Shown here: positions 1-64,000 of the stretch, one piece after another | How positions within the stretch are numbered: position 1 is the stretch's first letter | Layout: each line of letters opens with the position of its first letter | NCBI GenBank assembly: GCA_963807605.1 | Contig: CAWECG010000003.1 | Coordinates: 608,001 to 672,000, forward strand | Direction of reading: 5' to 3' | Origin: Candidatus Bathyarchaeota archaeon | Lineage (GTDB): Archaea > Thermoproteota > Bathyarchaeia > 40CM-2-53-6 > RBG-13-38-9 | DNA: 64,000 nt | Notes under the pieces: model-generated | The model's input: the letters and a program-made list of their open reading frames with translations, nothing else | Database searches by the model: none | Told to the model about the DNA's origin: nothing | Program-made: the position numbers and the translations under genes

Positions 1-115
1 TGAACGCTAGATCCACGCCCCCGATGCTCTTGATCGGTGTCTTGAACCGATCTTTTAGTATCAGACGCCTCGAGAGTGTCGTCTGGATCATGATTAACTC
101 GTCAATACTCTTCAA
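1..115 (-). CDS. nfi: Endonuclease V, N-terminal part (runs off window start)
   Basis: Manual translation LKSIDELIMIQTTLSRRLILKDRFKTPIKSIGGVDLAF resembles the EndoV N-terminus (Q..L..R...D....GVD.AF); start uncertain (TTG 115 or ATG 91). Confidence 0.65.
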   Translation of the reverse strand, partial: MKSIDELIMIQTTLSRRLILKDRFKTPIKSIGGVDLAF

Positions 116-232
116 TGGCGATACTTTCTTGCGGGCTAGGTTCGATTCCTTCTAGAATGAGCGTCTGACCAGAAAGAGATAATTGTTTTGCAGTCTAACT
201 TAAGTTGGACGGATTTTGTCGCTGATCGGAAC

Positions 233-922
233 ATGGACGAATCAGAAGCGAGCTCGCTGAGTGGAAGTCTTCTTCTTACTCTGTGTAGGCTTGCTGAGCT
301 TGCGATTCCTGGCGGGGAGGTCTCATGCACCACAAGCGAGCTTGCAGTCAGACTAAGTCGTTCGCAGCAGACGGCGTCAAGGCACCTCATCGAGCTTGAA
401 CGCATGGGACTCATCAAACGTGTTAGAGTCGCAGAGCATCAGTCAATACGGCTTACCTCTCAAGGGCTGGATCTTCTCAAAGAAATGTATTTTGTGTTGA
501 AGAGGACATTTGAGAGACCTCAAAACGAGATCTATCTTGAGGGTGAGCTCTTCTCCGGTTTAGGCGAGGGGTCGTACTACATAGGCCAAGAAGGTTATCG
601 CAAGCAAGTGAAAGAGAAACTCGGCTTCGACCCTTACCCTGGAACCTTAAACATCAGACTGAAACCAAGTTACGAGGGTGCGACAGGTGTCTTAGAGGGC
701 CTCTCTCTCGTGCCAATCATGGGATTTAGAGCTGAAGGTAGGAGTTTCGGCCCTGCAAAATGCGCCAAAGCAGTAATCAACGATAGTGTCGAGGCCGCAA
801 TAGTCCTTGCTTTGAGGAGCCACTACGGCACAGACGTTGTTGAGATAATAGCTGGAGAAAACCTGAGAAAGAGGCTCAGACTTCGCGAGGGAGACACAGT
901 CAGAGTCAGAGTTCTCACCTAA
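233..922 (+). CDS. ribK: CTP-dependent riboflavin kinase with N-terminal winged HTH
   Basis: SGLGEG..Y, LGFDPYPGTLN, RSHY...VEIIA motifs; SQQTASR HTH; ATG at 233 preferred over TTG at 188. Confidence 0.93.
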   Translation: MDESEASSLSGSLLLTLCRLAELAIPGGEVSCTTSELAVRLSRSQQTASRHLIELERMGLIKRVRVAEHQSIRLTSQGLDLLKEMYFVLKRTFERPQNEIYLEGELFSGLGEGSYYIGQEGYRKQVKEKLGFDPYPGTLNIRLKPSYEGATGVLEGLSLVPIMGFRAEGRSFGPAKCAKAVINDSVEAAIVLALRSHYGTDVVEIIAGENLRKRLRLREGDTVRVRVLT

Positions 923-1361
923 ACTCCTCCACTATCTTCCTCTTGATCTTGGAAGAACTATTGAAATCCTCAGGGCCGTATCGTCTAGTCCTGACGATCT
1001 TGACCTTTTTCGGATAGCCCCTCAAGGCAACTTGAACAGCTTCCAGTATATCGTTCTGATCGTAGCCGATAGCTATGACATCGGGTCTGAGTCTGTGTAT
1101 TACAGCGTCTATATTCAGCTCTTCAAAGCCAAGTATCGCCCTATCGACGGGCTTAAGAGCCTGAACCAAAGCCCTCCTCTGATCCTCAGGAACAATAGGC
1201 GTTTTCCCCTTGCGCCTCTCTACCGTCTTGTCTCTGGCAACGATGACGATGAGCCTCGAGTCACTGCCTCCAGCCTTCTTTGCGTCCTCAAGGGCCTTCA
1301 GATGGCCAAAATGTAATAGGTCGAAAGCTCCGGTGGCAAGAACGAGTTTACGCCTCCTCAC
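915..1361 (-). CDS. ribL: Archaeal FAD synthase (cytidylyltransferase fold)
   Basis: ATGAFDLLHFGH, VARD, GYDQ, SSSKIK motifs; adjacent to ribK. Confidence 0.88.
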   Translation of the reverse strand: MRRRKLVLATGAFDLLHFGHLKALEDAKKAGGSDSRLIVIVARDKTVERRKGKTPIVPEDQRRALVQALKPVDRAILGFEELNIDAVIHRLRPDVIAIGYDQNDILEAVQVALRGYPKKVKIVRTRRYGPEDFNSSSKIKRKIVEEFR

Positions 1362-1636
1362 AATCCGACACTCCTCCAGCTAAAGTCGACAAACTCCATC
1401 ATTCTCAATGAGTCTAATAGGCCCTCAGCGTACGATACCGAAGCCAATGCAGTTGCTTCTCTTCCAGCATTCAAGTAGAATTTGGAATCGGTCAAGTAAT
1501 TCTTGACCGAGTCTATGATTTGTCTAACTTTGTCGCCCAGAGCTTCTGACGGGAAGTTTCTTAGAGTCAACTCTTGCAGGGCCAACTCTACAGCCAAAAT
1601 GTATTTCTTTGCCAGTGATTGCGTCTCATCACTCAT
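1358..1636 (-). CDS. DUF357 family protein
   Basis: YL.DS.FY....ALASVSYAEGLLD pattern; usual neighbour of dph5. Confidence 0.85.
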   Translation of the reverse strand: MSDETQSLAKKYILAVELALQELTLRNFPSEALGDKVRQIIDSVKNYLTDSKFYLNAGREATALASVSYAEGLLDSLRMMEFVDFSWRSVGL

Positions 1637-2487
1637 ATTAGACCCTCAAGTATCTCTCTTTTTGCTCCGCAGAGAGTCTCCAAAGCCTCGACCTCCATGA
1701 AGTGCAGCCTTCCTGGAAAGACTATACAATGTGGGGGGCCGCCCCAATCAAATCTCAGTAGGTCCTCAACAGAATCGGCTCTTGTTATTCCTTGGCGGGA
1801 TCCCAATCTCGCTAAGCCAATGGCCACTGTACTCAATGCTACACAGTCGTTTGATTTCCGCTCTTCCATTTCAAGTAGCAGCCTGAGCCCCTCTGGAATT
1901 GTCATGTACTTCTCGTTTTCGGAGTCGATGTCCAAGAGGGTCAACGTGTGGAGGCCCCTCTGCTTGTTCTCGCAGATATTCTCGTAGGGGGTCTCCGATG
2001 TTGACACTGATTTGAAAGGCACGGTGACGGTTCTTCCGAATTTGTAGTTCTGAAGACCCGTAGCGCCTGATATCGCTGAGGAGATGGATGCAGCGTGCAC
2101 GACTGCTGTCTTTATTCCCGACTTTTCAGCTCTTAACCGAAGAGCGACATGCGTGGTCGCAACATTCGGATCGCCGGGTGCTAGGAATACACACGGGCTT
2201 CTCTTGGCGCAAGAAATGATACTCGTTTCAGCCTCTTCCTCGACAGCCTCTCTTGAAAGGATCTCTACCTTCTTGCCGATTAGGTTCTGTAGGTTCACAA
2301 TGTTCAATCCGGGCATGTAGCTGGTGTAGAACTCTGCAAAGACGTGATCGGCTTTCTTTGCCTCCTCTAGACCTTCAAGGCTCATTCCTAACTCGCTGTG
2401 CAGTCCCAGTCCTACGAAGGTCAATCGTGACAAGAGATCGCCCCTTAGCAAGACGCGTAAGCGAAAGAAAGGGTTTTGCGATCGCAC
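1633..2487 (-). CDS. dph5: Diphthine synthase
   Basis: FVGLGL, EFYTS, GDP.VATTH, GLQNYKFGRTVT, GLHTL.LLD, PPH motifs; true start probably about 20 codons downstream of ORF start. Confidence 0.95.
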   Translation of the reverse strand: MRSQNPFFRLRVLLRGDLLSRLTFVGLGLHSELGMSLEGLEEAKKADHVFAEFYTSYMPGLNIVNLQNLIGKKVEILSREAVEEEAETSIISCAKRSPCVFLAPGDPNVATTHVALRLRAEKSGIKTAVVHAASISSAISGATGLQNYKFGRTVTVPFKSVSTSETPYENICENKQRGLHTLTLLDIDSENEKYMTIPEGLRLLLEMEERKSNDCVALSTVAIGLARLGSRQGITRADSVEDLLRFDWGGPPHCIVFPGRLHFMEVEALETLCGAKREILEGLI

Positions 2488-2531
2488 TTAGTTAGATGTT
2501 CGGCAGTTGTCTCCCCCAAGATGGAAGACTA

Positions 2532-2545
2532 GAAAAGATTATTAG
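2532..2545 (+). promoter_or_regulatory. Putative BRE/TATA promoter of tRNA-Lys
   Basis: GAAAAG followed by ATTATTAG about 25-30 nt upstream of 2566-2571. Confidence 0.4.
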
Positions 2546-2579
2546 AAGTTCATGTAGGTACCCATGGGATGGCGGGCTT

Positions 2580-2697
2580 GGGCCCGTAAACCAAGATGTA
2601 GGTTGGTCGGGACGCTCAGTCAGGTAGAGCGGTGGTCCAGACTTGGCCGAAGCTCTTAACCCAAAGGTCGCGGGTTCAAATCCCGTCGGGCCCGCCA
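2580..2697 (+). tRNA. tRNA-Lys(CTT) with two non-canonical introns (9/10: 2589-2613; 30/31: 2636-2651), CCA encoded
   Basis: Removing both introns gives GGGCCCG-TA-GCTC-AGTCAGGTA-GAGC-G-GTGGG-CTCTTAA-CCCAA-AGGTC-GCGGG-TTCAAAT-CCCGT-CGGGCCC-GCCA; both junctions fold into bulge-helix-bulge motifs. Confidence 0.9.
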
Positions 2698-2945
2698 AAT
2701 TTCTTCATATTCGAATGTATTATTGGCTTAATTTTTCCAATTTTTCATTTTGACTCCAAAGAACTCATAATGTCAGTATTCAACCTGCGACAAAGGTCAA
2801 GTGCACGCGTACGTAATATCAATGGCAGAAATCGACTGATCATAAGCGCGCGAATGAGCGTCTTCTCCGTTTCTTCCCTCAAAGATGTTAAGATGGCTAC
2901 TGCATATAGCAACTTACGAAGACTATCGATGCAGTTATGAAATCT

Positions 2946-3372
2946 CGGCAAAGGAGAAGGCAGTTGTAACTATACAGAATGTCGTCGCTACGGCAAATTT
3001 AAAGCAACACTTAGACCTCGACACTATTATAGGATTATTTCCAGGAGTTCAGTATCGGCCACGAGAGTTTGCAGGACTCATTTTCCGGTTGAAGAACTCT
3101 AAGACTTCGACTCTCATCTTCAGTTCTGGGAAGATGGTTTGCACTGGCTCCATCGACTTGGATAAGACTACGTATTCACTGAAGAAGACGATGTATGACC
3201 TGAGCAATTTTCAGGCTTGATTTACCGGATGGATGAACCGAAAGTGGTTATGCTCCTCTTCGCAAGCGGAAACTTCGTCTGCACCGGGGCGAAGAAGGAA
3301 GAAGAAGTTCACTATGCCGTAATTAAACTCCCAGTGACACTTGAGAAGAAAGAACTTATTGAATACAAGTAG
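2946..3372 (+). pseudogene. tbp: TATA-box binding protein pseudogene (internal deletion, frameshift, no clear start)
   Basis: IQNVVATANL...FAGLIFRL...LIFSSGKMVCTG jumps straight to SIDLDK of repeat 2; after a 1-nt frameshift near 3198 it continues [32 protein letters not shown]...ELIEYK*. Confidence 0.88.
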
Positions 3373-3422
3373 GCAGACGATATAGCCTACTCAAACACCA
3401 CATCACTTCTCTAGCGTGCCCG

Positions 3423-3707
3423 TCAAAGGGATTTTGAGAGGGTTATCTCGATTGTCGAGACTGACCTCGTACCGCCTTCTTGCATTGGTAAGTCTTCTGT
3501 TCCGAGGCTTACCTTTTCGATTCTTAGGTTCTCCATGAATCTCCGCCTAGTTATCTCCGCAGTATCTACAGCGGTTGTTATAGCTTGCCCTCTAGCCTTA
3601 AGGGTGACTTCTTTTGTTTCTCCCCTACCGAAGAGGGTTATCACAGCCAAAACATAGTTCATGGTCGGCTTTCGCCCTATGAACACTGTATTCGGTTCCT
3701 TTGACAT
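3423..3707 (-). CDS. albA: DNA/RNA-binding protein Alba
   Basis: VFIGRKPTMNYVLAV, LKARGQAITTAVD, VSTIEI motifs. Confidence 0.95.
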   Translation of the reverse strand: MSKEPNTVFIGRKPTMNYVLAVITLFGRGETKEVTLKARGQAITTAVDTAEITRRRFMENLRIEKVSLGTEDLPMQEGGTRSVSTIEITLSKSL

Positions 3708-4082
3708 TGCATCCTCCACCAATGAAGCTTTAGTGGAAGGTGTATGTAGTCTATATTTAAACGCTTCAGAATTTTACTACGTGCGCGGTTAGCCGATCAA
3801 TCTTTCAATTTCAGATGTAAGTTCCTCGCATCGCATTGGATTCAACACCTCATTTGCTCAACGAAGGGGAGCAGAATGACAGACCATCTTATACAGAGCT
3901 ATCTGTGCGCAGTTCCAAGCATGGCAATAGTATTCGATTGTGCATCCAAATTCGGCCTTTGTGGCTTTCGTATTGCCCTTATTCAGATTTTCATTGGCTT
4001 GATTGATGTACTTTGAATCTCCACCTGCGCGCTAGTAATATGTTAATGAGTCAGAATGTGCCTCATTGGTTTATGTGATCGC

Positions 4083-4403
4083 ATGAGTGACGACTGGTCT
4101 AAGGCTAAAGAGAGGCAGATAGAGAGGATAAAGAGCTTACAGCCTCATGATCGGTTAAGTTTAGTTGAGGCAATAACCGAAATAAACTGGTATATTACCA
4201 GCAGTTGCCTTGGCTGGGCGGAGTGGATTCATGACCCGATTATTGCCGGCCATTTTAGCCAAGAGAAACTGGAAGAATTATTCAAGAGGTTTACCAAGTT
4301 TGGGCTTGAGTTTCTGGAATTTGACATTTCTGCAACTAAAGAGTTTGGGGAGATTCTGAAGAAGTCTGAGAAAGCTAGACGGAAAACCCCAATCTATGCT
4401 TGA
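4083..4403 (+). CDS. DUF2153-like protein
   Basis: DRL.....SS..GW..WI..P.....F..E.L pattern. Confidence 0.65.
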   Translation: MSDDWSKAKERQIERIKSLQPHDRLSLVEAITEINWYITSSCLGWAEWIHDPIIAGHFSQEKLEELFKRFTKFGLEFLEFDISATKEFGEILKKSEKARRKTPIYA

Positions 4404-4563
4404 CAGAATCGAATTCAGGTGTATTGTTTGTCTGTTGAAGGATACCGTCGATTCTGCCTATTACATTCGATCTGATTGTGGTAAAGCAGCTGAGGTTCCA
4501 TTTGAACCCTCTGGAGATAGACCAGTCTACTGTAGAGAATGCTGCCAAAAACGCGGAAGATAA
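4396..4563 (+). CDS. Small CxxC-x17-CxxC zinc-ribbon protein, first Cys lost (possibly degenerate)
   Basis: Manual translation ...RSDCGKAAEVPFEPSGDRPVYCRECCQKRGR*; not in ORF track (55 aa). Confidence 0.6.
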   Translation: MLDRIEFRCIVCLLKDTVDSAYYIRSDCGKAAEVPFEPSGDRPVYCRECCQKRGR

Positions 4564-4868
4564 TAGAGCGGGCGCTTAGAACATCCGAATTTGAACCGTT
4601 AGGTTGTGTGCGTATCCCTTGGTTAGTACACACGGCGACGACGCTAACCAGATATGGCACACACAGCCGTTCCTGCCAATGGCGCTGAGCGCGCGCCTAT
4701 TATTATGCACCCTTCTCATTTCAGAAATTCTTGACTACGTACTCTGATGCGCGATATTCCTCTGTAAACTACGTCGGATGTATTCCTGCCAACATAACAC
4801 CGGTGAACGAAGCGAGCCGCCCCTTCTGTGTGTGCCATGACTGGTAAGCACCACCTAGCCCGGAAATT

Positions 4869-5123
4869 CTAACGCCAAGGCGGCTTCGGTTTCGTTGAAC
4901 TTGATATTAGTACTTCGCCGCGCGACGATACAGTTGCCGTGAATTCTTCTCTTACGCCTGCTTCGGTAAGGTAAGTTCCTTTGACCTTCCAGGCGCCCTT
5001 TTCATCGGGGCCCTTGGTCTCCTGCTCCGTAGACAAAGAAGCGATCTTCCCGTGGCGGGTCCTTGTGCCGAGGAAGTACTTCCTCACGACACTTTCTGCA
5101 TCCTCCGCTTTCTCTATTCGCAT
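4869..5123 (-). CDS. Small hypothetical protein (PepSY-like helix plus strands pattern)
   Basis: Clean ORF with ATG; AE..V.KY...W.V.G....F.A.V...GEV pattern. Confidence 0.5.
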   Translation of the reverse strand: MRIEKAEDAESVVRKYFLGTRTRHGKIASLSTEQETKGPDEKGAWKVKGTYLTEAGVREEFTATVSSRGEVLISSSTKPKPPWR

Positions 5124-5610
5124 CTTTGTCCAAGCTTCCAGCTCAGTTGAGGAAGAAAGAAATATTAGAACCCTTTGGTTGAACCTTCCAACTGCTCCTT
5201 AGGTAAAAACGATTCTGCAATCGAAAACATTCCTCAAGAAAGTCTCCTTGGAACGCACTTGACTATTGTGTTACATCGATCTTCGATGTACCCCTTCGCC
5301 ATCGATCTGTTCCTTGATTCTAAAGAATGCTCGACATAATAGAACGAACGATTGCATTCAAGCTTCCCAAGGTCGCGCGCGCTAACAGGAAAAGTTCTTT
5401 TCCTCTGAACTAGATTCATTACGTGGTGTATGGATTTGACCAGACCTGAATGGCAGAAGAAACGGAAAAGAATGGCAAACAGGATGGGCCAAAAGAAGGG
5501 CAGAACGAGATAAATTTCTCCAGACTCAACGTCACACCCACTAGAAACTCTCGCTAGATATGAGCCTGCCCGATTTTTGAGCCCAATTCCAGCACCAAGA
5601 ACGCTCCGAA

Positions 5611-5625
5611 CCCGTCGGCCCGCCA
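5611..5625 (+). repeat. Degenerate copy of tRNA-Lys 3' end (attR-like)
   Basis: CCCGTCGG-CCCGCCA versus tRNA 2682-2697 CCCGTCGGGCCCGCCA (single deletion); both followed by AATTT. Confidence 0.5.
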
Positions 5626-6065
5626 GAATTTTTCTCTGGGTCTTTTTCCCTGCTGCGTGTTAGTACGCGATAGACTAACCTACTGGCGTGGGCTTTGCTT
5701 TTCCCCTCACTTGTTTATGACTAAGGTCATGCGAATATAGACCAACGCGCATAACGTTAAGCAGCAAGAATACCTTTCTAGAGGTGATAAGCTTAGTGAT
5801 TACCTTGAGATGTTCTATTGGCGAATGTGTCTTTGAGATAGATGCTCACGCCTTTGAAGAATCAATTGCGCGCTATACGTTCGGACCTTCCGAGGCCCAA
5901 ACCACCAACAATTTTGAGTCCAAAACTAACGGGAAAAATGGCCGGTTCTAGGCGGATCCACCAAATCTATTATGTGAGTTCTGCACTAGCTTAATTCTTG
6001 GTTCAAGGAAACTGGAGAAACTGTCGATTTATCAGTATCTCTCTTCAGCAAGGAAGTTCGCTTTT

Positions 6066-6449
6066 TTGACAGATATATTGACTGGCCGTGAACTCGTGGG
6101 CAAAGCGTTCGTTTACCTGACTACGTTAACCAAGGAATGTCGAAAAGCTCTGACTGTGAAGTTTGAGATCGAACATAAAGGGATACCTTTCGATTCGATT
6201 GAGACAGCCATGAGGCAGGATATTGAGTCTTGGTTTTCCAGGAGAGACAAGAACATTGCGATAAGTCATGACAAAAGCCTGAAGGGAAGACCAGGGGAGA
6301 TACTCATGACTTATTCAGGAGTGACTAAGGGGGCCCACTTCAATATCCATGTTGAAAGTCTTTTTACATTGTCCGGCTCTTCAACCAACTCTCCTGCTTA
6401 TCTGAAAAACCTGAATATCTACATTGACAAAAGAGAGGTTATGAAATAG
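6066..6449 (+). CDS. Hypothetical protein
   Basis: 127-aa ORF, protein-like composition, no recognised motif. Confidence 0.6.
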   Translation: MTDILTGRELVGKAFVYLTTLTKECRKALTVKFEIEHKGIPFDSIETAMRQDIESWFSRRDKNIAISHDKSLKGRPGEILMTYSGVTKGAHFNIHVESLFTLSGSSTNSPAYLKNLNIYIDKREVMK

Positions 6450-6499
6450 TAAAACTCAGTACTAGCACTCAATAAAGCGTTGAGATTAAGCTACACTGC

Positions 6500-7243
6500 T
6501 CAGATTGATGGGTTCTCGATGACCGTGAGTTTGCCCGTTTTGCCAACACTCACCTGCAGTTCTCCTCTGAACGCTTTTACTCTTCCGTTCTCAATGTGAA
6601 CAGTGTCACCGATAGACACCATATCTATTTGGGCGTTCCAAAGTGGAAACTTGATAGACCCAGTGCCATCAGAAATTGTTGAGTTCGATAAACCGAGAGG
6701 ATTACCCCCGTACCTCGAGAAGACCGTCTTCGCGATTGACTTCTCAATAACCTTTGCCTTAAGATTGACCCATTTGACTCCCAAAGCCACGTCTTTGATC
6801 TGCATGTCAAGAGGTGTCAACCCTTCGATTTTCCTGAGTGGAATGGATTCGTTCCATGGAAGGCTTTCAAAGTCCACTTCCGGCAGATGCTTCAATGTTG
6901 CCGCGGTAAGACGTAGTTGCGTAATCACCTTCTGATCTTGGGTTACGAGAAAGACACCATCATTCTCAGTCTTTTGTCGGCACTGGATCGATATCCCTCG
7001 GTAGGACGATTTCGTATGCTTCCAGGCATCTAGAAAACATTCAAGAAATTTTTGTGTCTCAAGTCCATATTTCTTGGAAACCCAGACTAAATACCAAAGA
7101 CGCGCCATTTCGGGCATGGATTGCCGCTGGCCGCGAGGTCTACCCCGCTCACAGTGCAAGAACTCTCTTCGTAGAACTCGTAAACCTATCAACAAAATCA
7201 CCGTATACAGTGGTGCCTTGCTCTTTAACCTTTGATCATTCAA
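6500..7243 (-). CDS. OB-fold single-stranded nucleic acid binding protein (RPA/SSB-like) with N-terminal extension
   Basis: C-terminal IKD...VNLKAKVIE...ISDGTGSIK..LWN..I..V.IGD.V.IENG.V..FRGELQV.VG; start probably near 7117. Confidence 0.85.
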   Translation of the reverse strand: MNDQRLKSKAPLYTVILLIGLRVLRREFLHCERGRPRGQRQSMPEMARLWYLVWVSKKYGLETQKFLECFLDAWKHTKSSYRGISIQCRQKTENDGVFLVTQDQKVITQLRLTAATLKHLPEVDFESLPWNESIPLRKIEGLTPLDMQIKDVALGVKWVNLKAKVIEKSIAKTVFSRYGGNPLGLSNSTISDGTGSIKFPLWNAQIDMVSIGDTVHIENGRVKAFRGELQVSVGKTGKLTVIENPSI

Positions 7244-7437
7244 CTTTGGGGTCTCTTAGAACGACTTCACAAGGGAAAATCTGGCATTCTTGGTGTCGCC
7301 CCTCTTAATGATACTATTTGCGATGCAAGAATCTAGAGATACCAAATATGAGAGAGGCGCAATATGCGTGCGTATAATTGGTGAGCGCACACTCGCCAGT
7401 ATTTTCCCTTCAGTGGTGAGTCATTGGTACTCTGGTT

Positions 7438-8178
7438 TTATTGTTCGAGTTCGGTGAAACATACTAGGCCTCCAAGTTGACTAAGACGAACACCCGCCTT
7501 CGTTTCTACGTTAACTATCCTAGTCTTGATATGCTTGTTCTTTGAAATCTGTAGAAGTCGGTGAACTCTGTTTTTCTCTCGAGTATTAGCCAGGTATCTG
7601 TCCGTAAGCACAATATATTCGGGCTTCAGGTTGCCGTGCCCCAATTGGCTGTTCACAAGTTCCTCCATTTCTTCGAGTGAGTATAGGACTGTACTGCTAT
7701 CAAGTTCATTAAGACGCTTTTCTAAAGCATCCACGATATGGTCGGCATCTTCCGACGTGATCTTGTTCAATACCCTTCGGAACTCCTCGGTTTTCACCAA
7801 ATCAGACACTTCGTGGAGTTGACCTGCAGAGCCGACCAGTTCACCAAAGACAGCAGTGTTGGCGCCGTATTCTCGGACAAGCCACGGGTGACGTTTTCGG
7901 ACGTGATCGAGAAAGTCTCGACCATAATTCTTCTTCATAGGCGCCGTAACTACTATGCTCCTTATCCCCTCCTTTAGCAGGGGTCTCAAGGCATCCACGG
8001 CGGATTCGTGAAAATTATACAGATCCTTTTTGTCTTTGCCGCCGAGTTCCACCGTGACATGATATTTTACTACTCTGCTGAATATCTGCCACAGAACTGC
8101 TCGTTTCTCTTCGAAACCTATCAGAACCGCTGCGGGGTATCCGCGTTTGTAGTGACGGTTTCTCTTCCTATCTGCCAC
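7438..8178 (-). CDS. Pelota/aRF1-like protein (middle and C-terminal domains only)
   Basis: RNase-H-like middle domain (IGFEE..A.LW, IVVTAP....DF) and L7Ae-like C-domain ending T.AG.RL.QLGGLVC; no N-domain, no GGQ. Confidence 0.6.
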   Translation of the reverse strand: MADRKRNRHYKRGYPAAVLIGFEEKRAVLWQIFSRVVKYHVTVELGGKDKKDLYNFHESAVDALRPLLKEGIRSIVVTAPMKKNYGRDFLDHVRKRHPWLVREYGANTAVFGELVGSAGQLHEVSDLVKTEEFRRVLNKITSEDADHIVDALEKRLNELDSSTVLYSLEEMEELVNSQLGHGNLKPEYIVLTDRYLANTREKNRVHRLLQISKNKHIKTRIVNVETKAGVRLSQLGGLVCFTELEQ

Positions 8179-8735
8179 TGTATTTCACTCTTTGTCATGT
8201 TTCAATGGCAAAGCCGCCATTTTAGTATGACAGGTCATCATCGAAGAAGGGCGCGCGGGAGTCTTCTTCATGTTTATACTCAAAAAGACGGCTCTGGGAA
8301 TTCAGTTGCCTCTGTCTGACAAGACAGCGGATCTTTCGCGTACGCACATGAAATCGTTGACTAGACCTGCTTGCATCAAGCGGTTCCAGAGTGTTGAAAG
8401 TGATTGCTGAATATGAGAAAAATCCAATCATCACTCCGAGGGAGGGGCGAGAATGGGAAGCCGGAGGAATGTTTAATCCTAGCGCGGCGGTTCACGGAGG
8501 AGGAGCGCGCACGTAATCAATGATTCCAACTTCTGCTGTTTGCTGCTCTCAAATTTCAAAACGAGAAGAAGAGAGGTAAAGAACACATCTGCAGCTTTGG
8601 AGGAAGCAACTTGTATCATCGAAGTGCGCGCTGTTAGGTTCTCTTCTTCTATTACCCTCAGACATACATTAGTTGCGTCAGGATGACATAAATAAGACGA
8701 TGGCATATAAAAAGACACAAAAGAGTCTAACACAT

Positions 8736-9059
8736 ATGGCGGAAAATAGTTCAGAGAACAAGACTCCATCCAAACTTGATGTCGACAGACCGCAGGATTT
8801 CAAGTTCCATGTCGCGTACGATGTCTATTCTCGAGCTTGGGAGGAAAACACCTCCGAATTCGTTAGGGTCAAGTTGAACGAACTAATATCCGCTCTCGCG
8901 AAAGATGAGAATGGTTATTCAGGCTTCTACGCTCAGATAAAGGAATTCCGAAGGGATCTGAACCCCTTCAGGTCTGGGAACACAAGGATAGAGACCCAGA
9001 GAAAAAGATCCTGGCAAAAGAACGATACTAAGGATAGAAGAAATCGTCGTTATCGATAA
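8736..9059 (+). CDS. Hypothetical protein with Arg/Lys-rich C-terminal tail
   Basis: ORF immediately upstream of hflX; ends RKRSWQKNDTKDRRNRRYR. Confidence 0.6.
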   Translation: MAENSSENKTPSKLDVDRPQDFKFHVAYDVYSRAWEENTSEFVRVKLNELISALAKDENGYSGFYAQIKEFRRDLNPFRSGNTRIETQRKRSWQKNDTKDRRNRRYR

Positions 9060-9081
9060 AGAACTAGCAAGCAAAAGGCAT

Positions 9082-10215
9082 TTGAAAACTGTGCAGGGTC
9101 TGAAAGCGCTTCTCGTAGAATGCATTACTTCCGGAAATGCATCTCGAATAGATGAAGTGAATGATATCGCCAAGAATGCAGGTTACGATGTGATAGGACA
9201 AGTTACACAACATCGTAACTCAATCGATCCAAGCTACTACATAGGCGAAGGGAAACTCGACGAGATCAGAAAGACGGTTGAAAGAGATTCGATTAACGTC
9301 GTTATTTTTGCTCGACAGCTTTCCGCTGGCCAGATATTTCGAATAAAGAAGAAGCTCGGGGGTGGAATTGAGGTTCTTGACAGAAACCTACTCATATTGG
9401 AGATCTTCGAAAAACGCAGCGCTACAAAGGAGGCTATGCTCCAAGTAACCTTAGCGAGATTGCGCTACACATTTTCTTGGGCTAGAGAATCAGTTCGAAT
9501 GCGAGGTATCGCTAGCGAACAGATGGGACGAGGCGGCCCTGGCCAATACCCCTACGAAGCCTATGAATCAATGTCGCGCAAACGAATTAGCAAAATTGAA
9601 AACCAACTCCGCGACATAAGACTGAAGAAAGCTCATCTTCGCGAACACCGAGGAAAAGCGGGCTTCCGAATCGTAGCCTTGACGGGCTACACGCAAAGTG
9701 GAAAGACCACCCTGTTTAACAGGATCACCTCCGAATCAAAGGAAATAGGGATGGGCCCGTTTACTACGCTATCCACATTTGCCCGAAAAGTCTCAACATC
9801 TTCGAAAAGAGAATCTGCCGCTTCATTCATCATTATTGACTCTATCGGATTTATCGAAGACCTCAACCCTCTGCTTCTAAATGCTTTCCACACTACACTA
9901 AGTGAACTCGCAAATTCGGATCTAATCCTCCTGTTCGTAGACGGTAGCGATGAAATTGAAACGGTAAAGAGAAAGATTCTTTCCTCACGTAAAATTATGG
10001 ATAAGGAAATCAGTGGAGTCCCCGTTCTGATATGCATAAATAAGGTAGACATTGCGACGCGTGAACATCTGGACAAGGTGCTCGAGGAAACCCGCAAGAT
10101 ATTCAGTACAGAAGAGATAGTGGAGATAAGTTCGAAGACAGGAGTCAACGTGCCAGATCTTCTATGCAAGATTGCAGAGAGGCTCGCCTTGACGACTCCG
10201 CCTACACTTGCTTGA
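9082..10215 (+). CDS. hflX: HflX family GTPase
   Basis: YIGEGKLDEI, DRNLLILEIFEKR, LQV.LARL.Y, GYTQSGKTT, FTTL, DSIGF, NKVD. Confidence 0.93.
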   Translation: MKTVQGLKALLVECITSGNASRIDEVNDIAKNAGYDVIGQVTQHRNSIDPSYYIGEGKLDEIRKTVERDSINVVIFARQLSAGQIFRIKKKLGGGIEVLDRNLLILEIFEKRSATKEAMLQVTLARLRYTFSWARESVRMRGIASEQMGRGGPGQYPYEAYESMSRKRISKIENQLRDIRLKKAHLREHRGKAGFRIVALTGYTQSGKTTLFNRITSESKEIGMGPFTTLSTFARKVSTSSKRESAASFIIIDSIGFIEDLNPLLLNAFHTTLSELANSDLILLFVDGSDEIETVKRKILSSRKIMDKEISGVPVLICINKVDIATREHLDKVLEETRKIFSTEEIVEISSKTGVNVPDLLCKIAERLALTTPPTLA

Positions 10216-10472
10216 GATCTTGCCCGTCTTGATAAGAATTAATAAGATTGGCTGGGAACTCATCTACTTGTCTCATCATAAGGATGAGACTTGGCCTATC
10301 CAAAGTACGCATAACGGGTCGAACCTTCTGAGGCTCGAACTCACACAAATTTTTAGCCCTTTTTCAATGCCAAAAATGCTGCCAGAACGCGTAAGGTGAA
10401 GCGTGCGCGTGTTAGTTGAGCGCCTGTAAGGAAGGCGGTCCAAGATTGTCGTGATGGGTATGCTAAAAAGCC

Positions 10473-11162
10473 TCAAGTTAAGAGATATCGAAGGCGGGGA
10501 ATTCTTCGCAGCGTAAGGAGAATTGGAACACCCACCAAAAAAGAGACCACAACCACCAAGACATCTTCAACGTATGAGTCGATCGCCCCCAATACAAAAG
10601 TGGAATACACTGCCTCTGGAGTAAGTCCGAATAGCAGGTATAGTCCGACTGGGATGAACAAGAACACTCGCGTCAAAGCGTCGGTCGCAGTACCCACAAA
10701 GGAAAGGAGAACCACAGACACAGACAGATGCCTAAGATTCTGCTCAAGCAGGTTTCCAGCCATCTTTGCAACAGGGTAAACGAGTACAAAAGCAAGTAGG
10801 ATATCGAGGATCGTCCAAAAGGGAAGCCACCTTCCAAACGGATGGACAAAATAAGCACCCAACATAACTGCGTAAATCACGAAAACCGGCTTCCATCTTC
10901 CCCTGGCTAGAAAGCCGCAAGCCAAAACTCCTAAAGGCTCAGCAATAATTCCAAACATCCAAAAGTCAATGGGCTTAATCATTCTAGCGATGACGCTGCC
11001 CAAGAAGGCGGCGAGAAAACCCGCCCACGGACCGAGTATAATGCCCTCAATAGGTTCCAAGTATATGGCCCAGTTGCGCCACAAACCAAAGGATAGAAAA
11101 TATAGGGTTACGTGGAACGCCGCAAATGTTGAGATCAACCCGATCTTCAAAGATCTTTGCAT
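10473..11162 (-). CDS. Multi-pass membrane protein, ECF S-component-like
   Basis: Several hydrophobic segments and P..GIILGP..G..AA..G motif. Confidence 0.6.
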   Translation of the reverse strand: MQRSLKIGLISTFAAFHVTLYFLSFGLWRNWAIYLEPIEGIILGPWAGFLAAFLGSVIARMIKPIDFWMFGIIAEPLGVLACGFLARGRWKPVFVIYAVMLGAYFVHPFGRWLPFWTILDILLAFVLVYPVAKMAGNLLEQNLRHLSVSVVLLSFVGTATDALTRVFLFIPVGLYLLFGLTPEAVYSTFVLGAIDSYVEDVLVVVVSFLVGVPILLTLRRIPRLRYLLT

Positions 11163-11199
11163 AAACACGTCACGAGAGTCTAATGATGGTTGCTCCGCT

Positions 11200-13290
11200 T
11201 TAATTCCTGATTCTGATCCTTGCGTCTGCAACAGCGCATTCATTAGCAGACACGATTACGGGGTTCAGGTCCATTTCGGCAATCGGTTGTTCGAAGGCAA
11301 GGAAGGAAGCCCTCATTATCAGATTAGCTAGGCTTTTCAAATCAGCAGGGGGTTGCCCCCTTATTCCTGCGAGCAACTTTGCGGCCTTGGTATTAGATAT
11401 CATACTTAATGCTTCCTCTTCTGAGAGAGGCGCCAAGCCGTAGGTAAGATCTTGAAAAGCCTCGACAAATAACCCGCCTAGACCGAAGGCTACCACAGTA
11501 CCGAAGTCTCTGTCCACAGTTGAGCCTACAATGACCTCCACACCTGCCTCTAACTGATTTTCGATGAGAACTCCGTCGATTGTAGCCTCGGGCTTCTTGC
11601 CTTTGACGTTCTGGATGATCTGGTTGAATGTCTCAGAAGCTTCTTCGGAGTTCCTTACATTAGTCATCACGCCGCCAACGTCCGACTTGTGCGTTATATC
11701 AGGAGAGAGTACTTTCATGACGACGGGGAATCCTAGTTTGGACGCGCATGAACTTGCTTCCGGTGCCGTCTTAGCGATGTACTCGATTGTTGTCTTTATG
11801 CCGTAGTCTCTCAAGACATCTTTGCTTTCAACTTCGGTAAGCATATCGTGACCGTCGAATAGCGCATTCTTGAATATCTGATTTACCAGATCTCTTCTTG
11901 CAGGCAACTTATCTGGTGCGTGCCATTTCCTGGTTTTGCCTGCTTCTATCAATCCTTGGATGGCCCTAATGGCGCGCTCAGTAGTAGGGTAAGTTGGTAC
12001 GCCCGCCTCCTCCAACTTCTTTATCAGTTGCTGCGAAAAGTCGCCCCCCGTCGCCCAACAGACAATAGGTTTAGCCTGCCTCTGGACTTCAGCAATTACA
12101 TTGACGACATCAGAAGATAATGGGGGATTCAGAAAAACAACAAAATTTAGTATCGCGTCTATCTGGGGTTCTTCCAACACTATCTGGAAAGTCTTTTGAT
12201 AATCCTCAGTTGTCGCGCTCCCAGTTAGGTCTACGTATTCTCCGATTACCGCGTATGAAGGTAATGAAGAAACCAATTTGGTCAAAATTCCTTTTGAAAA
12301 GTCAACGATCTTTAGGCCTAATTCGTGGCAGAGATCGGCTGCAGCCACAGATGGCCCTGCAGCATTTGTGACTATTGTGAGATTTCTTCCTCTTGCGACC
12401 GGTTGCTTTTCAATTGCTTTCGATAGATCGAAGAGTTCCTCGAATGATTCTGCAAGAATCATACCTGAACTTTTGAAGAGTGACTTGCATACTTGATATG
12501 AGCCGGTTATTGCTCCAGTGTGGCTCTTTGCCGCTTTTGATCCTTCGACTCTGCCCGTTTTCAGAGCTACTATAGGCTTTCTTGCCGTGACCTCTCTTGC
12601 TTCTTTGAATAGCTGCCTTCCATCGCTTATGCTCTCCAAATGCAACGCGATTACTTTGGTAAACGGATCCCGACCGAGGTATCGCACCATATCTATCTCA
12701 TTCACGTCACATCGATTTCCGAGGCTGACAAGCCTTCTCATTCCGAGTCTTGAGTTCGTAGCCCATTCAAGAAACGTAAGGCCGAATGTTCCACTTTGCG
12801 TGACAAATGAGACTCCTCCAGGAGTGGGTCTTATCATCCGGTCATGTGGGTAGAAGAATGTGTCAAGTCGTGATGTACTATCAAATACCCCAATACAGTT
12901 GGGGCCAATTATCCTCATTCCATATTCATGCGCAGTCGCTACGAGTTGATCTTCGTATAGGGCTTTATCTTCCCCCATCTCTTTGAAGCCGCCAGATACG
13001 ATTATCGCGTTCTTGACGCCTTTTCGTCCCGCTTCCTCGACCAGTTCTGGAAGTATGTTAGAGCCTGCAACGTATACTGCAAGGTCGATTTTCTCTTGAA
13101 CGGCATTTATCGACGGATAGCATTTCAAGCCGAGTATGGCTTCTGCATTCGGATTGATGGGATAGACCTTGCCCTTGAATTGGTATTGTGATATGTTTCT
13201 AACAAGTTCGTGCCCAATTTTTCCTGGTTTTGAAGATGCGCCTACGACGGCAACACTCTGGGGAGAGAAGAAATTGTCTAAAGGATCCAT
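11200..13290 (-). CDS. ADP-forming acyl/acetyl-CoA synthetase, fused alpha-beta
   Basis: VAVVGAS..PGK.G, IIGPNC.G, TQSG, AKSHTG (phospho-His), C-terminal ATP-grasp (HKSDVGGV, EMDLNP). Confidence 0.93.
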   Translation of the reverse strand: MDPLDNFFSPQSVAVVGASSKPGKIGHELVRNISQYQFKGKVYPINPNAEAILGLKCYPSINAVQEKIDLAVYVAGSNILPELVEEAGRKGVKNAIIVSGGFKEMGEDKALYEDQLVATAHEYGMRIIGPNCIGVFDSTSRLDTFFYPHDRMIRPTPGGVSFVTQSGTFGLTFLEWATNSRLGMRRLVSLGNRCDVNEIDMVRYLGRDPFTKVIALHLESISDGRQLFKEAREVTARKPIVALKTGRVEGSKAAKSHTGAITGSYQVCKSLFKSSGMILAESFEELFDLSKAIEKQPVARGRNLTIVTNAAGPSVAAADLCHELGLKIVDFSKGILTKLVSSLPSYAVIGEYVDLTGSATTEDYQKTFQIVLEEPQIDAILNFVVFLNPPLSSDVVNVIAEVQRQAKPIVCWATGGDFSQQLIKKLEEAGVPTYPTTERAIRAIQGLIEAGKTRKWHAPDKLPARRDLVNQIFKNALFDGHDMLTEVESKDVLRDYGIKTTIEYIAKTAPEASSCASKLGFPVVMKVLSPDITHKSDVGGVMTNVRNSEEASETFNQIIQNVKGKKPEATIDGVLIENQLEAGVEVIVGSTVDRDFGTVVAFGLGGLFVEAFQDLTYGLAPLSEEEALSMISNTKAAKLLAGIRGQPPADLKSLANLIMRASFLAFEQPIAEMDLNPVIVSANECAVADARIRIRN

Positions 13291-13329
13291 CTGCTTATGT
13301 CCTCACCATATCGTTACGCCAGCATTTCG

Positions 13330-14514
13330 CTAGCTTCCCCTGTATTCCGAGAGTGGCAGTGCTTCTCCTTCGTACATTCTTCGCATTAGTTGCTCAGCGT
13401 CCTTGTCTGTCAAGGTCCGAGGATTATGCGCTAGCAGTCTTTTGACCGTGAGCATGTTCTTAGCCATCGATTGCAATTCCGCCTCCTTGATTTCTATTTG
13501 CTTCAAGGAGATCGGGTTGTTGACCTCTTCCATAAGTTTCCTAACAGCCCTTACAGCATTGAATGCGTTCTTTTCGGGGCCAACTCCATCTTCCTTGGCA
13601 CCCGCCGCCTCAGCTATCGCCACCAGTTGAGGTAGACAGGCTGAAGAGTTGAACTCCATCACATACGGTAGGGCAAGAGCACATCCTACTCCGTGGGGGA
13701 CCGTTACTGTGAAAGAATAGGCGGCTGCATGCCCGGCGCACACACCAGATATGGCCAGAGAGATTCCAGCAAGCATGGAAGCTAGTGACATATCACGTCG
13801 GGCCACTATATCATCGCCTTCACGGTAAGCCTTCGGCAGACTCTGGAAGATGAGTTTGACAGCTTTTACTGCCAAGGGCTCGCAGAATAGATTCAGATCA
13901 ATCGACATGAGTGATTCAACAGCGTGGGTTAATGCATCTAATCCTGTGGCGGCAGTAACGTTGGGCGGCATGGTTAGGCTTAGTAAGGGATCGATGACGG
14001 CTACATCTGCTATGTTATAAGGGGTAACTATTCCCAGTTTCAAATGCTCTTCTTTGTTGGAAATGATCGCGTTCATGGTGATCTCGGCTCCTGTGCCTGC
14101 AGTTGTTGGGATGAGAATTTTCGGTAGGCCGGGCTTGGGTACCTTGTCTACTCCAATGAAATCTGTTAGGGGGTTTGGGTTAGTAGCACTTATCGAAGCC
14201 AGCTTAGCCATGTCGAGAGAGCTGCCTCCACCCAATCCTATAACCAAGTCATAGGAAGACTTCCTAGCGACCCTCACTACCTGATCGGCCGCAGGCATAC
14301 TTGGTTCGGGCTCTACTCTGTCAAATACTTCTGTTTTAAGGCCTACTTCTCGAAGAGGCTCTAATATCTTGGTGCTTACTCCGATCTTGCTGATTATTGG
14401 ATCGGTGATGAGCAGTACAGATTTGGGTCTGAATTCTTGAGCCACTCTTGGTATCTCTTTGACGACACCTTCACCGAACATGATCTTTTTCGGAAGTTGA
14501 ACCGTAAAGTCCAT
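13330..14514 (-). CDS. Iron-containing alcohol dehydrogenase
   Basis: GGGSSLDMAK, PTTAGTGAE, DALTHAVES, GH...PHG metal ligands. Confidence 0.93.
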   Translation of the reverse strand: MDFTVQLPKKIMFGEGVVKEIPRVAQEFRPKSVLLITDPIISKIGVSTKILEPLREVGLKTEVFDRVEPEPSMPAADQVVRVARKSSYDLVIGLGGGSSLDMAKLASISATNPNPLTDFIGVDKVPKPGLPKILIPTTAGTGAEITMNAIISNKEEHLKLGIVTPYNIADVAVIDPLLSLTMPPNVTAATGLDALTHAVESLMSIDLNLFCEPLAVKAVKLIFQSLPKAYREGDDIVARRDMSLASMLAGISLAISGVCAGHAAAYSFTVTVPHGVGCALALPYVMEFNSSACLPQLVAIAEAAGAKEDGVGPEKNAFNAVRAVRKLMEEVNNPISLKQIEIKEAELQSMAKNMLTVKRLLAHNPRTLTDKDAEQLMRRMYEGEALPLSEYRGS

Positions 14515-14700
14515 TCTAACTGACATGTGAAGCAGCCTCAACGAAGATAGTCATAGGCTTGTCTAAATAAAATTATGATGGAGCTGCCAGTATGAACCCT
14601 ATGGTATGAGTCCAAGGGGGTGTCGAACGGATCCGTGTGGAATCCGTCCGCGTGCGTGTGTTTTGTACTGACATTAGGTGTGTTGTCTTACTGGTTTGTC

Positions 14701-14892
14701 GCAGATTTCCAGAGAGACGATGCCCTTTAGTCGTTTCCTGGGCCTCAGGACATGGAGAATCCTAGTAGGAAGATTCAGTGTCTTTCGCGTTTATCCTAGT
14801 GCAATCAAAGCAATAACCTCGGACTTTTCAGGAATCCTTAATGTCTCATAGATATCTTCTTCATTGAGGTTTCCTGCCCAACATGGTGTCCA
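14701..14892 (-). pseudogene. Nitroreductase C-terminal remnant
   Basis: Manual translation CWAGNLNEEDIYETLRIPEKSEVIALIALG*...RPRKRLKGIV with in-frame TAA at the usual GY position; N-terminus absent. Confidence 0.65.
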
Positions 14893-14922
14893 AAACGTGC
14901 CATTTTACGCACGCGTAATTGG

Positions 14923-15543
14923 CTACTGTTTAACTGCGACTATGGCCTTCGCAATGTCGTAGACCAAGTCTTTCTCCTTTCTGACGACAAAACCTGCCTT
15001 TCGAAGGTTCTCAAGTGTATCCCTGTTTATATTGTCTGTAATCCTGAGGGCCAAGGGGTTGAGACTGTCCATCAGTCTGCCAAGTTCCTTATTCTTGCTC
15101 TTGATGTGTTCGAGCATAAGTAATGCGCCACCTCTTTTGAGCACCCTGCGTACTTCCTTCAACCCTTTGATAGGGTCGGTAACGGCGCAGAAAACCCAAG
15201 AAGTGAATACTGAGTCGAAGGTTTCATCTTTGAAAGAGAGTTTCTGAACGTCCTGATGCAGCAATTCAACCTCGACATTAAGGTCCTTCAATTTCTTCTT
15301 GGCTCGCCACAACATCTCTTGACTTATGTCTATGGCAATGATCTTTTTACTCGGCGGATAGTCTCTGAGACTGCTTCCAGTTCCAACGCCCACTTCCAGG
15401 ATTTTGCCTTTGGCTTGGCGAAGAAGATCTTTGCGGTGCTTTGAGGATAATCTGTCCACGCCGAGCGTGAAGCTATCATAAAAACGTGCCACGCGATCGA
15501 ATTGAAATGCAGCGTGGTCTTCGACAGATTTGACGTTCTTCAC
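14923..15543 (-). CDS. Class I SAM-dependent methyltransferase
   Basis: ILEVGVGTG, IDIS..ML, F.DETFD, EVRRVLKRGG..LMLEH; start uncertain. Confidence 0.9.
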   Translation of the reverse strand: MKNVKSVEDHAAFQFDRVARFYDSFTLGVDRLSSKHRKDLLRQAKGKILEVGVGTGSSLRDYPPSKKIIAIDISQEMLWRAKKKLKDLNVEVELLHQDVQKLSFKDETFDSVFTSWVFCAVTDPIKGLKEVRRVLKRGGALLMLEHIKSKNKELGRLMDSLNPLALRITDNINRDTLENLRKAGFVVRKEKDLVYDIAKAIVAVKQ

Positions 15544-15702
15544 ATGATCCGCCTCACAAATCGATGTACCTTGCATCGAGCCGTGTAGATGCATGATCGA
15601 TCTATTGAGTTGCGACTCGACGATCGATATTCTTGACGTTTTTGGAGCAATAACAGTTACTAAAGAGCGACTGCCAGCACCGGAGAGGCGGATCGGAAAA
15701 GA

Positions 15703-16131
15703 ATGAGGCTCAAGAATACAAGCAGGTATCCTACGGTCGAGGTTCAAAGACTGGTGAGACTTGCGGCGAAGGGAGTCGACTCTTCAAGAGTTGAAGTCCA
15801 TGTTAAGAATTCGAAATGGATTTTCGCTGGAAGGGCTTGGCATAATATTGGGCACAACAGTATTGTGAGTGTTGCAGATGATGTTGATGATCTTGTGGTC
15901 ATACGGGTGGGTTCCCCAGATCGGTTCCCAATAGAGTTTCAATATCCAAAGCTCAAGACGGCGCCAATGTACTTGATAAGCAATTGGAAGGAGGCAATTA
16001 TCACACTGACGGCTCATGAACTCTACCATATAAAACAGAAAAGGACTGGAAAGAGAGCCAGTGAGGTCAGGGCTGAAAGATGGGCTTTCAAGAGGCTACA
16101 GGAATGCCGAAAGTTGAATATCACATATTAG
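15703..16131 (+). CDS. Hypothetical basic protein with HEXXH motif (zincin-like)
   Basis: LTAHELYH followed by E..AE.WA. Confidence 0.55.
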   Translation: MRLKNTSRYPTVEVQRLVRLAAKGVDSSRVEVHVKNSKWIFAGRAWHNIGHNSIVSVADDVDDLVVIRVGSPDRFPIEFQYPKLKTAPMYLISNWKEAIITLTAHELYHIKQKRTGKRASEVRAERWAFKRLQECRKLNITY

Positions 16132-16136
16132 TCGGT

Positions 16137-17084
16137 CTAGGACGTGCTCTTGACTGAAGCTTTGTATGCACGTTCAAAATCCCTTATCATCTCTTCCATG
16201 TCGTATCTCATATTCCATCCCCACTCCTTCTTGGCAGGGCTCTCATCTATGATCCCAAATCCTTTCCCAAGCATCTTCACAACTTCGGGATCGGGCTTGA
16301 ATGTGATTCGGGATGAAGGGACATGCTCCCTCACTATATCGGCGAATTCTCTAGCAGTAAGTGAAATGCCCGCGAGATTGTATATGCGTGTCTTGATCTT
16401 CTCCCGTGGAGCGTCGTGAAGCATGAGGAGGGCGTTGGCCGCGTCCTTGTAGTAGATACATGGATTTCGACAGTCCTCTTCGACCCAGACCTCGAAAGGC
16501 TTGTCCGCCAGAGAATACTCGATCATCCAAGGCATGTACTGTGACATATGTCTAGTCTTCGCCCCTGGCCCGACCACGGTTGGATACCTCACTGCCCTGA
16601 AATCGAGACCAAACTTTTTCGCATAGAATCTCCCAAGATGTTCACCGAAGAGCTTAGTCAACCCGTACATTGTCTCCGGCTTCTGAACAGTAGAATCGTC
16701 GATAGGCAGGGTATGTCCCGCATAGACCGCCGCGGTGCTTGTGAAGATCACCTTCTCCACGTCAAATAGTCTCGCGGCCTCGAGAACGTGCATCATTCCA
16801 TTCGAATTGACCCTATATGCTGCCCACGGGTTAGCATCCGACGGTATGCTTAACATTGCTCCGAGATGGAATATGCTTCTGACCTTATGGTCTTTAACCG
16901 CGTTGAAGACCTCAGACCAGTTCGACAGGTCACCACGAACTACGCTTACCTTGTCTTCAATTGGCTTCACAGCCTCATAATTAGGTAATACGTCAAAGAG
17001 TACGACTTTCTCTCCTCTGTCAATAAGCATCTTAGCCAGTTCAGACCCGACGAAGCCTGTTCCGCCTGTGATTAGATTCGTCAT
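16137..17084 (-). CDS. Extended SDR / NAD-dependent epimerase (L-threonine 3-dehydrogenase-like)
   Basis: ITGGTGFVG, HLGA.LS, YGLTK, GLDFRAVRYP. Confidence 0.88.
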   Translation of the reverse strand: MTNLITGGTGFVGSELAKMLIDRGEKVVLFDVLPNYEAVKPIEDKVSVVRGDLSNWSEVFNAVKDHKVRSIFHLGAMLSIPSDANPWAAYRVNSNGMMHVLEAARLFDVEKVIFTSTAAVYAGHTLPIDDSTVQKPETMYGLTKLFGEHLGRFYAKKFGLDFRAVRYPTVVGPGAKTRHMSQYMPWMIEYSLADKPFEVWVEEDCRNPCIYYKDAANALLMLHDAPREKIKTRIYNLAGISLTAREFADIVREHVPSSRITFKPDPEVVKMLGKGFGIIDESPAKKEWGWNMRYDMEEMIRDFERAYKASVKSTS

Positions 17085-17324
17085 TTCGGATACCATCCTA
17101 TGTCGTAGCCGACATGTTCGCACTTAAATGATTGTCCAATTCCTAATTAATCCTTGGAAAGACGCGCGAGCCCCATGTGAAGACTGCCGTGCCTTAACAC
17201 GATAGACGAAAAACCTGTTTTCTTGTATCCTGATGACCTGAAAGAGAAAACAGTCTCGAACGACAGCAAACCCGGGTTTGTCTTGATCGTTCACAAGACC
17301 GAAACATTACTTGGCTTACACGTG

Positions 17325-18281
17325 TCAAATGTAGAGCTCAGCATTCGTTTTGACTTCTTTTATGAAGTCGCTGATCGTCTCATTGAGGGTGTATCTTCTT
17401 CTCCAACCCCATTCATTAGCAGCATCTGACTCATCGATCTTCTGAGCCCAGCTCTTTACTATTCGCGTCTTCTCTGGATCCGGCTTGAAGAAGACCTTCG
17501 CGTCTGGAATACTCTTCTTGACCAGATTTGTGATTTCTCCAGCCGTAGGCAGGTCTCCCGCAATGCAGTAGACTCTGGACTTCATCTTGTCAGTTGGAGC
17601 CTCATGAAGCTGTGTTAGGCACCGAAGTGCGTCTTTGTAGTACAGGATTGAGCAGACCGTATCCTCTGAGACGAAGACTTCATAGGGTCTGCCAAGCGCC
17701 GGTTCTTGGATCATCAATGATGTGTATGCGGACAGACCGCCTAAGCCTCGTCCAGGCCCTATGATGGAGGGAAACCTTACAGCTCTGAAGTCAAGTCCAA
17801 ATTTCTTGTTGAAATATTCACCTAGGCGTTCGCCACAGACTTTGGTGACGCCATACATCGAGTGTGGTCGCTGAGGGGAGTTGTTGGTGATTGTTTCTGT
17901 TTGACCGAGACTGTAAGTGGCAACCGAACTGATGAAGCTCACTTTCCTGACGTTAAACAGGATCGCCGCCTCAAGCACATTGAAGGTTCCGTTTATGTTA
18001 ACCATATAGGCTCCCAGTGGATTTGCCTCACAAGTCTCAGAGGTCAACGCGCCAGTGTGGAAGATCTCATCCACATCATTGCGTTTTACTGCATCCAATA
18101 CTTCGGGCCAAGAGGAGATGTCCCCTCTCGCAAACCTGACTTTCGAACCTAGTTTGGCTAAGTCTTGATACTTCCTCGGTGGGGCGACATCAAATAGTAC
18201 AACATCTCTGCCTTTCTCAACGAGTCCCTTGGCAATATTCCATCCTATGAAGCCGGTCCCACCGGTAATCATTGTAGTCAA
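17325..18281 (-). CDS. Extended SDR / NAD-dependent epimerase (L-threonine 3-dehydrogenase-like), paralogue
   Basis: ITGGTGFIG, YGVTK, GLDFRAVRFP. Confidence 0.88.
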   Translation of the reverse strand: MTTMITGGTGFIGWNIAKGLVEKGRDVVLFDVAPPRKYQDLAKLGSKVRFARGDISSWPEVLDAVKRNDVDEIFHTGALTSETCEANPLGAYMVNINGTFNVLEAAILFNVRKVSFISSVATYSLGQTETITNNSPQRPHSMYGVTKVCGERLGEYFNKKFGLDFRAVRFPSIIGPGRGLGGLSAYTSLMIQEPALGRPYEVFVSEDTVCSILYYKDALRCLTQLHEAPTDKMKSRVYCIAGDLPTAGEITNLVKKSIPDAKVFFKPDPEKTRIVKSWAQKIDESDAANEWGWRRRYTLNETISDFIKEVKTNAELYI

Positions 18282-18458
18282 GTGTATGCGCCTCTAGTAC
18301 ACTGTGTAGGATGGTTTTTCGCATTAATTATGCTTATGTAACTATGTGGCGCACCTGAAAGAAGAACGTCTCCAGCCCACTGAAACCATCATAGCGTCAG
18401 TTAGCGTGTAACAGCCACAAGGTCCCACAATCCGAACCCTTGAAAGCTAACTTTTTCG

Positions 18459-18474
18459 GTAACAGTCCGAAGCG
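18459..18474 (+). repeat. 16-bp direct repeat, copy 1 (GTAACAGTCCGAAGCG)
   Basis: Matches 21518-21533 at 15/16. Confidence 0.45.
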
Positions 18475-18519
18475 GGAATGCAGAATCAACTATTGGTGCG
18501 TCATTGAGCTTTCAAAAGC

Positions 18520-19458
18520 CTAATTTGTCAATTCACGTTGCTCTCTTGCTCTAGCCAATCCTGTTGTCAGTTCCTTTATGGTCTGGGCTGAATGGCTTTG
18601 GGGATAAGAAAAAACCATATACCGAACGCCGAGCCTCTCAAGTTCATCGACGTATTTGGGTAGCTCATTTTGCCTCTTGAGTATGGAGAATCTATCGGTA
18701 ATTCCTGAGGGAATCGACTTTAGAACAGATCCGTCGATAGGTCTTGTATTGAGCTCTCTTCTTAAAGGCTCAAGGGTTTCCAACAATGAGAATTCTCTCA
18801 GGACCTCGTTTGACGCTCCCAGAGCTACCGCGGCTGAAGCAAATTGGAGTATCCGGTAGATCTCTGGCTTGTACCTTTCATACACGTATGATGGCGCATA
18901 AACACCAAGTGAGCCAAGCCTCTCACCGCCAACCTCTCTGATTACATTCAGAGCCCATTCGACCATTTCAGGAGATGAGTAATTTAGGAGAACTCCATCA
19001 AAAGAGGACGCGATCCTGAGGAGTCTCGGACCTTGAGCTCCAAGCCATATCTTGCATTGAATATCACGGCTCGCGAGGATGTCGGAGATCTCTCGTCTTG
19101 AATTAACTAGGTATTGGGGTATGTCCTTGTAAGTGTCAAGATCGATGCCGACTCGCCTAAGTTCGTCTCTGTCTCCAGGACCTATGCAGAGGTCAAAACG
19201 TCCACCGTAAGATTCTATCAATGTGATCAGGGAGCTTGCGATTTGTTGTGGCTTATGTAGGAAAGGGCTGATCAGGCCTAAGCCTATTCTGATCCTGGAG
19301 GTTGTTGACGCAATAGCGGAAGCGATGACTGGCGCGTATCTCTGACTGGGAAGATCCGACACCCAAATATAATCGAGTCCGAGGCGTTCGGCCTCAAGAC
19401 TCTTCGTTATGGAATTGGGTGCAGGGTCATTCACATTCAGGCTTAGGCCAAAATTCAT
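18520..19458 (-). CDS. LLM-class (Mer-like, probably F420-dependent) oxidoreductase
   Basis: AE.LG.D..W, T.RI.IG.G, GRF.L.IGPGD, GAQGPRLL...DGVLLN. Confidence 0.85.
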   Translation of the reverse strand: MNFGLSLNVNDPAPNSITKSLEAERLGLDYIWVSDLPSQRYAPVIASAIASTTSRIRIGLGLISPFLHKPQQIASSLITLIESYGGRFDLCIGPGDRDELRRVGIDLDTYKDIPQYLVNSRREISDILASRDIQCKIWLGAQGPRLLRIASSFDGVLLNYSSPEMVEWALNVIREVGGERLGSLGVYAPSYVYERYKPEIYRILQFASAAVALGASNEVLREFSLLETLEPLRRELNTRPIDGSVLKSIPSGITDRFSILKRQNELPKYVDELERLGVRYMVFSYPQSHSAQTIKELTTGLARAREQRELTN

Positions 19459-20438
19459 GCTCTCTTTTTCCAAACCTTCGCGACCTCCTCTATAGCATCC
19501 CGTTGGTCCCTTCCGTACGGAGGGCCGAAAACTACCTCGTCAACCCCAAGCTTGGAATAGTCGAGGAAGCTATCACAGATGCTTTCAGCATCCCCGCTTA
19601 TGCAGAACTGGTCGACCAACCGATCACTAACATTCTTTGCCGCGCCTTCGATTCCAGACCTTTTCATCTCAGCTCGGATTGTGTTAACCTCATTCTCAGC
19701 AATTCCACCCATTTCAAGAACTGAGTCAGGTGTGTCAGCCGCAACAATTGCTACGGTCTTCTTGACTATCTCTAAGTTGCTTCTGTCGTGTAGAAGGATC
19801 GTCGGATTCCAAAGGCAGAAACAGAATCTGGAGCGGTTGAGTCCTAAAGCTTCGCGTCTGGCCAAGACTAGCTTGATTGATTCTTCGATGTATCTCTTCG
19901 GACCGCTAAGAATAAGGCCGTCTGAGATGTCGGCTGCCAAGGCTAAGAGCTTCGGGCCTCTGACCCCCATGAAGATTGGGATCTCTTCTGCATTGGCGAA
20001 TTTCGGCTTATAGTCCCTCAGACCGTATTCCCCATTGCTTAAAGGTACGTCCTGACCCCGCCATACTGACCTTAAGAGCTCAACCGTTCTCCTCATCAAC
20101 TCTACAGGTTTCTCTATTCGAATTCCCATTCTGGCAAGATCCTGGATGCCGCCCACCCCTAAGCCGAGCCTGAACCTACTTGGTGATATCTCATTAAGCG
20201 TCACTGCAGCTCTTGCTACTGTTGTTATGTTTCGGATGAGCGGGCTGGTCACACCAATTCCCACTTTCAATCTTTTAGTCTTTAGCAGTAGTAGGCTGAC
20301 TGCGGTGAAGATCTCCTGAGGCCGACCTATGTCTTCTCCTACCCAGCTCCCGTAGAAGCCTAGGTTGTCGGCTCTTTCAGCAACCCACCTTATCTTATTG
20401 ACAGAGGCGCTAGTGGTCAGACCTACACTCAAGTTCAT
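19455..20438 (-). CDS. LLM-class (Mer-like, probably F420-dependent) oxidoreductase
   Basis: GIGVTSP.IR, RF.LGLG.G, GPKLL.LA..I.DG, GVDEVVFGPP.G; stop overlaps next start (ATGA). Confidence 0.88.
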   Translation of the reverse strand: MNLSVGLTTSASVNKIRWVAERADNLGFYGSWVGEDIGRPQEIFTAVSLLLLKTKRLKVGIGVTSPLIRNITTVARAAVTLNEISPSRFRLGLGVGGIQDLARMGIRIEKPVELMRRTVELLRSVWRGQDVPLSNGEYGLRDYKPKFANAEEIPIFMGVRGPKLLALAADISDGLILSGPKRYIEESIKLVLARREALGLNRSRFCFCLWNPTILLHDRSNLEIVKKTVAIVAADTPDSVLEMGGIAENEVNTIRAEMKRSGIEGAAKNVSDRLVDQFCISGDAESICDSFLDYSKLGVDEVVFGPPYGRDQRDAIEEVAKVWKKRA

Positions 20439-20455
20439 TGCTGCCAGATGCCTAT

Positions 20456-20812
20456 TCAGTATGAGTAAGCTTCTATGGGGTTGCTCAGAAGTGGCTTCAG
20501 TTTCTCCCAAGCTTTCTCGAAGGTGTCAAAGTACCACCATTCATCATTTCCGCCCACAAAGTAGGTCTTTTTGGTTGGGTCGAGAATTCTATCGCATATG
20601 TTGATGCAATACCTGCTTCCTGACTTCGCTACGAAGATGAAGCCGCCATTTTTGAATCCCTTAACATCTCCAACTATTCTTATTCCCTCGTCCAGATCCA
20701 TCCCCTGCATTAGGGAGGTTAGGGCTTCAAGACTCTCTATCCTGCGCTCAGAATATGGTAAGAGCCTCTTTCCGTGAATATGAGTCGTATGCTTGTCGTC
20801 TGACAATTCCAT
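20456..20812 (-). CDS. Hypothetical protein
   Basis: ORF co-oriented directly upstream of the LLM pair; start uncertain. Confidence 0.55.
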   Translation of the reverse strand: MELSDDKHTTHIHGKRLLPYSERRIESLEALTSLMQGMDLDEGIRIVGDVKGFKNGGFIFVAKSGSRYCINICDRILDPTKKTYFVGGNDEWWYFDTFEKAWEKLKPLLSNPIEAYSY

Positions 20813-20872
20813 GCAACTTGTATTTTTTGTACAGACCATACTCATAAACTATGATCGAAACAAGAAATGCGC

Positions 20873-21102
20873 GCGTGGTGTTGTAAATATCGGCATGGAC
20901 GCGAGCATCATAGATTGCGGAAATACCGCCTCGAAGTTCTTTTCCACACGAGGTTTGCGCTGACTATGGAATTATGAATACTGAGAACTTGTGCAACCTA
21001 AACAAGGTAGCGGGAAAACGGTTCACCTACGTTGGTTTACCTCTAAAGATCCGCGGAGGGACCGGCTCACCCATACGCGCCGTAGCACTCCTAGAAACAT
21101 AA
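20873..21102 (+). pseudogene. Cyclase/kynurenine formamidase family C-terminal remnant
   Basis: GVVNIGMDASIID, then after a frameshift HEVCADYGIMNTENLCNLNKVAGKRFTYVGLPLKIRGGTGSPIRAVALLET*. Confidence 0.8.
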
Positions 21103-21517
21103 TTGTTTAGAGCAAAGCTAATGCGAAATGGAAGACCACGTATTAGTGACCTTCCAAACTTCTTTTTCCAGAAGTCTCTGACTCACGATAGCAGGGTCAT
21201 TCCTATTGGTGGCAACAACTGAGGAAACCAAAGCTTCATGTACCAAATGAGTAGGCATAGTAGCATTTCAGATAAAGGAAATCCCTTGCTTCATGTCCAA
21301 GGATGGATGAATGAGCGATGCTATGTGACAACTGCGTACACACTAGGGCTTACTGCCCGAGAGGGATAACAGCACCTAAAGAAGTCGACCAATGCCATTA
21401 CTACATAGCACAAATCATTGAGGTCAATGAATCACTAGAATCGTCACAACAATACTCTGCGCCACAAACAGATGACCCACTCACCCGCTAACGTCGCAGG
21501 GGCCGGTAACGGATTTA

Positions 21518-21533
21518 GTAACAGTCTGAAGCG
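21518..21533 (+). repeat. 16-bp direct repeat, copy 2 (GTAACAGTCTGAAGCG)
   Basis: Matches 18459-18474 at 15/16. Confidence 0.45.
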
Positions 21534-21774
21534 TGACTTAACATGAAAGACTGCGACGCGCGCGCAAAGACACTGACAGAAATCAGAAGAATGACCTACA
21601 CTTTCATTCTGTGAAGGTTTGAGTACATCATTCTAGCCGCTGAGCCAACTGATGACGAGATTATTTTAGAGGCAACTCGCTGCTAATCGATGAGTTCATC
21701 AGCTAGGTGTGAAGGGCCTGATAGCGGGAAGACTTTAAAATACCACCAGCGAACGGAACTTTGCCTGCGACGAG

Positions 21775-22653
21775 TTGACTGGTATGAGAAACAAATTGGT
21801 AAGCCTGAGGGAAGCAGCCAACAACATCAAGGACAAGGATAGAGTCGTAATTGGCGGATTGACTATTCACAGAAAACCGATGAGTCTAATTCATGAACTT
21901 GTTAGACTGAAAAAGAAAGGGCTGAAGCTTCTGACTCTCGGCGGTGGCCCCGACATAGACTTGCTGATTGCTTCAGGAGCAGTTGACACTGTCGAGGCTG
22001 CCTATGTGGGCTTCGAGATCCTTGGTTTCGCGCCCAACTTCAGAAAGGCTGTAGAGTCTAGAGAGGTCAGGTTCACTGAACATACAGAGTATTCCATTAT
22101 GGCGGGCCTGCAAGCCAGCGTATTTGAGGCGGAGTTCATACCGAGCAAGATCCTGATTGGAACCGATCTTCTGAAGGGACTAGGCTACACGACCTTCAAG
22201 AGCCCCCTCTCAGGAGAATTACTCGTCGCCTATCCCAGAATAACACCTGACGTAGCGATCATCCACGTCCAGAGGTGCGATAAGTACGGCAACGCGGAGC
22301 TTGAAGGGATAACCGCCATCGATTTTCAATTGGCCAAGGCAGCGAAAGAGGTCATAGTCACAGCCGAAGAGATTGTTCCTGTCAAAGAACTTATGAAAGT
22401 CCCTGCGAGAACAAGTCTCGCCTCCACCTTTGTCGATTTCGTAGTTCATTCCCCTTACGGGGCTCATCCGACGAGCTGCTATCCTTACTATACCTACGAT
22501 CTCTGGCACTTGATCTCTTACATTGACTCCTCACGAAGCGGGAAGGTGGAAGATTACCTACAAAGATACATAAGAGGTGTGGAGTCCTTCGAGTCCTACC
22601 TTTCTGCGGTCGGAGAAAAGTCCATGAAAAGGTTGAGAATAAGGGTCGGGTGA
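21775..22653 (+). CDS. Family I CoA-transferase subunit A (glutaconate CoA-transferase-like)
   Basis: IGG...HRKPM, APNFR.AVE, PDVAIIHVQRCD.YGN, PYGAHPT...YY.YD. Confidence 0.9.
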   Translation: MTGMRNKLVSLREAANNIKDKDRVVIGGLTIHRKPMSLIHELVRLKKKGLKLLTLGGGPDIDLLIASGAVDTVEAAYVGFEILGFAPNFRKAVESREVRFTEHTEYSIMAGLQASVFEAEFIPSKILIGTDLLKGLGYTTFKSPLSGELLVAYPRITPDVAIIHVQRCDKYGNAELEGITAIDFQLAKAAKEVIVTAEEIVPVKELMKVPARTSLASTFVDFVVHSPYGAHPTSCYPYYTYDLWHLISYIDSSRSGKVEDYLQRYIRGVESFESYLSAVGEKSMKRLRIRVG

Positions 22654-23492
22654 TGGGATTGAGCGACTTTACGTATGATGAGTTGATGATCGTCTGCATG
22701 GCTCGGGAGGTTCGAAACGGGGACTTGGCAATTCAGGGACTGACAACGCCCATGGCCATTATCGCGTACTACCTAGCCAGAGCGACACACGCACCGGATG
22801 CCTCGATTATGCAACTGGCAGGAAATATTCTGATTCATTCTGATGAGCCTCTTATAGTCTCGATACTTTACAACGAGCTCAGAGCGATGAGAACTGCCGT
22901 GCACTTCGGACCGCAAACAGAGGTCTACGAGGCGATATTCAAGAAGGCGAAATCCATTGTAGAATTCTTCAGGCCTGCCCAGATCGACATGCATGGAAAT
23001 ACAAACAACTCATTCATCGGGAGAGAGAAATCCAGACTTAGACTCCCAGGAGGATTCGGGATTCCAGATGTATCTGCAATCTACCCAAGAACCCTATATT
23101 ACTGCCCCCGACACGAGAAGAGAGTCTTTGTTGAACACGTCGACTATGTAGGCGGCTTAGGATTGAACAAGGGTGAAGTTCCAGAGAGCCATAGGGAGAT
23201 CCATGTCGTATCCGAACTTGGAGTCTTCAAAGTCGAGCCTGAGATGACAGGAATGATGGTATCAAGCATTCATCCCGGAGTCGACCTTGAACAGATAAAG
23301 GAGAATACGGGATTTGAAATGCTACTTCCAAGCGTGGTTCCCCAGACAGTTCCTCCAACTGACTTGGAACTGAAGCTCATTCGAGAGAAGATAGATCCGT
23401 TGAATGTCAGACGACTTGAACTACTCGCTGGCGGTGAGCGAACGAAAGCCTTACTGGAGTTGTTAGAGAAGGAGCTGGCTTCGCCCAGATAG
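22650..23492 (+). CDS. Family I CoA-transferase subunit B (glutaconate CoA-transferase-like)
   Basis: ELMI...ARE, AQID..GN.N, RLPGG.G.PD, S.HPGV....I.ENTGF. Confidence 0.88.
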   Translation: MMGLSDFTYDELMIVCMAREVRNGDLAIQGLTTPMAIIAYYLARATHAPDASIMQLAGNILIHSDEPLIVSILYNELRAMRTAVHFGPQTEVYEAIFKKAKSIVEFFRPAQIDMHGNTNNSFIGREKSRLRLPGGFGIPDVSAIYPRTLYYCPRHEKRVFVEHVDYVGGLGLNKGEVPESHREIHVVSELGVFKVEPEMTGMMVSSIHPGVDLEQIKENTGFEMLLPSVVPQTVPPTDLELKLIREKIDPLNVRRLELLAGGERTKALLELLEKELASPR

Positions 23493-23557
23493 TTCCTGAC
23501 GAGTAACATGCTTTGCAGAGGCGTTCACACTTTGGAAACAGTGAGGCGAGGAGAATA

Positions 23558-24379
23558 ATGGTGCAGGTTGCAGTTGTTAAGGGTGAAAGGTCTTTAGAGA
23601 CCGTTAGGAAGGCACTCAGCGCTTTCGATATCCAAAGCAGGTTAGCTGGCAAACCTGTACTAATAAAGGTAAATTTCATAACGACCAAGACATGGGAGAC
23701 AGGAGCAACAACCGACCCGATTATTGTAGAAGCATTGATCCAAGAAATCGGAAAGTTCAACGATAGGATATACGTTGTGGAGTCTGATGCGACCGTTACA
23801 AGGGTCGACCGGGCCGCCGAAGTCACTGGAATGTTGGAATTATGTCAGAGATATGGTATTTCATTCATAAACTTGAGCAAACTAAAGGAGAAGGTGACCG
23901 TCAAGATTCCCGATCACGAAACCTTGGACAAGATTACTGTTCCAAAACTCGTCTTGGAGAGCCACATTGTGAATGCTGCGAAGATGAAGACTCACGGGGA
24001 CACAACCGTCACCTTGGGCCTTAAGAATATGTTTGGATTGTTACCGGATAGATTCAAGGGCAAATACCACATCAAGGGTATCGGGAAGGTAATAGTAGAC
24101 ATAAACACTGTAATCAAACCCTCATTCGTGATCATCGACGGATTTGTGGCGATGGAAGGGAGTGGACCGGTCAGCGGGGATCCTGTAAAGATGGATCTGG
24201 TGCTGGCGGGTGAAGATGTTGTTGCAACAGATGCGACAGCAGCCAGAGTGATGGGGTTTGATCCGAAAAGGATCTTCCACATAAGGCGTTCTTACGAGAA
24301 GGGACTTGGAGAGATTGATCAGATTCAAGTTGTTGGAGAAAGATTGGAAGACGTAAAGAGAATCTTCAAACCACCATGA
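23558..24379 (+). CDS. DUF362 domain protein
   Basis: VLIK.N, ATTDP, KMKTH...VTLGLKN.FG, DG..AMEG.GP, D.VA.D. Confidence 0.88.
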   Translation: MVQVAVVKGERSLETVRKALSAFDIQSRLAGKPVLIKVNFITTKTWETGATTDPIIVEALIQEIGKFNDRIYVVESDATVTRVDRAAEVTGMLELCQRYGISFINLSKLKEKVTVKIPDHETLDKITVPKLVLESHIVNAAKMKTHGDTTVTLGLKNMFGLLPDRFKGKYHIKGIGKVIVDINTVIKPSFVIIDGFVAMEGSGPVSGDPVKMDLVLAGEDVVATDATAARVMGFDPKRIFHIRRSYEKGLGEIDQIQVVGERLEDVKRIFKPP

Positions 24380-24427
24380 TCGGTGAATGGCGGTCTACCG
24401 AAAGCTTCTGGAAGAGAATTTGTGCAT

Positions 24428-25804
24428 CTAGTGATGGGTTTCAGTTAAGAGTTCGTGATGTTTAACTAATGCGTAAAGTGCTGCTACAGCTCTTTCCGGA
24501 GATGAGAAAACGGGGATCCCCATTGAGTGCATCCTTGCTTTCTCGGAATCTTCAACTTCAGCGCCACCAACGTAGCAGACGACCACTGGTTTATCGGTCT
24601 TTCCCACGACGTTTTTCACTGCATCCGCGGCACGAGGAAGGGGATCTGCAAAGATCGGGATGAATGCGTTGATATTATTATCACCAAGATTCTCTTGCAT
24701 CACCAACTGGAACATCTCGGACGTAGTAGTGGTCAAATCGAGCGGGTTACCAATAATACAGCGACTTGGAAGGAGTCTGTGCAATCGTTCCTCTGTACTT
24801 TTGGATATCCGCGGAAGCTCTAGTCTCAGCTTGTCAAGCAGATCTGCGGCGAGAATACCGGCGCCGCCTGAGGATGTTATAACGAGTACTCCTCGACCTT
24901 TGGGCGTCGGCAAGAATGAAAGGGCTTTCGTGAAGTCGTAGAGCTCTTCGAGGCTGCTCGCACTCATGATGCCCGACTGCTTCAATGCCGCTTCGAAGAT
25001 TTCACTGCTCCCCGACAACGATTTTGTATGCGAAGCCGCCGCCCTGATACCTAATTCAGTCCTGCCCCCCTTCAGAATCACAATAGGCTTCTTCTCGGCG
25101 ACTTTTGATGCGACTTCAATGAATTTTCTTCCATCTTCTATGCCTTCAACATACATTGCTATTGCTTTGGTGTGAGGGTCGTCTGCCAGATATGGAAGCA
25201 GATCTATCTCGTTCACATCAATTCGGTTTCCAAGAGAGATGCACTTGCTTACACCGATATCTTCTTTCTCGGCCCAACACTCAAGGGCTGTGCCAACCAG
25301 ACCGCTCTGAGTTATTATTCCAATGGGCCCCCTCTTCCTAACCCGAACCCACATGGACATTCCAGCATAGGGATTGTCTACACCAATGCAGTTCGGGCCT
25401 ACCACACGGATTCCTGTCTCGCGAATAATATTGATTAGAGCCTTCTCCAGTTCTTCACCCTCTTTTCCTATTTCGCGAAAACCGCCAGAAATGATAACTG
25501 CAGACTTTACCCTCTTCCGACCGCATTGTCTCAATATTTCTGGGACGAAGGTCGATGGCACAACGACCACTGTCAGATCCACAGCGTCGGAAATGTGCTC
25601 AAGAGAGGCGTATGTCTGAAGGGAGAGAATCTCTTCTACATTAGGATTAACTGGAAATATCTTGCCTCTGAATCCTGATTCAATAATATTTTTGAGAATT
25701 AGGTACCCTGTTTTTTCCGGATCTCTAGATGCACCAACGATGGCAATAGATTTCGGTTCAAAAATGGCTCTTATCGCTTCGTCATTCATGCGACTGCTCT
25801 CCAT
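24428..25804 (-). CDS. ADP-forming acyl-CoA synthetase alpha subunit (no ATP-grasp domain)
   Basis: IAIVGASR.P.K.G, VVGPNC.G, TQSG, AASHT, SSGG.G, NPLDL. Confidence 0.9.
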   Translation of the reverse strand: MESSRMNDEAIRAIFEPKSIAIVGASRDPEKTGYLILKNIIESGFRGKIFPVNPNVEEILSLQTYASLEHISDAVDLTVVVVPSTFVPEILRQCGRKRVKSAVIISGGFREIGKEGEELEKALINIIRETGIRVVGPNCIGVDNPYAGMSMWVRVRKRGPIGIITQSGLVGTALECWAEKEDIGVSKCISLGNRIDVNEIDLLPYLADDPHTKAIAMYVEGIEDGRKFIEVASKVAEKKPIVILKGGRTELGIRAAASHTKSLSGSSEIFEAALKQSGIMSASSLEELYDFTKALSFLPTPKGRGVLVITSSGGAGILAADLLDKLRLELPRISKSTEERLHRLLPSRCIIGNPLDLTTTTSEMFQLVMQENLGDNNINAFIPIFADPLPRAADAVKNVVGKTDKPVVVCYVGGAEVEDSEKARMHSMGIPVFSSPERAVAALYALVKHHELLTETHH

Positions 25805-25813
25805 CGATTGAGT

Positions 25814-26815
25814 CTACATACTTCTAGCTCGAGCAACCAAGTATTGGGCAAATTCTCTTACTCCCTTTCCTACGGAGTATTGAGGTCCGTATCCAAGTTC
25901 TTGCTGAGCCTTTGTCAAATTGCCCGGTCCTCTGATTGGCGTCTGCTTGGAGATCATGGGCCAGTAACCGGGTCCGACGTGAATCTGGGCATCTGGAATG
26001 GCCTCTTTCGCTGCCGCGGCAACCTCCCTGACAGTGACTAATCGTCCACCGTCAATGTTGAATACATCGTGTTTGGAGTTCCTAGTCTTGATTGACAGAA
26101 ATACGGCTTGAGAAAGATCCTTGACATAGGTGTAATTGATTGGATGGTCTCCACCCTGCTCCAAGATGAACGGTTGCTTCTTGACCACCCTATCGAGGAT
26201 GATGGAGACGGGGTTTTGAACAGTTATCTGTCCTGGCCCGTACACCCATGACGGCCTGAGAATTAAAGTGGACAAGCCGTAGAGTTGATTGAAGGACTTA
26301 ACGATTGTTTCCGCCATCATCTTGTGGGAAGCGTATATTCCACAGATCGATTGTGGGACTTCTTCCTCCTTTATCGGTGAAAGATCTTCGCAGTGGAGAT
26401 TGCCGTATACACTCTGTGAACTAACATAGATCAGACGTAAATCTCTCAGCCTTGAAGCTTCAGCTACATTCAAGGTTCCCTTGACATTGACCTCAAATGA
26501 ACCGGCTGGATCATTTCTACATGCGACCTCTGAGGGAATGGCGGCGGTATGAACTATCTCCGTAATGGAGTATTGATCGATTGTCCTTAGCAGATCGTCA
26601 AGTTTCCTTACATCGCCCTTTACAACAGGTGTTTGCCAGCCCTCGATGAAGTCTATTGGACGAGGACTAAGATCGGAACAGACAACATTAGCACCCTCAT
26701 CGGAAAGCTTCTTGGCGGTGTATGCTCCAACAAGACCTGTTCCTCCTGTTATCAGAATAGAAGATTTGGGTTCTGCAGCAATAGATCTTACCCGTTGGCT
26801 TGATTTTATCGACAA
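25814..26815 (-). CDS. NAD-dependent epimerase/dehydratase family protein
   Basis: ITGGTGLVG, HTAA, YASHK, VYGPG, YV.D. Confidence 0.87.
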   Translation of the reverse strand: MSIKSSQRVRSIAAEPKSSILITGGTGLVGAYTAKKLSDEGANVVCSDLSPRPIDFIEGWQTPVVKGDVRKLDDLLRTIDQYSITEIVHTAAIPSEVACRNDPAGSFEVNVKGTLNVAEASRLRDLRLIYVSSQSVYGNLHCEDLSPIKEEEVPQSICGIYASHKMMAETIVKSFNQLYGLSTLILRPSWVYGPGQITVQNPVSIILDRVVKKQPFILEQGGDHPINYTYVKDLSQAVFLSIKTRNSKHDVFNIDGGRLVTVREVAAAAKEAIPDAQIHVGPGYWPMISKQTPIRGPGNLTKAQQELGYGPQYSVGKGVREFAQYLVARARSM

Positions 26816-26982
26816 TCTCCTCTATGTTCACATAATAGGTTAGCGCTCCAACGCAAACTGGGCCTTCTAGGTTTATGGCCCGACATGGTGGGCAGTTGCT
26901 ACAACCAGTCCCGACTGTCAGCCCGAATCTTCTTTTCCGTCCTGCTAATTCGAACGAGTTAAATAACAATGATTAGGGTTTA

Positions 26983-28176
26983 TTGCCCGGGAGTCAGGGA
27001 CGCGGTTTGGTTTCGAAAGTCTATTTCACTGATATGAGATCGAAGAAAGCTGACCAGGCGGTTACTAAGAAGATAAAGAACCTCTTTGATGCGTCTGCAA
27101 TCAAGGATGTCATATCGCAAGGCGACTTGGTCGCATTGAAGGTTCATTTCGGCACGGGTGAAAACCAAAGACATCTGAGGCCTGAGCACATTAGAGCCGT
27201 AGTCGAGAAGGTTCAGGAAGCCGGTGGTAAGCCCTTCGTTACAGAGACTACTGGGATGGGGTTAGCGGCAATCAGGGGAACGGCTTTAGGATGTATTAGG
27301 ACGGCTACTATGCACGGCTTCACCCAAGAAACCTTGGGCGCTCCGATAATCGTAGCAGACGGTCTGAAGGGGCTTTCAGGCGTCAAGGTAAAGATTAATG
27401 GAGTCAAGATGAAGCAGTTTGAGATAGCCCAGGCGATAGCCGAATCGGACGCGATGATATCGATCGCTCATGTGAAAGGCCATCCAAGAACAGGGCTTGG
27501 AGCAACCCTCAAGAACATTGGGATTGGATGCCTCACAAAAGTCGGTAAAGCGCCTCTGCACTTGGCAAAGAAACCATCGATAGACCAGAAAAAGTGCAAC
27601 AACTGTGGTTTGTGTCTTTCATTCTGTCCGAGTGGAGCCATTCGACGAACAAAGGGGAAACTGCAGATCATACAAGAGAAGTGCATTTTGGGATGCGGGT
27701 GTTGGGATATCTGTCCTGAGAAAGCAATCATGAGATGGAGTCAACTGCATCACCCGAGGAACAGGGAACTTGTTATCCGTAACGTCGATGCGGCTGCTGC
27801 CGTGATCAGACTTCTCGGGAGAGATAAGCTGGCATATTTCAACTTGGCATATGATATAACTCCACACTGCGACTGTGCTGACTACGGTGACGTCCCGATG
27901 GTACCTGATATAGGCGTGTTCGCATCGAAGGATCCTGTTGCTATTGACAGAGCGAGCTCTGACGCTATCATCAATGCTCCAGGGATCAAAGGATCCGCTG
28001 CAGAGGAGATAGGTGCTATGAACCCCGGAGAAGATAAGTTCGCTAAACTATCTGACTGGCAACCCTTTGAAATCTTCAAGAATACCGATCAAACAAGAGA
28101 GTGGAGAACTCAGCTAGAGATCGGGGAAAGGCTAGGTCTCGGAACGCAAAAATACAAACTGATACCAATAGAGTAA
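26983..28176 (+). CDS. DUF362 protein with 2x[4Fe-4S] ferredoxin domain
   Basis: VALKVHFG, IVADGLKG, H.KGH....G..LKN..IGC, CNNCGLC..FCP, C.LGC.C..ICP, P.CDC, DPVAID. Confidence 0.9.
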   Translation: MPGSQGRGLVSKVYFTDMRSKKADQAVTKKIKNLFDASAIKDVISQGDLVALKVHFGTGENQRHLRPEHIRAVVEKVQEAGGKPFVTETTGMGLAAIRGTALGCIRTATMHGFTQETLGAPIIVADGLKGLSGVKVKINGVKMKQFEIAQAIAESDAMISIAHVKGHPRTGLGATLKNIGIGCLTKVGKAPLHLAKKPSIDQKKCNNCGLCLSFCPSGAIRRTKGKLQIIQEKCILGCGCWDICPEKAIMRWSQLHHPRNRELVIRNVDAAAAVIRLLGRDKLAYFNLAYDITPHCDCADYGDVPMVPDIGVFASKDPVAIDRASSDAIINAPGIKGSAAEEIGAMNPGEDKFAKLSDWQPFEIFKNTDQTREWRTQLEIGERLGLGTQKYKLIPIE

Positions 28177-28278
28177 GAGATTGCACACAAGTTCCATTGA
28201 TCCCTTCTCTCTCGCGTGCGCGTACTGTTTTCTCTCAAAAAATCTAAACATGCGTTAGAATCGGGATTGTCGGTTCAC

Positions 28279-28926
28279 ATGTCCAAGATTAGTGAGACGA
28301 TAAAGGAAGCTTTGTTATCTTTTGATCAAGATAGACTGGTTGAAGTGACAAGGAAAGGTCTGGATGAAGGTCATAGCCCGCAGGAAATCATCAACGCACT
28401 CACAACTGCCCTGAAAGAGGTTGGTGAGAAATTCGAAAAAGGCGAATTTTTCCTTGCGGAATTGGTTACTGCTGGTGAAGCTGCCAGAACGGTCATTTCG
28501 GAATACTTGAAACCTCTTCTTAAGAAATCAGGGATGACCGGTGAGGCTATTGGAAAGATCGCTATAGGAACCGTCGCCGGAGACATACACGATATAGGCA
28601 AGGGCATAGTTGCTTCGATGCTTTTCATAGCCGGGTTTGAAGTGATAGATCTGGGGGTTGATGTACCCATCGAGAAGTTTCTCCAGGTTGTAAGGGAGAA
28701 CACGCCAGACATCTTAGCTATGTCTGCTCTGCTGAGCACCACTATTCCAGTACAGAGAGAAGTGATTGAAGCTCTCGAACAGAACAAGTTGCGGGAGAAA
28801 CTGAAGGTGATAGTCGGTGGTTCCGCTGTAACAAAGGAGTGGGCTGAAGAGATAAATTCAGATGGTTATGCTGAAGATGCAAGCGGAGCGGTGAAGCTCG
28901 TCAAGAGGTTACTTAGAGATCAGTGA
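28279..28926 (+). CDS. Corrinoid (cobalamin-binding) methyltransferase cognate protein, MttC/MtbC-like
   Basis: GTV.GDIHDIGK, DLG.DVP, MSALL, VIVGG, DGYAEDA. Confidence 0.93.
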   Translation: MSKISETIKEALLSFDQDRLVEVTRKGLDEGHSPQEIINALTTALKEVGEKFEKGEFFLAELVTAGEAARTVISEYLKPLLKKSGMTGEAIGKIAIGTVAGDIHDIGKGIVASMLFIAGFEVIDLGVDVPIEKFLQVVRENTPDILAMSALLSTTIPVQREVIEALEQNKLREKLKVIVGGSAVTKEWAEEINSDGYAEDASGAVKLVKRLLRDQ

Positions 28927-28935
28927 GGGGAGCTT

Positions 28936-30390
28936 ATGATCGACCATCCAAAGATAGGAATCTTCGAAGTATTCTCAAAAGAGGATGTTTACAGGATTCA
29001 CACCGCTACCTTGGAAGTCTTAGAGAGGGTCGGCGTCAGGGTCGAAGAAGAAAATGCTTTGAAACTATTGGAGGAAATAGGATCGGATGTTGACTTTGCG
29101 AAGCAGATTGTGAAGATACCTCAACACATTGTAGAAGAAGCAATCAGACTCTCGTCGAGAACCATATTGTTTGCAGGTAGAGACAAGAAGAAGGACATAA
29201 GATTAGAGGGAAGGAGAGTCAATTTTGGTCTGGGAGAGGGAGCTACTAACTTCCTCGACTCTGAGACTGGTTCGATCAGACCTGCTACAAAGATGGATGC
29301 GGCGAACGCATCAAAACTTGCGGATGCTCTGCCCAACATAGATTTTGTGATGTCACTTTTCACAGCTCAAGATGTTCCCAAATCAGTCTTACCATTGCAT
29401 GATCTTGATGCGGCGTTAAGGAACACAGAGAAGCCGGTGATGGTTGTGGACTTCGGTCTAGATGCCACCTATCTGATACAGATGGCGGCGGCAGTCGTTG
29501 GGGGGGAGGAAAGACTCAAGGAAAGGCCAATACTGGGCATGTATAGTGAGCCTGTCTCGCCCTTAACACACGGAAAGGACCATGTGAGAAACCTCATGAC
29601 TTTTGCAAAGGCCGAGCTGCCCATCGTGTATATTCCATCGCCTGCGTGTTGCTCGACAGCACCCGCAACTGTTGCGGGATCAGTAGTTCAAGCCAATGCT
29701 GAGACTCTGAGCGGAAACGTCATTGCACAGTTCACGAAGAAGGGTGCCAAGTTCGTGTATGGATCGGACACGTCAGTCATGGATCAGAGAACTGGCGTCT
29801 GGTCCTACGGATCACCAGAATGGATGATCACTAACCTTGCTATGGCTCAGCTTGGACGTTATTACAGGCTCCCGATCTGGAGCTCAGGAGGTTGTTCAGA
29901 TTCTAAGATCTTGGATGGGCAAGCCACTTTAGAAGCAGGCTTCAGCCTCTTCTTCGCAGCTGCAAGTGGGGCAAACATGGTACATGACGTTGGGTCCTAT
30001 TTGAACTTCGGTCTTACCGGAAGTCTGGATCTTGTCACAATTTGCGATGAGATCATCTCTATGATCACTTACCTCCTCAGAGGAATTGAGGTTAACGAGG
30101 AGACTCTTGCTGTCGACATCATTAGCAAGGTGGGACCAGGCGGCCATTTTATCACGCAAAAGCACACGTTAGATTTCTTCAAGAAAGAGCATTGGATGCC
30201 TAATCTCTTGGACAGACAGATGAGAAACAATTGGGTTAAGAGCGGTTCAAAAGACCTGGTGCAAAGGGCAAGGGAGAAAACCAGAGATATTCTGTCCAAA
30301 CATCAACCTACTCCCCTTTCAACTGATGTCGAAAGGAATCTTGACGCCGCACTAAAAAAGGCGGAAAAGGAGATCCTAGCACACGGCTGA
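28936..30390 (+). CDS. mttB: MttB-superfamily methyltransferase, non-pyrrolysine
   Basis: IH..TLEVLE.VGV, P.SPL, TAPAT.AG, GGCSDSK..D.Q, VGPGGHF; no in-frame TAG. Confidence 0.92.
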   Translation: MIDHPKIGIFEVFSKEDVYRIHTATLEVLERVGVRVEEENALKLLEEIGSDVDFAKQIVKIPQHIVEEAIRLSSRTILFAGRDKKKDIRLEGRRVNFGLGEGATNFLDSETGSIRPATKMDAANASKLADALPNIDFVMSLFTAQDVPKSVLPLHDLDAALRNTEKPVMVVDFGLDATYLIQMAAAVVGGEERLKERPILGMYSEPVSPLTHGKDHVRNLMTFAKAELPIVYIPSPACCSTAPATVAGSVVQANAETLSGNVIAQFTKKGAKFVYGSDTSVMDQRTGVWSYGSPEWMITNLAMAQLGRYYRLPIWSSGGCSDSKILDGQATLEAGFSLFFAAASGANMVHDVGSYLNFGLTGSLDLVTICDEIISMITYLLRGIEVNEETLAVDIISKVGPGGHFITQKHTLDFFKKEHWMPNLLDRQMRNNWVKSGSKDLVQRAREKTRDILSKHQPTPLSTDVERNLDAALKKAEKEILAHG

Positions 30391-30658
30391 TCAAACCATT
30401 CTGACTCTAGCGCGCGCTCTTGACTATGCCTCCGGAGGACTAGGCCTCGAGGCAGCTAGCAAAAGAGTCACATTTTTTGACACGGATATTCTTCAGAAGA
30501 GTCTACCTAGCTGAACGTCTGCGCCTTTTCATTCTACGGATCGATCTACCCGCGATCCAAGAATCTTTCGATTTTCCGACCCAAGTACTCATTACAGGGA
30601 ACCGCCTTGTTATCGGTCTAAGGTTACAGAAGCTTTTCTCAGCCAGTATCCTTATCCT

Positions 30659-31420
30659 CTAGTGTCTCGCGACAAAAGCAATTGCCCTTACGGGTGAACC
30701 TGAGCCGTGCTTTATGTTCAGGGGGAATGCGAAAAGGTAAGCGCCGTTGGGGGGCAACTGCCTGAGATTCTTCAAACCTTCCAAAATGGGGATTCCATGA
30801 TCACGGAGAAGCACGACGTGGGCGGGTTCAACCTTTCCAAGATTATGTGCATCTAGAAAAGCCGAGATAGAATCCACTGTCGGCGTATCAGTTCCGACCA
30901 TCCTAACCTTTCTCTTTCCTAGATACGCCGCCGCTTCAACGGAGAGACCTGGAAAATCCCTTAGGTATTTGCCTACACTAAACCGATTCTGCCGTTGGCT
31001 TTTGATGGCCCAGTGCTTGTCCCAGCCGTACCTGAGAAGAATAATTTCATCGCGAGAGATGTCACCGTGAGTCTTTTCCCACTTTTTGATCTCTGCGGCT
31101 GAGACTTGTTCGCCCATTTTTTTGGATTCAAGATTAATGACTCGGCAAGGACCATGCCATCTGTCTGGTTCTACGTCATCAAGCCACTTGGCGCCGCCAA
31201 CATGTGAAGGAGCATCTACGTGTGTTGCGTGATGCTCCGGTATCTGCAGGACGTAGGCGTTGTAGCCGTCTCCCATTTTTCTTGACATCCAGACCATATG
31301 GTAGTATGGAAGATAGCATGGGGTTCCCTCCTCAAGGACAAGGGTCAAATCGATTGCCCTGTAATGAGTGAAAATTTCATCAAGCTGCAATATTCGACAT
31401 CTCCAGGGGATTCTTCTCAT
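30659..31420 (-). CDS. Cyclase family protein (kynurenine formamidase-like)
   Basis: EH.ATHVDAPSH, PGLS.EAA.YL, VGTDTP.VD, GSGSPVRA. Confidence 0.88.
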   Translation of the reverse strand: MRRIPWRCRILQLDEIFTHYRAIDLTLVLEEGTPCYLPYYHMVWMSRKMGDGYNAYVLQIPEHHATHVDAPSHVGGAKWLDDVEPDRWHGPCRVINLESKKMGEQVSAAEIKKWEKTHGDISRDEIILLRYGWDKHWAIKSQRQNRFSVGKYLRDFPGLSVEAAAYLGKRKVRMVGTDTPTVDSISAFLDAHNLGKVEPAHVVLLRDHGIPILEGLKNLRQLPPNGAYLFAFPLNIKHGSGSPVRAIAFVARH

Positions 31421-31634
31421 TGTTTCGTCTTAAATTGTTGCGGATCTTAGTTACTCGGATAGGAAGCGTAGTACTTTACGGTGATCCCCGTAATGGCGTT
31501 GGCGATATCCTCTCTGGATCATCCAAATCCCTGCCAGAAAGAGATTTTCCACAGAATGCACAGTCCCACACGAATTAGTTGACAGTTGGCTGACTCAGCC
31601 AAGGATTATATTATTTCACATGGATTGATCCATT

Positions 31635-32198
31635 ATGCTTCCGAAGCTTGACGAGATAGAGAAGCGACGCAAACGTCTTAGTTTGAGCCAGAAGGAGTTG
31701 GCCCGAACGGTTGGGGTCAGCCAATCGATGATCGCAAAGATAGAAACTGGTAGAATAAACCCATCATACATAAAGACGAAGGCCATATTCGATTTACTTG
31801 AGAGTCTTGAGAAGAAGAGAGAGACCAAGGTCGGGGAGATCGTTCAGGGAAAGGTTGTGGGTGTCCAGAAGGATGATCCCGTATCGAAGGCTACAAGAGC
31901 GATGAATGAGACGGGTTACTCTCAGCTTCCAGTCTTCGAGGCCGGCAAGGTTGTAGGGAGCATTACTGAGAAGACAGTTCTTAATCAGATACTTGCAGGA
32001 AAGGATCCGAAGGAGCTCTCAAGGATCTCTGTAGAGTCGATCATGGATGAGGCGTTTCCTACTGTGGATGAAGATGCTCCGGTAACAGTGATCTCTGCGC
32101 TCCTTCAGTACAGCCAAGCTGTTCTCGTCACAAAGAAGGGGCAGATCAAGGGTATCGTTACTAAAGCAGACCTTCTCAAAGTCGTATCGACATACTAA
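31635..32198 (+). CDS. XRE-HTH plus CBS-pair transcriptional regulator
   Basis: SQKELA..VGVSQS.IAKIE.G...PS; GYSQLPV; GIVTKADL. Confidence 0.9.
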   Translation: MLPKLDEIEKRRKRLSLSQKELARTVGVSQSMIAKIETGRINPSYIKTKAIFDLLESLEKKRETKVGEIVQGKVVGVQKDDPVSKATRAMNETGYSQLPVFEAGKVVGSITEKTVLNQILAGKDPKELSRISVESIMDEAFPTVDEDAPVTVISALLQYSQAVLVTKKGQIKGIVTKADLLKVVSTY

Positions 32199-32207
32199 AT
32201 TTCTATA

Positions 32208-33419
32208 CTACTTCTTGCGTGCTGCTGCCACGATACTTATCACGTCTCTGTCCTTGACTACATAGTCGGTTGGCAATCTAAGGCCAGTTCTCGCGTCTAG
32301 GGCATACAACATAGTCTTTGCCAGTTCAGTATGTATCTCCCGAGCGAGATCCTTGACATTAGCGTCGTATGGTATTAGGAGCGCGTCTGGGAGGATCCTT
32401 CCCGAGTGGTCGGATAGTCGCTTGGCGTCTTCGACAGGGTACGCCGTATTCATGCCCAGCAGTTTGAATACGGACATGTTAATCGCAAATTGAACTCCAG
32501 TGTTCACCCATCTGGTCAAAACCCGTTCCTGGACATAGCTTAGTGCCCATCTCTGATCTTCCGTGAGTTTGCTTTCATCCATAACTTGGAACTTCTCCTC
32601 TCCTGGAACGTATCTGATGAATCCTTTCTCCTCAGCCCTTCGCAATGCAAGTTCCGCCTCGCTGCATGCAGGGACGACGAAGGAACCTTTGAATTCCTCT
32701 GTCATGCGTTTATAGTTCTCGCTCGCATTCGCGATGTCCATCTTGTTCGCTATTATGATGGTGGGTTTTGCAATCCTCCTCAGCTCTTGGGCGAAGAGTT
32801 TGACATCCTTTTCAGTCCATCTCTTTGGAGCTTTCTTTTCAAGTCCTGTATTGACAAGGGCGTCGTCGACGTGTTCGGGCTTAACTTTGAGCCCTGCTAT
32901 TGATTGATATATGGACTCCCCGAGAGGTATGCCGGACTCAACCCTCTTCCTGATGCTCTTCAAACTCTTAGCGATAGACTTCACAAACCATGATACGATC
33001 TCTTCCTCAATGTCGTAGACATCCATGACGGGATTCCCGAGACCTGGCCTGGTTAACTTACCTTCAGCATCAACACCACCCGATGCGTCAGTTACATGGA
33101 TGAGCGCGTCTACTTGGGCTGCGACGCTTAGAAAGCGGTTGCCAAGGCCTCGACCTTCCCAAGAGCCTTTTATCAGACCTGGCAAGTCCACCAATTCAAC
33201 AGGTATGAATCGCCACCCTTCGATACAGGCAGAATTTCTCGGCTCATCCTTAACACCCAACTCCTTGCAGACGCAAATTGTTCTCACATAAGCAGTTCCC
33301 ATGTTAGGCTTCTTAGTCGTGAAGGGATATGTGGAGACCTCAGCCGTGAGAAGAGTCGCGGCGTTGAAGAAGGTGGTCTTGCCCGTATTGGTTTTGCCGA
33401 TAATTCCGATTCGAATCAT
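32208..33419 (-). CDS. ychF: YchF/OBG-family GTPase/ATPase with TGS domain
   Basis: GKTNTGKTTFF, YPFTT, DLPGL, GLGN.FL, ANKMD, IHT.LA. Confidence 0.88.
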   Translation of the reverse strand: MIRIGIIGKTNTGKTTFFNAATLLTAEVSTYPFTTKKPNMGTAYVRTICVCKELGVKDEPRNSACIEGWRFIPVELVDLPGLIKGSWEGRGLGNRFLSVAAQVDALIHVTDASGGVDAEGKLTRPGLGNPVMDVYDIEEEIVSWFVKSIAKSLKSIRKRVESGIPLGESIYQSIAGLKVKPEHVDDALVNTGLEKKAPKRWTEKDVKLFAQELRRIAKPTIIIANKMDIANASENYKRMTEEFKGSFVVPACSEAELALRRAEEKGFIRYVPGEEKFQVMDESKLTEDQRWALSYVQERVLTRWVNTGVQFAINMSVFKLLGMNTAYPVEDAKRLSDHSGRILPDALLIPYDANVKDLAREIHTELAKTMLYALDARTGLRLPTDYVVKDRDVISIVAAARKK

Positions 33420-33534
33420 TGGAAACCTATTTCTTATCAAGCCAACCTTCTAATAGGATTATCTTGGCTATTGATGTGGCAGTCTTAACTTAGAGGGTAA
33501 GCGTTTTCACTCAGAGGCTGAAGGTTAGGAGAAT

Positions 33535-34428
33535 TTGTCTGAAGCTCTAGAAAAGTATCTGGAAGCTGGCAAAATCGCGAGGAGGCTAAAGGATGAAGCT
33601 CGAGAGATAGTTGATGTTGGGGTCCCTCTGCTGGAAGTCTGTGAAAGACTTGAGCATCTGACTGTTGAACTTGGTGGCAAGCCAGCCTTTCCCGTCAACA
33701 TAGGTGTGAATGATGTGACTGCACACTATACATCGCCAGCCGGAGATCTCATTGTGGTCCCGGAAGGGTCAATCGTCAAGCTTGATGTGGGGGTCCACTT
33801 GGATGGTTATATTGCAGATACCGCAATAACAGTAGCCTTGAGCCCTGAGCATGAAGAGCTTATACTCTCAGCTCAGGCTGCACTTCAGAAAGCGGTCGAG
33901 ACGATCAAACCCGGCGTCAAGGTCTCGGAGGTCGGGGCCGCTATCGAAAAGACCATCAGCAGATTCGGTCACAAGCCGATAAGGAACCTGATGGGTCACA
34001 GGATTGAGAGGTACAGTCTGCATACAGGTAAGAGTATCCCAAATGTTTCTGGAATCGAGGGAGGCAAGATCGAAGAAGGTGAGATCTATGCTGTGGAGCC
34101 CTTCACAACCCTTCAAGAAGCAGCGGGATTTGTCAGGGACTCGAACGAGACTTTCATCTTTAGGTATAATAGGGAGAAGCGGGTGAAGTCCGTCGATGCT
34201 CGGACTCTTGTGGATCATGTCAAGAAGGAGCATAGGTTCCTTCCATTCGCCTCACGTTGGCTGCGCTCAGAAGTCCATCTTCCATCTTTTGAGACTGCCT
34301 TCCAAGAGTTGGTAGCCTCCAGGTGTATAATCCCGTACAGGGTTCTTGTGGAGGCGAGAGGATTTCCGGTCTCTCAAGCAGAGCATACCGTTATCGTGGA
34401 GAGGGATGGTTGTAGAGTAATAACCTAG
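33535..34428 (+). CDS. map: Methionine aminopeptidase type II
   Basis: AFPVN, AHYT, KLDVGVHLDGYIADTA, NL.GH, LH.G.SIPN, AVEPF, QAEHT. Confidence 0.95.
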   Translation: MSEALEKYLEAGKIARRLKDEAREIVDVGVPLLEVCERLEHLTVELGGKPAFPVNIGVNDVTAHYTSPAGDLIVVPEGSIVKLDVGVHLDGYIADTAITVALSPEHEELILSAQAALQKAVETIKPGVKVSEVGAAIEKTISRFGHKPIRNLMGHRIERYSLHTGKSIPNVSGIEGGKIEEGEIYAVEPFTTLQEAAGFVRDSNETFIFRYNREKRVKSVDARTLVDHVKKEHRFLPFASRWLRSEVHLPSFETAFQELVASRCIIPYRVLVEARGFPVSQAEHTVIVERDGCRVIT

Positions 34429-34434
34429 GCTTGC

Positions 34435-34827
34435 CTATTGTTTTGGTGACTCTGAATAGATCGCGTTAACCAATAGGTCGCTGCTGCACTGTTGGCACGC
34501 CCCAACCTTCTTTTGGACATAGTCTCCAACCTTGAATTCTCTCACCTTCTTGAATCCGCACTTCTCACATAACTCCACAGTGACGGTCTTCAGGTCTTGG
34601 GTCTTGATGATCTGGATCCTCCTTCTCATAGTCGACAGAGAAGAGACTGATAACCCGACTCCGATGAAGCCCAAGACCAAGGTATAGTAGAAGCTCCCAG
34701 TCCGTTCGGCACTGTACTTTGTGATAGAGTCGAGTATGATGTAGGCTGAGTATGCGAAGACAGCGACGCTAAATATGATTGCCAAGTAGAAGTACAGGCC
34801 ACCTCTCTTCTTTTCCGTCTCATTCAC
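34435..34827 (-). CDS. Membrane protein with C-terminal zinc ribbon
   Basis: Two TM helices then C..CG.K..REFK.GDYV...C..C. Confidence 0.75.
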   Translation of the reverse strand: MNETEKKRGGLYFYLAIIFSVAVFAYSAYIILDSITKYSAERTGSFYYTLVLGFIGVGLSVSSLSTMRRRIQIIKTQDLKTVTVELCEKCGFKKVREFKVGDYVQKKVGACQQCSSDLLVNAIYSESPKQ

Positions 34828-35970
34828 CTACTGCCCTATTCCGATAGTATTTCCGATCCCTGCGACTATGATTGTCTCTGCTTCCTTGGTCTGCTCTTGT
34901 ATTAGACTCTTGATCTTTGCTATGACGTTGTCGGCGGCGTCTGTGATCTCTTTCTTCATTGGCATTATTGCCTCTTGAATGCTCTCCTTTACGATGAGCG
35001 CGTAGACTGGGATCTTGTATTTGGAGGCTTCTTCCTCTATCTTAAATCGTTCCGTTCCAATGCCACCAATAGCTGCGCCGATTCCCTCGCTGATTTCTCC
35101 GGTTTTCTCACCCTCAAACTTGAGGGCTGCATCAACCATTACTACCATTGCGATCTTGCCTTCGCGTTCCTGGATCAACTCCCTGATTGCGTCTCCTGGT
35201 TTCCCAACGTTGCCTCCGGGACCTTCAGCCTTGAGGGCGATGACGTGTCTGCCCTCGAGAGTGAGTTCTGATACTACTATGTCCTTCTCGACTTTTCTCT
35301 TTTCTTTGTCCTTCATGAGCTTTGAGGCAACGAGTGCACCTAAGCCGTCGCCTATTGGTTGGCCTTGGGCGAATGCTTTTGTTGCACCGACAAGTGCCTC
35401 AGCCTCCTGCATGATGAGTGGAAGGATCATCTGCAGCTGCAGGATCAGATAGAAGCTTTGGGTCTTCTTTCCCAGCAAATAGAAGTGTCTTACGATGCGG
35501 AATATCGTGTTTAGGGCCAGACTGCCCTCTACGAGATTCTCCAGATTATTTACCTGGGGTTCGTCAGCTTGGGGAGCAAGTCTTTTGATATCATCCTTGA
35601 ACTTGGTATCGCGGACATCCATCAGATGGTCGAGTTTCCACACTATCCCAGCAGGGTCCATGTCTACCGGTGATATGAAGAAGGATTCAAGAAGTGAATT
35701 GATGCGAGACGTTGGATCTTCCTTCGGTTTACCTACCTCGTTGAGAGTCTTGACGGTTAGGGTCTTGGCCTCGTTCTTCATAAACTCAAGTTTCTTCAGG
35801 GCCCCGGTCATATTCCAGATCATTGTCCAGAGCTGAATCTTCTGCCCGAAGAGGATGAAGAGAATGAATGAGAGATACATTAGTGTCGAGACTATTGTAC
35901 TGAGCGAGGAGTTTTCGCCAGTCAACGGTCCAAGCTGGAGAAGGTCAATTGGCAAGAATCTGTGCCTCAA
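34828..35970 (-). CDS. DUF1512 family protein
   Basis: I.PV.MDP.G, PIGDG.G.LVA, KAEGPG..VG.PG, VDAALK.EGE, GIGNT.GI.Q. Confidence 0.87.
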   Translation of the reverse strand: MRHRFLPIDLLQLGPLTGENSSLSTIVSTLMYLSFILFILFGQKIQLWTMIWNMTGALKKLEFMKNEAKTLTVKTLNEVGKPKEDPTSRINSLLESFFISPVDMDPAGIVWKLDHLMDVRDTKFKDDIKRLAPQADEPQVNNLENLVEGSLALNTIFRIVRHFYLLGKKTQSFYLILQLQMILPLIMQEAEALVGATKAFAQGQPIGDGLGALVASKLMKDKEKRKVEKDIVVSELTLEGRHVIALKAEGPGGNVGKPGDAIRELIQEREGKIAMVVMVDAALKFEGEKTGEISEGIGAAIGGIGTERFKIEEEASKYKIPVYALIVKESIQEAIMPMKKEITDAADNVIAKIKSLIQEQTKEAETIIVAGIGNTIGIGQ

Positions 35971-36049
35971 ATATGAGTTGTCGTCTAAAAGGATTTAGAG
36001 GTAGTTATAAACCTTTCACGTAAAAAATCTCATGAAACTCGTGTTAAGA

Positions 36050-36176
36050 GGGGTTGGCAGCGGTCCAGGGTTCGCGTAGGCTCTCGCACAACACTACAGC
36101 CTGGTTCGCCTGGAAGATTCACTTCCGTGATCGGAACGGGTACGGGTCCTAGCTTCCAGCTATGGCCGCCAACCCC
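36050..36176 (-). rRNA. rrf: 5S rRNA, unlinked
   Basis: GGGGTTGGCGGCCATAGC...ACCCGTACCCGTTCCGATCACGGAAGT...GCTGCCAACCCC; helix I and helix II (CTGGAAG/CTTCCAG) pair. Confidence 0.92.
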
Positions 36177-36224
36177 GCCGTTAACACTGATCTTCGAACT
36201 TTTAATGATTTTGTTTGTCTGTTT

Positions 36225-37256
36225 TCAAGTCTGCGAGGTCAGAGTTCTTTGTTTAGAGTCGGAAGATACGCTGTAAGATTTGATCTCTTGTCTGGGTAAT
36301 GTGAAGATGAATGCTGCTCCCTTCCCTAAGCCTTCTGATTCGGCTAATATCTTGCCTCCGTGAGCTTCCACCAAACCTTTGGCCACGCTAAGGCCCAAGC
36401 CTGCACCCTCGATTTGGGTGGGTTTCTCAATAGTTGCGAATGGTTCGAAGACTCTTTCCAAGTTCTCCTTTCTGATCCCCGTCCCTGTGTCTGAGACGAT
36501 GATCTTGACGGTATCCGCATCTTCTTTGACAGTGATCTTAATCGAGCCCTTTTCCGGCGTAAATTTGGATGCGTTGGTAAGAAGGTTAGTTAGCACTTGG
36601 CTGAGTCTGATTGGGTCTGCTTCGATTGGGATGGTTGACTCACAAAGTTCTAGGGAGAAGTTCTGACCTTTTAGATGAAAGAGAGGTTGAATAGCCTGAA
36701 CGCATTGCCTAATGACCTCGGTAAAGTCCACAGGTTTCAGTTTCAACTGCAGCTTTCCGGATCTTAGTCGTTGAAGATCTAGTAGATCGTTTATTAGATA
36801 AAGCACTCTGTCGCAGTTCCGCTTCGCCCCCTCCAAGCAAGACTGAATCCTGACGAGTTCCAACGTTCTGGTCAGGGTGCTTTCGTTTACAATAGTGACT
36901 AGAGCATGATTCACGTAATCGTTAATGAATCTTAAAGGGGTTTGTAGCTCGTTAGTAACGGCCGATATGAGTTGGTCCTTCATTCTCTCCATTTGTTCGT
37001 GTTGGGTGAAAACGGGCTCAATACCTGGCGCGTGAGTATTATTTGCCTGTCTTGGGCGGGTAGGTTTTTCCTCAGCTGTATTCTCATTGCTGTCCTTCCG
37101 GTGTAAAATAAACTCGTTTGATGTAGGCGTGGGTCCTGATACATTTCTTGTGGGAGTTATGGTCGCTTCCAGGTTCTGCCCCCAAGAAAGTTCTGAGGGC
37201 TGACCTTTCAACTCGGCGAGTTTGCCGAGTCTCTGCCACTCACGCATTCGATCCAC
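36225..37256 (-). CDS. Histidine kinase-like protein (HisKA plus HATPase_c) lacking the phospho-His
   Basis: SAVTNELQTPL H-box; QVL.NLL.NA.KFT, DTG.GI, FEPF, GAGLGLS boxes. Confidence 0.85.
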   Translation of the reverse strand: MDRMREWQRLGKLAELKGQPSELSWGQNLEATITPTRNVSGPTPTSNEFILHRKDSNENTAEEKPTRPRQANNTHAPGIEPVFTQHEQMERMKDQLISAVTNELQTPLRFINDYVNHALVTIVNESTLTRTLELVRIQSCLEGAKRNCDRVLYLINDLLDLQRLRSGKLQLKLKPVDFTEVIRQCVQAIQPLFHLKGQNFSLELCESTIPIEADPIRLSQVLTNLLTNASKFTPEKGSIKITVKEDADTVKIIVSDTGTGIRKENLERVFEPFATIEKPTQIEGAGLGLSVAKGLVEAHGGKILAESEGLGKGAAFIFTLPRQEIKSYSVSSDSKQRTLTSQT

Positions 37257-37560
37257 GCAACATCTCCCATCAAGGTTTGCGCAAATTTGGGTTCAATACT
37301 TCTCACAATATGGCGCCAAAGTTATACAAGATGAACTTCTTTCTGATTCAAGCCTGAATTTACCGAATAGTGTGCTCTTGAGAAAGCCTTTGCGTCACCT
37401 AAGTCTCAGCTAAGGAGTAACAAGACACCTGTGATCGGCATTTTTGGCTTTGCAGTCTGCAGATCGTTTCTTTCTTTAGAATACGAAGAGACAAAACTAG
37501 GCAGATGCGACACGCTAAAAGATTGATAACTTACTATTCTTCATTACTTCTCGAAGTTCT

Positions 37561-38520
37561 ATGAACACGATCACTAATCTGTATGGTGTTAAGCAACTAG
37601 CATTGAGACTCCGTAACTGGGGCAGATGGGGATCCGATGATGAGCTTGGAACATTGAACTTTGTTACTGAAGAGAAAATTGTTAGTGCGGCGCGTCTGGT
37701 CAGGAAGGGGAGAGTGTTCTCGTTGAGCATACCCTTTGACAACGCAGGGCCTCAGCGACCATTATTGGGTGAGAGGCGCTTCAATCCGATCCATACAATG
37801 TTGATGACTGGTGCAGATGTGACTGCAGATGCACCAATTCCTTGGCCCTTCTTTCGCGGCGCAGATGACCTTGTCATCTTACCTACCCAAGGCGCGACCC
37901 ACTGGGATGCCCTAAGCCATGTCTTCTACGAAGGAAAGATGTGGAATGGCTACGACTGCAGCTTGGTCACGAGTGCTGGTGCGCGGAAGAACGGCATCGA
38001 GAATTATAAAGACAAAGTCGTAGGTCGCGGAGTTCTTCTAGACATGGCGCGATGCAAGAAAGTCAATTGGCTTGCGCCTGGTTATGAGATAACATCTGAA
38101 GACCTGGACGAGTGCTCCACTTGGGAGAAAGTAAATGTCGAGCGGGGGGATTTCCTCTTGATTCGGACAGGTGGCATGAAACAGGTCAAGGAAAGAGGAG
38201 GGTGGAAGGACTACGCTGGAGGAGATGCGCCTGGATTAGCCATAGAGACTGCGGAGTGGCTTCACCGGCGCGAGGTTGCTGCAGTAGCCACAGATACGTG
38301 GGGCGTCGAGGTCAGACCAAACGCAACCAAAGATTGTATGCAGCCGTGGCATTTGGTTGTACTGCCAAATATGGGTCTCTTGATGGGAGAGATCTTTGAT
38401 CTTGAGGGACTCGCTGAAGATTGTGACGAGGACAAGGTCTACGAATTCATGTTCATAGCTCCTGTAATACCCTTCACGGGAGCTGTGGGATCCCCCACGA
38501 ATCCCTACGCGATAAAATAG
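37561..38520 (+). CDS. Cyclase family metal-dependent hydrolase
   Basis: NWGRWG.DDELGTLN, THWDALSH, VGRGVLLD, GAVGSP.NP.A. Confidence 0.9.
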   Translation: MNTITNLYGVKQLALRLRNWGRWGSDDELGTLNFVTEEKIVSAARLVRKGRVFSLSIPFDNAGPQRPLLGERRFNPIHTMLMTGADVTADAPIPWPFFRGADDLVILPTQGATHWDALSHVFYEGKMWNGYDCSLVTSAGARKNGIENYKDKVVGRGVLLDMARCKKVNWLAPGYEITSEDLDECSTWEKVNVERGDFLLIRTGGMKQVKERGGWKDYAGGDAPGLAIETAEWLHRREVAAVATDTWGVEVRPNATKDCMQPWHLVVLPNMGLLMGEIFDLEGLAEDCDEDKVYEFMFIAPVIPFTGAVGSPTNPYAIK

Positions 38521-38754
38521 GAATCGGCTTAAGATTCTCTACGTTGATTCCGTTACGCGTGTAACTCAAAACATCAGCGAGATCCAGCGAGCCATTATAA
38601 ATGGTTTAGTGGTGATGCACTCATCCGGCGAGCACATACAATAGTATACTGCTCGCTGGGCGAGCAAAGTTGATGATAAAGATTATTTTTCTAGGACTTG
38701 TAATGCTTCCCACAAAAACAATGATATGTGCGTTAATGTGACGGTGTAGATCGT

Positions 38755-39060
38755 TTGCGGAAAGTGAAATTCAATGCGCTGATTAATGTCTTCATTCTCA
38801 TCTTCTTCATAGTCTCAGGGACGTCGGGAATTATCGTGTGGACAGTCTTGCCTAGCGGAAGTAATGTGACATTGGGAGGAGGCAAGTTGCCTCAGGAAAA
38901 CCAAGAGCCCCCAGGTCAACAATTCCTTTACTTATCTCGCAATAATTGGATGGATATACACACCTATGTGAGCCTAATGTTCATTGTCCTTGTAGTAGCC
39001 CATGATGTGCTCCATTACAGCTGGTTCAAACGGTTGCCCAAGATATTATCGCGCGCTTAA
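38755..39060 (+). CDS. DUF4405-like membrane protein (possible heme-binding)
   Basis: N......SG....LP...W.DIH.....F..LV..H..LH..W. Confidence 0.75.
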   Translation: MRKVKFNALINVFILIFFIVSGTSGIIVWTVLPSGSNVTLGGGKLPQENQEPPGQQFLYLSRNNWMDIHTYVSLMFIVLVVAHDVLHYSWFKRLPKILSRA

Positions 39061-39595
39061 TCTTATGTTGAGTCTTTGAATTTTTCATTATAAAGTCGAA
39101 GACCGGTAAGTATTGCCTCCTCTGCTTTTCTCGCGTTATCCCCTCCTTTGATCCTCACCCTTTTCTGGGGTCAATATGGGAGTGTCTGGGCTAGTGCAAG
39201 GGCTAATGGGTTAGGGATATGGGGATAGTTGGGTAGAATGATATTGTTCGTACTACTATCCTCCCCTACTTTGTACTACTTTAGTAGTATTCAACATAGG
39301 TAATTGGAATAGTACGTGTCAAGACTACTCAAGTAGTACTATTCCCTGGGCTATCCAATATTATCCGTCTGCACAAATGACATTATCCTTCGTTATCCCA
39401 AGATCTCTGGTACATTGTCCTTTCTTAGGTGACTGTATGGATCGTGGAATTGAGGAAGTTCTACGAGAATTACTGAGCTTGGGAGAAAAGAAGCCCCGAT
39501 TCAGTGATGACTTGAAAAGAGGCCATAGATGGTTAGGGGATATAGATAACTGGCTGTTTGGTGTGGTCACGTGGATACTAGTTTTAGCGCGCGCG

Positions 39596-40476
39596 TGACT
39601 CACTCGATACGTCTCTTAGCCCAGCGGACGACGCCGAAGATCGCCACCACTATGCCAATCAACAGTAGTACACCTATAGCCACTGACCCAATAACAGCGA
39701 CAATAACCGGTACGATGATACCAAACATCCAGAATGGAATTATCACGCCAAGACCAATGCGCCGGAACAACGCGATCCCAAAACCTACGCCAGGTACGAG
39801 AGAATTCGATCCCACCATTATCAAAGGCGCAACGTACAGACCAAACCTGTCTACAACCAAGTCAAGGCCGAATATCAAACCGAGAACAAAATACCAGTCA
39901 AGGCCAGCAAAGTTCCATCCTGCCAAGCCCTTGTGTTCATTATCTGCCCCTGGCGCACCTTGGCCAGCAACTCCGCCCGCAGCCACACCAACAGTAAACG
40001 ACACCCATCCCCTGTCACCAACCTCCCACATGTCAGATGCCCTCCATTGCGGTCATACGGGTACGGCCCCAATGAGATGAGCAATCCTTGAGCAAGGATT
40101 GGCGTAGCTCCGAGGACCGAAAAGGCAACACCCATTGTCGCTTTTTGACAAAGGATTCGAACTCGTCATCTACATTCAATCGCATGTCTGTTGGTGCAAA
40201 TAGGATGGCTTTTGCATCTTGAAGATTGGCGCGAGTCACCTTGAAGGTCTCTCCAATTAAAGCTCCAGCATTTCCTCTGATAAGATCATCCATCCATATT
40301 TCGCCTGTACAATTAAGGCATGCGTGTATATTCGCAGCAGTCAGTCTCTCACCTAGAATTGCTACTGGCTCACCGTCCCCGACGCTCAACTGCATCATCG
40401 ATTTCTTACTAAGGCGAGCGATGCCATGACCGACATCACGTTCTTGAGCATTTCTAACAATAGGTGTTGATTCCAA
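39596..40476 (-). pseudogene. Degenerate CDC48/VAT N-domain gene, apparently continuing into a membrane domain
   Basis: RDVGHGIARL, MDDLIRGNAG, APTDMRLNVDDEF..FVK.R match the CDC48 N-domain; no AAA domain; frameshifts near 40135 and 40030; hydrophobic C-terminal frame 39600-40031. Confidence 0.6.
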
Positions 40477-40766
40477 AATTGAACCCCAAAAAGGAATTCT
40501 CGGCAGATTTCTTTACTGCTCTCCTTGACTAGAGCTATTAAAGGATTTTTCAATTGCGCCATCGATGACCGTAGCACGCGTAGAAGTTATGTCTACTCTT
40601 TCCCATATTCAACGTATGAGTCCTTGTTAACGCCAAGTACTTTCGTTTCTTCCAGTTCATTCGCTTCTTTTAGCGCGCGCTAGCATATGGCTCGAAACCA
40701 ATGCTTTTATTCAGCAACAGAATTAATCGGGAAAATAATCTACACGACTAGGAGTATTCTGTCTCA

Positions 40767-41396
40767 TTGCCCGAAAGTTCTACCGGCTTCAATTCTCGGC
40801 CTCGTGTCGAAACCTTATCTGATATGACATTTGGACTAGCTTTGTCGATAGGCGCGCTTTCTCTGCTCAGCAAACCGCCAAGCAACCCAGGGGAGATAAG
40901 AAGTGACATAGTCGGGTTTGCATTCAGTTTCCTCATCTTGATATTTGTGTGGGTAAGCTACACTCGCGTCATGTCTGTGCTCCCAATCGAAACTAGCATC
41001 ACCTTGTTTCTCAACATCGTGATGCTTTTCCTAGTAATAATTGAACCCTACTTGTTCTATCTGGTAAGCCAATTTGGACGTGCCGGCGAATATCGATTGA
41101 TAGAATATGCTTCCACCTTGTATGCCCTTGATATGGGTGGCCTCATGGCAATTCTAGCCTTCTTTAATTATGAACTCTCCGCAGAAGAAAAGAACCTCGT
41201 TCCGCAAGAAGTGCTTCCCAGACACAAACGCATCAGAAATATCCTCTTTGTGTCGGCGGGTTTGTTCTTCTTGACGGCTCTTCCACAGTTCTGGTCTTGG
41301 CAGATCGATAAAGCTCCATTGAGATTTTATTTCTGGCTCAGCCCGTTGGCAATCGCTTGGATTTCAAGAGGCCTGAGAAGCTTCCGAGATTCTTGA
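40767..41396 (+). CDS. TMEM175-family (DUF1211) potassium channel-like protein
   Basis: RVETLSDMTFGLALSI (RxxxFSD-like), SF.I....W..Y, LN. Confidence 0.8.
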   Translation: MPESSTGFNSRPRVETLSDMTFGLALSIGALSLLSKPPSNPGEIRSDIVGFAFSFLILIFVWVSYTRVMSVLPIETSITLFLNIVMLFLVIIEPYLFYLVSQFGRAGEYRLIEYASTLYALDMGGLMAILAFFNYELSAEEKNLVPQEVLPRHKRIRNILFVSAGLFFLTALPQFWSWQIDKAPLRFYFWLSPLAIAWISRGLRSFRDS

Positions 41397-41545
41397 AACG
41401 GACACAATCCTTACGCACGTACGACACATGAGCTTTTCCCCCAAAAAAAGGTAGGCTGGTTGGTGAACACTGACAACGGTTCAAATCAAGCCACCTCATA
41501 AGACAAGAGAAAAAGCGCGCGCTAATTGAATATCTAGTCAACAGA

Positions 41546-42250
41546 GTGAAAGGCTTGCGTCGCGGAAATATTGTGGATGACCCTACGTTTAGATCTAAGA
41601 CTCAATTATTCAATGACAGGTGTGAGGCTGGAAAGCTTCTGGCCGATATGTTCAAGAAGAGATCACCCAGAGACTCAATCGTACTAGCAATCCCGTCGGG
41701 AGGAGTGCCGGTTGGCTACTGCCTCTCTCGACAGTTGAAATTCCCACTTGACATAATTGTGGTCCGCAAGGTACCGATACCTGATAACCCAGAGGCTGGC
41801 TTCGGTGCGATTGCGCTTGACGGTACGTTAGTCATCAATAAGGGGCTCGTAGAGGAGTTGGGGATCGATAAGCAGACGATCGACACCCTTGCAGGGGCAA
41901 GACTTGCAGAAGTAAGGGAAAGGCTGGAAAAATTTCGGGGCAAGAAAGAACCGACCAAACTCGCTGATAAGAATTTGATTCTTGTAGACGACGGACTGGC
42001 CTCAGGATATACTATGCTTGTAGCAATAAGGTCGGTGAGGAAACAGTTCCCTAGAAGCATAATGGTTGCTATCCCGACAGCCCATGACAAAGCTCTAAAA
42101 CTTCTTTCTTCCGAGGCTGATGAGATCTATTGCTTGAACATAAGATATGGGCCATTCTTTGCTGTTGCAGATGCATACAAGAATTGGTACGATCTTAGTG
42201 ATGAAGAAGTCAATGAGTACCTGTTGAAAGCTTGGAAGGCGCCTCACTAG
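41546..42250 (+). CDS. Phosphoribosyltransferase family protein
   Basis: F.DR.EAG..LA, IP.GGVPV, RK...P..PE.GFGA, VDDGLASG.T. Confidence 0.9.
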   Translation: MKGLRRGNIVDDPTFRSKTQLFNDRCEAGKLLADMFKKRSPRDSIVLAIPSGGVPVGYCLSRQLKFPLDIIVVRKVPIPDNPEAGFGAIALDGTLVINKGLVEELGIDKQTIDTLAGARLAEVRERLEKFRGKKEPTKLADKNLILVDDGLASGYTMLVAIRSVRKQFPRSIMVAIPTAHDKALKLLSSEADEIYCLNIRYGPFFAVADAYKNWYDLSDEEVNEYLLKAWKAPH

Positions 42251-42403
42251 CTATTCATAGTCAAGATGATGCGGAAGCCAAAGCGCGCTAAGTCGCTTTG
42301 AGGATAGAGGAGAAGTTGTTGAGACAAAGGTCATAACTTATGCGGGATCCTCCCTTCCGCACCATAATACTATGAAAGAAGAAATGAGGAGTTCTGAGCG
42401 AGT

Positions 42404-43492
42404 CTACTCCTCGACCCTCATGAAGATTTTTGGTTTCTTTCCATACTCCCAAGACCGGTCAGGGATGAAGTTCTCTTCCTGCTTTGGATAGACTGCGCGG
42501 CCAATGTCCTTATCCTTGGGATAAAGGAATTTTATTCCCCATTGTAGGATGACGGTCTTCATCCCTGGAGCTTTCTTCTTGACTATCCATTCCAGTTCTT
42601 GGGGGTCGCCTTGAACGATCGCCCAGTTGTCGTAGTGCATCGGTATAAGCACCTTGGAGTCTAGGGCCTTGGCGACTCTGTAAGCGTCGTACGCCGTCAT
42701 CTTATCTGTCATGCCTGACGGATTATCGCCGAAGGCTACCATGGAAACGTCGACCTTGTTCTCCCTACCATGCTTGAAGAACATGTTTGAGTAATGTGAG
42801 TCTCCAGCATGGTAGAAGTTTCCTGCGGGTGTCTGTATCAAGTAATTCACACAGGTTTCGTTCATGTCTTTGGGAAGGTCTTTACCCTCGAAGAGCGCTG
42901 TTCTATCTGCTCCCTCAAGTGCCTTCACAGTGATCTCGTTTATCTTGACCTCGTCGCCGGGCTTCATCTCGATGATCCTTGCTTTAGGAACTCCAAATTC
43001 CTCGAATTTCCAGCATGAACGTGGGGGACCGATGAACTTGCAGTCTGTATTCTTTACAAGCGGTTTGATCGTATATATGTCGCAGTGGTCCGCATGAGGA
43101 TGAGTTGATAGCAGCGCATCAAGTTTTTTTATTGCAAAAGGGTCTATAACCTGCGGGTTGAGTCTAAGCCAGACTTGGCTTGTTGACCCGCTCTGCCTCA
43201 ACACCCCGAAGGGAGTATCAGGTTCTCCTAGTTTCCACCTTGATGCAATGGATGGGCCGCAGTAGTTGTCTATCAGAATGTTTGTGTCCTCGGGCGTCTT
43301 GAACCAATAGGCACAAGCACCCAACCACCATAAAGCCACGTTTCCCTTATCAACGACAGTGTCCTCTATCTCTTCATTCAGAAATGTGCCCCACTCGGGA
43401 AAGACCTCTTGAAGCCAGGACAATCTATCTACGGGGCGATCCTTGTAGAGAAGTTCAGCTTTCTTGTCTAGACCTCCAAAACGCTTTGGCAT
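42404..43492 (-). CDS. ulaG: UlaG-like metallo-beta-lactamase (L-ascorbate-6-phosphate lactonase family)
   Basis: FPEWG..LNEEI, WWLG, P.VIDPF, THPHADHCD, YH.GDSHYSN, G.TDKM, P.H.D.W. Confidence 0.82.
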   Translation of the reverse strand: MPKRFGGLDKKAELLYKDRPVDRLSWLQEVFPEWGTFLNEEIEDTVVDKGNVALWWLGACAYWFKTPEDTNILIDNYCGPSIASRWKLGEPDTPFGVLRQSGSTSQVWLRLNPQVIDPFAIKKLDALLSTHPHADHCDIYTIKPLVKNTDCKFIGPPRSCWKFEEFGVPKARIIEMKPGDEVKINEITVKALEGADRTALFEGKDLPKDMNETCVNYLIQTPAGNFYHAGDSHYSNMFFKHGRENKVDVSMVAFGDNPSGMTDKMTAYDAYRVAKALDSKVLIPMHYDNWAIVQGDPQELEWIVKKKAPGMKTVILQWGIKFLYPKDKDIGRAVYPKQEENFIPDRSWEYGKKPKIFMRVEE

Positions 43493-43669
43493 CTTTCATC
43501 AACTGGCAACATCATGCATGAATGGTAGCTTTATTCTTTTGGAGCTGCATCCTACCGATTCATGTAGTTTAGAGGTCACCAGATTCAGCACATGATCTGT
43601 ATTCCAGTTTTGCACCTGAGGCGCTTCAAGATGGTTTGACGAGATGTCAAGGAACGGGCTTTTCAGAGA

Positions 43670-44485
43670 TTAGCGCGTGCCCTTTAGAGCTACAACGGCG
43701 GAAGGTAAAGAAGCCCAGATGAGATCATACAGATGGTTGAAGCCGCTGATTATCTGAGGGTTCTGTGAGATTACCCCAATATCGCTTCCAACCTCGTCAT
43801 CGAGATCATCGGGAACTGCTTCGATGAACATTATATTACTTGAATCCGCGGCGAGTGCTTGGAAGTTCAGTTTCGGCGATGATCTAAATTCTAGAATATT
43901 GGCTATTTCTTTGGCAACGCTGAGATTCTGGGGTGTAACGTGTGTAATCATTCTCACACGTACTCCCTTTGAGACCAGCCGCTCAATTGATTCGGCGTAG
44001 GATCTGTAAAGACGAATCATACCGTTTTCTGAGGCTATAATTGCTGCAGACTCGCTCGATCCTGAGAGCAGTCTCGTGATACCTTCATTGATAGCTGAGC
44101 GACCTTGTAACACTGACAATTCAGTCTTTACTGATATTCCCTTGCTTGAGATGAGTTTCGAAGACTCATAAGCCAGTACAAGGCTTTGAACTTTTTCGAG
44201 GCTGTCCTCAGCGTCCTTAACAGAATTCTCGGCAAGAGGAAAGAGAAATTCGCTAGGAGATGATGCTCCGAATCTTTCCGGTTTATCGTGAAGGATCTTA
44301 ACGAGGCCTTTACGCTCAAGCCCCCGCAATGAACCATAGAGTTTAGTCCGCGGAACGCCGCTGATGAAACTGAGTTCACCAGCAGTCTTAGGACCTCCCC
44401 TTGCCAAATTACCATATATTTTAGCTTCGTACTCGGTGAGCCCAAGCCTCTTAAGAGCTGGAACATAATCGACGTGAGAAGCCAC
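43670..44485 (-). CDS. TrmB-family transcriptional regulator
   Basis: LGLTEYEAK.Y, ELS..SGVPRTK.Y..L..L..KGLV; PLD-like effector domain. Confidence 0.9.
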   Translation of the reverse strand: MASHVDYVPALKRLGLTEYEAKIYGNLARGGPKTAGELSFISGVPRTKLYGSLRGLERKGLVKILHDKPERFGASSPSEFLFPLAENSVKDAEDSLEKVQSLVLAYESSKLISSKGISVKTELSVLQGRSAINEGITRLLSGSSESAAIIASENGMIRLYRSYAESIERLVSKGVRVRMITHVTPQNLSVAKEIANILEFRSSPKLNFQALAADSSNIMFIEAVPDDLDDEVGSDIGVISQNPQIISGFNHLYDLIWASLPSAVVALKGTR

Positions 44486-44621
44486 CTTAACTTTCCCTCC
44501 GTATCTGAAGATTTCTTTACCTTGGCTGACTATTACTGTCTTGTCATGGGAGTGGGGAAAAAGTTACCTCTGGATGAGAGTTTTAAATAACTAGCCGGCC
44601 ACATTCGGTTAGGGTGCTGAG

Positions 44622-45371
44622 ATGTTGTCTGAGCGTGCGGTCACTGGGATAACCGGATTGGACAAGATGTTGGAGGGAGGTATTCCAAGAGGCAGAATCA
44701 TAATGATAGTTGGGGGTCCAGGAACCGGAAAGACCATCTTGAGCACACAGTTCCTAGTGAATGGAATAATCAACTACGATGAGCCCGGGATCTTCGTCTC
44801 TCTAGAGGAGACCAAGGCACATATTTATCAGGCTATGCGAAGGTTCAAGTGGGATCTCAGTCAACTCGAAAAAAAAGGCAATTTCTCTTTCGTCGATGCC
44901 TCGCCTATCCGTCGCTCCCCTGCCGAGGTGAAAATCGGCAAATACACAGTGGGAAAGAGGGATTTCTCAATGCTGGGCCTCATAAATACAATCGAGCAGT
45001 TGGCTGAGACGACGGGCGCAAAAAGGATAGTCGTCGACCCATTAGCATCACTTATTTATCAATATCCAAACCTATACGAGAGACGAACGGCATTCTTAGA
45101 CTTGATAGAGAGTCTGACAGCTACTGGGGCCGCCTGCCTGACAACTATGGAATCGCATCATCTTGGAGGAATCGAGAGAGAGGTTCTCGAAGAAGAGTAC
45201 CTTGCTCACGGTGTAATAGTTTTGCAGCGAGTGCAGATAGGCAAGTCTTTGATTCGTGTCCTCCAAATTAGGAAGATGAGGATGACCGCTGCTGACGATC
45301 AGCCCAGACCATACAAGATAGATGAGACAGGAATAAACGTATACGCGGAAGAACGTCTATTCGATCAATGA
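44622..45371 (+). CDS. KaiC/RAD55-like ATPase (single domain)
   Basis: TGI.GLD.ML.GG, GGPGTGKT, SLEE, RIVVD, I.KMR. Confidence 0.9.
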   Translation: MLSERAVTGITGLDKMLEGGIPRGRIIMIVGGPGTGKTILSTQFLVNGIINYDEPGIFVSLEETKAHIYQAMRRFKWDLSQLEKKGNFSFVDASPIRRSPAEVKIGKYTVGKRDFSMLGLINTIEQLAETTGAKRIVVDPLASLIYQYPNLYERRTAFLDLIESLTATGAACLTTMESHHLGGIEREVLEEEYLAHGVIVLQRVQIGKSLIRVLQIRKMRMTAADDQPRPYKIDETGINVYAEERLFDQ

Positions 45372-45449
45372 CTCAATAGGCCTTTCAAATAGATCTGAAT
45401 CGACTCTTGCCAACGACGCTAATTGTCTGTTGGCGATTAGTAAGATTCC

Positions 45450-45834
45450 ATGCTGGGGCCTGACTTGGCCTCCATACCACTAAACGAAGTCCTGGACGTT
45501 ACAGCCTTCCTTATCTCGATGGCTCTCTTAAGCTACTCAGCGTACAGCGACCTAAAGACCAGAAGTCTCAGACTGGGTTTGGATTGTTTTTCTCCCAGCT
45601 GCATCAGTGCTTCTAGGGCTCAGGCTATTTCTGGATTCAGATCTCTTGACAACATCAGTTATCTCGATTCTTGTCACGTCAACTCTCTCTTTTTTATGCT
45701 TCGTCTGGACATGTTTGGCGGAGTTGACGCCAAAGCCTTCATTTGTCTGTGTAGCTTTGCCAAGGCATCCCTTGCCTTTGATTCCTCAGCTGGCTTATGT
45801 ACTCGCTAGGGCGGTCGCACGGAGACCTAAATGA
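45450..45834 (+). pseudogene. Prepilin/prearchaellin peptidase (A24, FlaK/PibD-like), frameshifted remnant
   Basis: YS.YSDLKTR in one frame, EVSDWVW...LLGLRLF in the next, FGGVDAKAFICL in the first; C-terminal domain missing. Confidence 0.75.
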
Positions 45835-46031
45835 CTAACACTCCAGTTTTTCATAGCCCTTATAGAGGAATCAAAGGTCACAAAAACACGTAGAGTTCTC
45901 CGGGATTCTGACCACAGATCCAGCGGAAGATCGTTTTATACTCACGATAATCATGGAGTGCGGTTAAGTCATTTATATTGTCTGAGGCATACAATCTAGG
46001 TTTCAAATCAAATGTCAGGAGATTATTTAGG

Positions 46032-46412
46032 ATGCCTAGAAAAAAGATAAAGTCGAGAAGGAAAGCCACCAAACCCAAGAAGCTCGATGGGCTGGCAGCG
46101 CTCTCTCAGCATATAAAGAATGTTGAGTCAAGCCTTCAAGAAGCCCTAAAGCAACTTCGTGAAAAAACCGGGCAGTTTCTGGACCGGGTGGAGTTCGAGT
46201 CAATAATCAGCGAAATGCAATCAAGAATTCTGGAATCAATACCTAAAATGGAAGCCGAAATGAAAAGCTTTGAGACAAAGCTTGCAAGGGCAGTTCAGAA
46301 ACCCGAGCTTGAGACGCGACTGGCAGGAATAGAACAGCGGCTGGTCAGCCTGACAGCGGAGATCGAAGCTCTGAAGGGAAGGATCAAGGATTTGGAGGTT
46401 CCGGAAGTTTAA
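46032..46412 (+). CDS. Coiled-coil hypothetical protein with basic N-terminus
   Basis: Heptad pattern throughout; MPRKKIKSRRK start. Confidence 0.6.
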   Translation: MPRKKIKSRRKATKPKKLDGLAALSQHIKNVESSLQEALKQLREKTGQFLDRVEFESIISEMQSRILESIPKMEAEMKSFETKLARAVQKPELETRLAGIEQRLVSLTAEIEALKGRIKDLEVPEV

Positions 46413-46575
46413 GAGAGAACAGATACCAACGACTTTGTTCACCACTTACGTGGTGAAGTATTCATAGCGCGCGTTTCTTTAGAAAACGCGGGTGTGTTCA
46501 TACCTATAACCTCCTTTCGTAAAGTCGAATGCGAGTGCGCCCATCACTATTGTGATTTCACAATCCTTCAGTTGT

Positions 46576-47358
46576 CTATGCTGAATTCGCGTTAGTTTGA
46601 TTCCCGCCACATGTGGGACAATACTGCCACCCTTGGGAAAGGCGTGAGCCACAATGGATACAAAATCTGACCTGCCTGTGTTCGTGAGGTGATATCTCGT
46701 CCACTATTTTGATCTCTTTTTTGACTCTACGGTACAGCAGGAGGATGAACAGGACTGCCAACGCCAGACTCAAGACGCCTAAGCCTAATGAGACTATGAG
46801 ATCATAGATTGTGTGAAGGAGAATTGGAACAGCAAGGGCAAGAATCTTCAGCTTGGCCTTTGAATCGAACTTAGAGCGGCCAAGATAGAACCCCATTGTT
46901 GCTCCAAAGAAAGCGTGTCCAGGAACGCTCAGCGAAGCTCTAAACAAAGCAACAAGCCATCCGCCTTTCAACACGTAGAGTGTGTTCTCGACGGATGCAA
47001 ACCCCATGGAGGCAGTTGTGGCGTAGACTATTCCGTCCATGGGCTCATTGAAATCTCTCGAGTGGTAGGCATGGAGAGTCGCCAGTAGTTTGCAGGATTC
47101 CTCAACAGCAGCTATCACAATGAGGTTATGGAGAATTAAACCTACTATGTCTGAGAAGGGATTCGTGGGTTCGGGTAAGACATTGGAAAGGATCAGCTCA
47201 AGTATCACTGCTGGAACTATAGATAGTGCTCCCAGAACAAACGTGACGAGCAACATCCTTAGGGGCTCTCTCTCGTACCGGTCCCTTTTTGCGATAATCC
47301 ACAAAAGAACCAGGCAGGGAACGACTGCGGCCACAAAGAGCTCAAGCAAAGAAGTCAT
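46576..47358 (-). CDS. PrsW-family intramembrane glutamic protease with C-terminal zinc ribbon
   Basis: D.YEREP, VEE..K, GFA.VEN, PGH, LH..YD; C..CG...YCP.CG. Confidence 0.9.
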   Translation of the reverse strand: MTSLLELFVAAVVPCLVLLWIIAKRDRYEREPLRMLLVTFVLGALSIVPAVILELILSNVLPEPTNPFSDIVGLILHNLIVIAAVEESCKLLATLHAYHSRDFNEPMDGIVYATTASMGFASVENTLYVLKGGWLVALFRASLSVPGHAFFGATMGFYLGRSKFDSKAKLKILALAVPILLHTIYDLIVSLGLGVLSLALAVLFILLLYRRVKKEIKIVDEISPHEHRQVRFCIHCGSRLSQGWQYCPTCGGNQTNANSA

Positions 47359-47590
47359 GTAATCTTCAGGATCCTAAAGACTCATTTTACAGGAGTCCGT
47401 CTTTCATTCTTAAGATCAGCTCTGTCTCCGAATTTCTCTGGTAATAATAGATATGAAGCCAAATTATCTAATCCATATACTACTTACAAGAAGGTGCTTA
47501 ACTGAATTGCGAATCGTGTGAGACGAGATATGTTCTTAACGAGTTCTACTCAACATATTTCTATTTATTGAAGGGTCTGAGGAAGATGCC

Positions 47591-48505
47591 TTGTGTAGTT
47601 TGATCATTATGGGGTCCGGTCCGGCTGGCCTGACAGCAGCCGTCTACGCGGCTCGAGGCGCTATCCAGACCAGGGTGGTGGAAGGTACTAGTCCGGGCGG
47701 ACAGTTGATGTTAACCACCGATGTGGAGAATTACCCCGGTTTCCCTGCGCCGTTGAAGGGCCCTGACCTAATGGCTTTGATGAGAAGGCAGGTTGAGCGA
47801 TTTGAGGTAGAGTTCATATCGGGTGACGCAACTCGTGTCGACTTCGCGTCAGGATCACTGAAAGTCGAGGTAAACGGGATTACTTACGAGGCTGACTCCG
47901 TAATCGTGGCAACAGGCGCCACATCTAGATGGCTTGGGCTTGAGTCAGAACAGAGGTTGAGAGGAAAAGGAGTCTCCTCCTGTGCAACATGCGACGGCTA
48001 CTTCTTCAAGAACAAGGATGTTGTGGTCGTTGGTGGGGGTGACACTGCGTTAGAGGAGGCTATCTTCCTATCAAACATAGTGAGGAAGGTCACAGTCATC
48101 CACAGAAGGGATGAGTTGAGATGTGCGAAGATAATTCAGGAGACAGCCTTCAAGAATGATCGAATGGGCTTTCTATGGAACAGTGTAGTTGAGGAGATTC
48201 TGGGAAGCGCGAGAGTTCAAGGTGTTAGGGTCAAGGATCTCCGGACAGACCGAATTTACGATTACAAATGTGATGGAGTCTTCATAGCGATAGGACACAT
48301 TCCTAATACGGGGATCTTCAGAGGACAACTTGAACTCGATGAAGCAGGTTATGTAAAAACACAAAAAGGAACCGAAACCAGTCAAAAGGGAGTCTTCGCG
48401 GCAGGAGACGTTGTCGATAGAATCTACAGGCAGGCAGTCACAGCGGCTGGGTCTGGATGCCAAGCTGCACTAGATGCGATACGATACCTAAAGTCGGGGA
48501 CATAA
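47591..48505 (+). CDS. trxB: Thioredoxin-disulfide reductase
   Basis: GSGPAG, GGQL..TTDVENYPGF, CATCDG, GGGD.A.EEA, HRRD, AAGD, YRQA. Confidence 0.95.
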   Translation: MCSLIIMGSGPAGLTAAVYAARGAIQTRVVEGTSPGGQLMLTTDVENYPGFPAPLKGPDLMALMRRQVERFEVEFISGDATRVDFASGSLKVEVNGITYEADSVIVATGATSRWLGLESEQRLRGKGVSSCATCDGYFFKNKDVVVVGGGDTALEEAIFLSNIVRKVTVIHRRDELRCAKIIQETAFKNDRMGFLWNSVVEEILGSARVQGVRVKDLRTDRIYDYKCDGVFIAIGHIPNTGIFRGQLELDEAGYVKTQKGTETSQKGVFAAGDVVDRIYRQAVTAAGSGCQAALDAIRYLKSGT

Positions 48506-48533
48506 CCCTTTGCTATCGCTAGATTACGATGGG

Positions 48534-48710
48534 TCAATAAGGCCAGAAGGATCTAGGTGTGAAAGTGGCCACACCTATCTCTTGAGCATACCACGGCGAT
48601 CTCCAATAAAGTTGTGGTGGCAGAGATGAAATTACCGGGAACGGGAACATTGGCCAGAAGCACGAATACCAGAAGGGGGGATAGTTTGGGCGCGGAGCAT
48701 CCCAGTACAT
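48534..48710 (-). CDS. Small Pro/Trp/Tyr/Phe-rich low-complexity protein
   Basis: MYWDAPRPNYPPFWY...SFWPY; GGTGA Shine-Dalgarno 5 nt before ATG at 48710. Confidence 0.6.
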   Translation of the reverse strand: MYWDAPRPNYPPFWYSCFWPMFPFPVISSLPPQLYWRSPWYAQEIGVATFTPRSFWPY

Positions 48711-48817
48711 TAATCTCACCGATAGCTTCTGTAGTCCAACTTATATGTAAATTAATCTGTTACTTTTGGTAGCTATTTGCGCGAGCGCATTGCTAATTCG
48801 TTGATGGAGGTGAAAGC

Positions 48818-49168
48818 TTGAGTTATTATCCATATCCGTATCAGTATTGGCAACGTCTGTCCTTCTATCAGCCTTATCCCATATTGCCTTTCTATGATCC
48901 TCGATCAATGTTTCAGGCAATGACTCCGAACTATCAATCAATGTTCGGTCAGTATCCTCATCAGTATTATCAACAGCAAGGACAAAGTGATCCTCGATCA
49001 ATGTTTCAGGCAATGACTCCGATCAATCAATCAATGTTCGGTCAGTATCCTCATCAGTATTATCAACAGCAAGGACAAAGAGGACCGGGACGTGGAACCA
49101 ACCTGGTTGGCATTCCGGGGTTTGGATTGCCTCTTTGGTACACTTTACCGGCATTAACGGGGCATTGA
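48818..49168 (+). CDS. Tyr/Gln/Pro-rich protein with 31-aa tandem repeat (starts MSYYPY)
   Basis: GGAGGTGA Shine-Dalgarno before TTG; in-frame 93-bp duplication. Confidence 0.7.
   Translation: MSYYPYPYQYWQRLSFYQPYPILPFYDPRSMFQAMTPNYQSMFGQYPHQYYQQQGQSDPRSMFQAMTPINQSMFGQYPHQYYQQQGQRGPGRGTNLVGIPGFGLPLWYTLPALTGH
48895..49080 (+). repeat. Tandem 93-bp repeat, 2 copies
   Basis: 48895-48987 versus 48988-49080 differ at 2 nt (AACTAT/ATCAAT). Confidence 0.92.
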
Positions 49169-49273
49169 CGACATAGTATTTGCGAGAGCGCTTAGCTTCC
49201 TTATTTTACCTTCTGAATCACGATTCTCGAACGCGCACATGTATGAATTGGTTGACGCGGGCTTGTCCATAGA

Positions 49274-49444
49274 TCAATTTTTTTCGTTTCTTCTTATTAT
49301 TGCATGGATTGCTAGACCTATTACTGTAATGAGAATGCCCATTGCTGCGATAGACGCATTGAGATATAGCCCTCCGAACGCGAGCCATAGTATCCCCATC
49401 ACCAGAAACGCATTGCGGGCTTCTTTCTTATTTTCTTCTTTCAT
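49274..49444 (-). CDS. Small two-TM membrane protein (56 aa)
   Basis: Manual translation MKEENKKEARNAFLVMGILWLAFGGLYLNASIAAMGILITVIGLAIHAIIRRNEKN*; GGTGA upstream. Confidence 0.55.
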   Translation of the reverse strand: MKEENKKEARNAFLVMGILWLAFGGLYLNASIAAMGILITVIGLAIHAIIRRNEKN

Positions 49445-49664
49445 TATATCACCGGCTTGGCGGGCAGAACGCTCGCAGACCGATATGCGGGAGTATCTTA
49501 GTTTCTTAACATTCGTATTAGAATCTTGTAGTCTATTTGTGCGTAGCTGATTTTGCGGCTGAACCAGTACCGGCAGAGAATTGGAGAAACTTCCAGAGTA
49601 TTAGCCTGAAAACTTGGCCCTCATCATCGCAATTATGGCTCCGAGATGCCTATACTAGCGACGC

Positions 49665-49751
49665 CTATCGCTTTCTCACTTTCCAGATGCCTACGGCGAT
49701 TATCCCTGATGTAATCGCCAAGGCAGCTGCCAAGATTTTTTTATTCTTCAT
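49665..49751 (-). CDS. 28-aa single-TM microprotein
   Basis: Manual translation MKNKKILAAALAITSGIIAVGIWKVRKR*. Confidence 0.4.
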   Translation of the reverse strand: MKNKKILAAALAITSGIIAVGIWKVRKR

Positions 49752-50013
49752 ACGATTTCACAATATTATTTGACTGCAAATATTGCTAATAGGCATTGGT
49801 CAGTCACAAAGGTTACTTACTCCGATCGATTAGCCTTTTTCAAGCGTCATTAATGAAGACGCATAAGACATCCAACAACGTTAGATTATCTAGATTGGTG
49901 AAGTCACAGCGACAGAATGGCAAACAGCAGATCCCTTAAATCGCCGAGAAGACCACTCAACTTGAAGCTTCAAGCCAGATCTGGAAGTCTTGCTAGCGAG
50001 GAGGTGAGAATAG

Positions 50014-50403
50014 ATGTCTTACTATCCATACTACCCGATGGGATATCCGAATTATTATCAATGGCCCATGAGCCAGTATTCTCCCATGAGCCAGTACCCC
50101 ACTATGAGCGCATATTCCATGCCGAACCAATATACCATGCAAAATCAATACTACATGCCTAGCCCGTACTATGGTTACGGCCAACAACCAGGATACGGCT
50201 ATCCATATCCTTCATACGGTGGTCAAAGCTACGGATATGCTCCACAACCAACACCCTTCTACCTATACCAGAATCCTATGGGCTGCAGTCCCTTCGGATT
50301 GTCTGAACAGGCACCAAACCCCTACTACTACATGATGTCGATGGGACTCCCAATGGGTTTCAGCAATCCTTACAGACAATTCCCAATGCTGCCCTCCTAC
50401 TAG
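50014..50403 (+). CDS. Tyr/Pro/Gln/Met/Ser-rich prion-like protein (starts MSYYPY)
   Basis: GAGGAGGTGA Shine-Dalgarno before ATG; 29 Tyr in 129 aa, only 2 charged residues; 18-bp periodic repeats. Confidence 0.75.
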   Translation: MSYYPYYPMGYPNYYQWPMSQYSPMSQYPTMSAYSMPNQYTMQNQYYMPSPYYGYGQQPGYGYPYPSYGGQSYGYAPQPTPFYLYQNPMGCSPFGLSEQAPNPYYYMMSMGLPMGFSNPYRQFPMLPSY

Positions 50404-50648
50404 AATGTGCTCCAGTCAGGAGGAGCGGTTCCACTTTTTTCTGGTTTATGATCGGTTTCTCTGGGACGAGTAAGAATACACGCAAGTAATCAGTTACGGC
50501 TGTGAGCACGCGTGTCTTCCAGTTGGATGTGCGTGCGTTGCATTTTCTTAGAATATTCAAGGACCTAACCACGCAATCCCGCACGATTCAGTCTACACAG
50601 ATCTTGAGTAGCATGAGCGCAGAATGATCTGAGCTGGAGTTTAAAGTC

Positions 50649-50741
50649 TGGCGGGCCCGGTGGGATTCGAACCCACGATCTCCGGCTCTCCTCCTCTCTG
50701 ACCGAAGGCCAGCATCTTAATCCTGACTAGACTACGGGCCC
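50649..50741 (-). tRNA. tRNA-Arg(TCG) with canonical 37/38 intron (50688-50701), CCA encoded
   Basis: GGGCCCGTAGTCTAG...CTGGC-CTTCGG[TCAGAGAGGAGGAG]A-GCCGG...TTCGAATCCCACCGGGCCCGCCA; CTTC/GAGG central BHB helix. Confidence 0.93.
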
Positions 50742-51022
50742 GAACACCCTTTGAGATCTCTCAGGCTTCTCTTTAATCTTGCAATCATTCAGGAGAGCCA
50801 TCTATCCGCATCCAGAGCCGATTATCTCTCTTTGATTTAAGATAGTTACTCTATCATTCTATCCTCAGGTACACTGTCTTTATCTCCACTAATATCAGGC
50901 TTACAAGATTTCAAATTGTACTATTCACGTCGTCGTTTTCAGGAAGCGAAGAATCTTCTTGGGGACTCAGAAAGGTTTAAGCTATCAAGAAGCTCTTTTC
51001 CGCTTCTCCACTGTGATGGCTT

Positions 51023-51487
51023 ATGGCCTTGTCCGATGCAACCATCAGGAGACTCGCCGTGATCGGCGAGCTGGGCATAGACCCATTCGACGATTCAAAA
51101 TTGCAGCCTGCAGGCTATGACCTAAGGTCCGCTGAAGAGATTATCTTGAGACCTAAAGAACAAAGACTCGTCGCCACACTTGAACGCATCAAGCTTTCGC
51201 CGAGTCTTTTGGGAATCCTTCACCTCAAGTCTTCATTCGTAAGGGAGGGAATCTTTGCAGGCCTCGCCCTTGTTGATCCGGGCTTCATTGGACAGTTAAC
51301 TGTTTCCCTTCTCAACGTTGGTGAAGAGGCAGTGGAGATCGATCGCGGAGAACCTTTTCTCCAGCTGACTTTCATTCGGCTTACCTCTAAAGCCCAGAGA
51401 CCTTACGGGGGTAAGTATCATGGAAGTATCGGTGTTGTAGGAAGCAAGAGAGCCGATCGCGTTAAGAAATTGGCAAATGGAGCATAG
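51023..51487 (+). CDS. dcd: dCTP deaminase / trimeric dUTPase family
   Basis: LQPAGYDL, T.E, KSS..REG, VDPGF.GQLT, Y.GKY. Confidence 0.87.
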   Translation: MALSDATIRRLAVIGELGIDPFDDSKLQPAGYDLRSAEEIILRPKEQRLVATLERIKLSPSLLGILHLKSSFVREGIFAGLALVDPGFIGQLTVSLLNVGEEAVEIDRGEPFLQLTFIRLTSKAQRPYGGKYHGSIGVVGSKRADRVKKLANGA

Positions 51488-51534
51488 AAACTATTATACA
51501 TTTTACACAAGAATGTATAGGATGAGGACTTTTC

Positions 51535-52278
51535 TTGGCAGGTTCGAGGATCACTGATCTTAAGTACAAACTCATGGTCACTGATCTCCTCAACCTTGCC
51601 AAAGACTTCTACACCTATCGTGAACTCTCACAACTGATCGGTCTACCAGAGACCGTCCTGAGCAGATATGTGAAAGGACATGTGCTCCCAACCATCGATA
51701 GAGCCCAAGACATCAACAAGAAGCTAGACAGTATAATGCGTCTGGAGACAGAGATCCAGCGTAGAATAAGATTTGATGACCTAGGCTACTTCGATAATAC
51801 TAAAGTCATCTCCGACACGATGCTTCTTGAACGTGTAGTCCAACAAGTTGTCAATAGATTTGCTGGACAGAGAATAACTAAGATACTTACTCCTGAGACC
51901 GACGGCATACCTCTCGCAACACTCCTAGCTCATAGACTGAGCGTTCCTCTTGTGATAGCCAAGAAGGCCAGAGAAGTTGGTGTTGGAGAATTCATAGAAG
52001 AAGTCTACATACCATCAAAATCGGCGATGATGATGAGCTTCTATGCCCCACGTAGTATGTTCAGAAAGGGTGATTGCGTGCTAATAATCGATGACGTGAT
52101 AGATAGCGGTGAGACTCAGCGAGCACTGATAAGTCTTGTACGCAAGGCCAAGGCTGAAGTCGCGGGCATCTATGCCCTAGTAGCCGTTGGCAATGAATGG
52201 AGGAATAGGATAGAAGAAGTGGCCAACTGCCAAATCGAAGTTGCATATGAAGTACCGCAAAAAATGAGGCATAGCTGA
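51535..52278 (+). CDS. HTH plus phosphoribosyltransferase (PurR/Apt-like) protein
   Basis: YRELS...GLPETVLSRYVKGHVLP; DGIPLA; VLIIDDVI.SGET. Confidence 0.85.
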   Translation: MAGSRITDLKYKLMVTDLLNLAKDFYTYRELSQLIGLPETVLSRYVKGHVLPTIDRAQDINKKLDSIMRLETEIQRRIRFDDLGYFDNTKVISDTMLLERVVQQVVNRFAGQRITKILTPETDGIPLATLLAHRLSVPLVIAKKAREVGVGEFIEEVYIPSKSAMMMSFYAPRSMFRKGDCVLIIDDVIDSGETQRALISLVRKAKAEVAGIYALVAVGNEWRNRIEEVANCQIEVAYEVPQKMRHS

Positions 52279-52284
52279 ATAAGA

Positions 52285-53340
52285 CTATACGCTCGAAGCA
52301 ATTTGAGCGAATTTCAAGATCCCATCTTGATCTGGCCGATTCAAGACCCCTCTATCAGTTAAGATCGCATCGACCAAATCCAAAGGCGTGAAGTCAAAGG
52401 CTGGATTCAATACCCGAATATTTTTTGGAATTACACGCACGTTCTTTATGAGTCTGATCTCCTCGGGAGGTCTCTCCTCTATCTTGATGTCCTTACTTGA
52501 GTTCGAAACGTCGAAGGTTGACATCGGTGCCGCGACGTAGAAAGGGATCTTGTGGTAGCGTGCTGTGATTGCGAGTGTGTATGTTCCAATCTTGTTGAAG
52601 ACCCCGTCCTTCACAATTCTGTCGGCGCCAACAATCACCTTCTGGACCAATCCCTTTGCCATCACATACCCTATCATCCCATCGGTGATGACTGTCACTG
52701 GTATCCCATCTCTTGAAAGCTCGAAAGCGGTCAGCCGAGCCCCTTGAAGTCTGGGCCTGGTTTCGGAGGCGAAAACTTTGACGTGTTTGCCTTGTTTTAC
52801 GGAGGTTCTGATCGGTGCCAGTGCAGTCCCATAGCCGACGGTGGCCAACGCCCCTGCGTTACAGTGAGTTAGAACGGTATCCCCGTCGGCTATCAACGGA
52901 GCCCCATTCTCACCAATCTTCAGATTGGCTTGCACATCGTCATCGGCCATCTTTATCGCTCTGTCAATGACGGCTTTCTTCAAGACGTTGATCTCACCCG
53001 AGGTCTCCCTTGCAACTTCGAGGATCCTGGAGAGACCCCAAGTGAGATTCACGGCGGTAGGCCTTGTCGCTGTTAATCTGGTTGAGGCTGACTCGAGATC
53101 TTTAAGAAAACTTTCCTTGGTCTTGGCCTTGCTCCTGCAGGCCGCTAAGGCAAGACCCATGGCAGCTGCGACGCCTATTGCAGGTGCTCCGCGGATAACC
53201 ATGTTTTTTATGGCTTCTTCAACTTCCTTTGGGGTTCTGCATATTACATAGGTTAGCTTTTCAGGAACTCGGGTCTGATCAATCATCATGACTGTCCCAT
53301 TGTGCCACTTGACCGTTCTCAGCTCAAAGAAATTCTCCAC
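52285..53340 (-). CDS. mtnA: S-methyl-5-thioribose-1-phosphate isomerase (eIF2B-alpha family)
   Basis: IDQT..P, M.IRGAPAIG, RPTAVNL, LTHCNAGALAT, ETRP.LQGARLT, NPAFD.TP. Confidence 0.93.
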   Translation of the reverse strand: MENFFELRTVKWHNGTVMMIDQTRVPEKLTYVICRTPKEVEEAIKNMVIRGAPAIGVAAAMGLALAACRSKAKTKESFLKDLESASTRLTATRPTAVNLTWGLSRILEVARETSGEINVLKKAVIDRAIKMADDDVQANLKIGENGAPLIADGDTVLTHCNAGALATVGYGTALAPIRTSVKQGKHVKVFASETRPRLQGARLTAFELSRDGIPVTVITDGMIGYVMAKGLVQKVIVGADRIVKDGVFNKIGTYTLAITARYHKIPFYVAAPMSTFDVSNSSKDIKIEERPPEEIRLIKNVRVIPKNIRVLNPAFDFTPLDLVDAILTDRGVLNRPDQDGILKFAQIASSV

Positions 53341-53460
53341 CTTGACCCCTTCAGCGGATCCTATTTTTAGTTGACTTGGGCTAATGTGCGCTCAAGAACA
53401 TCTATAACCTACCCTAAATAGGATATTTGTTCCCATCTGATTATCGAATGGTGTAGAAGT

Positions 53461-53988
53461 TTGATCGAGACTATCGAGGGTTACTATAGGAACGGCAAGG
53501 TCTACATTCCAGAAACCGATAGGCTCATAGAGCTTCTTGATCGAGGCTTCGGAACTCGCCGAGATAAGAGGCTTGAACTCTCACCCTACGAGACTTTCTT
53601 CCTGACTGAGAAGGGACGTATAAGAGTTATCGATAAGCATAGCGAAAGCGCAATGTCACTCCATAACCTTGTTGCCAGTTTGTCAATGGGCAAACAAGAG
53701 ATCTGGATAAGATATCTCGTCTATAGAGACCTCAGAGACAGAGGATACATCGTCCGTGAGACCAACAGAGTTGACTTTGAAATTTACGGAAAGGGATCGG
53801 AGAGGCGTCTCGTCTCCATAGTATACGAGGGCCGAGAGGCGAACCTTCAAGATCTCACCACTCTAATAAGATACGCCGCCAAGCAGAGGAAGGAGCTCAT
53901 ACTGGCTGTAATAGACAGAAGGACAGACCTAGTGTACTACTCTATTGGCGAGATAGAGTTTCAGAAGCGTCAGCAGAAACAAGAATGA
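53461..53988 (+). CDS. tRNA splicing endonuclease, structural (non-catalytic beta-type) subunit
   Basis: L.L...E..FL...G, YLVYRDLR.RGY.V, LAV.D....VYY; lacks the catalytic KY/FG Tyr loop and His. Confidence 0.78.
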   Translation: MIETIEGYYRNGKVYIPETDRLIELLDRGFGTRRDKRLELSPYETFFLTEKGRIRVIDKHSESAMSLHNLVASLSMGKQEIWIRYLVYRDLRDRGYIVRETNRVDFEIYGKGSERRLVSIVYEGREANLQDLTTLIRYAAKQRKELILAVIDRRTDLVYYSIGEIEFQKRQQKQE

Positions 53989-54003
53989 TTTGAGCTGCGG
54001 AAA

Positions 54004-55311
54004 TTGGCTGACCAAACCGGCTTTGCACCTCCAAGAGGGATGAGAGACATTGAGTCAGGTGAAATGGTCAGGCGTCACTGGATGTATGAGAAGATCCAGC
54101 AGACGATGCTGTTGTATGGGTTCCAGATGGTAGAGCCAACGGCTATTGAGACTCTCTCCACTTTAGAGGCAAAATCAGGCCCAGATATCAAAAATGAGAT
54201 CTACTGGTTTGAGGATAAAGCTGGAAGAAAACTCGGCTTGCGGTTCGACCTTACCGTCGGAATGACTAGAATGGTGGCAAATCGCCTCGAACTCCCTGAA
54301 CCCATAAAATTCTGCGCCATTTCTGAGATGTGGAGGTATGATGAGCCACAATTTGCACGATACAGGCATTTCTCTCAATGGGACGCAGAGATCTACGGAT
54401 CCTCCGAGCAAGAGGCTGACGCCGAAGTCATCTGCCTAGGCATGGATATCCTAGATAACCTGGGACTCAAAGACTATGAAGTGCGAATAAGCAACCGAAA
54501 ACTCACTGAAGGATTCCTAAGATCCAAAGGTATAGAGTCAAGAGAGAAGATCGAAGCAACCATTCGAGTGATAGACAAAATAAGAAAACTGTCTAAAGAA
54601 CAGATCATAGAAGAGTTCAGAACTATTGAACTCGACGTAACCATTATCGAGCAGATACTCAGTTTTGCCAGCCTAAGAGGCAAACCGGACCAGATCCTCT
54701 CAGAGAGCTCTGAGCTACTTGGGAAGACGGCTGGAGAGGGTTTTGAGGAGCTTTCCAGACTCGCTGAGATCATACATGGTTTTCAGAGGATTGACCGTTG
54801 CGTCTACGACCTTAGCGTCGTTAGGGGGATAGGCTACTACGACGGAACAGTCTTTGAGGCCTACGATAGCGGTGGTGAAGATATAGGCGCAATCTTCGCG
54901 GGCGGGCGATACGATGGCCTCTGCAGAATCTATGGAAAAAGAGACATGCCAGCAACAGGTGTGGCCGGAGGAATTGAGAGGATGATGATCTCTATGGAAA
55001 GAGCAGGGGTCTTTCCCAAACTGAAAGAGGCGCCTGAAGTATTCGTTGTAGCGGTCAATGACATGGTCAGAAGAGAGTGCTGGAACATAACTCAGCAACT
55101 AAGGAGGGACGGTCTCTCCGCAGACTTTGATTTGAAGAGGCGCTCCCTCAAGAAACAGCTCGAGTACATAGACTCAACCAAGATACCCTATGCCGTAATC
55201 GTGGGACAGAGAGAGCTTGAGAAAGGCACAGTAAAGCTGAGGGACATGGTCCAACGTTCAGAAACGGAAGCAAGCCTAAACGAAGCTATTAGAGCCATAA
55301 GGAAGACATGA
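54004..55311 (+). CDS. hisS: Histidyl-tRNA synthetase
   Basis: PRGMRD, LRFDLT, WRYDEPQ..R.R.F.Q, VRG..YYDG.VFE, GGRYD.L. Confidence 0.96.
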   Translation: MADQTGFAPPRGMRDIESGEMVRRHWMYEKIQQTMLLYGFQMVEPTAIETLSTLEAKSGPDIKNEIYWFEDKAGRKLGLRFDLTVGMTRMVANRLELPEPIKFCAISEMWRYDEPQFARYRHFSQWDAEIYGSSEQEADAEVICLGMDILDNLGLKDYEVRISNRKLTEGFLRSKGIESREKIEATIRVIDKIRKLSKEQIIEEFRTIELDVTIIEQILSFASLRGKPDQILSESSELLGKTAGEGFEELSRLAEIIHGFQRIDRCVYDLSVVRGIGYYDGTVFEAYDSGGEDIGAIFAGGRYDGLCRIYGKRDMPATGVAGGIERMMISMERAGVFPKLKEAPEVFVVAVNDMVRRECWNITQQLRRDGLSADFDLKRRSLKKQLEYIDSTKIPYAVIVGQRELEKGTVKLRDMVQRSETEASLNEAIRAIRKT

Positions 55312-55583
55312 CGGCACCTGAAAGCTTTTGAGTGAGAAATGCTCGCTCTTCAAGAATCCCATCAAGGAATGCATCTGCCGTCCATAGTGCGGCTATGGCT
55401 TCCCTCGAGATTGAGGGAAACCTAGTGCCTGTTCTACCTGACAAAGATCAAACCCAAGAATGACCCGACAGAAAAACCCAAATGAAGAGCGCGCTAGCAG
55501 CCTAGTTCTCGGCATGCAGAATTCAAAAAGCATCATAACTTTTTAATCCTAGAACCTTCGGCAAGTGTATTCACGATGTTCAG

Positions 55584-55847
55584 GTGATCCAAGTGAACGT
55601 CTCTCCCGACATGAAACAGGAGGTTCATCTTTTTCTACGCAGTTACACAGGCTACTTGGAGTCAGTGAAGCCTCAACAGCTCTACGTTTCACTCGTCGAA
55701 AAATCGAGAGATTTGGCCGAACTTGACGAAGCAGTTGAGAAAACAATCGCAGATGCTAAAGCTAGAAGCGATTATCGACTCGCAGAGACAATAATGAGTC
55801 TGCACCAAAGGATAAGACGTAACTACTTTCAGATCACTGGCTCTTGA
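55584..55847 (+). CDS. Small helical hypothetical protein
   Basis: 87-aa ORF with protein-like composition. Confidence 0.5.
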   Translation: MIQVNVSPDMKQEVHLFLRSYTGYLESVKPQQLYVSLVEKSRDLAELDEAVEKTIADAKARSDYRLAETIMSLHQRIRRNYFQITGS

Positions 55848-56369
55848 TAACATCATCGCAGACGAACAGTGGATTGCAGAGAGAACTATCCAGACACCGA
55901 AGACGCAAGCATTTCCGTCACATGCTCAGATACTTTCTATGGTTTTGACTATTCTCGGAGATAGTTCTTCGCTAGAGTGTGCCTTCAGCATATCTTTGGC
56001 TTAATCTCTTGATCATGCCTTTAGTCATGCTCTAAGTCGAATTCTGGCTTCCAATTCCATTCTGCTCGAGCAGCATAGTTATCAATGGAGATTGGCCAGC
56101 GCGCGCTATTCAGCCACCAATTCTATCCCATATGCACTCGTGAAGGACCAACATAATCTCGGTTTTCCTGGAAAGGTGAAACGTTTGTTTCACCAAAGCT
56201 TCTGAAGAATCTGCTACTTCTAGGAACTTCAATTTCTCAAATGGATCGTTGCACTGATTGATTTTCTACGCGTGCGGAAGGTCTCTGTACGTCATTCCAA
56301 ACAAGCAATATAAGAGCTGATGATAAATGAACATCTTACCAACAAATCTTTGGGAGCAGATAAATCACA

Positions 56370-57761
56370 ATGAGCACTGAAGGGGGAGACAACCAGCGGA
56401 TAAGAACAACAGTGAATGAGGCCAAGCTGATAGACACACACGAGCATTTACAGCGAGAGGATAACAGGATCAAAGGAGAAGTAGACGTTCTATCGACTTT
56501 ATTTCTCCAGTATGCTTCATCCGACCTGATCTCTTCAGGGCTCACCTATCCCGAGTACCAGTCAATCCTTGATCCTAAACAGCCACTCGAAAAACGATGG
56601 GAGATATTGTCTCCTTTCTGGGAGCGAATCCAAAACACGGCTTATGCTCGATCGCTGAACGTCGCGTGCCGAGATCTATACGGCGATGAACTCAATGAGA
56701 AGACTTACCAGCAGATTAGCAGACGCATGAAAGAAGCAAATAAGAAAGGGCTCTACAGGTGGATTCTCAAAGAGAAGGCTGGAATCGAGATATCCCTTCA
56801 GGATACGCTCCTGAAACCTGAAACCTACGCGTTCTGGAATACACCGTCTGTGGCCAAACTTCTCGATGTTGACAGGGAGTTTTTCATACCAGTTCATAGA
56901 TTCCAGGACTTTCTGCTCATTCAGGATCGTAGCGATATTGAGGGCATCGCGCATCGACTAGGCAGAAGCATACACACGCTGCGAGACTTGGTCAAGAACC
57001 TGGAGATGGAATTCCGCGAAATTTCCTCGACTATTGCAGCGGTCAAGCTCTGGGTCGGATACAGGCGCTCATTAAGGTTTGAGAAGATCACCTTCTGTGA
57101 AGCTGAGAAAATCTTCAACGAGATCTTCTCTCAAACGAGCTTTGACAGACTGGACACTGATAGCGTCAGAATTACCGTTCCAGAAGACCTCTCCCTCGAT
57201 GAAGCCAAGCCACTCCACGACTTCATGACTCATAAACTGATACAACTTGCAGGCGAATACTCAGTGCCAGTCCAGATTCACACAGGATATCATGAAGGAA
57301 ATGAGAACCTCCTAGCAAACACAAACCCGCTTAATCTGACCAATCTATTCATGGAGTACAAGAACGTCAAGTTCGATCTCTTCCACGGCGGATACCCATA
57401 TGTAAGCGAGTGCGCTGCTCTTGCCAAGACCTTTCCAAACGTTTATCTGGACTTGGTATGGCTTCACATCATCTCCCCGCATGTTGCAAGAGAAGCGCTC
57501 TACGAATGGCTCGATACCGTTCCGGTTAACAAGATACTAGGTTTCGGCGGTGACTACGTCTTTGTGGAGGGAGCCTACGGCAACTCGGTCATTTCAAGGG
57601 ATAACATCGCGAGAGTACTGATCCGCAAAGTGGAGGAGAAGGACCTGCGGGTTGAGGAGGCAATCAAGTTCGCTAAGAGAATGCTCAGAGAGAACGCAAA
57701 GACTCTGTTCCTAGACAGACTCGGAATCTCTCAAACAAAGCTTGGGATTGGGAAATCCTGA
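56370..57761 (+). CDS. Amidohydrolase family protein
   Basis: IDTHEH, VQIHTG, FDLFHGGYP, NVYLD..W, FGGD. Confidence 0.88.
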   Translation: MSTEGGDNQRIRTTVNEAKLIDTHEHLQREDNRIKGEVDVLSTLFLQYASSDLISSGLTYPEYQSILDPKQPLEKRWEILSPFWERIQNTAYARSLNVACRDLYGDELNEKTYQQISRRMKEANKKGLYRWILKEKAGIEISLQDTLLKPETYAFWNTPSVAKLLDVDREFFIPVHRFQDFLLIQDRSDIEGIAHRLGRSIHTLRDLVKNLEMEFREISSTIAAVKLWVGYRRSLRFEKITFCEAEKIFNEIFSQTSFDRLDTDSVRITVPEDLSLDEAKPLHDFMTHKLIQLAGEYSVPVQIHTGYHEGNENLLANTNPLNLTNLFMEYKNVKFDLFHGGYPYVSECAALAKTFPNVYLDLVWLHIISPHVAREALYEWLDTVPVNKILGFGGDYVFVEGAYGNSVISRDNIARVLIRKVEEKDLRVEEAIKFAKRMLRENAKTLFLDRLGISQTKLGIGKS

Positions 57762-57888
57762 CAATTCCTCTATCGTACATTCTTTACATAAACTGGCGCC
57801 AACTCAAAAGGCACTAATAATCGTTCAAGATCCGACGGGAAAAGAGTTTAATGATCCTTAGAGGGAAGAGAATCTACGAGGTGTTTGA

Positions 57889-59082
57889 ATGCCGCCTGTT
57901 AAGATTCTCGACGACATATACTGGGTTGGCGCGGTGGACTGGGATTTAAGGCACTTCCACGGTTACACCTTCTCTATCCATCGCGGAACAACCTACAATA
58001 GTTACCTGATTATGGACGACAAGATCGCTCTTGTCGATAGTGTTTATGGTCCCTTCGCAAAAGAGCTGATAGAAAAGATCAGCGAAATAGTCCCACCCGA
58101 GAAGATTGACTATGTGATCGCTAACCATGTCGAGACGGACCATTCGGGCGCAATATCTGAGGTTATGAAGCTCGCCCCGAAAGCTAAGGTAGTTGGGACA
58201 GCCAGATGTAAACAGGGACTTTCCAAACATTACTTCGTCGATTGGGATTTTCAGGTTGTGAAGACTGGTGATGAGATAAATCTTGGTCGAAGAACTCTCA
58301 GATTCATTGAGGCTCCGATGCTACACTGGCCTGACAGCATGTTCACCTACATAGAGAAGGATGCTTTGCTGTTGCCGAACGATGCGTTTGGGCAACACCT
58401 AGCATCTTCGAAACGTTTCGATGATGAGAACGACGAAAACGTCATAATGACGGAGGCGGCGAAGTACTACGCCAATATCCTCTGGCCGCTCAGCGGCTTA
58501 GTACTAAGAAAGATCGATGAGATTCAGAAGCAGAACATCAAGATTAACATGATAGCGCCGAGTCACGGGATCATCTGGCGCAGCGACCCCATGAAGATTG
58601 TCAAAGCATACCTACACTGGGCAAAGGGAGAGGCTGAGAAGCGAATAGTAGTTATCTACGATACTATGTGGGGGAGCACGGAGAAGATGGCCAAGGCAAT
58701 AGTTGAAGGAATCTCAAGCCTGAATGTTGAGACAAAAATACTCAGAATACCGCAGTCAGATCGCGGAGACATCATTGCGGACCTGCTTGAGGCAAAGGGG
58801 GTACTTGTAGGGTCATCTACAATCAATAATAGTATTCTACCTACAGTAGCTCCCATCTTGGAAGACCTCAAAGGCCTGAAACCAGTAGGAAAGATTGCTG
58901 CGGCCTTCGGCTCTTATGGATGGGCTGGAGGATCGGTAAGAACAATTGAGGAAACATTCAAACAGGCCGGAATGACAACGGCATTGCCTGGATTGGCTAT
59001 TAACTGGGTTCCCAACAAACTAGAGATCAAGAAATGCTTCGACTTCGGAAGAGAATTTGCCGGAAAAATCGCAGCGCTGTGA
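57889..59082 (+). CDS. fprA: Flavodiiron protein (A-type flavoprotein)
   Basis: GTTYNSYLI, NHVETDHSG, HWPDSM, DAFGQH, PSHG, flavodoxin TMWGSTE and GSYGW. Confidence 0.95.
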   Translation: MPPVKILDDIYWVGAVDWDLRHFHGYTFSIHRGTTYNSYLIMDDKIALVDSVYGPFAKELIEKISEIVPPEKIDYVIANHVETDHSGAISEVMKLAPKAKVVGTARCKQGLSKHYFVDWDFQVVKTGDEINLGRRTLRFIEAPMLHWPDSMFTYIEKDALLLPNDAFGQHLASSKRFDDENDENVIMTEAAKYYANILWPLSGLVLRKIDEIQKQNIKINMIAPSHGIIWRSDPMKIVKAYLHWAKGEAEKRIVVIYDTMWGSTEKMAKAIVEGISSLNVETKILRIPQSDRGDIIADLLEAKGVLVGSSTINNSILPTVAPILEDLKGLKPVGKIAAAFGSYGWAGGSVRTIEETFKQAGMTTALPGLAINWVPNKLEIKKCFDFGREFAGKIAAL

Positions 59083-59292
59083 TCTTGCCAAGCAGTTTTC
59101 CTAGTTAATGATTGAACTGTCTAGTGTGCTAGCGAGCCCTCCGTCGAACGCGCGCGTCGCTATCCGGAACATGAGATCTGAGTATGCCTAGAACTTCAGA
59201 CTAGCCGGTTGAGGTGTAGAGTAGAACACTAATTTATCTAAGAGGTCTATTGATTTTGAAGCACTGTCAAAGCTCCTTGCGAGATTCTTTCA

Positions 59293-60354
59293 ATGCAACC
59301 AGTAATCCTTCACGTAGACTTGGATTCATTCTACGCTTCCGTGGAGGAGCTGCGCAACAAAGAGATTAAGGGAAAACCTGTTGTAATCTGCGTCTTCTCT
59401 GGTCGATCGGCGGATAGCGGAGCCGTCAGTACTGCCAACTACAAGGCTCGAGAGTTGGGGATAAGGGCAGGGATGCCGATCGTATTCGCGAGGCGCCTTG
59501 CCAAGGACAAGGATGTTGCATTTCTACCAATGGACATTGAGTACTACCGCACTGTCTCTGAAAGGATAATGACAATTCTTGAGGAGGAGGCTGATGCCAC
59601 CCAGCAGGCGAGTATCGATGAAGCCTATCTGGACGTTACATCGAGGTCTGAAGGGAGTTGGGAGAAAGCACTGAAGATAGCGGATAAGATTAAGAGAAGA
59701 ATAAACGAGGAGGAGAAGCTTACCTGTTCAATAGGCGTAGGTCCAAACAAACTCGTGGCAAAGATGGCTTCAAGCTTCAAGAAGCCAGATGGCCTGACAA
59801 TTGTAAGGGAGACGGAGGTACAGAAATTCTTTGAACACCTGTCTCTTATTGATATTCATGGAATCGGAAGCAAGACCGCCGAAGCACTAGACGAACTAGG
59901 AATAAGAACAACGAAAGAATTAGCAAGCGCTGATTTGAAGATACTTGAAGCGACGTTCGGGAAGAACAAGGCAAGGCTGCTTCAAGACAAAGCACAAGGT
60001 ATAGACGAGTCTTCTGTCGAGCAGACAGAACCCCAACAGATATCACGTATCGGAACTCTGAAAGAGGACACTGACAGCCTAGAGACGATACTGCAGAAGA
60101 TCAGCGAACTTGCAGTGGACATGAAGGCAAAGATAGAAAAGAAGAAAGTAACATTCAGGACAATTTCAATAATCACAATAGACACTACCCTTAAAGCCCA
60201 AACAAAGAGTGAGACTATCCAGCAGACAGATGACCTCGAAACAATAGTGCGAGTAGCAAGATCTCTGTTGGAAATGTTCTTTGAAGATAACCCAGGGAAG
60301 AAACTACGAAGAGTTGGAATACGTGTCTCTAACCTTAGGCGAAAAGAAGGTTGA
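59293..60354 (+). CDS. dinB: Y-family DNA polymerase IV (DinB/Dpo4)
   Basis: HVDLDSFYASVE, NY.AR..G, SIDEAYLD, NKLVAKMAS...KP.G, RRVGIRV. Confidence 0.93.
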   Translation: MQPVILHVDLDSFYASVEELRNKEIKGKPVVICVFSGRSADSGAVSTANYKARELGIRAGMPIVFARRLAKDKDVAFLPMDIEYYRTVSERIMTILEEEADATQQASIDEAYLDVTSRSEGSWEKALKIADKIKRRINEEEKLTCSIGVGPNKLVAKMASSFKKPDGLTIVRETEVQKFFEHLSLIDIHGIGSKTAEALDELGIRTTKELASADLKILEATFGKNKARLLQDKAQGIDESSVEQTEPQQISRIGTLKEDTDSLETILQKISELAVDMKAKIEKKKVTFRTISIITIDTTLKAQTKSETIQQTDDLETIVRVARSLLEMFFEDNPGKKLRRVGIRVSNLRRKEG

Positions 60355-60448
60355 GAAATCCCCGGAAGCCTGGACAAGTTTCTAAATTGAGAGGACGAAG
60401 ATCCAATTTCGTGTACTGACTCACATATCGAGGGGGAACAGTCAGCTT

Positions 60449-60766
60449 CTAGCCTGGGAAGAGGTATGGTAATGATTGGGCAGCAGACGGGGGCATACCT
60501 TTTTTTCGTTTGGCTGTATGATGATAAGCTTTGACTTTCTTAACCATTAAGATGCCTGATTGCGATATTACGTTGTAGCTTTCGGGTGCAAGTTTATTCA
60601 AAGACTGTCTCAGAGCCCCTCTGACCACAGAGTTTGACAGCACTTTATCGATCTCTATCTTCTTGTGATGTGCTTTGAGGGTCGTCTGCAGTTTCTTCTG
60701 TAGAATTCCAGTAAGATCTTCTATGTCGCCCTCAAATTCCGAGGCATCGATCTCCAAGTTCGTCAC
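60449..60766 (-). CDS. Small basic protein, possibly ribosomal protein eL22-like
   Basis: ID.SE....L...L..KL...S...VR..LR..L.K....Y.VI pattern recalled from eL22 homologues; not verified. Confidence 0.4.
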   Translation of the reverse strand: MTNLEIDASEFEGDIEDLTGILQKKLQTTLKAHHKKIEIDKVLSNSVVRGALRQSLNKLAPESYNVISQSGILMVKKVKAYHHTAKRKKGMPPSAAQSLPYLFPG

Positions 60767-60862
60767 ACCTGTTAAGATTGATCAGTCTCTAGGATAACAA
60801 GTTTAGCATGTGAATGGCTCTTAACCATCTCTAATACGGCTAAGACGCAAATGAATATCTGA

Positions 60863-61441
60863 TTACGTGCGAATTAATTCCCCCGTCGTTCTGTCAAGCT
60901 TAGCCGGCGGATAGATGATGCGCGTGCCATCCACCTGAGCCCAAGGCGTAATATTATGGGGTTGACGACCGGTCAGGCCCATAATGTGTTCAACTCTGAT
61001 ACCTCGTATGGTCAACGCGTCCGCGATTAGGAGGCGATGGCACCGCCAAGGAACAGCCTCCGCACACATCACTGTGATCTGCTCACGCCTCGCCAGACGA
61101 ATCAGTACTTGTAGATTTTCCTCAAACTCGTTATTCTGCATGTAGTCGGCAAAACCTCGAAAGGAGGAGTTACGCCAACCCATGTTCATCGAATCGGGTC
61201 TGGGATGACGCAGGCCGCCAAGACCTGGAAGATGTATGTAACCTATGTCTGCTGCGGCTAGGTTAGCAGGGAGGGTTTCCTGATTGAATTGTGGAACGTG
61301 ACGGGAGCGCGGCACAGTACGTACGTCCACAACCGTTCTCACAGCGTGTGCTTGCAGGAGACGAGTGAAATCCTCCAGTGTCCGTGTGGAATGTCCAACA
61401 GTCAAGATTGTTATGCCCTGCGTTTCATGAGAGAGACTCAT
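60863..61441 (-). CDS. DUF488 family protein
   Basis: TVGHS.R, VDVR..P.SR..PQFN, LGG.R, MCAE..PWRCHR.LIAD. Confidence 0.9.
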   Translation of the reverse strand: MSLSHETQGITILTVGHSTRTLEDFTRLLQAHAVRTVVDVRTVPRSRHVPQFNQETLPANLAAADIGYIHLPGLGGLRHPRPDSMNMGWRNSSFRGFADYMQNNEFEENLQVLIRLARREQITVMCAEAVPWRCHRLLIADALTIRGIRVEHIMGLTGRQPHNITPWAQVDGTRIIYPPAKLDRTTGELIRT

Positions 61442-61473
61442 TTCAGGCGCTCCTCCGATACGGCTAGCGCGCG

Positions 61474-61992
61474 CTAGTCAATCTCATAACTCAGCTTGTA
61501 TTCTTGAATTAGCGCCAGCAGCGCTTCTGCATTTCCTTTTGCGTCATTCACGGGGTTGTGGTCGTGTGGGGTTTTTCTCAGGTATTTGAACGAACCAAAT
61601 AGATTCTTGGTCAGGCCTTTGTAAAGGGAGTTCAGATTTTGTGATGAGTGACCGAAGGGGTTTCTTTCCAAGAATGTGTGAAAATACCAACATACGAACA
61701 TCCAATCAAACCCGTTGTTATCTGAGATGAATATTGGCTTTCTCGCTGATACTTGATGGATCCATCTTTCAAAATCAGTCATCACGTGTAGAGGGTCGTC
61801 GAATGTAAGGGTTTGTTCTCTTGTATAGCCTGTTATTGCCAGCGCTTCAGGAACATATACGTCTGATATAGGTCGAAGTCTGCCATGAAAAATACGTTCC
61901 AGACCAAGTTCAACGGCTACAGCGCCTAATTCGATCATGGAGTATTTGCCAGGGATTGGTCCGTCAGCCTCCACATCAACCATAACGTACAT
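61474..61992 (-). CDS. DEDDh 3'-5' exonuclease domain protein
   Basis: VDVEADGP, FDW.F..WYF, NPFG, H.P..DA. Confidence 0.85.
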   Translation of the reverse strand: MYVMVDVEADGPIPGKYSMIELGAVAVELGLERIFHGRLRPISDVYVPEALAITGYTREQTLTFDDPLHVMTDFERWIHQVSARKPIFISDNNGFDWMFVCWYFHTFLERNPFGHSSQNLNSLYKGLTKNLFGSFKYLRKTPHDHNPVNDAKGNAEALLALIQEYKLSYEID

Positions 61993-62086
61993 AGTTCTCT
62001 CAACACAGAATGCTTGCTTTACGCTTAAAAGAATCAGCACTACTTAGGTATTGGATTAGCGACCGGTAACAAAGAAGAGGCACACC

Positions 62087-62596
62087 ATGTTTACGATACA
62101 GGAGCTGTACAACTATTCATCCCGCGTTCGTAGTAGCTTTGCTGAGAAGCTTACTGAGTTGCCTTGGGCAGAGGTGGAGAAGAATAGGGAAGCAAGCTTC
62201 TACAGTATGAAGAATATTCTAATTCATATGATCGACAACGAAGATTGGATTGTAAACTGGGTTATTCACAACAAATCGACAGAGTACAGGCGAAGAAAGT
62301 CTGAGGAATATACTAACACGCAAATGATACTTGAGCATCTAGAAGAAGTTGCCAGGAAGACTAGGTCTTATATCGAGAATATTGACGAAAGCGAACTTAA
62401 GAGAAGAGTAAAATTCACCACCTCAACAGGACAGATATTTGATCTCTCTGTGGAAGAATGCCTCTTTCAATCATTCACAGAGCAGCTCTATCACATAGGC
62501 GAATTGACAGCCTTGCTATGGCAGCAAAATATTGAACCACCCAAGATGCAGTGGTTCTGGAACAATCCTAGAGAGCCAAACATGCGCCAAAGTTAA
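62087..62596 (+). CDS. DinB/YfiT four-helix-bundle family protein
   Basis: S....L.H....E..W, E..H.GEL..LL.Q....PP. Confidence 0.8.
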   Translation: MFTIQELYNYSSRVRSSFAEKLTELPWAEVEKNREASFYSMKNILIHMIDNEDWIVNWVIHNKSTEYRRRKSEEYTNTQMILEHLEEVARKTRSYIENIDESELKRRVKFTTSTGQIFDLSVEECLFQSFTEQLYHIGELTALLWQQNIEPPKMQWFWNNPREPNMRQS

Positions 62597-62687
62597 GAGA
62601 TGAAGCTTACGCCCACGTGCACTTATATTTCAGGCTGAAGGGGCTACCTTAGCGCGGGCTTCTGATATAGCGCGTGCTGGCGGAATT

Positions 62688-63416
62688 CTAAAACTGCAAT
62701 TCGCCGTTGATGAATCTTCTAGTTATTTCATTGCTGGGATGTGTGAAAAAGTCTTGAGGACTTGCATGTTTCAGTATTCTGCCATAATGGATGTGGACTA
62801 TGCTGTCGGCTAATCGTTTCGCCTGATGTAGGTTGTGGGTGGCCAATATGATGGTGCATTCACTTTCTTTCTCTATCTTCTTGATGGTATTCTCTAGAAT
62901 TATGGCGTTAGTGGGGTCCAAGTTTGCTGTAGGCTCATCCAGAAGTAGGAATTCCGGTTTCAGCACAAATGCTCTAGCCAAGGCAACCCGTTGCTGCTCC
63001 CCACCTGAAAGCTCTTTTGCTCTTCTCTTTTGAAAATCTGCTAGCCCCACGGAAGTCAATACATCAGTTACTCTTTTCTTAATTTCTTCTTTCTCGAATC
63101 CTCTGATCGTGAGTCCAAAACTCACATTACCATATACGCTCGTGTTAAACATCACAGTACTTTGGAAAACCAGAGTAGAGATCTGCCGCAACTGCTGCGA
63201 GGTCATCTTCCTAGAGTTGAGGAGAATATCGCCTCCGCTCGGATCTTCCAAGCCAGCCAAGATTCTAAGAAGTGTCGTCTTCCCACAACCGTTCATTCCT
63301 AGGATTGCTACTATCTGACCGCCTTCAACTTCCAGCGTTACTGAATCTAGCGCCTTGATGTTGCCATATGCCTTATCGACTTTCTCGAGTAGAAGTCTGC
63401 CATCCATCCACCTCAA
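62688..63416 (-). CDS. ABC transporter ATP-binding subunit (tungstate TupC-like)
   Basis: G.NG.GKTT, LSGGEQQR, LLLDEPT, THN; follows TupB-like permease. Confidence 0.85.
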   Translation of the reverse strand: MRWMDGRLLLEKVDKAYGNIKALDSVTLEVEGGQIVAILGMNGCGKTTLLRILAGLEDPSGGDILLNSRKMTSQQLRQISTLVFQSTVMFNTSVYGNVSFGLTIRGFEKEEIKKRVTDVLTSVGLADFQKRRAKELSGGEQQRVALARAFVLKPEFLLLDEPTANLDPTNAIILENTIKKIEKESECTIILATHNLHQAKRLADSIVHIHYGRILKHASPQDFFTHPSNEITRRFINGELQF

Positions 63417-64000
63417 CTCCTTCTGAAAAGATTGAGCACAACAGTAATCGAGAAGACTATTATCATGAGAATTATTCCAAGGCTGATGCTTAACGCAATT
63501 TCTCCCATCGCTGTCTCCAGTGCTATGGCTGTTGTCAGCATCCTTGTTACATAGCGGATGTTGCCTCCAATCATCATCGCTATACCAAGCTCGGCTATCG
63601 CTCTGTTGAAGGATGCAACGATTGCTAAGAAAACGCCTGAGATGGCTTCCCGCATGATCGCGACACTTGTTTGAAGATTCGAGGCGCCTAGAGTTCTAGC
63701 GAGATCTCTCAGTTGAACATCCGTAGACTCTATGGTACCACTTGCGAAGCTGATGACTATGGGTGCGACAAGTACTGATTCTCCTATAGCCATCCCTAAG
63801 GGTGTATAAAGCAGCTGGAAAACACCCAACGGCCCACTCCTTGAAAACAACAAATAGAAGACAAGACCCAGAGCGACCGTCGGAATTCCAAGGAGTGCAT
63901 TGAAAACACTTTGCACTAATCTCTTACCGCGGAACGATGAAAGTCCAAGAAGAGCGGCAAAAGGCAGCCCCCATGCGCATGCCATTATTGTGGCCAATCC
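63413..64000 (-). CDS. tupB: Tungstate ABC transporter permease (TupB-like), 5' end outside window
   Basis: F.GK, PTV..GL..YLL.SR.GPLG, FNRAIAE.G..MMIGGNI...TR..TTAI.LET. Confidence 0.85.
   Translation of the reverse strand, partial: GLATIMACAWGLPFAALLGLSSFRGKRLVQSVFNALLGIPTVALGLVFYLLFSRSGPLGVFQLLYTPLGMAIGESVLVAPIVISFASGTIESTDVQLRDLARTLGASNLQTSVAIMREAISGVFLAIVASFNRAIAELGIAMMIGGNIRYVTRMLTTAIALETAMGEIALSISLGIILMIIVFSITVVLNLFRRS

Follow-up and report, generated by a model that had tools for sequence, protein, structure and literature searches.

The gene for tRNA-Lys(CUU) in a Bathyarchaeia genome, which lies near one end of the DNA analysed here (64,000 nucleotides, hereafter the window), is preceded by a short element complementary to the 3' end of the same tRNA. 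Comparison of this gene with intron-bearing and intron-free tRNA genes from other archaea indicates that the anti-acceptor leader is real, conserved and tied to introns adjoining the acceptor stem, and that the association of leader and intron is not due to chance. We consider it likely that the leader is a cis-acting folding helper which makes an acceptor-proximal intron spliceable, as suggested by covariation between leaders and 3' ends and by folding predictions. By the same sequence comparison, leaders complementary to their own 3' end probably hold that end aside for intron excision in many uncultured archaea.

The tRNA-Lys(CUU) gene and its leader

Window positions 2580–2697 encode a Bathyarchaeia tRNA-Lys(CUU) with contiguous exons in the normal order and introns at positions 9/10 and 30/31 (Table 1). 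The gene was not called at these positions when ARAGORN was run on the window, and Rfam gave only a partial tRNA match at the locus; for annotation it matters that the leader resembles the tRNA 5' end. The acceptor stem (2580–2586/2687–2693) consists of 7 bp, all of them G-C, and is followed by discriminator G2694 and an encoded CCA (2695–2697). In intron-free orthologues A9 is joined directly to G10, and these genes match the joined exons of tRNA-Lys(CUU). Removal of intron 1 in silico yields a standard tRNA, and the cloverleaf of the spliced molecule can be built. The spliced tRNA has a G27-A43 mismatch atop the anticodon stem (window positions 2632 and 2664).

Table 1. Features of the tRNA-Lys(CUU) locus and the EndA subunit gene, in window coordinates
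Feature	Position	Strand	Basis and remarks
BRE/TATA promoter element of the tRNA gene	2532–2545	+	Motif fitted on 80-nt upstream regions, posterior 1.0; conserved in orthologues
Predicted transcription start zone	2568–2571	+	Most likely G2571, with T2570 as initiator pyrimidine; inferred from TATA spacing
Anti-acceptor leader element	2570–2579	+	Complement of tRNA positions 67–76; sequence, 13 other intron-bearing orthologues, isotype covariation
Exon 1 of tRNA-Lys(CUU)	2580–2588	+	Acceptor 5' strand (1–7), U8, A9; read from sequence
Intron 1, position 9/10	2589–2613	+	Missing from orthologues L013–L018 and L021
Exon 2 of tRNA-Lys(CUU)	2614–2635	+	D-arm and 5' side of anticodon stem (10–30); sequence and Rfam alignment
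Intron 2, position 30/31, relaxed splice motif	2636–2651	+	Sequence; orthologues have a variable insert there; boundary inferred
Exon 3 of tRNA-Lys(CUU)	2652–2697	+	Anticodon CTT 2655–2657; T-arm 2670–2686 (T-arm scan); acceptor 3' strand 2687–2693; G73; CCA
EndA (tRNA splicing endonuclease) subunit gene	53461–53988	+	PF01974 match at C3:661701; likely trans-acting enzyme, outside the element

The splice motif of intron 1 comprises a 4-bp central helix (2583–2586/2608–2611) and an intron helix (2590–2594/2603–2607); 3-nt bulges flank the central helix, and each splice site follows the second bulge base. Nucleotides 4–7 (2583–2586) are thus used twice, in the acceptor stem and as one strand of the central helix. 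The central helix retains 4/4 pairs in most orthologues, and the intron interior is variable. The outer exon-exon helix of a strict motif could form between G1–G3 and positions 11–13, but at the cost of the D-stem, and reaches a predicted probability of 0.1–0.4. Since the best predicted state keeps the D-stem, the motif is likely a relaxed form lacking the outer helix.

As originally predicted, the leader pairs with the tRNA's own 3' acceptor strand, discriminator and CCA, and the pairing of 2570–2579 with 2697–2688 is exactly as stated, with eight Watson-Crick and two U-G pairs (2578-G2689 and 2579-G2688). G2580 (G1) and C2687 could provide an eleventh pair, the target being 2687–2697, that is, the acceptor 3' strand, G73 and CCA. 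The register is shifted: U-1 and U-2 of the leader face G67 and G68, and pairing with 73–75 in the canonical register is possible only for -5 to -3, across a 2-nt bulge. A hairpin between the leader and the tRNA's own 5' strand is conceivable because the acceptor is near-palindromic, but it was rejected, its predicted probability being at most 0.03.

Distribution, start site and covariation of the leaders

Close orthologues of the gene are found on contigs of Candidatus Bathyarchaeia. The 9/10 intron is retained at 13 other loci of the family, each of which carries a GGYGGG(C) element upstream of G1; no orthologue was found that retains the intron and lacks the leader, the finding that would have spoken against the original prediction. 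Among these genes, both the distance from the element to G1 and the intron interior are variable. In intron-free orthologues, which belong to other families, the element is mostly missing, although two of them, in one genus, have a partial match of 6–7 bp.

Because this contrast alone is confounded by kinship, a wider search was made. The search patterns demanded an insert after position 8 or 9, left the leader unspecified and were applied GTDB-wide, to 400 Bathyarchaeia and to 300 genomes of the phylum, with a matching search for intron-free controls; the census covers genes with a GCUC/GAGC D-stem, which all patterns demand. The tRNA genes were read with our own parser, ARAGORN at relaxed score having returned thousands of false calls; L103, for its wrong 3' end, and L267, whose intron is not of the 8/9 type, were left out. 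In total, the census yielded at least 89 usable intron genes (8/9 or 9/10) and 121 controls; collapsing identical leaders left at least 66 and 118, respectively.

A leader helix of at least 8 bp with positions 66–76 is present in 48 of the 66 intron genes (among the matches listed) versus 4 of the 118 controls, counts that overstate independence because the genes are related. The proposed co-occurrence of leaders and 9/10 introns across genomes is thus borne out, with 8/9 introns included. The median energy of the leader duplex is -19.1 kcal/mol in intron genes (among the matches listed) and -5.8 kcal/mol in controls; the longest leader helix in the 121 controls measures 8 bp, none reaching 9 bp. 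The contrast holds for Lys-, Asn- and Phe-type acceptors, the Thr- and Tyr-type sets being small. Five main acceptor sequences occur across approximately eight isotype-position classes (Lys-CUU, Lys-UUU, Met, Tyr and Phe at 9/10; Phe, Asn and Thr at 8/9), and these eight classes, together with the DPANN cases, approximate the number of independent units. Furthermore, 150 genomes from the class to which an Aenigmatarchaeota genome belongs were held out as a separate sample, and four of the five new intron genes in it have the leader. Overall, the design is found in at least six amino-acid isotypes and in genomes of Bathyarchaeia, Methanomethylicia, Geothermarchaeota and DPANN; as it recurs, each time matched to its own acceptor, it points to repeated adaptation.

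The genome that contains the window has a second case, a tRNA-Thr(CGU) gene with an 8/9 intron (C3:344466–344566, minus strand), which carries a GCCCCGG leader copy at -14. In the same genome, the tRNA-Gln(CUG) gene ending at 321632 on C4, which has no 8/9 or 9/10 intron, shows a 7-base match to the 3' strand at -16; the match apparently lies within a leader hairpin and may be due to chance. In another group of loci (L264–L267 and L359), an insert is apparently located inside the acceptor 5' strand, at about position 3/4.

The position of the leaders relative to the promoter is also constrained. According to the BRE/TATA motif fit, the leader helix starts 29–33 nt past the TATA anchor in most genes, and its first purine lies 30–33 nt past it, which corresponds to the shortest TATA-to-G1 distances of control tRNAs. 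Therefore, the 5' boundary of the element appears to coincide with that of the transcript, and promoter geometry makes it very probable that the leader is transcribed. A pyrimidine immediately precedes the first purine of the helix in 40/55 genes. Opposite position 76, a pyrimidine, often C, is present in 44/55 genes, and the base there is Watson-Crick paired in only 25/55. Since this partner is so often a pyrimidine unable to pair, T2570 is probably the initiator at -1 and the transcript of tRNA-Lys(CUU) would start from G2571, in which case the U-A76 pair may be missing from the RNA. These spacings agree with the original prediction, which had placed a TATA-like element near 2539 and the start at about 2566–2571, and, judged by promoter spacing, the start does not fall downstream of 2575.

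The leader covaries with the 3' end of the tRNA to which it belongs. Leaders of Lys, Met, Tyr, Phe, Asn and Thr genes differ in step with the acceptor sequence, and the leader classes each pair best with their own 3' end, as seen in 53 of 63 genes (among the matches listed), with pair types swapping at positions 69–74. Among the matches listed, positions 70–72 are Watson-Crick paired in 55/55 genes with the helix, and positions 66–69 have G-U pairs or mismatches in 20–38% of them. Where the two acceptor strands differ by a G-U pair (L344, L351 and L352), the leader tracks the 3' strand, whereas a passive duplicate would be expected to track the 5' strand. For instance, L351 and L352 have identical 5' strands (GCCCCGG) and different 3' strands; their leaders, GCCCCGA and GCCCCAG, respectively, are each a Watson-Crick match to their own 3' strand. 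Moreover, in a Geothermarchaeota gene that lacks an encoded CCA and ends in G-U-C-A, the leader is altered to match opposite position 74, and in a tRNA-Met with A73 the leader base facing this position is U.

Eleven intron genes (among the matches listed) lack a 7-bp anti-acceptor helix, and three of the 11 have an interrupted or shorter one. In six of the remaining eight, a 14-nt leader shows better pairing with the D-loop/D-arm than any of 117 control leaders; these include an Altiarchaeota tRNA-Lys and the tRNA-Phe of one Bathyarchaeia genus. D-arm pairing of this kind would lengthen the motif's outer helix, a possible second solution; among the eight exceptions, just one is predicted to form the splice motif when the whole molecule is folded. 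Leaders complementary to the D-loop were seen among L172–L176, L213, L062, L204 and L045. The opposite situation is found in three tRNA-Phe genes (L234, L237 and L320), which have a leader copy, GCCGAGG, without a 5'-proximal intron, and whose sister families carry an 8/9 intron. These leaders may be relics of intron loss, and they suggest that cells can resolve the leader helix.

Folding predictions, proposed mechanism and alternatives

The original prediction called for folding the precursor with and without the leader. Folded with it, tRNA-Lys(CUU) has a central-helix probability of 0.87 and an acceptor probability of 0.00; without it, the respective values are about 0.01 and 0.98, and the effect of the leader is lost if the transcript starts at 2574 or later. 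The same shift was obtained with shuffled versions of the G-rich leader in 66 of 300 trials (22%), so that folding alone lends weak support and the comparative evidence carries the case. In the 55 helix genes (among the matches listed), the leader raises the central-helix probability in 54, though above 0.5 in only half, and without the leader this probability is near 0 in all 55. Thus, the proposal that the leader frees nucleotides 1–7 to form a 9/10 BHB is sustained in part: nucleotides 4–7 are freed for the central helix in the folding models, but the motif is likely not a full BHB with its outer helix, the D-stem being kept in the best predicted state.

Refolding of the acceptor stem after splicing, which had also been proposed, does not occur in the folding models. 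After in silico splicing, the acceptor exceeds 0.5 in only 1/55 genes, and unconstrained models retain the leader helix. Under constraints that are the same for the unspliced and the spliced form, the leader helix is about 6 kcal/mol ahead, and splicing shifts this balance little. When the freed strand is limited to its native partners, the median gap changes from -4.7 to -1.1 kcal/mol, the values for tRNA-Lys(CUU) being -1.1 to -1.3 kcal/mol. If the first three leader bases are removed, the cloverleaf becomes the favoured state, the balance going from -1.3 to +7.8 kcal/mol. Release through removal of CCA by RNase Z was considered and rejected, as it restored the acceptor in only 13% of genes on folding. 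Release of the leader after splicing is therefore at most plausible.

The following sequence of events can be proposed. An intron at 8/9 or 9/10 needs nucleotides 3–7 for its central helix, and these bases, as read from the sequence, are normally locked in a 7-bp G+C acceptor stem. Transcription would begin on the leader element, as promoter spacing indicates, and the leader would pair with 66–75, replacing the 5' acceptor strand and leaving nucleotides 1–7 free for the intron, whereupon EndA would cut; covariation and folding both point to this step. Until the true acceptor stem forms, both RNase P and RNase Z would be blocked, and the intron would be out before 5' processing. With the intron gone, nucleotides 1–7 would displace the leader, probably entering at 66–69, where pairing is weak; this is the weakest step of the model. 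Cleavage by RNase P would then make the displacement irreversible, tertiary folding and that cut together constituting one release route; alternatively, a first RNase P cut could fall within the mimic helix. In a minority of genes, the D-arm-pairing leader seems to serve this purpose instead. In its full form, the model states that archaea repeatedly evolved a two-state pre-tRNA switch, in which a leader that starts with the transcript acts as a mimic of the 5' acceptor strand; 8/9 and 9/10 introns that could not otherwise be spliced would thereby become removable, and splicing would have to precede RNase P. The D-arm design would be an alternative, and release may need an extra step, such as an RNase P cut in the mimic helix. 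We consider this complete version about as likely as not. If true, it would explain the introns adjoining the acceptor stem, a region that reviews call intron-free, and would give a sequence-specific job to tRNA 5' leaders, which are usually deemed disposable. It would also predict an order of processing reversed with respect to the end-trimming-first order in Methanopyrus.

The leader might instead act mainly as a brake on end maturation, its pairing with the discriminator and CCA keeping RNase P, RNase Z or the synthetase off the unspliced precursor, while the splice motif forms transiently without its help. The pairing does reach 73–75 in most genes. Furthermore, bacterial RNase P is inhibited by leader-RCCA pairing (PMC9433436), archaeal RNase Z needs both the acceptor stem and a mature 5' end (PMC7479834), and Methanopyrus normally trims the tRNA ends before intron removal (PMC3695527), which would lock the acceptor stem. 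However, the invariant core of the helix, 70–72, is located inside the acceptor stem, 74–76 are often unpaired, and several leaders span only 66–73. The near absence of the central helix from all 55 leaderless folds also speaks against a motif that forms unaided, and leaders of the D-arm type make no contact with the 3' end. A role primarily as a brake is therefore unlikely.

A functionless leftover duplicate of the tRNA 5' end, derived from the intron insertion event or from a local duplication, would account for L035, L116, L189 and L282, the leaders of which are exact repeats of nucleotides 1–7 or 1–8, and for the three Phe genes that keep a leader without an intron. Yet many leaders reach 73–75 and cannot be derived from a copy of nucleotides 1–7; changes in the leaders are mostly C to U opposite G, so that pairing is kept; and the element, which sits at the predicted start site, persists while the flanking leader, the spacer (1–15 nt) and the intron interior diverge. 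With the leader following the 3' strand wherever the strands differ, this explanation is largely refuted and we consider it very unlikely. It is less probable still that the upstream copy is the real mature 5' strand, or borders a tiny acceptor-stem intron, and that the downstream copy is removed. A helix resembling the acceptor and stacking on the T-stem can indeed be made with the upstream copy, but this copy is degenerate (G-U pairs, mismatches and a variable spacer), whereas nucleotides 1–7 are invariant and identical to those of intron-free orthologues; moreover, in tRNA-Lys(CUU) it lacks an in-register U8-A9, and no splice motif was seen around the spacer. Finally, the G-rich segment could be conserved as an initially transcribed region for transcription initiation, its complementarity being incidental. 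Its location at the predicted start site, the preceding pyrimidine in 40 of the 55 genes and the frequent G-richness of archaeal tRNA leaders (PMC3695527) would fit, but the segment changes in sequence with the acceptor of each isotype, and intron-free genes under the same promoter type do without it, which makes this the most improbable explanation of all.

Genomic context and comparison with known systems

The genome encodes two single-domain EndA subunits, identified by PF01974 matches at C3:661701 and C4:303386, the NCBIfam endA-like matches falling below curated cut-offs, and it also contains an archaeal RNase P RNA gene. Immediately after the EndA gene in the window comes a histidyl-tRNA-synthetase-like ORF. 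At 2885–3330, a short distance past the tRNA, a paralogue of TATA-binding protein (TBP) looks broken: a 111-aa frame covers one repeat, and the second repeat runs on in another frame. At least five further TBP genes are present in the genome. On the minus strand, at 188–2487, dph5, a small unannotated ORF and a FAD-synthase-like ORF diverge from the tRNA promoter, and a riboflavin kinase gene converges on this group.

By their sequence features, the introns of tRNA-Lys(CUU) belong with the archaeal non-canonical BHB introns, which, in the parts of the sources considered here, are known from Thermoproteales, Caldiarchaeum and Asgard (PMC4090602, PMC4033280, PMC10485636; Asgard census 10.64898/2026.10.13.758758). 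Like these, they are short and presumably protein-spliced, their motif borrows exon bases, two of them occur in one gene and the genome has a two-subunit EndA. Unlike in the reviewed cases, however, they include positions adjoining the acceptor: 8/9 and 9/10 are not among the positions named in the parts of the reviews considered (PMC4090602, PMC4033280, PMC10485636), where no leader helper is mentioned either, and the corresponding part of PMC10485636 describes archaeal tRNA introns as placed almost everywhere but in the acceptor stem region. Searches of the freely accessible literature turned up no account of an anti-acceptor leader, which accords with the original remark that such a switch was not recognised as described.

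In split tRNAs, known from Nanoarchaeum, Caldivirga and Staphylothermus, and in permuted tRNAs, known from Thermofilum pendens (PMC3218864, PMC4090602), sequence outside the mature tRNA likewise base-pairs so that EndA is provided with a splice motif. In these systems, the leader pairs with a trailer, belongs to the motif and is cut off by EndA (PMC3218864), whereas the partner of the tRNA-Lys(CUU) leader is the mature 3' end of the same transcript, and this leader is not part of the motif and would act by displacing a competing helix. A split or trans-spliced tRNA was rejected for this locus, as the exons are contiguous within 2580–2697 and the leader pairs with mature positions 67–76, no trailer being involved. 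A permuted tRNA was likewise rejected, as the exon order is normal and the upstream element is a complement, not a copy, of the 3' end.

Pairing between 5' leader bases and the 3' RCCA is also known for bacterial RNase P, which it may slow (PMC9433436). In that system, -1 and -2 extend an intact acceptor stem. The leaders described here differ in that 7–11 of their bases take the place of the 5' acceptor strand, the register being shifted and the arrangement tied to an intron; the leader of tRNA-Lys(CUU) does not fit an RNase P anti-determinant of the extended-acceptor-stem type, since U-1 and U-2 pair with G67 and G68 and not with RCCA. In Methanopyrus kandleri, the ends are trimmed first and the introns removed last (PMC3695527), and the model proposed here would need the reverse for an 8/9 or 9/10 intron. 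Compared with these systems, the intron is of a known kind, and what is new is its accessory element, the anti-acceptor leader.

Follow-up and report, generated by a model that had tools for sequence, protein, structure and literature searches.

Predicted leader-assisted splicing of a strict BHB intron at position 9/10 of a Bathyarchaeia tRNA-Lys(CTT) gene

A 118-nt tRNA-Lys(CTT) gene with an encoded CCA and two introns was located on the forward strand at positions 2580-2697 of the window, which is the whole 64,000-nt stretch of DNA analyzed here. Its sequence, read together with those of its relatives, points to an account to which we assign a rough probability of 0.7: the gene carries two bulge-helix-bulge (BHB) introns, splicing of intron 1 is assisted by a strand in the 5′ leader, and the locus is the only tRNA-Lys(CUU) gene of the genome. 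Taken separately, the presence of a real, spliced 9/10 intron in tRNA-Lys(CTT) is considered very probable, and assistance of 9/10 splicing by the leader is considered probable.

Organization of the tRNA-Lys(CTT) gene

The exons and introns were assigned as follows (window coordinates).

2580-2588, + strand: exon 1, tRNA nt 1-9, GGGCCCGTA; it contributes nt 1-3 to BHB helix h, nt 4-7 to central helix H, and nt 8-9 as bases one and two of bulge 1.
2589-2613, + strand: intron 1, 25 nt, position 9/10; bulge base A at 2589, inner helix 2590-2594/2603-2607, loop 2595-2602, H′ CGGG at 2608-2611, and bulge 2 bases AC at 2612-2613.
2614-2635, + strand: exon 2, tRNA nt 10-30, with the D arm, G26, and the 5′ strand of the anticodon stem; CTC at 2615-2617 pairs with G1-G3 (BHB 1), and GAG at 2627-2629 and CGGT at 2630-2633 are helices h and H of BHB 2.
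2636-2651, + strand: intron 2, 16 nt, position 30/31.
2652-2697, + strand: exon 3, tRNA nt 31-76, with anticodon CTT at 2655-2657, T arm, 3′ acceptor strand, G73, and CCA.

When both introns were removed, a canonical 77-nt tRNA-Lys(CTT) cloverleaf was obtained with ARAGORN, having a 7-bp acceptor stem, U8, A9, a 4-bp D stem, a T arm, and G73-CCA. In the preliminary description of this DNA, excision of intron 1 was held to restore U8-A9-G10 of a normal tRNA-Lys. This junction is indeed restored, but removal of intron 1 is not sufficient, and the 30/31 intron must be removed as well (ARAGORN). The structure obtained by removing intron 1 alone, a “tRNA-Val(GAC)” with a long variable arm, was rejected, as it is without U33 and leaves the Lys anticodon arm unused.

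The splice motif of intron 1

Intron 1 is flanked by a strict 3-4-3 hBHBh′ motif, in which two 3-nt bulges on opposite strands are separated by a 4-bp helix. This strict form has been described for archaeal EndA substrates (PMC6379350). Helix h (3 bp) is formed by GGG 2580-2582 and CTC 2615-2617 (nt 1-3 with nt 11-13), with G.U as the middle pair, and the central helix by CCCG 2583-2586 (nt 4-7) and CGGG 2608-2611. The bulges are TAA 2587-2589 (TA↓A, the arrow marking the cut) and ACG 2612-2614 (AC↓G). The 5-bp inner helix h′ consists of ACCAA 2590-2594 and TTGGT 2603-2607, with 2595-2602 as its loop. Cutting after the second bulge base on each strand takes out 2589-2613 and joins U8-A9 to G10, and the bases flanking the intron make the position of the cuts unambiguous. 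Every base and pairing agreed with the BHB geometry proposed earlier for position 9/10. The accompanying claim that the BHB consumes nt 1-7 also stood: the motif is built on these nucleotides, and the acceptor stem is excluded while it forms.

The cut rule was verified on two canonical 37/38 introns of the same genome, those of tRNA-Pro(TGG) and tRNA-Arg(TCG) (window 50649-50741). In each case, the last two intron bases are preceded by four that pair with nt 32-35: CTTG with CAAG, followed by AA↓C, in tRNA-Pro(TGG), and CTTC with GAGG, followed by AG↓A, in tRNA-Arg(TCG).

A strict BHB arose by chance in 159 of 200,000 shuffles of intron 1 (approximately 8 in 10,000). Minimum free energy (MFE) folding gave z-scores of −1.0, −1.9, and −1.7, which are not significant alone and provide weak support. 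The exact BHB was never the RNAfold optimum, because 3-nt bulges are penalised in folding; another inner-stem register was preferred.

Intron 2 and the fold of the precursor

The motif of intron 2 is composed of GAG/CTC and CGGT/GCCG (H′ GCCG at 2646-2649), and GG↓T and AA↓G are the bulges. Only one pair of the inner helix is left in this genome, which gives the relaxed bulge-helix-loop form. The orthologue L002 keeps a 5-bp inner helix, CCAGA/TCTGG, in the same intron; a 3-nt deletion removed the helix in the genome studied here. Relatives that are intron-less at 9/10 still carry the 30/31 intron, and 30/31 is the split point of the tRNA-Lys(CUU) genes of N. equitans and Staphylothermus (PMC4090602). 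Since the two BHB motifs between them occupy both strands of the D stem, their formation is incompatible with a cloverleaf precursor.

The spliced 30/31 junction creates the sequence UGGGCUC (nt 28-34), which can pair with GGGCCCG, the acceptor 5′ strand. The two were paired by RNAfold in spliced RNA still bearing the leader, and this pairing may be due to chance or may represent an intermediate fold.

Orthologues and distribution of 9/10 introns

The family set consisted of 15 tRNA-Lys(CTT) orthologues, namely the window's own gene and those of the 14 relatives, out of 15, in which the gene was recovered by blastn. An insert follows directly after GGGCCCGTA in all 15. The bulge patterns TA↓N and NN↓G are kept throughout (15/15), and CGGG is found in 14/15, the set not having been selected on CGGG; the L022 orthologue has one C.A mismatch in the central helix. 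The inner helices vary (ACCAA/TTGGT, ACC/GGT, ACCGG/TCGGT, CCAC/GTGG, CTAGGA/TCCTGG, and others), as does the length of the intron, from 19 to 31 nt: the interior of the intron changes and its architecture is kept. Across these 15 genomes from 8 genera, and also in one further family, exon features, promoter, and both splice motifs are conserved. Four other families of the order (f5, f6, f8, and f3; loci L012-L014, L017, L018, L020, L021, and L023) have a tRNA-Lys that reads GGGCCCGTAGCTCAG or GGGTCCGTAGCTCAG uninterrupted at 9/10 and has kept the 30/31 intron.

A pattern scan of 401 Bathyarchaeia genomes detected the 9/10 architecture in families f1, f2, f3, f10, f13, f14, f27, and f31. In total, 54 distinct 9/10 sequences were collected, from at least 8 Bathyarchaeia families and several tRNAs. 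The position had been taken for a rare one, which has to be given up: 9/10 is common in the class Bathyarchaeia. Only sequences with at least 3 of the 4 central-helix pairs were kept in the set of 54, and the occurrence of CGGG in 51/54 is partly a result of this selection. Positions 1-5 of the inner helix are paired in 54/54, 50/54, 44/54, 45/53, and 48/51 sequences, respectively, by A-T, G-C, C-G, and T-A pairs. As a control, the partner was shifted by one base, and the first three inner pairs were then retained in 19/54, 34/54, and 12/54. Compensatory changes in the inner helix (ACCAA/TTGGT), which the preliminary description had proposed to look for in orthologues, were found both in the family set and in the 54 class sequences.

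In family f2, the largest of the order (L071-L092), tRNA-Lys(CTT) has three introns, at 9/10, at 30/31, and after the variable region, and its leader contains (T/C)GGCGGGT. The 9/10 architecture additionally occurs there in a tRNA with a CAT anticodon. The first inner-helix bases of f2 (ACC...GGT) resemble those of the genome studied here, which hints at a shared origin. Introns of the same design are located at position 8/9 in tRNA-Thr(CGT) and tRNA-Asn(GTT) of this genome.

Promoter-like element and leader strand

Two elements were recognized upstream of the tRNA.

2533-2546, + strand: promoter-like (TATA-like) element AAAAGATTATTAGA, nearly invariant and at the same distance in L001-L011 and L015.
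2570-2579, + strand: 5′ leader “decoy” TGGCGGGCTT, complementary to the tRNA 3′ end GGGCCCGCCA (2688-2697).

From the end of the AAAAGATTATTAGA box to tRNA base 1 there are 33 nt. Based on the usual archaeal TATA-to-start spacing, we infer that the transcript starts approximately 13 nt upstream of the tRNA and thus includes the leader strand. A palindrome, (T)ACCCATGG, is situated between the TATA-like box and the decoy (window 2560-2568); it is conserved in the closest relatives only (L002-L005) and may be part of the initiation region.

The strands TGGCGGGCTT and GGGCCCGCCA can form 10 contiguous pairs, or 11 if G1 pairs with C66. The core of the decoy, GGCGGG(C) or GGTGGGC, was found 2-8 nt upstream of the tRNA in 15/15 intron-bearing orthologues of the family. 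It is missing from the intron-less orthologues, even from L023, in which the promoter is at an equal distance. Among the 28 tRNAs of the studied genome that have an intact T arm, 10 contiguous pairs between leader and 3′ end occur only in Lys-CTT and Asn-GTT, the others having at most 6. A hairpin of the leader with G3-G7 (CGGGC/GCCCG) is possible only through the palindromic GGGCCC and was disfavoured. Pairing with the 3′ end is favoured over it because TGG, which matches CCA, is conserved, and because of the Thr and Asn cases described below.

Within tRNA-Lys, the combination of intron and leader pairing may go back to one or two evolutionary events. As the tRNA-Lys kin are not independent, independent support comes from other tRNAs. 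In tRNA-Thr(CGT), whose gene has an 8/9 intron, the tRNA's own GCCCCGG strand is repeated exactly upstream. The tRNA-Asn(GTT) gene (G000:C4:65450-65595, − strand) is interrupted by several introns, of which one lies at 8/9 (GCCGCCG T T↓T ... GGCG AT↓A GCTC), and its acceptor strand recurs upstream as GGTGCCGCCG, 10 nt ahead of base 1. For six intron-less tRNAs that share the acceptor strand GGGCCCG, from four relatives, the leader scores were 4-5, and tRNAs with a 9/10 intron mostly scored 7-11. The exceptions among the 9/10-intron genes were L120, which is without a decoy, and L127, whose decoy has one mismatch. The decoy also tracks the discriminator and the trailing bases: G73-CCA is accompanied by TGGC, A73 by T, and GCTA by TAGC. 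In the 9/10-intron tRNA L126 (G167:C1:56146-56490), GCTA instead of GCCA follows the gene, and the leader reads TAGCGGGTCC. As this leader matches GCTA, it has changed in step with the bases after the discriminator.

Folding energies with and without the leader

Energies were calculated with ViennaRNA at 37 °C for a 14-nt leader.

Precursor without leader: acceptor fold, −47.1 kcal/mol; BHB fold, −40.9 kcal/mol.
Precursor with the 14-nt leader: acceptor fold, −50.7 kcal/mol; leader helix plus BHB, −53.1 to −55.1 kcal/mol.

Addition of the leader moves the equilibrium towards the BHB fold and away from the acceptor stem by approximately 9 kcal/mol (in silico). In the MFE fold, the acceptor stem gave way to the native leader in 13/14 orthologues, and the central helix forms in 8 of those. 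The shuffled-leader control was only partly clean, as composition-matched G-rich shuffles sometimes freed the central helix too. After splicing, the leader helix still beats the cloverleaf by approximately 10 kcal/mol (−44.7 vs −35.0, nearest-neighbour), which counts against the model proposed below. On how the 3′ end is then released for RNase P we can only speculate: RNase P might first cut inside the pseudo-acceptor helix, or tertiary contacts or modifications might be involved.

Splicing and processing enzymes

Two genes of the EndA family were identified in the genome, encoding proteins of 188 and 175 aa.

G000:C4:303386-303622: catalytic EndA subunit, 188 aa; PF01974, 93 bits; best solved matches 2cv8, 3p1z_B, and 2zyz_B.
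Window 53461-53988, + strand: divergent EndA subunit, 175 aa; 55 bits; weak solved matches, including 2zyz_A.

The 188-aa protein gave a gap-free alignment with the EndA catalytic subunits of S. tokodaii, A. pernix, and P. aerophilum. Its GPGIDHAPF aligns with GPGIEHAPY, and the catalytic His, the residue mutated in 3ajv, is present. Its segment GKPVGIPKPKPDQ aligned, likewise gap-free, to the loop region of S. tokodaii EndA; the Crenarchaea-specific EndA loop has been defined (PMC2724299). In the 175-aa protein, no His was seen by eye where GPGIDHAPF of its 188-aa paralogue aligns, and this protein is probably the structural (beta-like) partner of the 188-aa subunit. The genome is accordingly predicted to encode a two-subunit Crenarchaea-type (alpha-beta)2 EndA. 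Enzymes of this type cut relaxed motifs at non-canonical sites (PMC3239211, PMC6379350). RtcB (574.9 bits) and RNase P RNA are present as well. The gene of the 175-aa protein is directly upstream of a histidyl-tRNA synthetase gene (54004-55311). All of the closest matches to the HisRS gene come from Bathyarchaeia or Bathyarchaeota MAGs, which places this uncultured archaeon in Bathyarchaeia.

Proposed maturation pathway and alternative explanations

In the proposed pathway, the transcript would begin with the decoy TGGCGGGCTT, and the decoy would take the 3′ acceptor strand, G73, and CCA, so that the 4-bp central helix would not lose out to the 7-bp G-C acceptor stem. The real 5′ strand would build BHB 1 with intron 1 and C11-C13, and BHB 2 would form on the other strand of the D stem. 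The two-subunit EndA would cut both motifs, the 9-nt exon 1 staying tethered through the leader helix, after which RtcB would join the exons, the tRNA would refold, and RNase P would trim the leader. In this sequence of events, splicing of intron 1 would precede 5′ maturation. Cleavage, the order of the steps, and the later displacement of the leader are what we infer from the elements described above.

We rate the chances as slightly better than even that archaeal BHB introns at positions 8/9 to 10/11 are generally licensed by a decoy acceptor strand in the 5′ leader, which would force a non-cloverleaf fold, tether exon 1, and place splicing before RNase P. If so, introns would colonise acceptor-proximal positions only where such a leader co-evolves. 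The decoy leader would be a simple RNA device that substitutes for the 5′ strand, and it would fix the order of tRNA maturation. The gene is an example of how a protein-spliced intron can be accommodated at a site whose splice signal has to borrow the acceptor stem, a region usually thought to be nearly closed to introns.

The decoy could be dispensable for cleavage if the BHB forms during transcription, before the 3′ strand exists. Of the alternatives considered, the one built on this point survives best, and is still judged unlikely. According to it, intron 1 is spliced by EndA from a BHB that folds co-transcriptionally, and the leader is not needed for the motif, serving for tethering, CCA protection, or RNase P timing. 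The 5′ strand, the intron, and C11-C13 are in fact transcribed approximately 70 nt before the 3′ strand. Tethering would explain why the leader accompanies 8/9 and 9/10 introns alike, and the persistence of the leader helix as the most stable fold after splicing suits a role beyond motif formation. The energy difference speaks for the proposed pathway instead, as the leader changes the winning fold at equilibrium. The tether and competitor roles are, moreover, not exclusive, and the present data do not separate the two.

It is far less probable that the insert is removed otherwise, either through a relaxed motif in a cloverleaf-like fold or by cuts shifted 1-2 bases, so that the junction is not A9-G10. 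Such a reading could draw on the cleavage of relaxed motifs by the Crenarchaea-type EndA (PMC3239211, PMC6379350) and on the other inner-stem register in the RNAfold optimum. A cloverleaf fold, however, leaves the insert a mere hairpin, with no 4-bp helix between the sites. Nor would it account for CGGG, the complement of C4-G7, which is kept in 14/15 of the unselected family orthologues (and in 51/54 of the set filtered on a minimum of 3 of 4 pairs). No junction other than A9↓G10 gives back U8, A9, and the D stem with G10-C25, and its position is unambiguous from the flanking bases.

Lysine codons were counted crudely in the long open frames of the window, giving 392 AAG vs 261 AAA. A tRNA with U34 is often able to read G-ending codons, and a tRNA-Lys(TTT) gene is present at G000:C3:421410-421529. 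That the locus is a decaying pseudogene with insertions, AAG being read by this tRNA-Lys(UUU), is scarcely credible. Standard finders do not accept the gene, but its exons, promoter, and both motifs have been maintained, with compensatory changes, in 15 genomes from 8 genera plus a second family. Within the window, AAG is also the Lys codon used more often, and no second Lys-CTT gene was seen in the 94%-complete genome.

Detection by gene finders and other RNA genes

Nothing was reported at 2580-2697 by ARAGORN with default settings or by Rfam at the gathering threshold. The Rfam tRNA model scored 26.5 bits against a cut-off of 29, and its alignment started at window position 2605, inside intron 1. 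With introns allowed, ARAGORN gave the right ends and the CTT anticodon, but with one false 41-nt intron. The expectation that tRNA finders miss or mis-truncate the gene was therefore borne out. Standard finders overlook or misdraw Lys-CUU and several further Bathyarchaeia tRNAs, and tRNA complements, completeness estimates, and codon-reading inferences are consequently biased for this abundant sediment and soil lineage.

The “tRNA-Glu(ttc)” called by default ARAGORN at window 50649-50741 (− strand) was rejected as a miscall. When its 14-nt 37/38 intron TCAGAGAGGAGGAG, which lies in a proper BHB, was removed, a clean 79-nt tRNA-Arg(TCG) was obtained. One further RNA gene was annotated.

36052-36173, − strand: 5S rRNA gene (Rfam, 80 bits).

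Comparison with known systems

Non-canonical BHB introns are known from TACK archaea, and intron 1 is one of this kind. Those of Thermoproteales and other TACK archaea (Marck and Grosjean 2003; Sugahara 2008; reviewed in PMC4090602, PMC6379350) are likewise short, protein-spliced introns with two 3-nt bulges around a 4-bp helix. Several introns may be found per gene, including 3/4 introns in the acceptor stem, a two-subunit EndA of broad specificity is present, and 30/31 is among the positions listed. The positions given in reviews are 3/4, 20/21, 22/23, 25/26, 29/30, 30/31, 45/46, 53/54, 56/57, 59/60 “etc.”, along with the D-arm and the acceptor stem in general (PMC4090602, PMC6379350, PMC12397907). 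Position 9/10 is unnamed in these three reviews, which were the sources compared. Intron 1 differs from the TACK introns as reviewed in its site, 9/10, and in a motif made from the acceptor 5′ strand and one strand of the D stem, which excludes the cloverleaf. It also differs from them, as described, in the conserved leader strand that pairs with the 3′ end.

The D-arm introns of Asgard tRNAs (bioRxiv 10.64898/2026.10.13.758758; PMC11291895) are similarly short, located near the 5′ part of the tRNA, and overlooked by tRNAscan-SE. The study of these introns concerns another phylum, files acceptor-stem and junction positions under “other”, and leaves leaders unmentioned.

A literature search returned no description of a leader strand standing in for an acceptor strand. 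The nearest idea to the decoy leader is the leader and trailer helices of split tRNAs. In the split tRNA genes of Nanoarchaeum equitans, Caldivirga, and Staphylothermus (PMC4090602, PMC3218864), extra strands that are not part of the mature tRNA likewise pair with each other, joining the pieces and presenting a BHB to EndA. Unlike in split tRNAs, a single transcript is involved here, and the helper is a 5′ leader acting on the transcript's own 3′ end, not the trailer of another transcript.

Follow-up and report, generated by a model that had tools for sequence, protein, structure and literature searches.

Small tyrosine- and proline-rich proteins encoded beside trxB in a family of Bathyarchaeia: a conserved divergent gene pair and its possible role as self-associating proteins

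The window, a stretch of 64,000 nucleotides of Bathyarchaeia DNA, contains a gene for thioredoxin reductase (TrxB) that is followed by three genes for small aromatic-rich proteins, called A, B and C here, together with putative control elements, two minor open reading frames (ORFs) and a tRNA gene. The neighbors of the locus encode a PrsW protease, TrxB, dCTP deaminase, a PRTase, an IF-2B family protein, a tRNA endonuclease, HisRS and a KaiC-like ATPase. The features, in window coordinates, are as follows:

47591..48505, + strand: thioredoxin reductase (TrxB; Pfam Pyr_redox_2, 7.7e-54), conserved neighbor of the small-protein locus
48534..48710, − strand: gene C, 58-aa Trp/Phe/Tyr/Pro-rich protein, ATG behind GGTGAG
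48749..48766, no strand assigned: AT-rich TATA-like element in the C/A divergent intergenic region, reading TTTACATAT on the C strand
48806..48813, + strand: GGAGGTGA ribosome-binding site of gene A, 4 nt 5' of the A start, read from the sequence
48818..49168, + strand: gene A, 116-aa Gln/Tyr/Pro-rich protein, TTG start
48895..49080, + strand: 93-nt in-frame tandem duplication within gene A, two copies, 98% identical
49274..49444, − strand: candidate 56-aa ORF with two hydrophobic spans, weak DUF3784 match below the cut-off
49665..49751, − strand: candidate 28-aa hydrophobic ORF, no family match
49889..49930, + strand: conserved non-coding block, TCTAG.TTGGTGAAGT.ACAGCGACAGAATGGCAAACAG.AG, about 85 to 125 nt upstream of B
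50000..50007, + strand: GGAGGTGA ribosome-binding site of gene B, 6 nt 5' of the B start
50014..50403, + strand: gene B, 129-aa Tyr/Pro-rich protein, ATG start
50652..50741, − strand: tRNA with intron, Arg (UCG), Rfam tRNA 54 bits

Genes A and B both open with MSYYPY, written in partly different codons (TTG AGT TAT TAT CCA TAT in A and ATG TCT TAC TAT CCA TAC in B), and both stand behind a GGAGGTGA site. These features had been reported in an earlier note on this DNA and can be read directly from the sequence. The composition given there for the 129-aa protein was confirmed by counting: B contains 29 Tyr and 23 Pro, with a single basic (K+R) and a single acidic (D+E) residue, and carries four [GS]Y[GS] motifs. 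Its hexapeptide repeats correspond to 18-nt tandem repeats at positions 50065-50159, the number of which differs freely among relatives, and a Met-rich insert is found in genus 1 only. The motifs kept in B are the N-terminus MSYYPYYP.GY, a central YEQA that holds the single conserved Glu, and the C-terminus PYRALPMLPSY. Protein A starts with MSYYPYPYQYW and has the conserved core QSMF.QYPH.Y.QQQG, while the core motif of C reads FPFPVI.SLPP.L.WR.PWYAQEIGV. The small proteins have grown by in-frame repeat expansion. The tandem duplication of A, which the earlier note did not mention, is absent in the homologues of A in G001 and G002.

The variation among homologues has the periodicity of coding sequence. 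In C, 26, 23 and 50 of 56 columns vary at codon positions 1, 2 and 3, respectively, compared with 38, 34 and 64 of 79 in A, where synonymous sites are saturated, and 56, 58 and 76 of 78 in B. Values of omega lie between 0.03 and 0.23 for C and mostly between 0.09 and 0.32 for B, with 0.50 in one distant pair. This pattern indicates that A, B and C are each a real gene under purifying selection; that A and B are real genes had been argued in the earlier note from their ribosome-binding sites. The opposite-strand frames, named there as possible alternatives, are broken and are not the conserved ones. The period-3 variation and the absence of Rfam matches also rule out C as a non-coding RNA.

Gene C occurs in 10 of the 14 other genomes of the window's own family and at 16 metagenome loci. 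Orthologues of B are present in 9 of the 14, at 13 metagenome loci and in 16 database proteins, all named hypothetical. Gene A is present in just 3 of the 16 genomes of the family, its homologues in G001 and G002 (52 to 53% identity) lying at other loci. B is divergent from C at a distance of 206 to 339 nt in four genomes (G008, G009, G012 and G014) and at 13 of the 16 metagenome loci. C is convergent with TrxB and directly downstream of it in four genomes (G002, G005, G011 and G012) and at four metagenome loci; at a fifth metagenome locus the distance is about 1.1 kb. In each of the eight genera of the family, a gene for an aromatic small protein is found at trxB or close to it, or else contig ends make it unplaceable, and an unrelated family, D, occupies the trxB-adjacent place in exactly the two genera that have neither B nor C. 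This linkage to trxB may be mere synteny. The identity of C among relatives (58 to 74%) is on a par with that of TrxB (54 to 76%). The conserved unit is a divergent C/B gene pair, ancestral and usually located beside trxB, and A is an extra insert in this genome. The cluster proposed in the earlier note is thereby redrawn: its 58-aa ORF and two small membrane ORFs do exist, whereas A and the 56-aa ORF fall outside the conserved pair. In relatives, the 56-aa ORF has only weak matches (E of 0.002 or worse), all at other places and none at the equivalent position.

The block CTCATCTCGTATGTAAAAGTAAC of the TATA-like element at 48749..48766 is kept at the same place in relatives, and the element is a putative promoter. 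The block upstream of B is nearly invariant over four genera and unique in the genome, and at the ribosome-binding site of B every orthologue apart from the genus-3 type has GGAGGTGAG without variation. A perfect GGAGGTGA precedes just 27 ORFs of at least 40 aa in the genome, several of which we take, from their sequences alone, to be of the stress type (Hsp20-like, ferritin-like and AhpD-like). The strong ribosome-binding sites and the dedicated upstream block suggest that expression is regulated, possibly stress-linked, and high. An upstream ORF ('MAN.R') before B, or a frameshift from it, was considered and rejected: the frame stops after 15 codons in G001 and reads ATG TAA in G012, and only the DNA block is conserved, so that the block is not a conserved upstream ORF. 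An RNA structure in the B leader was likewise discarded (RNAalifold −5.7 kcal/mol, almost no covariation). Beyond B, the tRNA is read as Arg, as in the earlier note, from the Infernal stem assignment (anticodon stem CUGGC/GCCGG, loop beginning CUUC), whereas ARAGORN called it Glu.

Neither A, B and C nor the two membrane ORFs have a Pfam or NCBIfam match above the cut-off. Up to an E of 0.1, none of A, B and C matches DUF5320 (PF17253), and the best match to this domain in the whole genome lies at another locus and scores 15.4 bits versus a cut-off of 27. Searches of viral contigs retrieved no relatives of B or C, and the first search of genome contigs, with B as the sole query, returned no match. 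In some 286 genomes that belong to Bathyarchaeia families other than the window's, B was not found and C has just two marginal matches (E of 2e-4 and 1e-3); apart from these, A, B and C were not found beyond the window's family in about 300 genomes of the class. C has zero matches in a database of 5.8 billion proteins, and a protein atlas gave nothing usable for it. For B, the closest language-model look-alikes in the atlas are small hypothetical proteins of Bacillota with low scores (0.77 to 0.79), and a sequence search of the PDB gave non-significant matches only, the single one for B being Pierce1 (E = 0.13). A, B and C each form a family of their own, outside described families.

Homology among the small proteins was not supported by profile comparison: hhalign gives nothing for B/C, D/C or D/B, and residues 1 to 7 alone align between A and B. 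In the whole 2.65-Mb genome, A and B are the only ORFs that start with MSYYPY, and eight start with [MVL]SYY, six of which are Pro/Tyr-rich and of low complexity. Since families otherwise unrelated by profile comparison have an MSYY-type N-terminus in common, a functional N-terminal tag, as the earlier note had suggested for MSYYPY, is a fair reading.

All orthologues of B are rich in Tyr (20 to 29%) and Pro (15 to 20%) and have zero to two charged residues of each sign. Aromatic residues neighbor Pro more often than in shuffled sequences in nine of nine B sequences (z of 0.4 to 3.6) and neighbor each other less often (z of −0.2 to −2.3). They are also spaced a little more evenly than in shuffles, although this is significant in no individual sequence and the orthologues do not count as independent. 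AlphaFold2 gives a mean pLDDT of 47.6 for B, with no strand predicted, and of 52.6 for C, with a marginal helix at residues 32 to 44; neither protein has a confident fold. Prediction of a B + C complex scored 0.00, which is no verdict and weighs neither way on binding. The top 19-residue hydropathy is about 0 for B, 0.6 to 1.0 for C and 0.6 to 1.4 for A. Export signals are absent in B and C, and for B the N-terminus MSYYPYYP and the hydropathy give no evidence of a signal peptide, membrane span or lipobox. The earlier note had likewise seen no signal peptide or folded domain, and hydropathy and pLDDT agree with it. Its comparison with FUS/Sup35-type domains fares differently. The B of the window does have four [GS]Y[GS] motifs and 15% Q+N, but orthologues have one to four motifs (most one or two) and 6 to 15% Q+N, and what they keep is the Tyr and Pro content. 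The GYG/SYG motifs and the Q/N richness are not conserved, and therefore the prion-like label fits just loosely.

The reading that we favor, with a probability of roughly 0.4, is that this locus encodes aromatic "sticker" proteins that are cytoplasmic and disordered, associate with themselves and carry conserved motifs at their ends. The numerous Tyr residues, dispersed and often beside Pro, would provide multivalent stickers along extended proline-rich chains. By binding both itself and the Trp/Phe-rich C, B would build up a dense protein phase or scaffold, and its conserved termini would be used for docking. The MSYY-type N-terminus that the otherwise unrelated A, B and D (D in sister genera) share would mark them for one partner or assembly. 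The sticky, self-associating role of A, B and C is itself a guess.

An alternative that deserves attention, even if we consider it unlikely, is that B, C and their relatives are adaptors or "staples". These would not self-assemble but would become ordered only along a folded partner or polymer lattice (a TrxB-like enzyme, a filament or an envelope layer), through their end motifs and the PWYAQEIGV core. The discrete, strongly conserved motifs, the marginal helix in C and the presence of an aromatic small-protein gene at or near trxB throughout the placeable genera, with D as a substitute where B and C are missing, all agree with this. So does the conservation of C: being as high as that of TrxB, it is more in keeping with a specific interaction in which C folds on binding than with a loose phase. 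Even the sole, non-significant PDB match of B, Pierce1, is an extended protein threaded into a lattice. Against this, B is extreme in composition, a quarter of it being Tyr, and its freely varying repeat number is not what a fixed 1:1 interface would normally show. Neither B nor C has a conserved Cys, which makes a thiol-redox link to TrxB improbable, and a Met-rich antioxidant sink tied to TrxB was discarded, given that the Met-rich insert is confined to genus 1. The discrete motif conservation along B is also compatible with a stoichiometric partner.

Other readings have less in their favor. Tyr-rich small proteins form cross-linked coats in Bacillus spores, and the low-scoring look-alikes of B are from Bacillota, so the proteins might be released into an extracellular or envelope matrix or coat and possibly cross-linked there. 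This is improbable: the conserved N-terminus MSYYPYYP is no export signal, which also weakens the coat or cyst role of the earlier note; no transporter, peroxidase, laccase or other cross-linking enzyme is encoded near the locus; and oxidative dityrosine chemistry would be a poor fit to an anaerobic sediment lineage. We regard as quite improbable an amyloid or prion-like switch of the Sup35/FUS type, in which B would adopt a cross-beta state that templates itself. Amyloid has been obtained in assays with archaeal Pro/Gln/Tyr segments (bioRxiv 10.1101/2020.07.20.212902), the window's B has GYG/SYG motifs and its Q+N content, and proline-free stretches of 9 to 17 residues occur in B; however, Pro is dispersed over the whole chain, most orthologues have 6 to 12% Q+N and one [GS]Y[GS] motif, and no strand is predicted. 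Small aromatic-rich products with a conserved, leader-like N-terminal motif also recall RiPP-like precursors whose Tyr and Trp are cross-linked by a tailoring enzyme, a very improbable explanation in that the neighbors within about 10 kb are housekeeping genes, with no radical-SAM, P450, YcaO, protease-transporter or similar gene among them, and conservation spans all 90 to 130 aa rather than a leader and a core. That the ORFs are chance frames in compositionally odd DNA, or that the other strand is expressed, is scarcely credible despite the absence of C from the large protein database and the lack of family matches. The third-position variation is frame specific, omega is low, the starts, stops and ribosome-binding sites are conserved in many genomes, and the opposite-strand frames are broken, which refutes this explanation as far as sequence data go.

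The sticker reading can be extended to a doubtful but consequential proposal, in which B and C would together form the scaffold of a membraneless compartment or aromatic-rich protein phase specific to this lineage, with the SYYPYYP-type tag as its recruitment signal; at least three or four small-protein families with no other relationship (A, B, D and perhaps E) have this tag. If true, an archaeon would possess a condensate system that stands alone and is compact in genetic terms, outside both eukaryotes and bacteria. Low-complexity aromatic-rich sequences are known chiefly as appendages of large eukaryotic proteins. Here, they make up whole proteins that are genetically isolated, small enough to synthesize and maintained by selection within a single archaeal family. 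C/B, a fixed pair that has a putative control element to itself, offers a simple natural test case for the behavior of tyrosine/proline stickers on their own, and for whether archaea organize their cytoplasm through such proteins. The analysis also adds at least three unannotated protein families, C being entirely missed by gene callers, and shows that a Q/N prion-like label does not describe the family.

Among known systems, the small, very Tyr-rich spore-coat proteins CotC, CotU and CotG of Bacillus subtilis resemble B in size and Tyr content. The Cot proteins additionally have a high Lys and Asp content and are assembled onto the spore surface, whereas B has one basic and one acidic residue, no sequence similarity to them was found, and we know of no spores in this archaeon. 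Amelogenin and the MSYPGYPP-type N-terminal tails of annexins A7 and A11 are Pro/Gln/Met/Tyr-rich, self-associating and disordered, whether stand-alone or terminal. They share with B, as a lead only, a similar residue alphabet and PY-rich runs, but are eukaryotic and unrelated in sequence and cellular setting. Archaeal candidate prion domains that were positive in Congo-red and Sup35 assays have Pro/Gln runs with Tyr or Phe nearby (Zajkowski et al., bioRxiv 10.1101/2020.07.20.212902). With these and with domains of the FUS/Sup35-N type, B shares a nearly uncharged, Tyr-rich, disordered chain that grows by repeats, and the B of the window also shares GYG/SYG motifs and PQ.Y-type repeats. B differs from both in being wholly of low complexity with no attached folded domain, in combining 15 to 20% Pro with 6 to 15% Q+N and unconserved GYG/SYG motifs, and in carrying fixed motifs at both termini, with no sequence homology to either.

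All the ORFs of the earlier note lie between the thioredoxin reductase gene trxB and an intron-containing tRNA gene, in a genome (G000) of 2.65 Mb on five contigs, and are arranged as follows:

47591–48505, trxB (Pfam Pyr_redox_2, 7.7e-54)
48534–48710, minus strand, gene C, 58 aa
48818–49168, gene A, 116 aa, TTG start
49274–49444, minus strand, small hydrophobic ORF, 56 aa
49665–49751, minus strand, small hydrophobic ORF, 28 aa
50014–50403, gene B, 129 aa
about 50652–50741, minus strand, tRNA with intron

The tRNA is indeed tRNA-Arg (UCG) by Infernal stem assignment, with U33 in place; ARAGORN called the same minus-strand gene Glu (UUC), which looks like a one-base offset caused by the intron. 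The neighbors of the locus are housekeeping genes (KaiC-like ATPase, PrsW protease, dCTP deaminase, PRTase, IF-2B family protein, tRNA endonuclease, and HisRS), and the genes around it gave no hint of peptide tailoring, export, or cross-linking.

A, B, and C are real genes, as had been argued for A and B, with relatives elsewhere in the GTDB family of G000 and selection on their codons. In codon alignments, variation at the third position lies far above that at the first and second, the variable columns at positions 1, 2, and 3 being 56, 58, and 76 of 78 for B, 26, 23, and 50 of 56 for C, and 38, 34, and 64 of 79 for A; a separate DNA-alignment count for C gave 31, 29, and 55 of 61. Synonymous sites are mostly saturated (pS 0.6 to 0.9; pN 0.15 to 0.35), and omega is 0.03 to 0.32 among unsaturated pairs and 0.50 for one distant B pair. 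Conservation extends to the starts, the stops, and the GGTG-type ribosome-binding sites, and the opposite-strand frames, which might have proved to be the expressed ones, are broken. Together with the third-position excess, these features therefore leave the coding assignment of the earlier note standing.

By profile comparison, A, B, and C are three families rather than one: the alignment of A with B is limited to residues 1 to 7, and nothing was found between B and C. Conserved are MSYYPYYP.GY..YYPW, PSPYYGY, a lone Glu in YEQA, and the C-terminal PYRALPMLPSY in B; MSY[YW]PY, QSMF.QYPH.Y.QQQG, and a G/L/W-rich end in A; and FPFPVI.SLPP.L.WR.PWYAQEIGV in C. None of the families has a match in Pfam, NCBIfam, PDB, or viral contigs, and a B profile search retrieved just 16 proteins, all “hypothetical,” from Bathyarchaeia or metagenomes. 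The Pfam family DUF5320 in particular gave no match to these proteins. Within the same set of genomes, C and TrxB are conserved to about the same degree (58 to 74% versus 54 to 76% identity), yet no protein in a database of 5.8 billion sequences has even three 5-residue words in common with C. It has therefore been overlooked by gene callers, and gene prediction systematically misses a family that 16 metagenome contigs and at least 11 genomes carry.

Among about 300 Bathyarchaeia genomes sampled, 14 of them others of the window's family, B occurs in 9 of these 14 and was not found in other families of the class, and C occurs in 10, with two marginal matches outside the family. A was found besides the window only in G001 and G002, at unrelated loci. 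The conserved unit is the divergent C/B pair, with starts 206 to 339 nt apart in G008, G009, G012, G014, and 13 of 16 metagenome loci retrieved using C alone (the remaining three comprise one locus of insufficient length and two G002-type loci, where B is 13.5 kb off). Of the cluster as first drawn, C and B form this pair, and here A and both membrane ORFs sit as an insert between them; no syntenic counterpart of the 56-aa ORF was found in relatives. Convergent trxB lies beside C in the window, G002, G005, G011, G012, and four metagenome loci, and about 1.1 kb away in a fifth; in G001, the gene directly after trxB is B. In exactly the two family genera without B and C, a fourth family, D, immediately follows trxB in the same orientation, in these retrieved loci:

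L082:1331–1600 (G004), D
L084:192–443 (G007), D
L083:194–454 (G010), D

D proteins (83 to 92 aa) start with MSYYYP or MSYGFP, are more ordinary in their middle part, and are aromatic at the end; by profile comparison, they are related to neither B nor C. The 18 trxB loci of other families examined have no such adjoining ORF.

B contains, as reported, 29 Tyr, with 23 Pro and one basic and one acidic residue. Its hexapeptide repeats are tandem repeats of 18 nt, with copy number varying among close relatives, and A carries an in-frame tandem duplication of 93 nt (98% identity). Across B orthologues, Tyr (20 to 29%), Pro (15 to 20%), and low charge (0 to 2 of each sign) are constant, with Q+N at just 6 to 15% and one to four [GS]Y[GS] motifs, so that the FUS/Sup35-like appearance belongs to the G000 copy and not to the family. 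AlphaFold2 with family alignments gave mean pLDDT values of 47.6 for B, with one 5-residue helix as its only secondary structure, and 52.6 for C, with a single marginal helix (residues 32 to 44); B has no hydrophobic span (top 19-residue hydropathy about 0). Pro flanks aromatics in B above shuffled expectation (z 0.4 to 3.6), and aromatic-aromatic neighbors are rarer (z −0.2 to −2.3) and spacing slightly more even, a consistent but weak trend among related sequences.

The MSYYPY start is common to A and B, with differing Ser and Tyr codons, and a perfect GGAGGTGA precedes both, as the earlier note had it. No other ORF in G000 starts with MSYYPY, and only 27 ORFs of at least 40 aa follow a perfect GGAGGTGA, 17 of them of 130 aa or fewer. 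Several of the others appear from their sequences to be of stress type (Hsp20-like, ferritin-like, AhpD-like, and YHS), which is suggestive only; the set also reads as including DsrE-like, ubiquitin-like, and two identical YHS/TRASH-type ORFs. B starts with ATG or TTG across relatives and with CTG or ACG in the genus-5 type, always behind GGAGGTGAG; CTG starts recur in metagenome loci. In the genus-5 type (L043:1501, L044:1797, L095, and L096), CTG/ACG lies 4 nt behind GGAGGTGAG and immediately before the conserved SYYPYYP codons. The next Met in frame, where public gene calls begin (database protein P0013), is about 20 codons downstream. This suggests the use of near-cognate start codons.

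Six of the eight [MVL]SYY-starting ORFs in G000 encode Pro/Tyr-rich low-complexity proteins. Three paralogous 121-aa Pro/Gln/Tyr/Val-rich ORFs with an MSYY[CFL]VPRP start (G000:C2:74312, C3:195801, and C4:135301, all minus strand; also L085:1437–1802, minus) lie in unrelated contexts and have no match in Pfam. A 108-aa protein (G000:C2:52717, plus; L086:1218–1544) starts with MSYYDPGYW, followed by a tandem repeat, (PYTQ)n, and, at the C terminus, by a zinc ribbon (best Pfam match Zn_ribbon_3, 3.6e-05; all matches weak, below curated cut-offs). Further small ORFs with 13 to 20% Tyr and many Pro/Trp lie on the minus strand at G000:C3:759402–759764, C3:111167–111328, C4:611869–612138, and C3:924935–925306; in one of them the N-terminal half is hydrophobic and rich in Gly, and one has a zinc ribbon.

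A 42-nt noncoding block (49889–49930), which precedes B by about 85 to 125 nt, hardly varies across four genera and occurs once in G000. An upstream ORF was rejected because the ORF is not conserved, and RNA folding gave no supported structure; most simply, the block is probably a regulator-binding site adjoining the B promoter. C has a conserved TATA-like element, TTTACATA. Genus-8-type loci (L041, L042, and L094) carry G+C-rich palindromes of the CACCCCCCCTAGGGGG type between divergent B and C, which the window lacks.

Real, selected, and restricted to the family, with a conserved B/C pair, disorder-type composition, and no export signals, these proteins may be cytoplasmic (probability about 0.4), with Tyr/Trp “stickers” dispersed along proline-stiffened chains that would drive self-association and, by the same aromatics, association of B with C. 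The conserved termini would serve as docking motifs and the MSYY-type N terminus as a tag common to several proteins. The main rival, extended adaptors that become ordered upon a specific partner, draws on the strong conservation of C and of the B motifs and is possible, if rather unlikely. An envelope or coat role, as once proposed, sits poorly with proteins that have no export signals and is improbable; true amyloid, disfavored by the proline content, is slightly more so, and RiPP precursors, for which there is no tailoring enzyme, are very improbable. The observation itself is solid and concerns protein families undescribed so far.

In concept, the proteins come closest to prion-like or low-complexity domains, including archaeal candidate prion domains, among which the amyloid-positive cases are marked by Pro/Gln with Tyr/Phe (bioRxiv 10.1101/2020.07.20.212902). 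Unlike prion-like domains, the proteins described here are stand-alone, Pro-rich, and Q/N-poor, with fixed motifs at their bounds.
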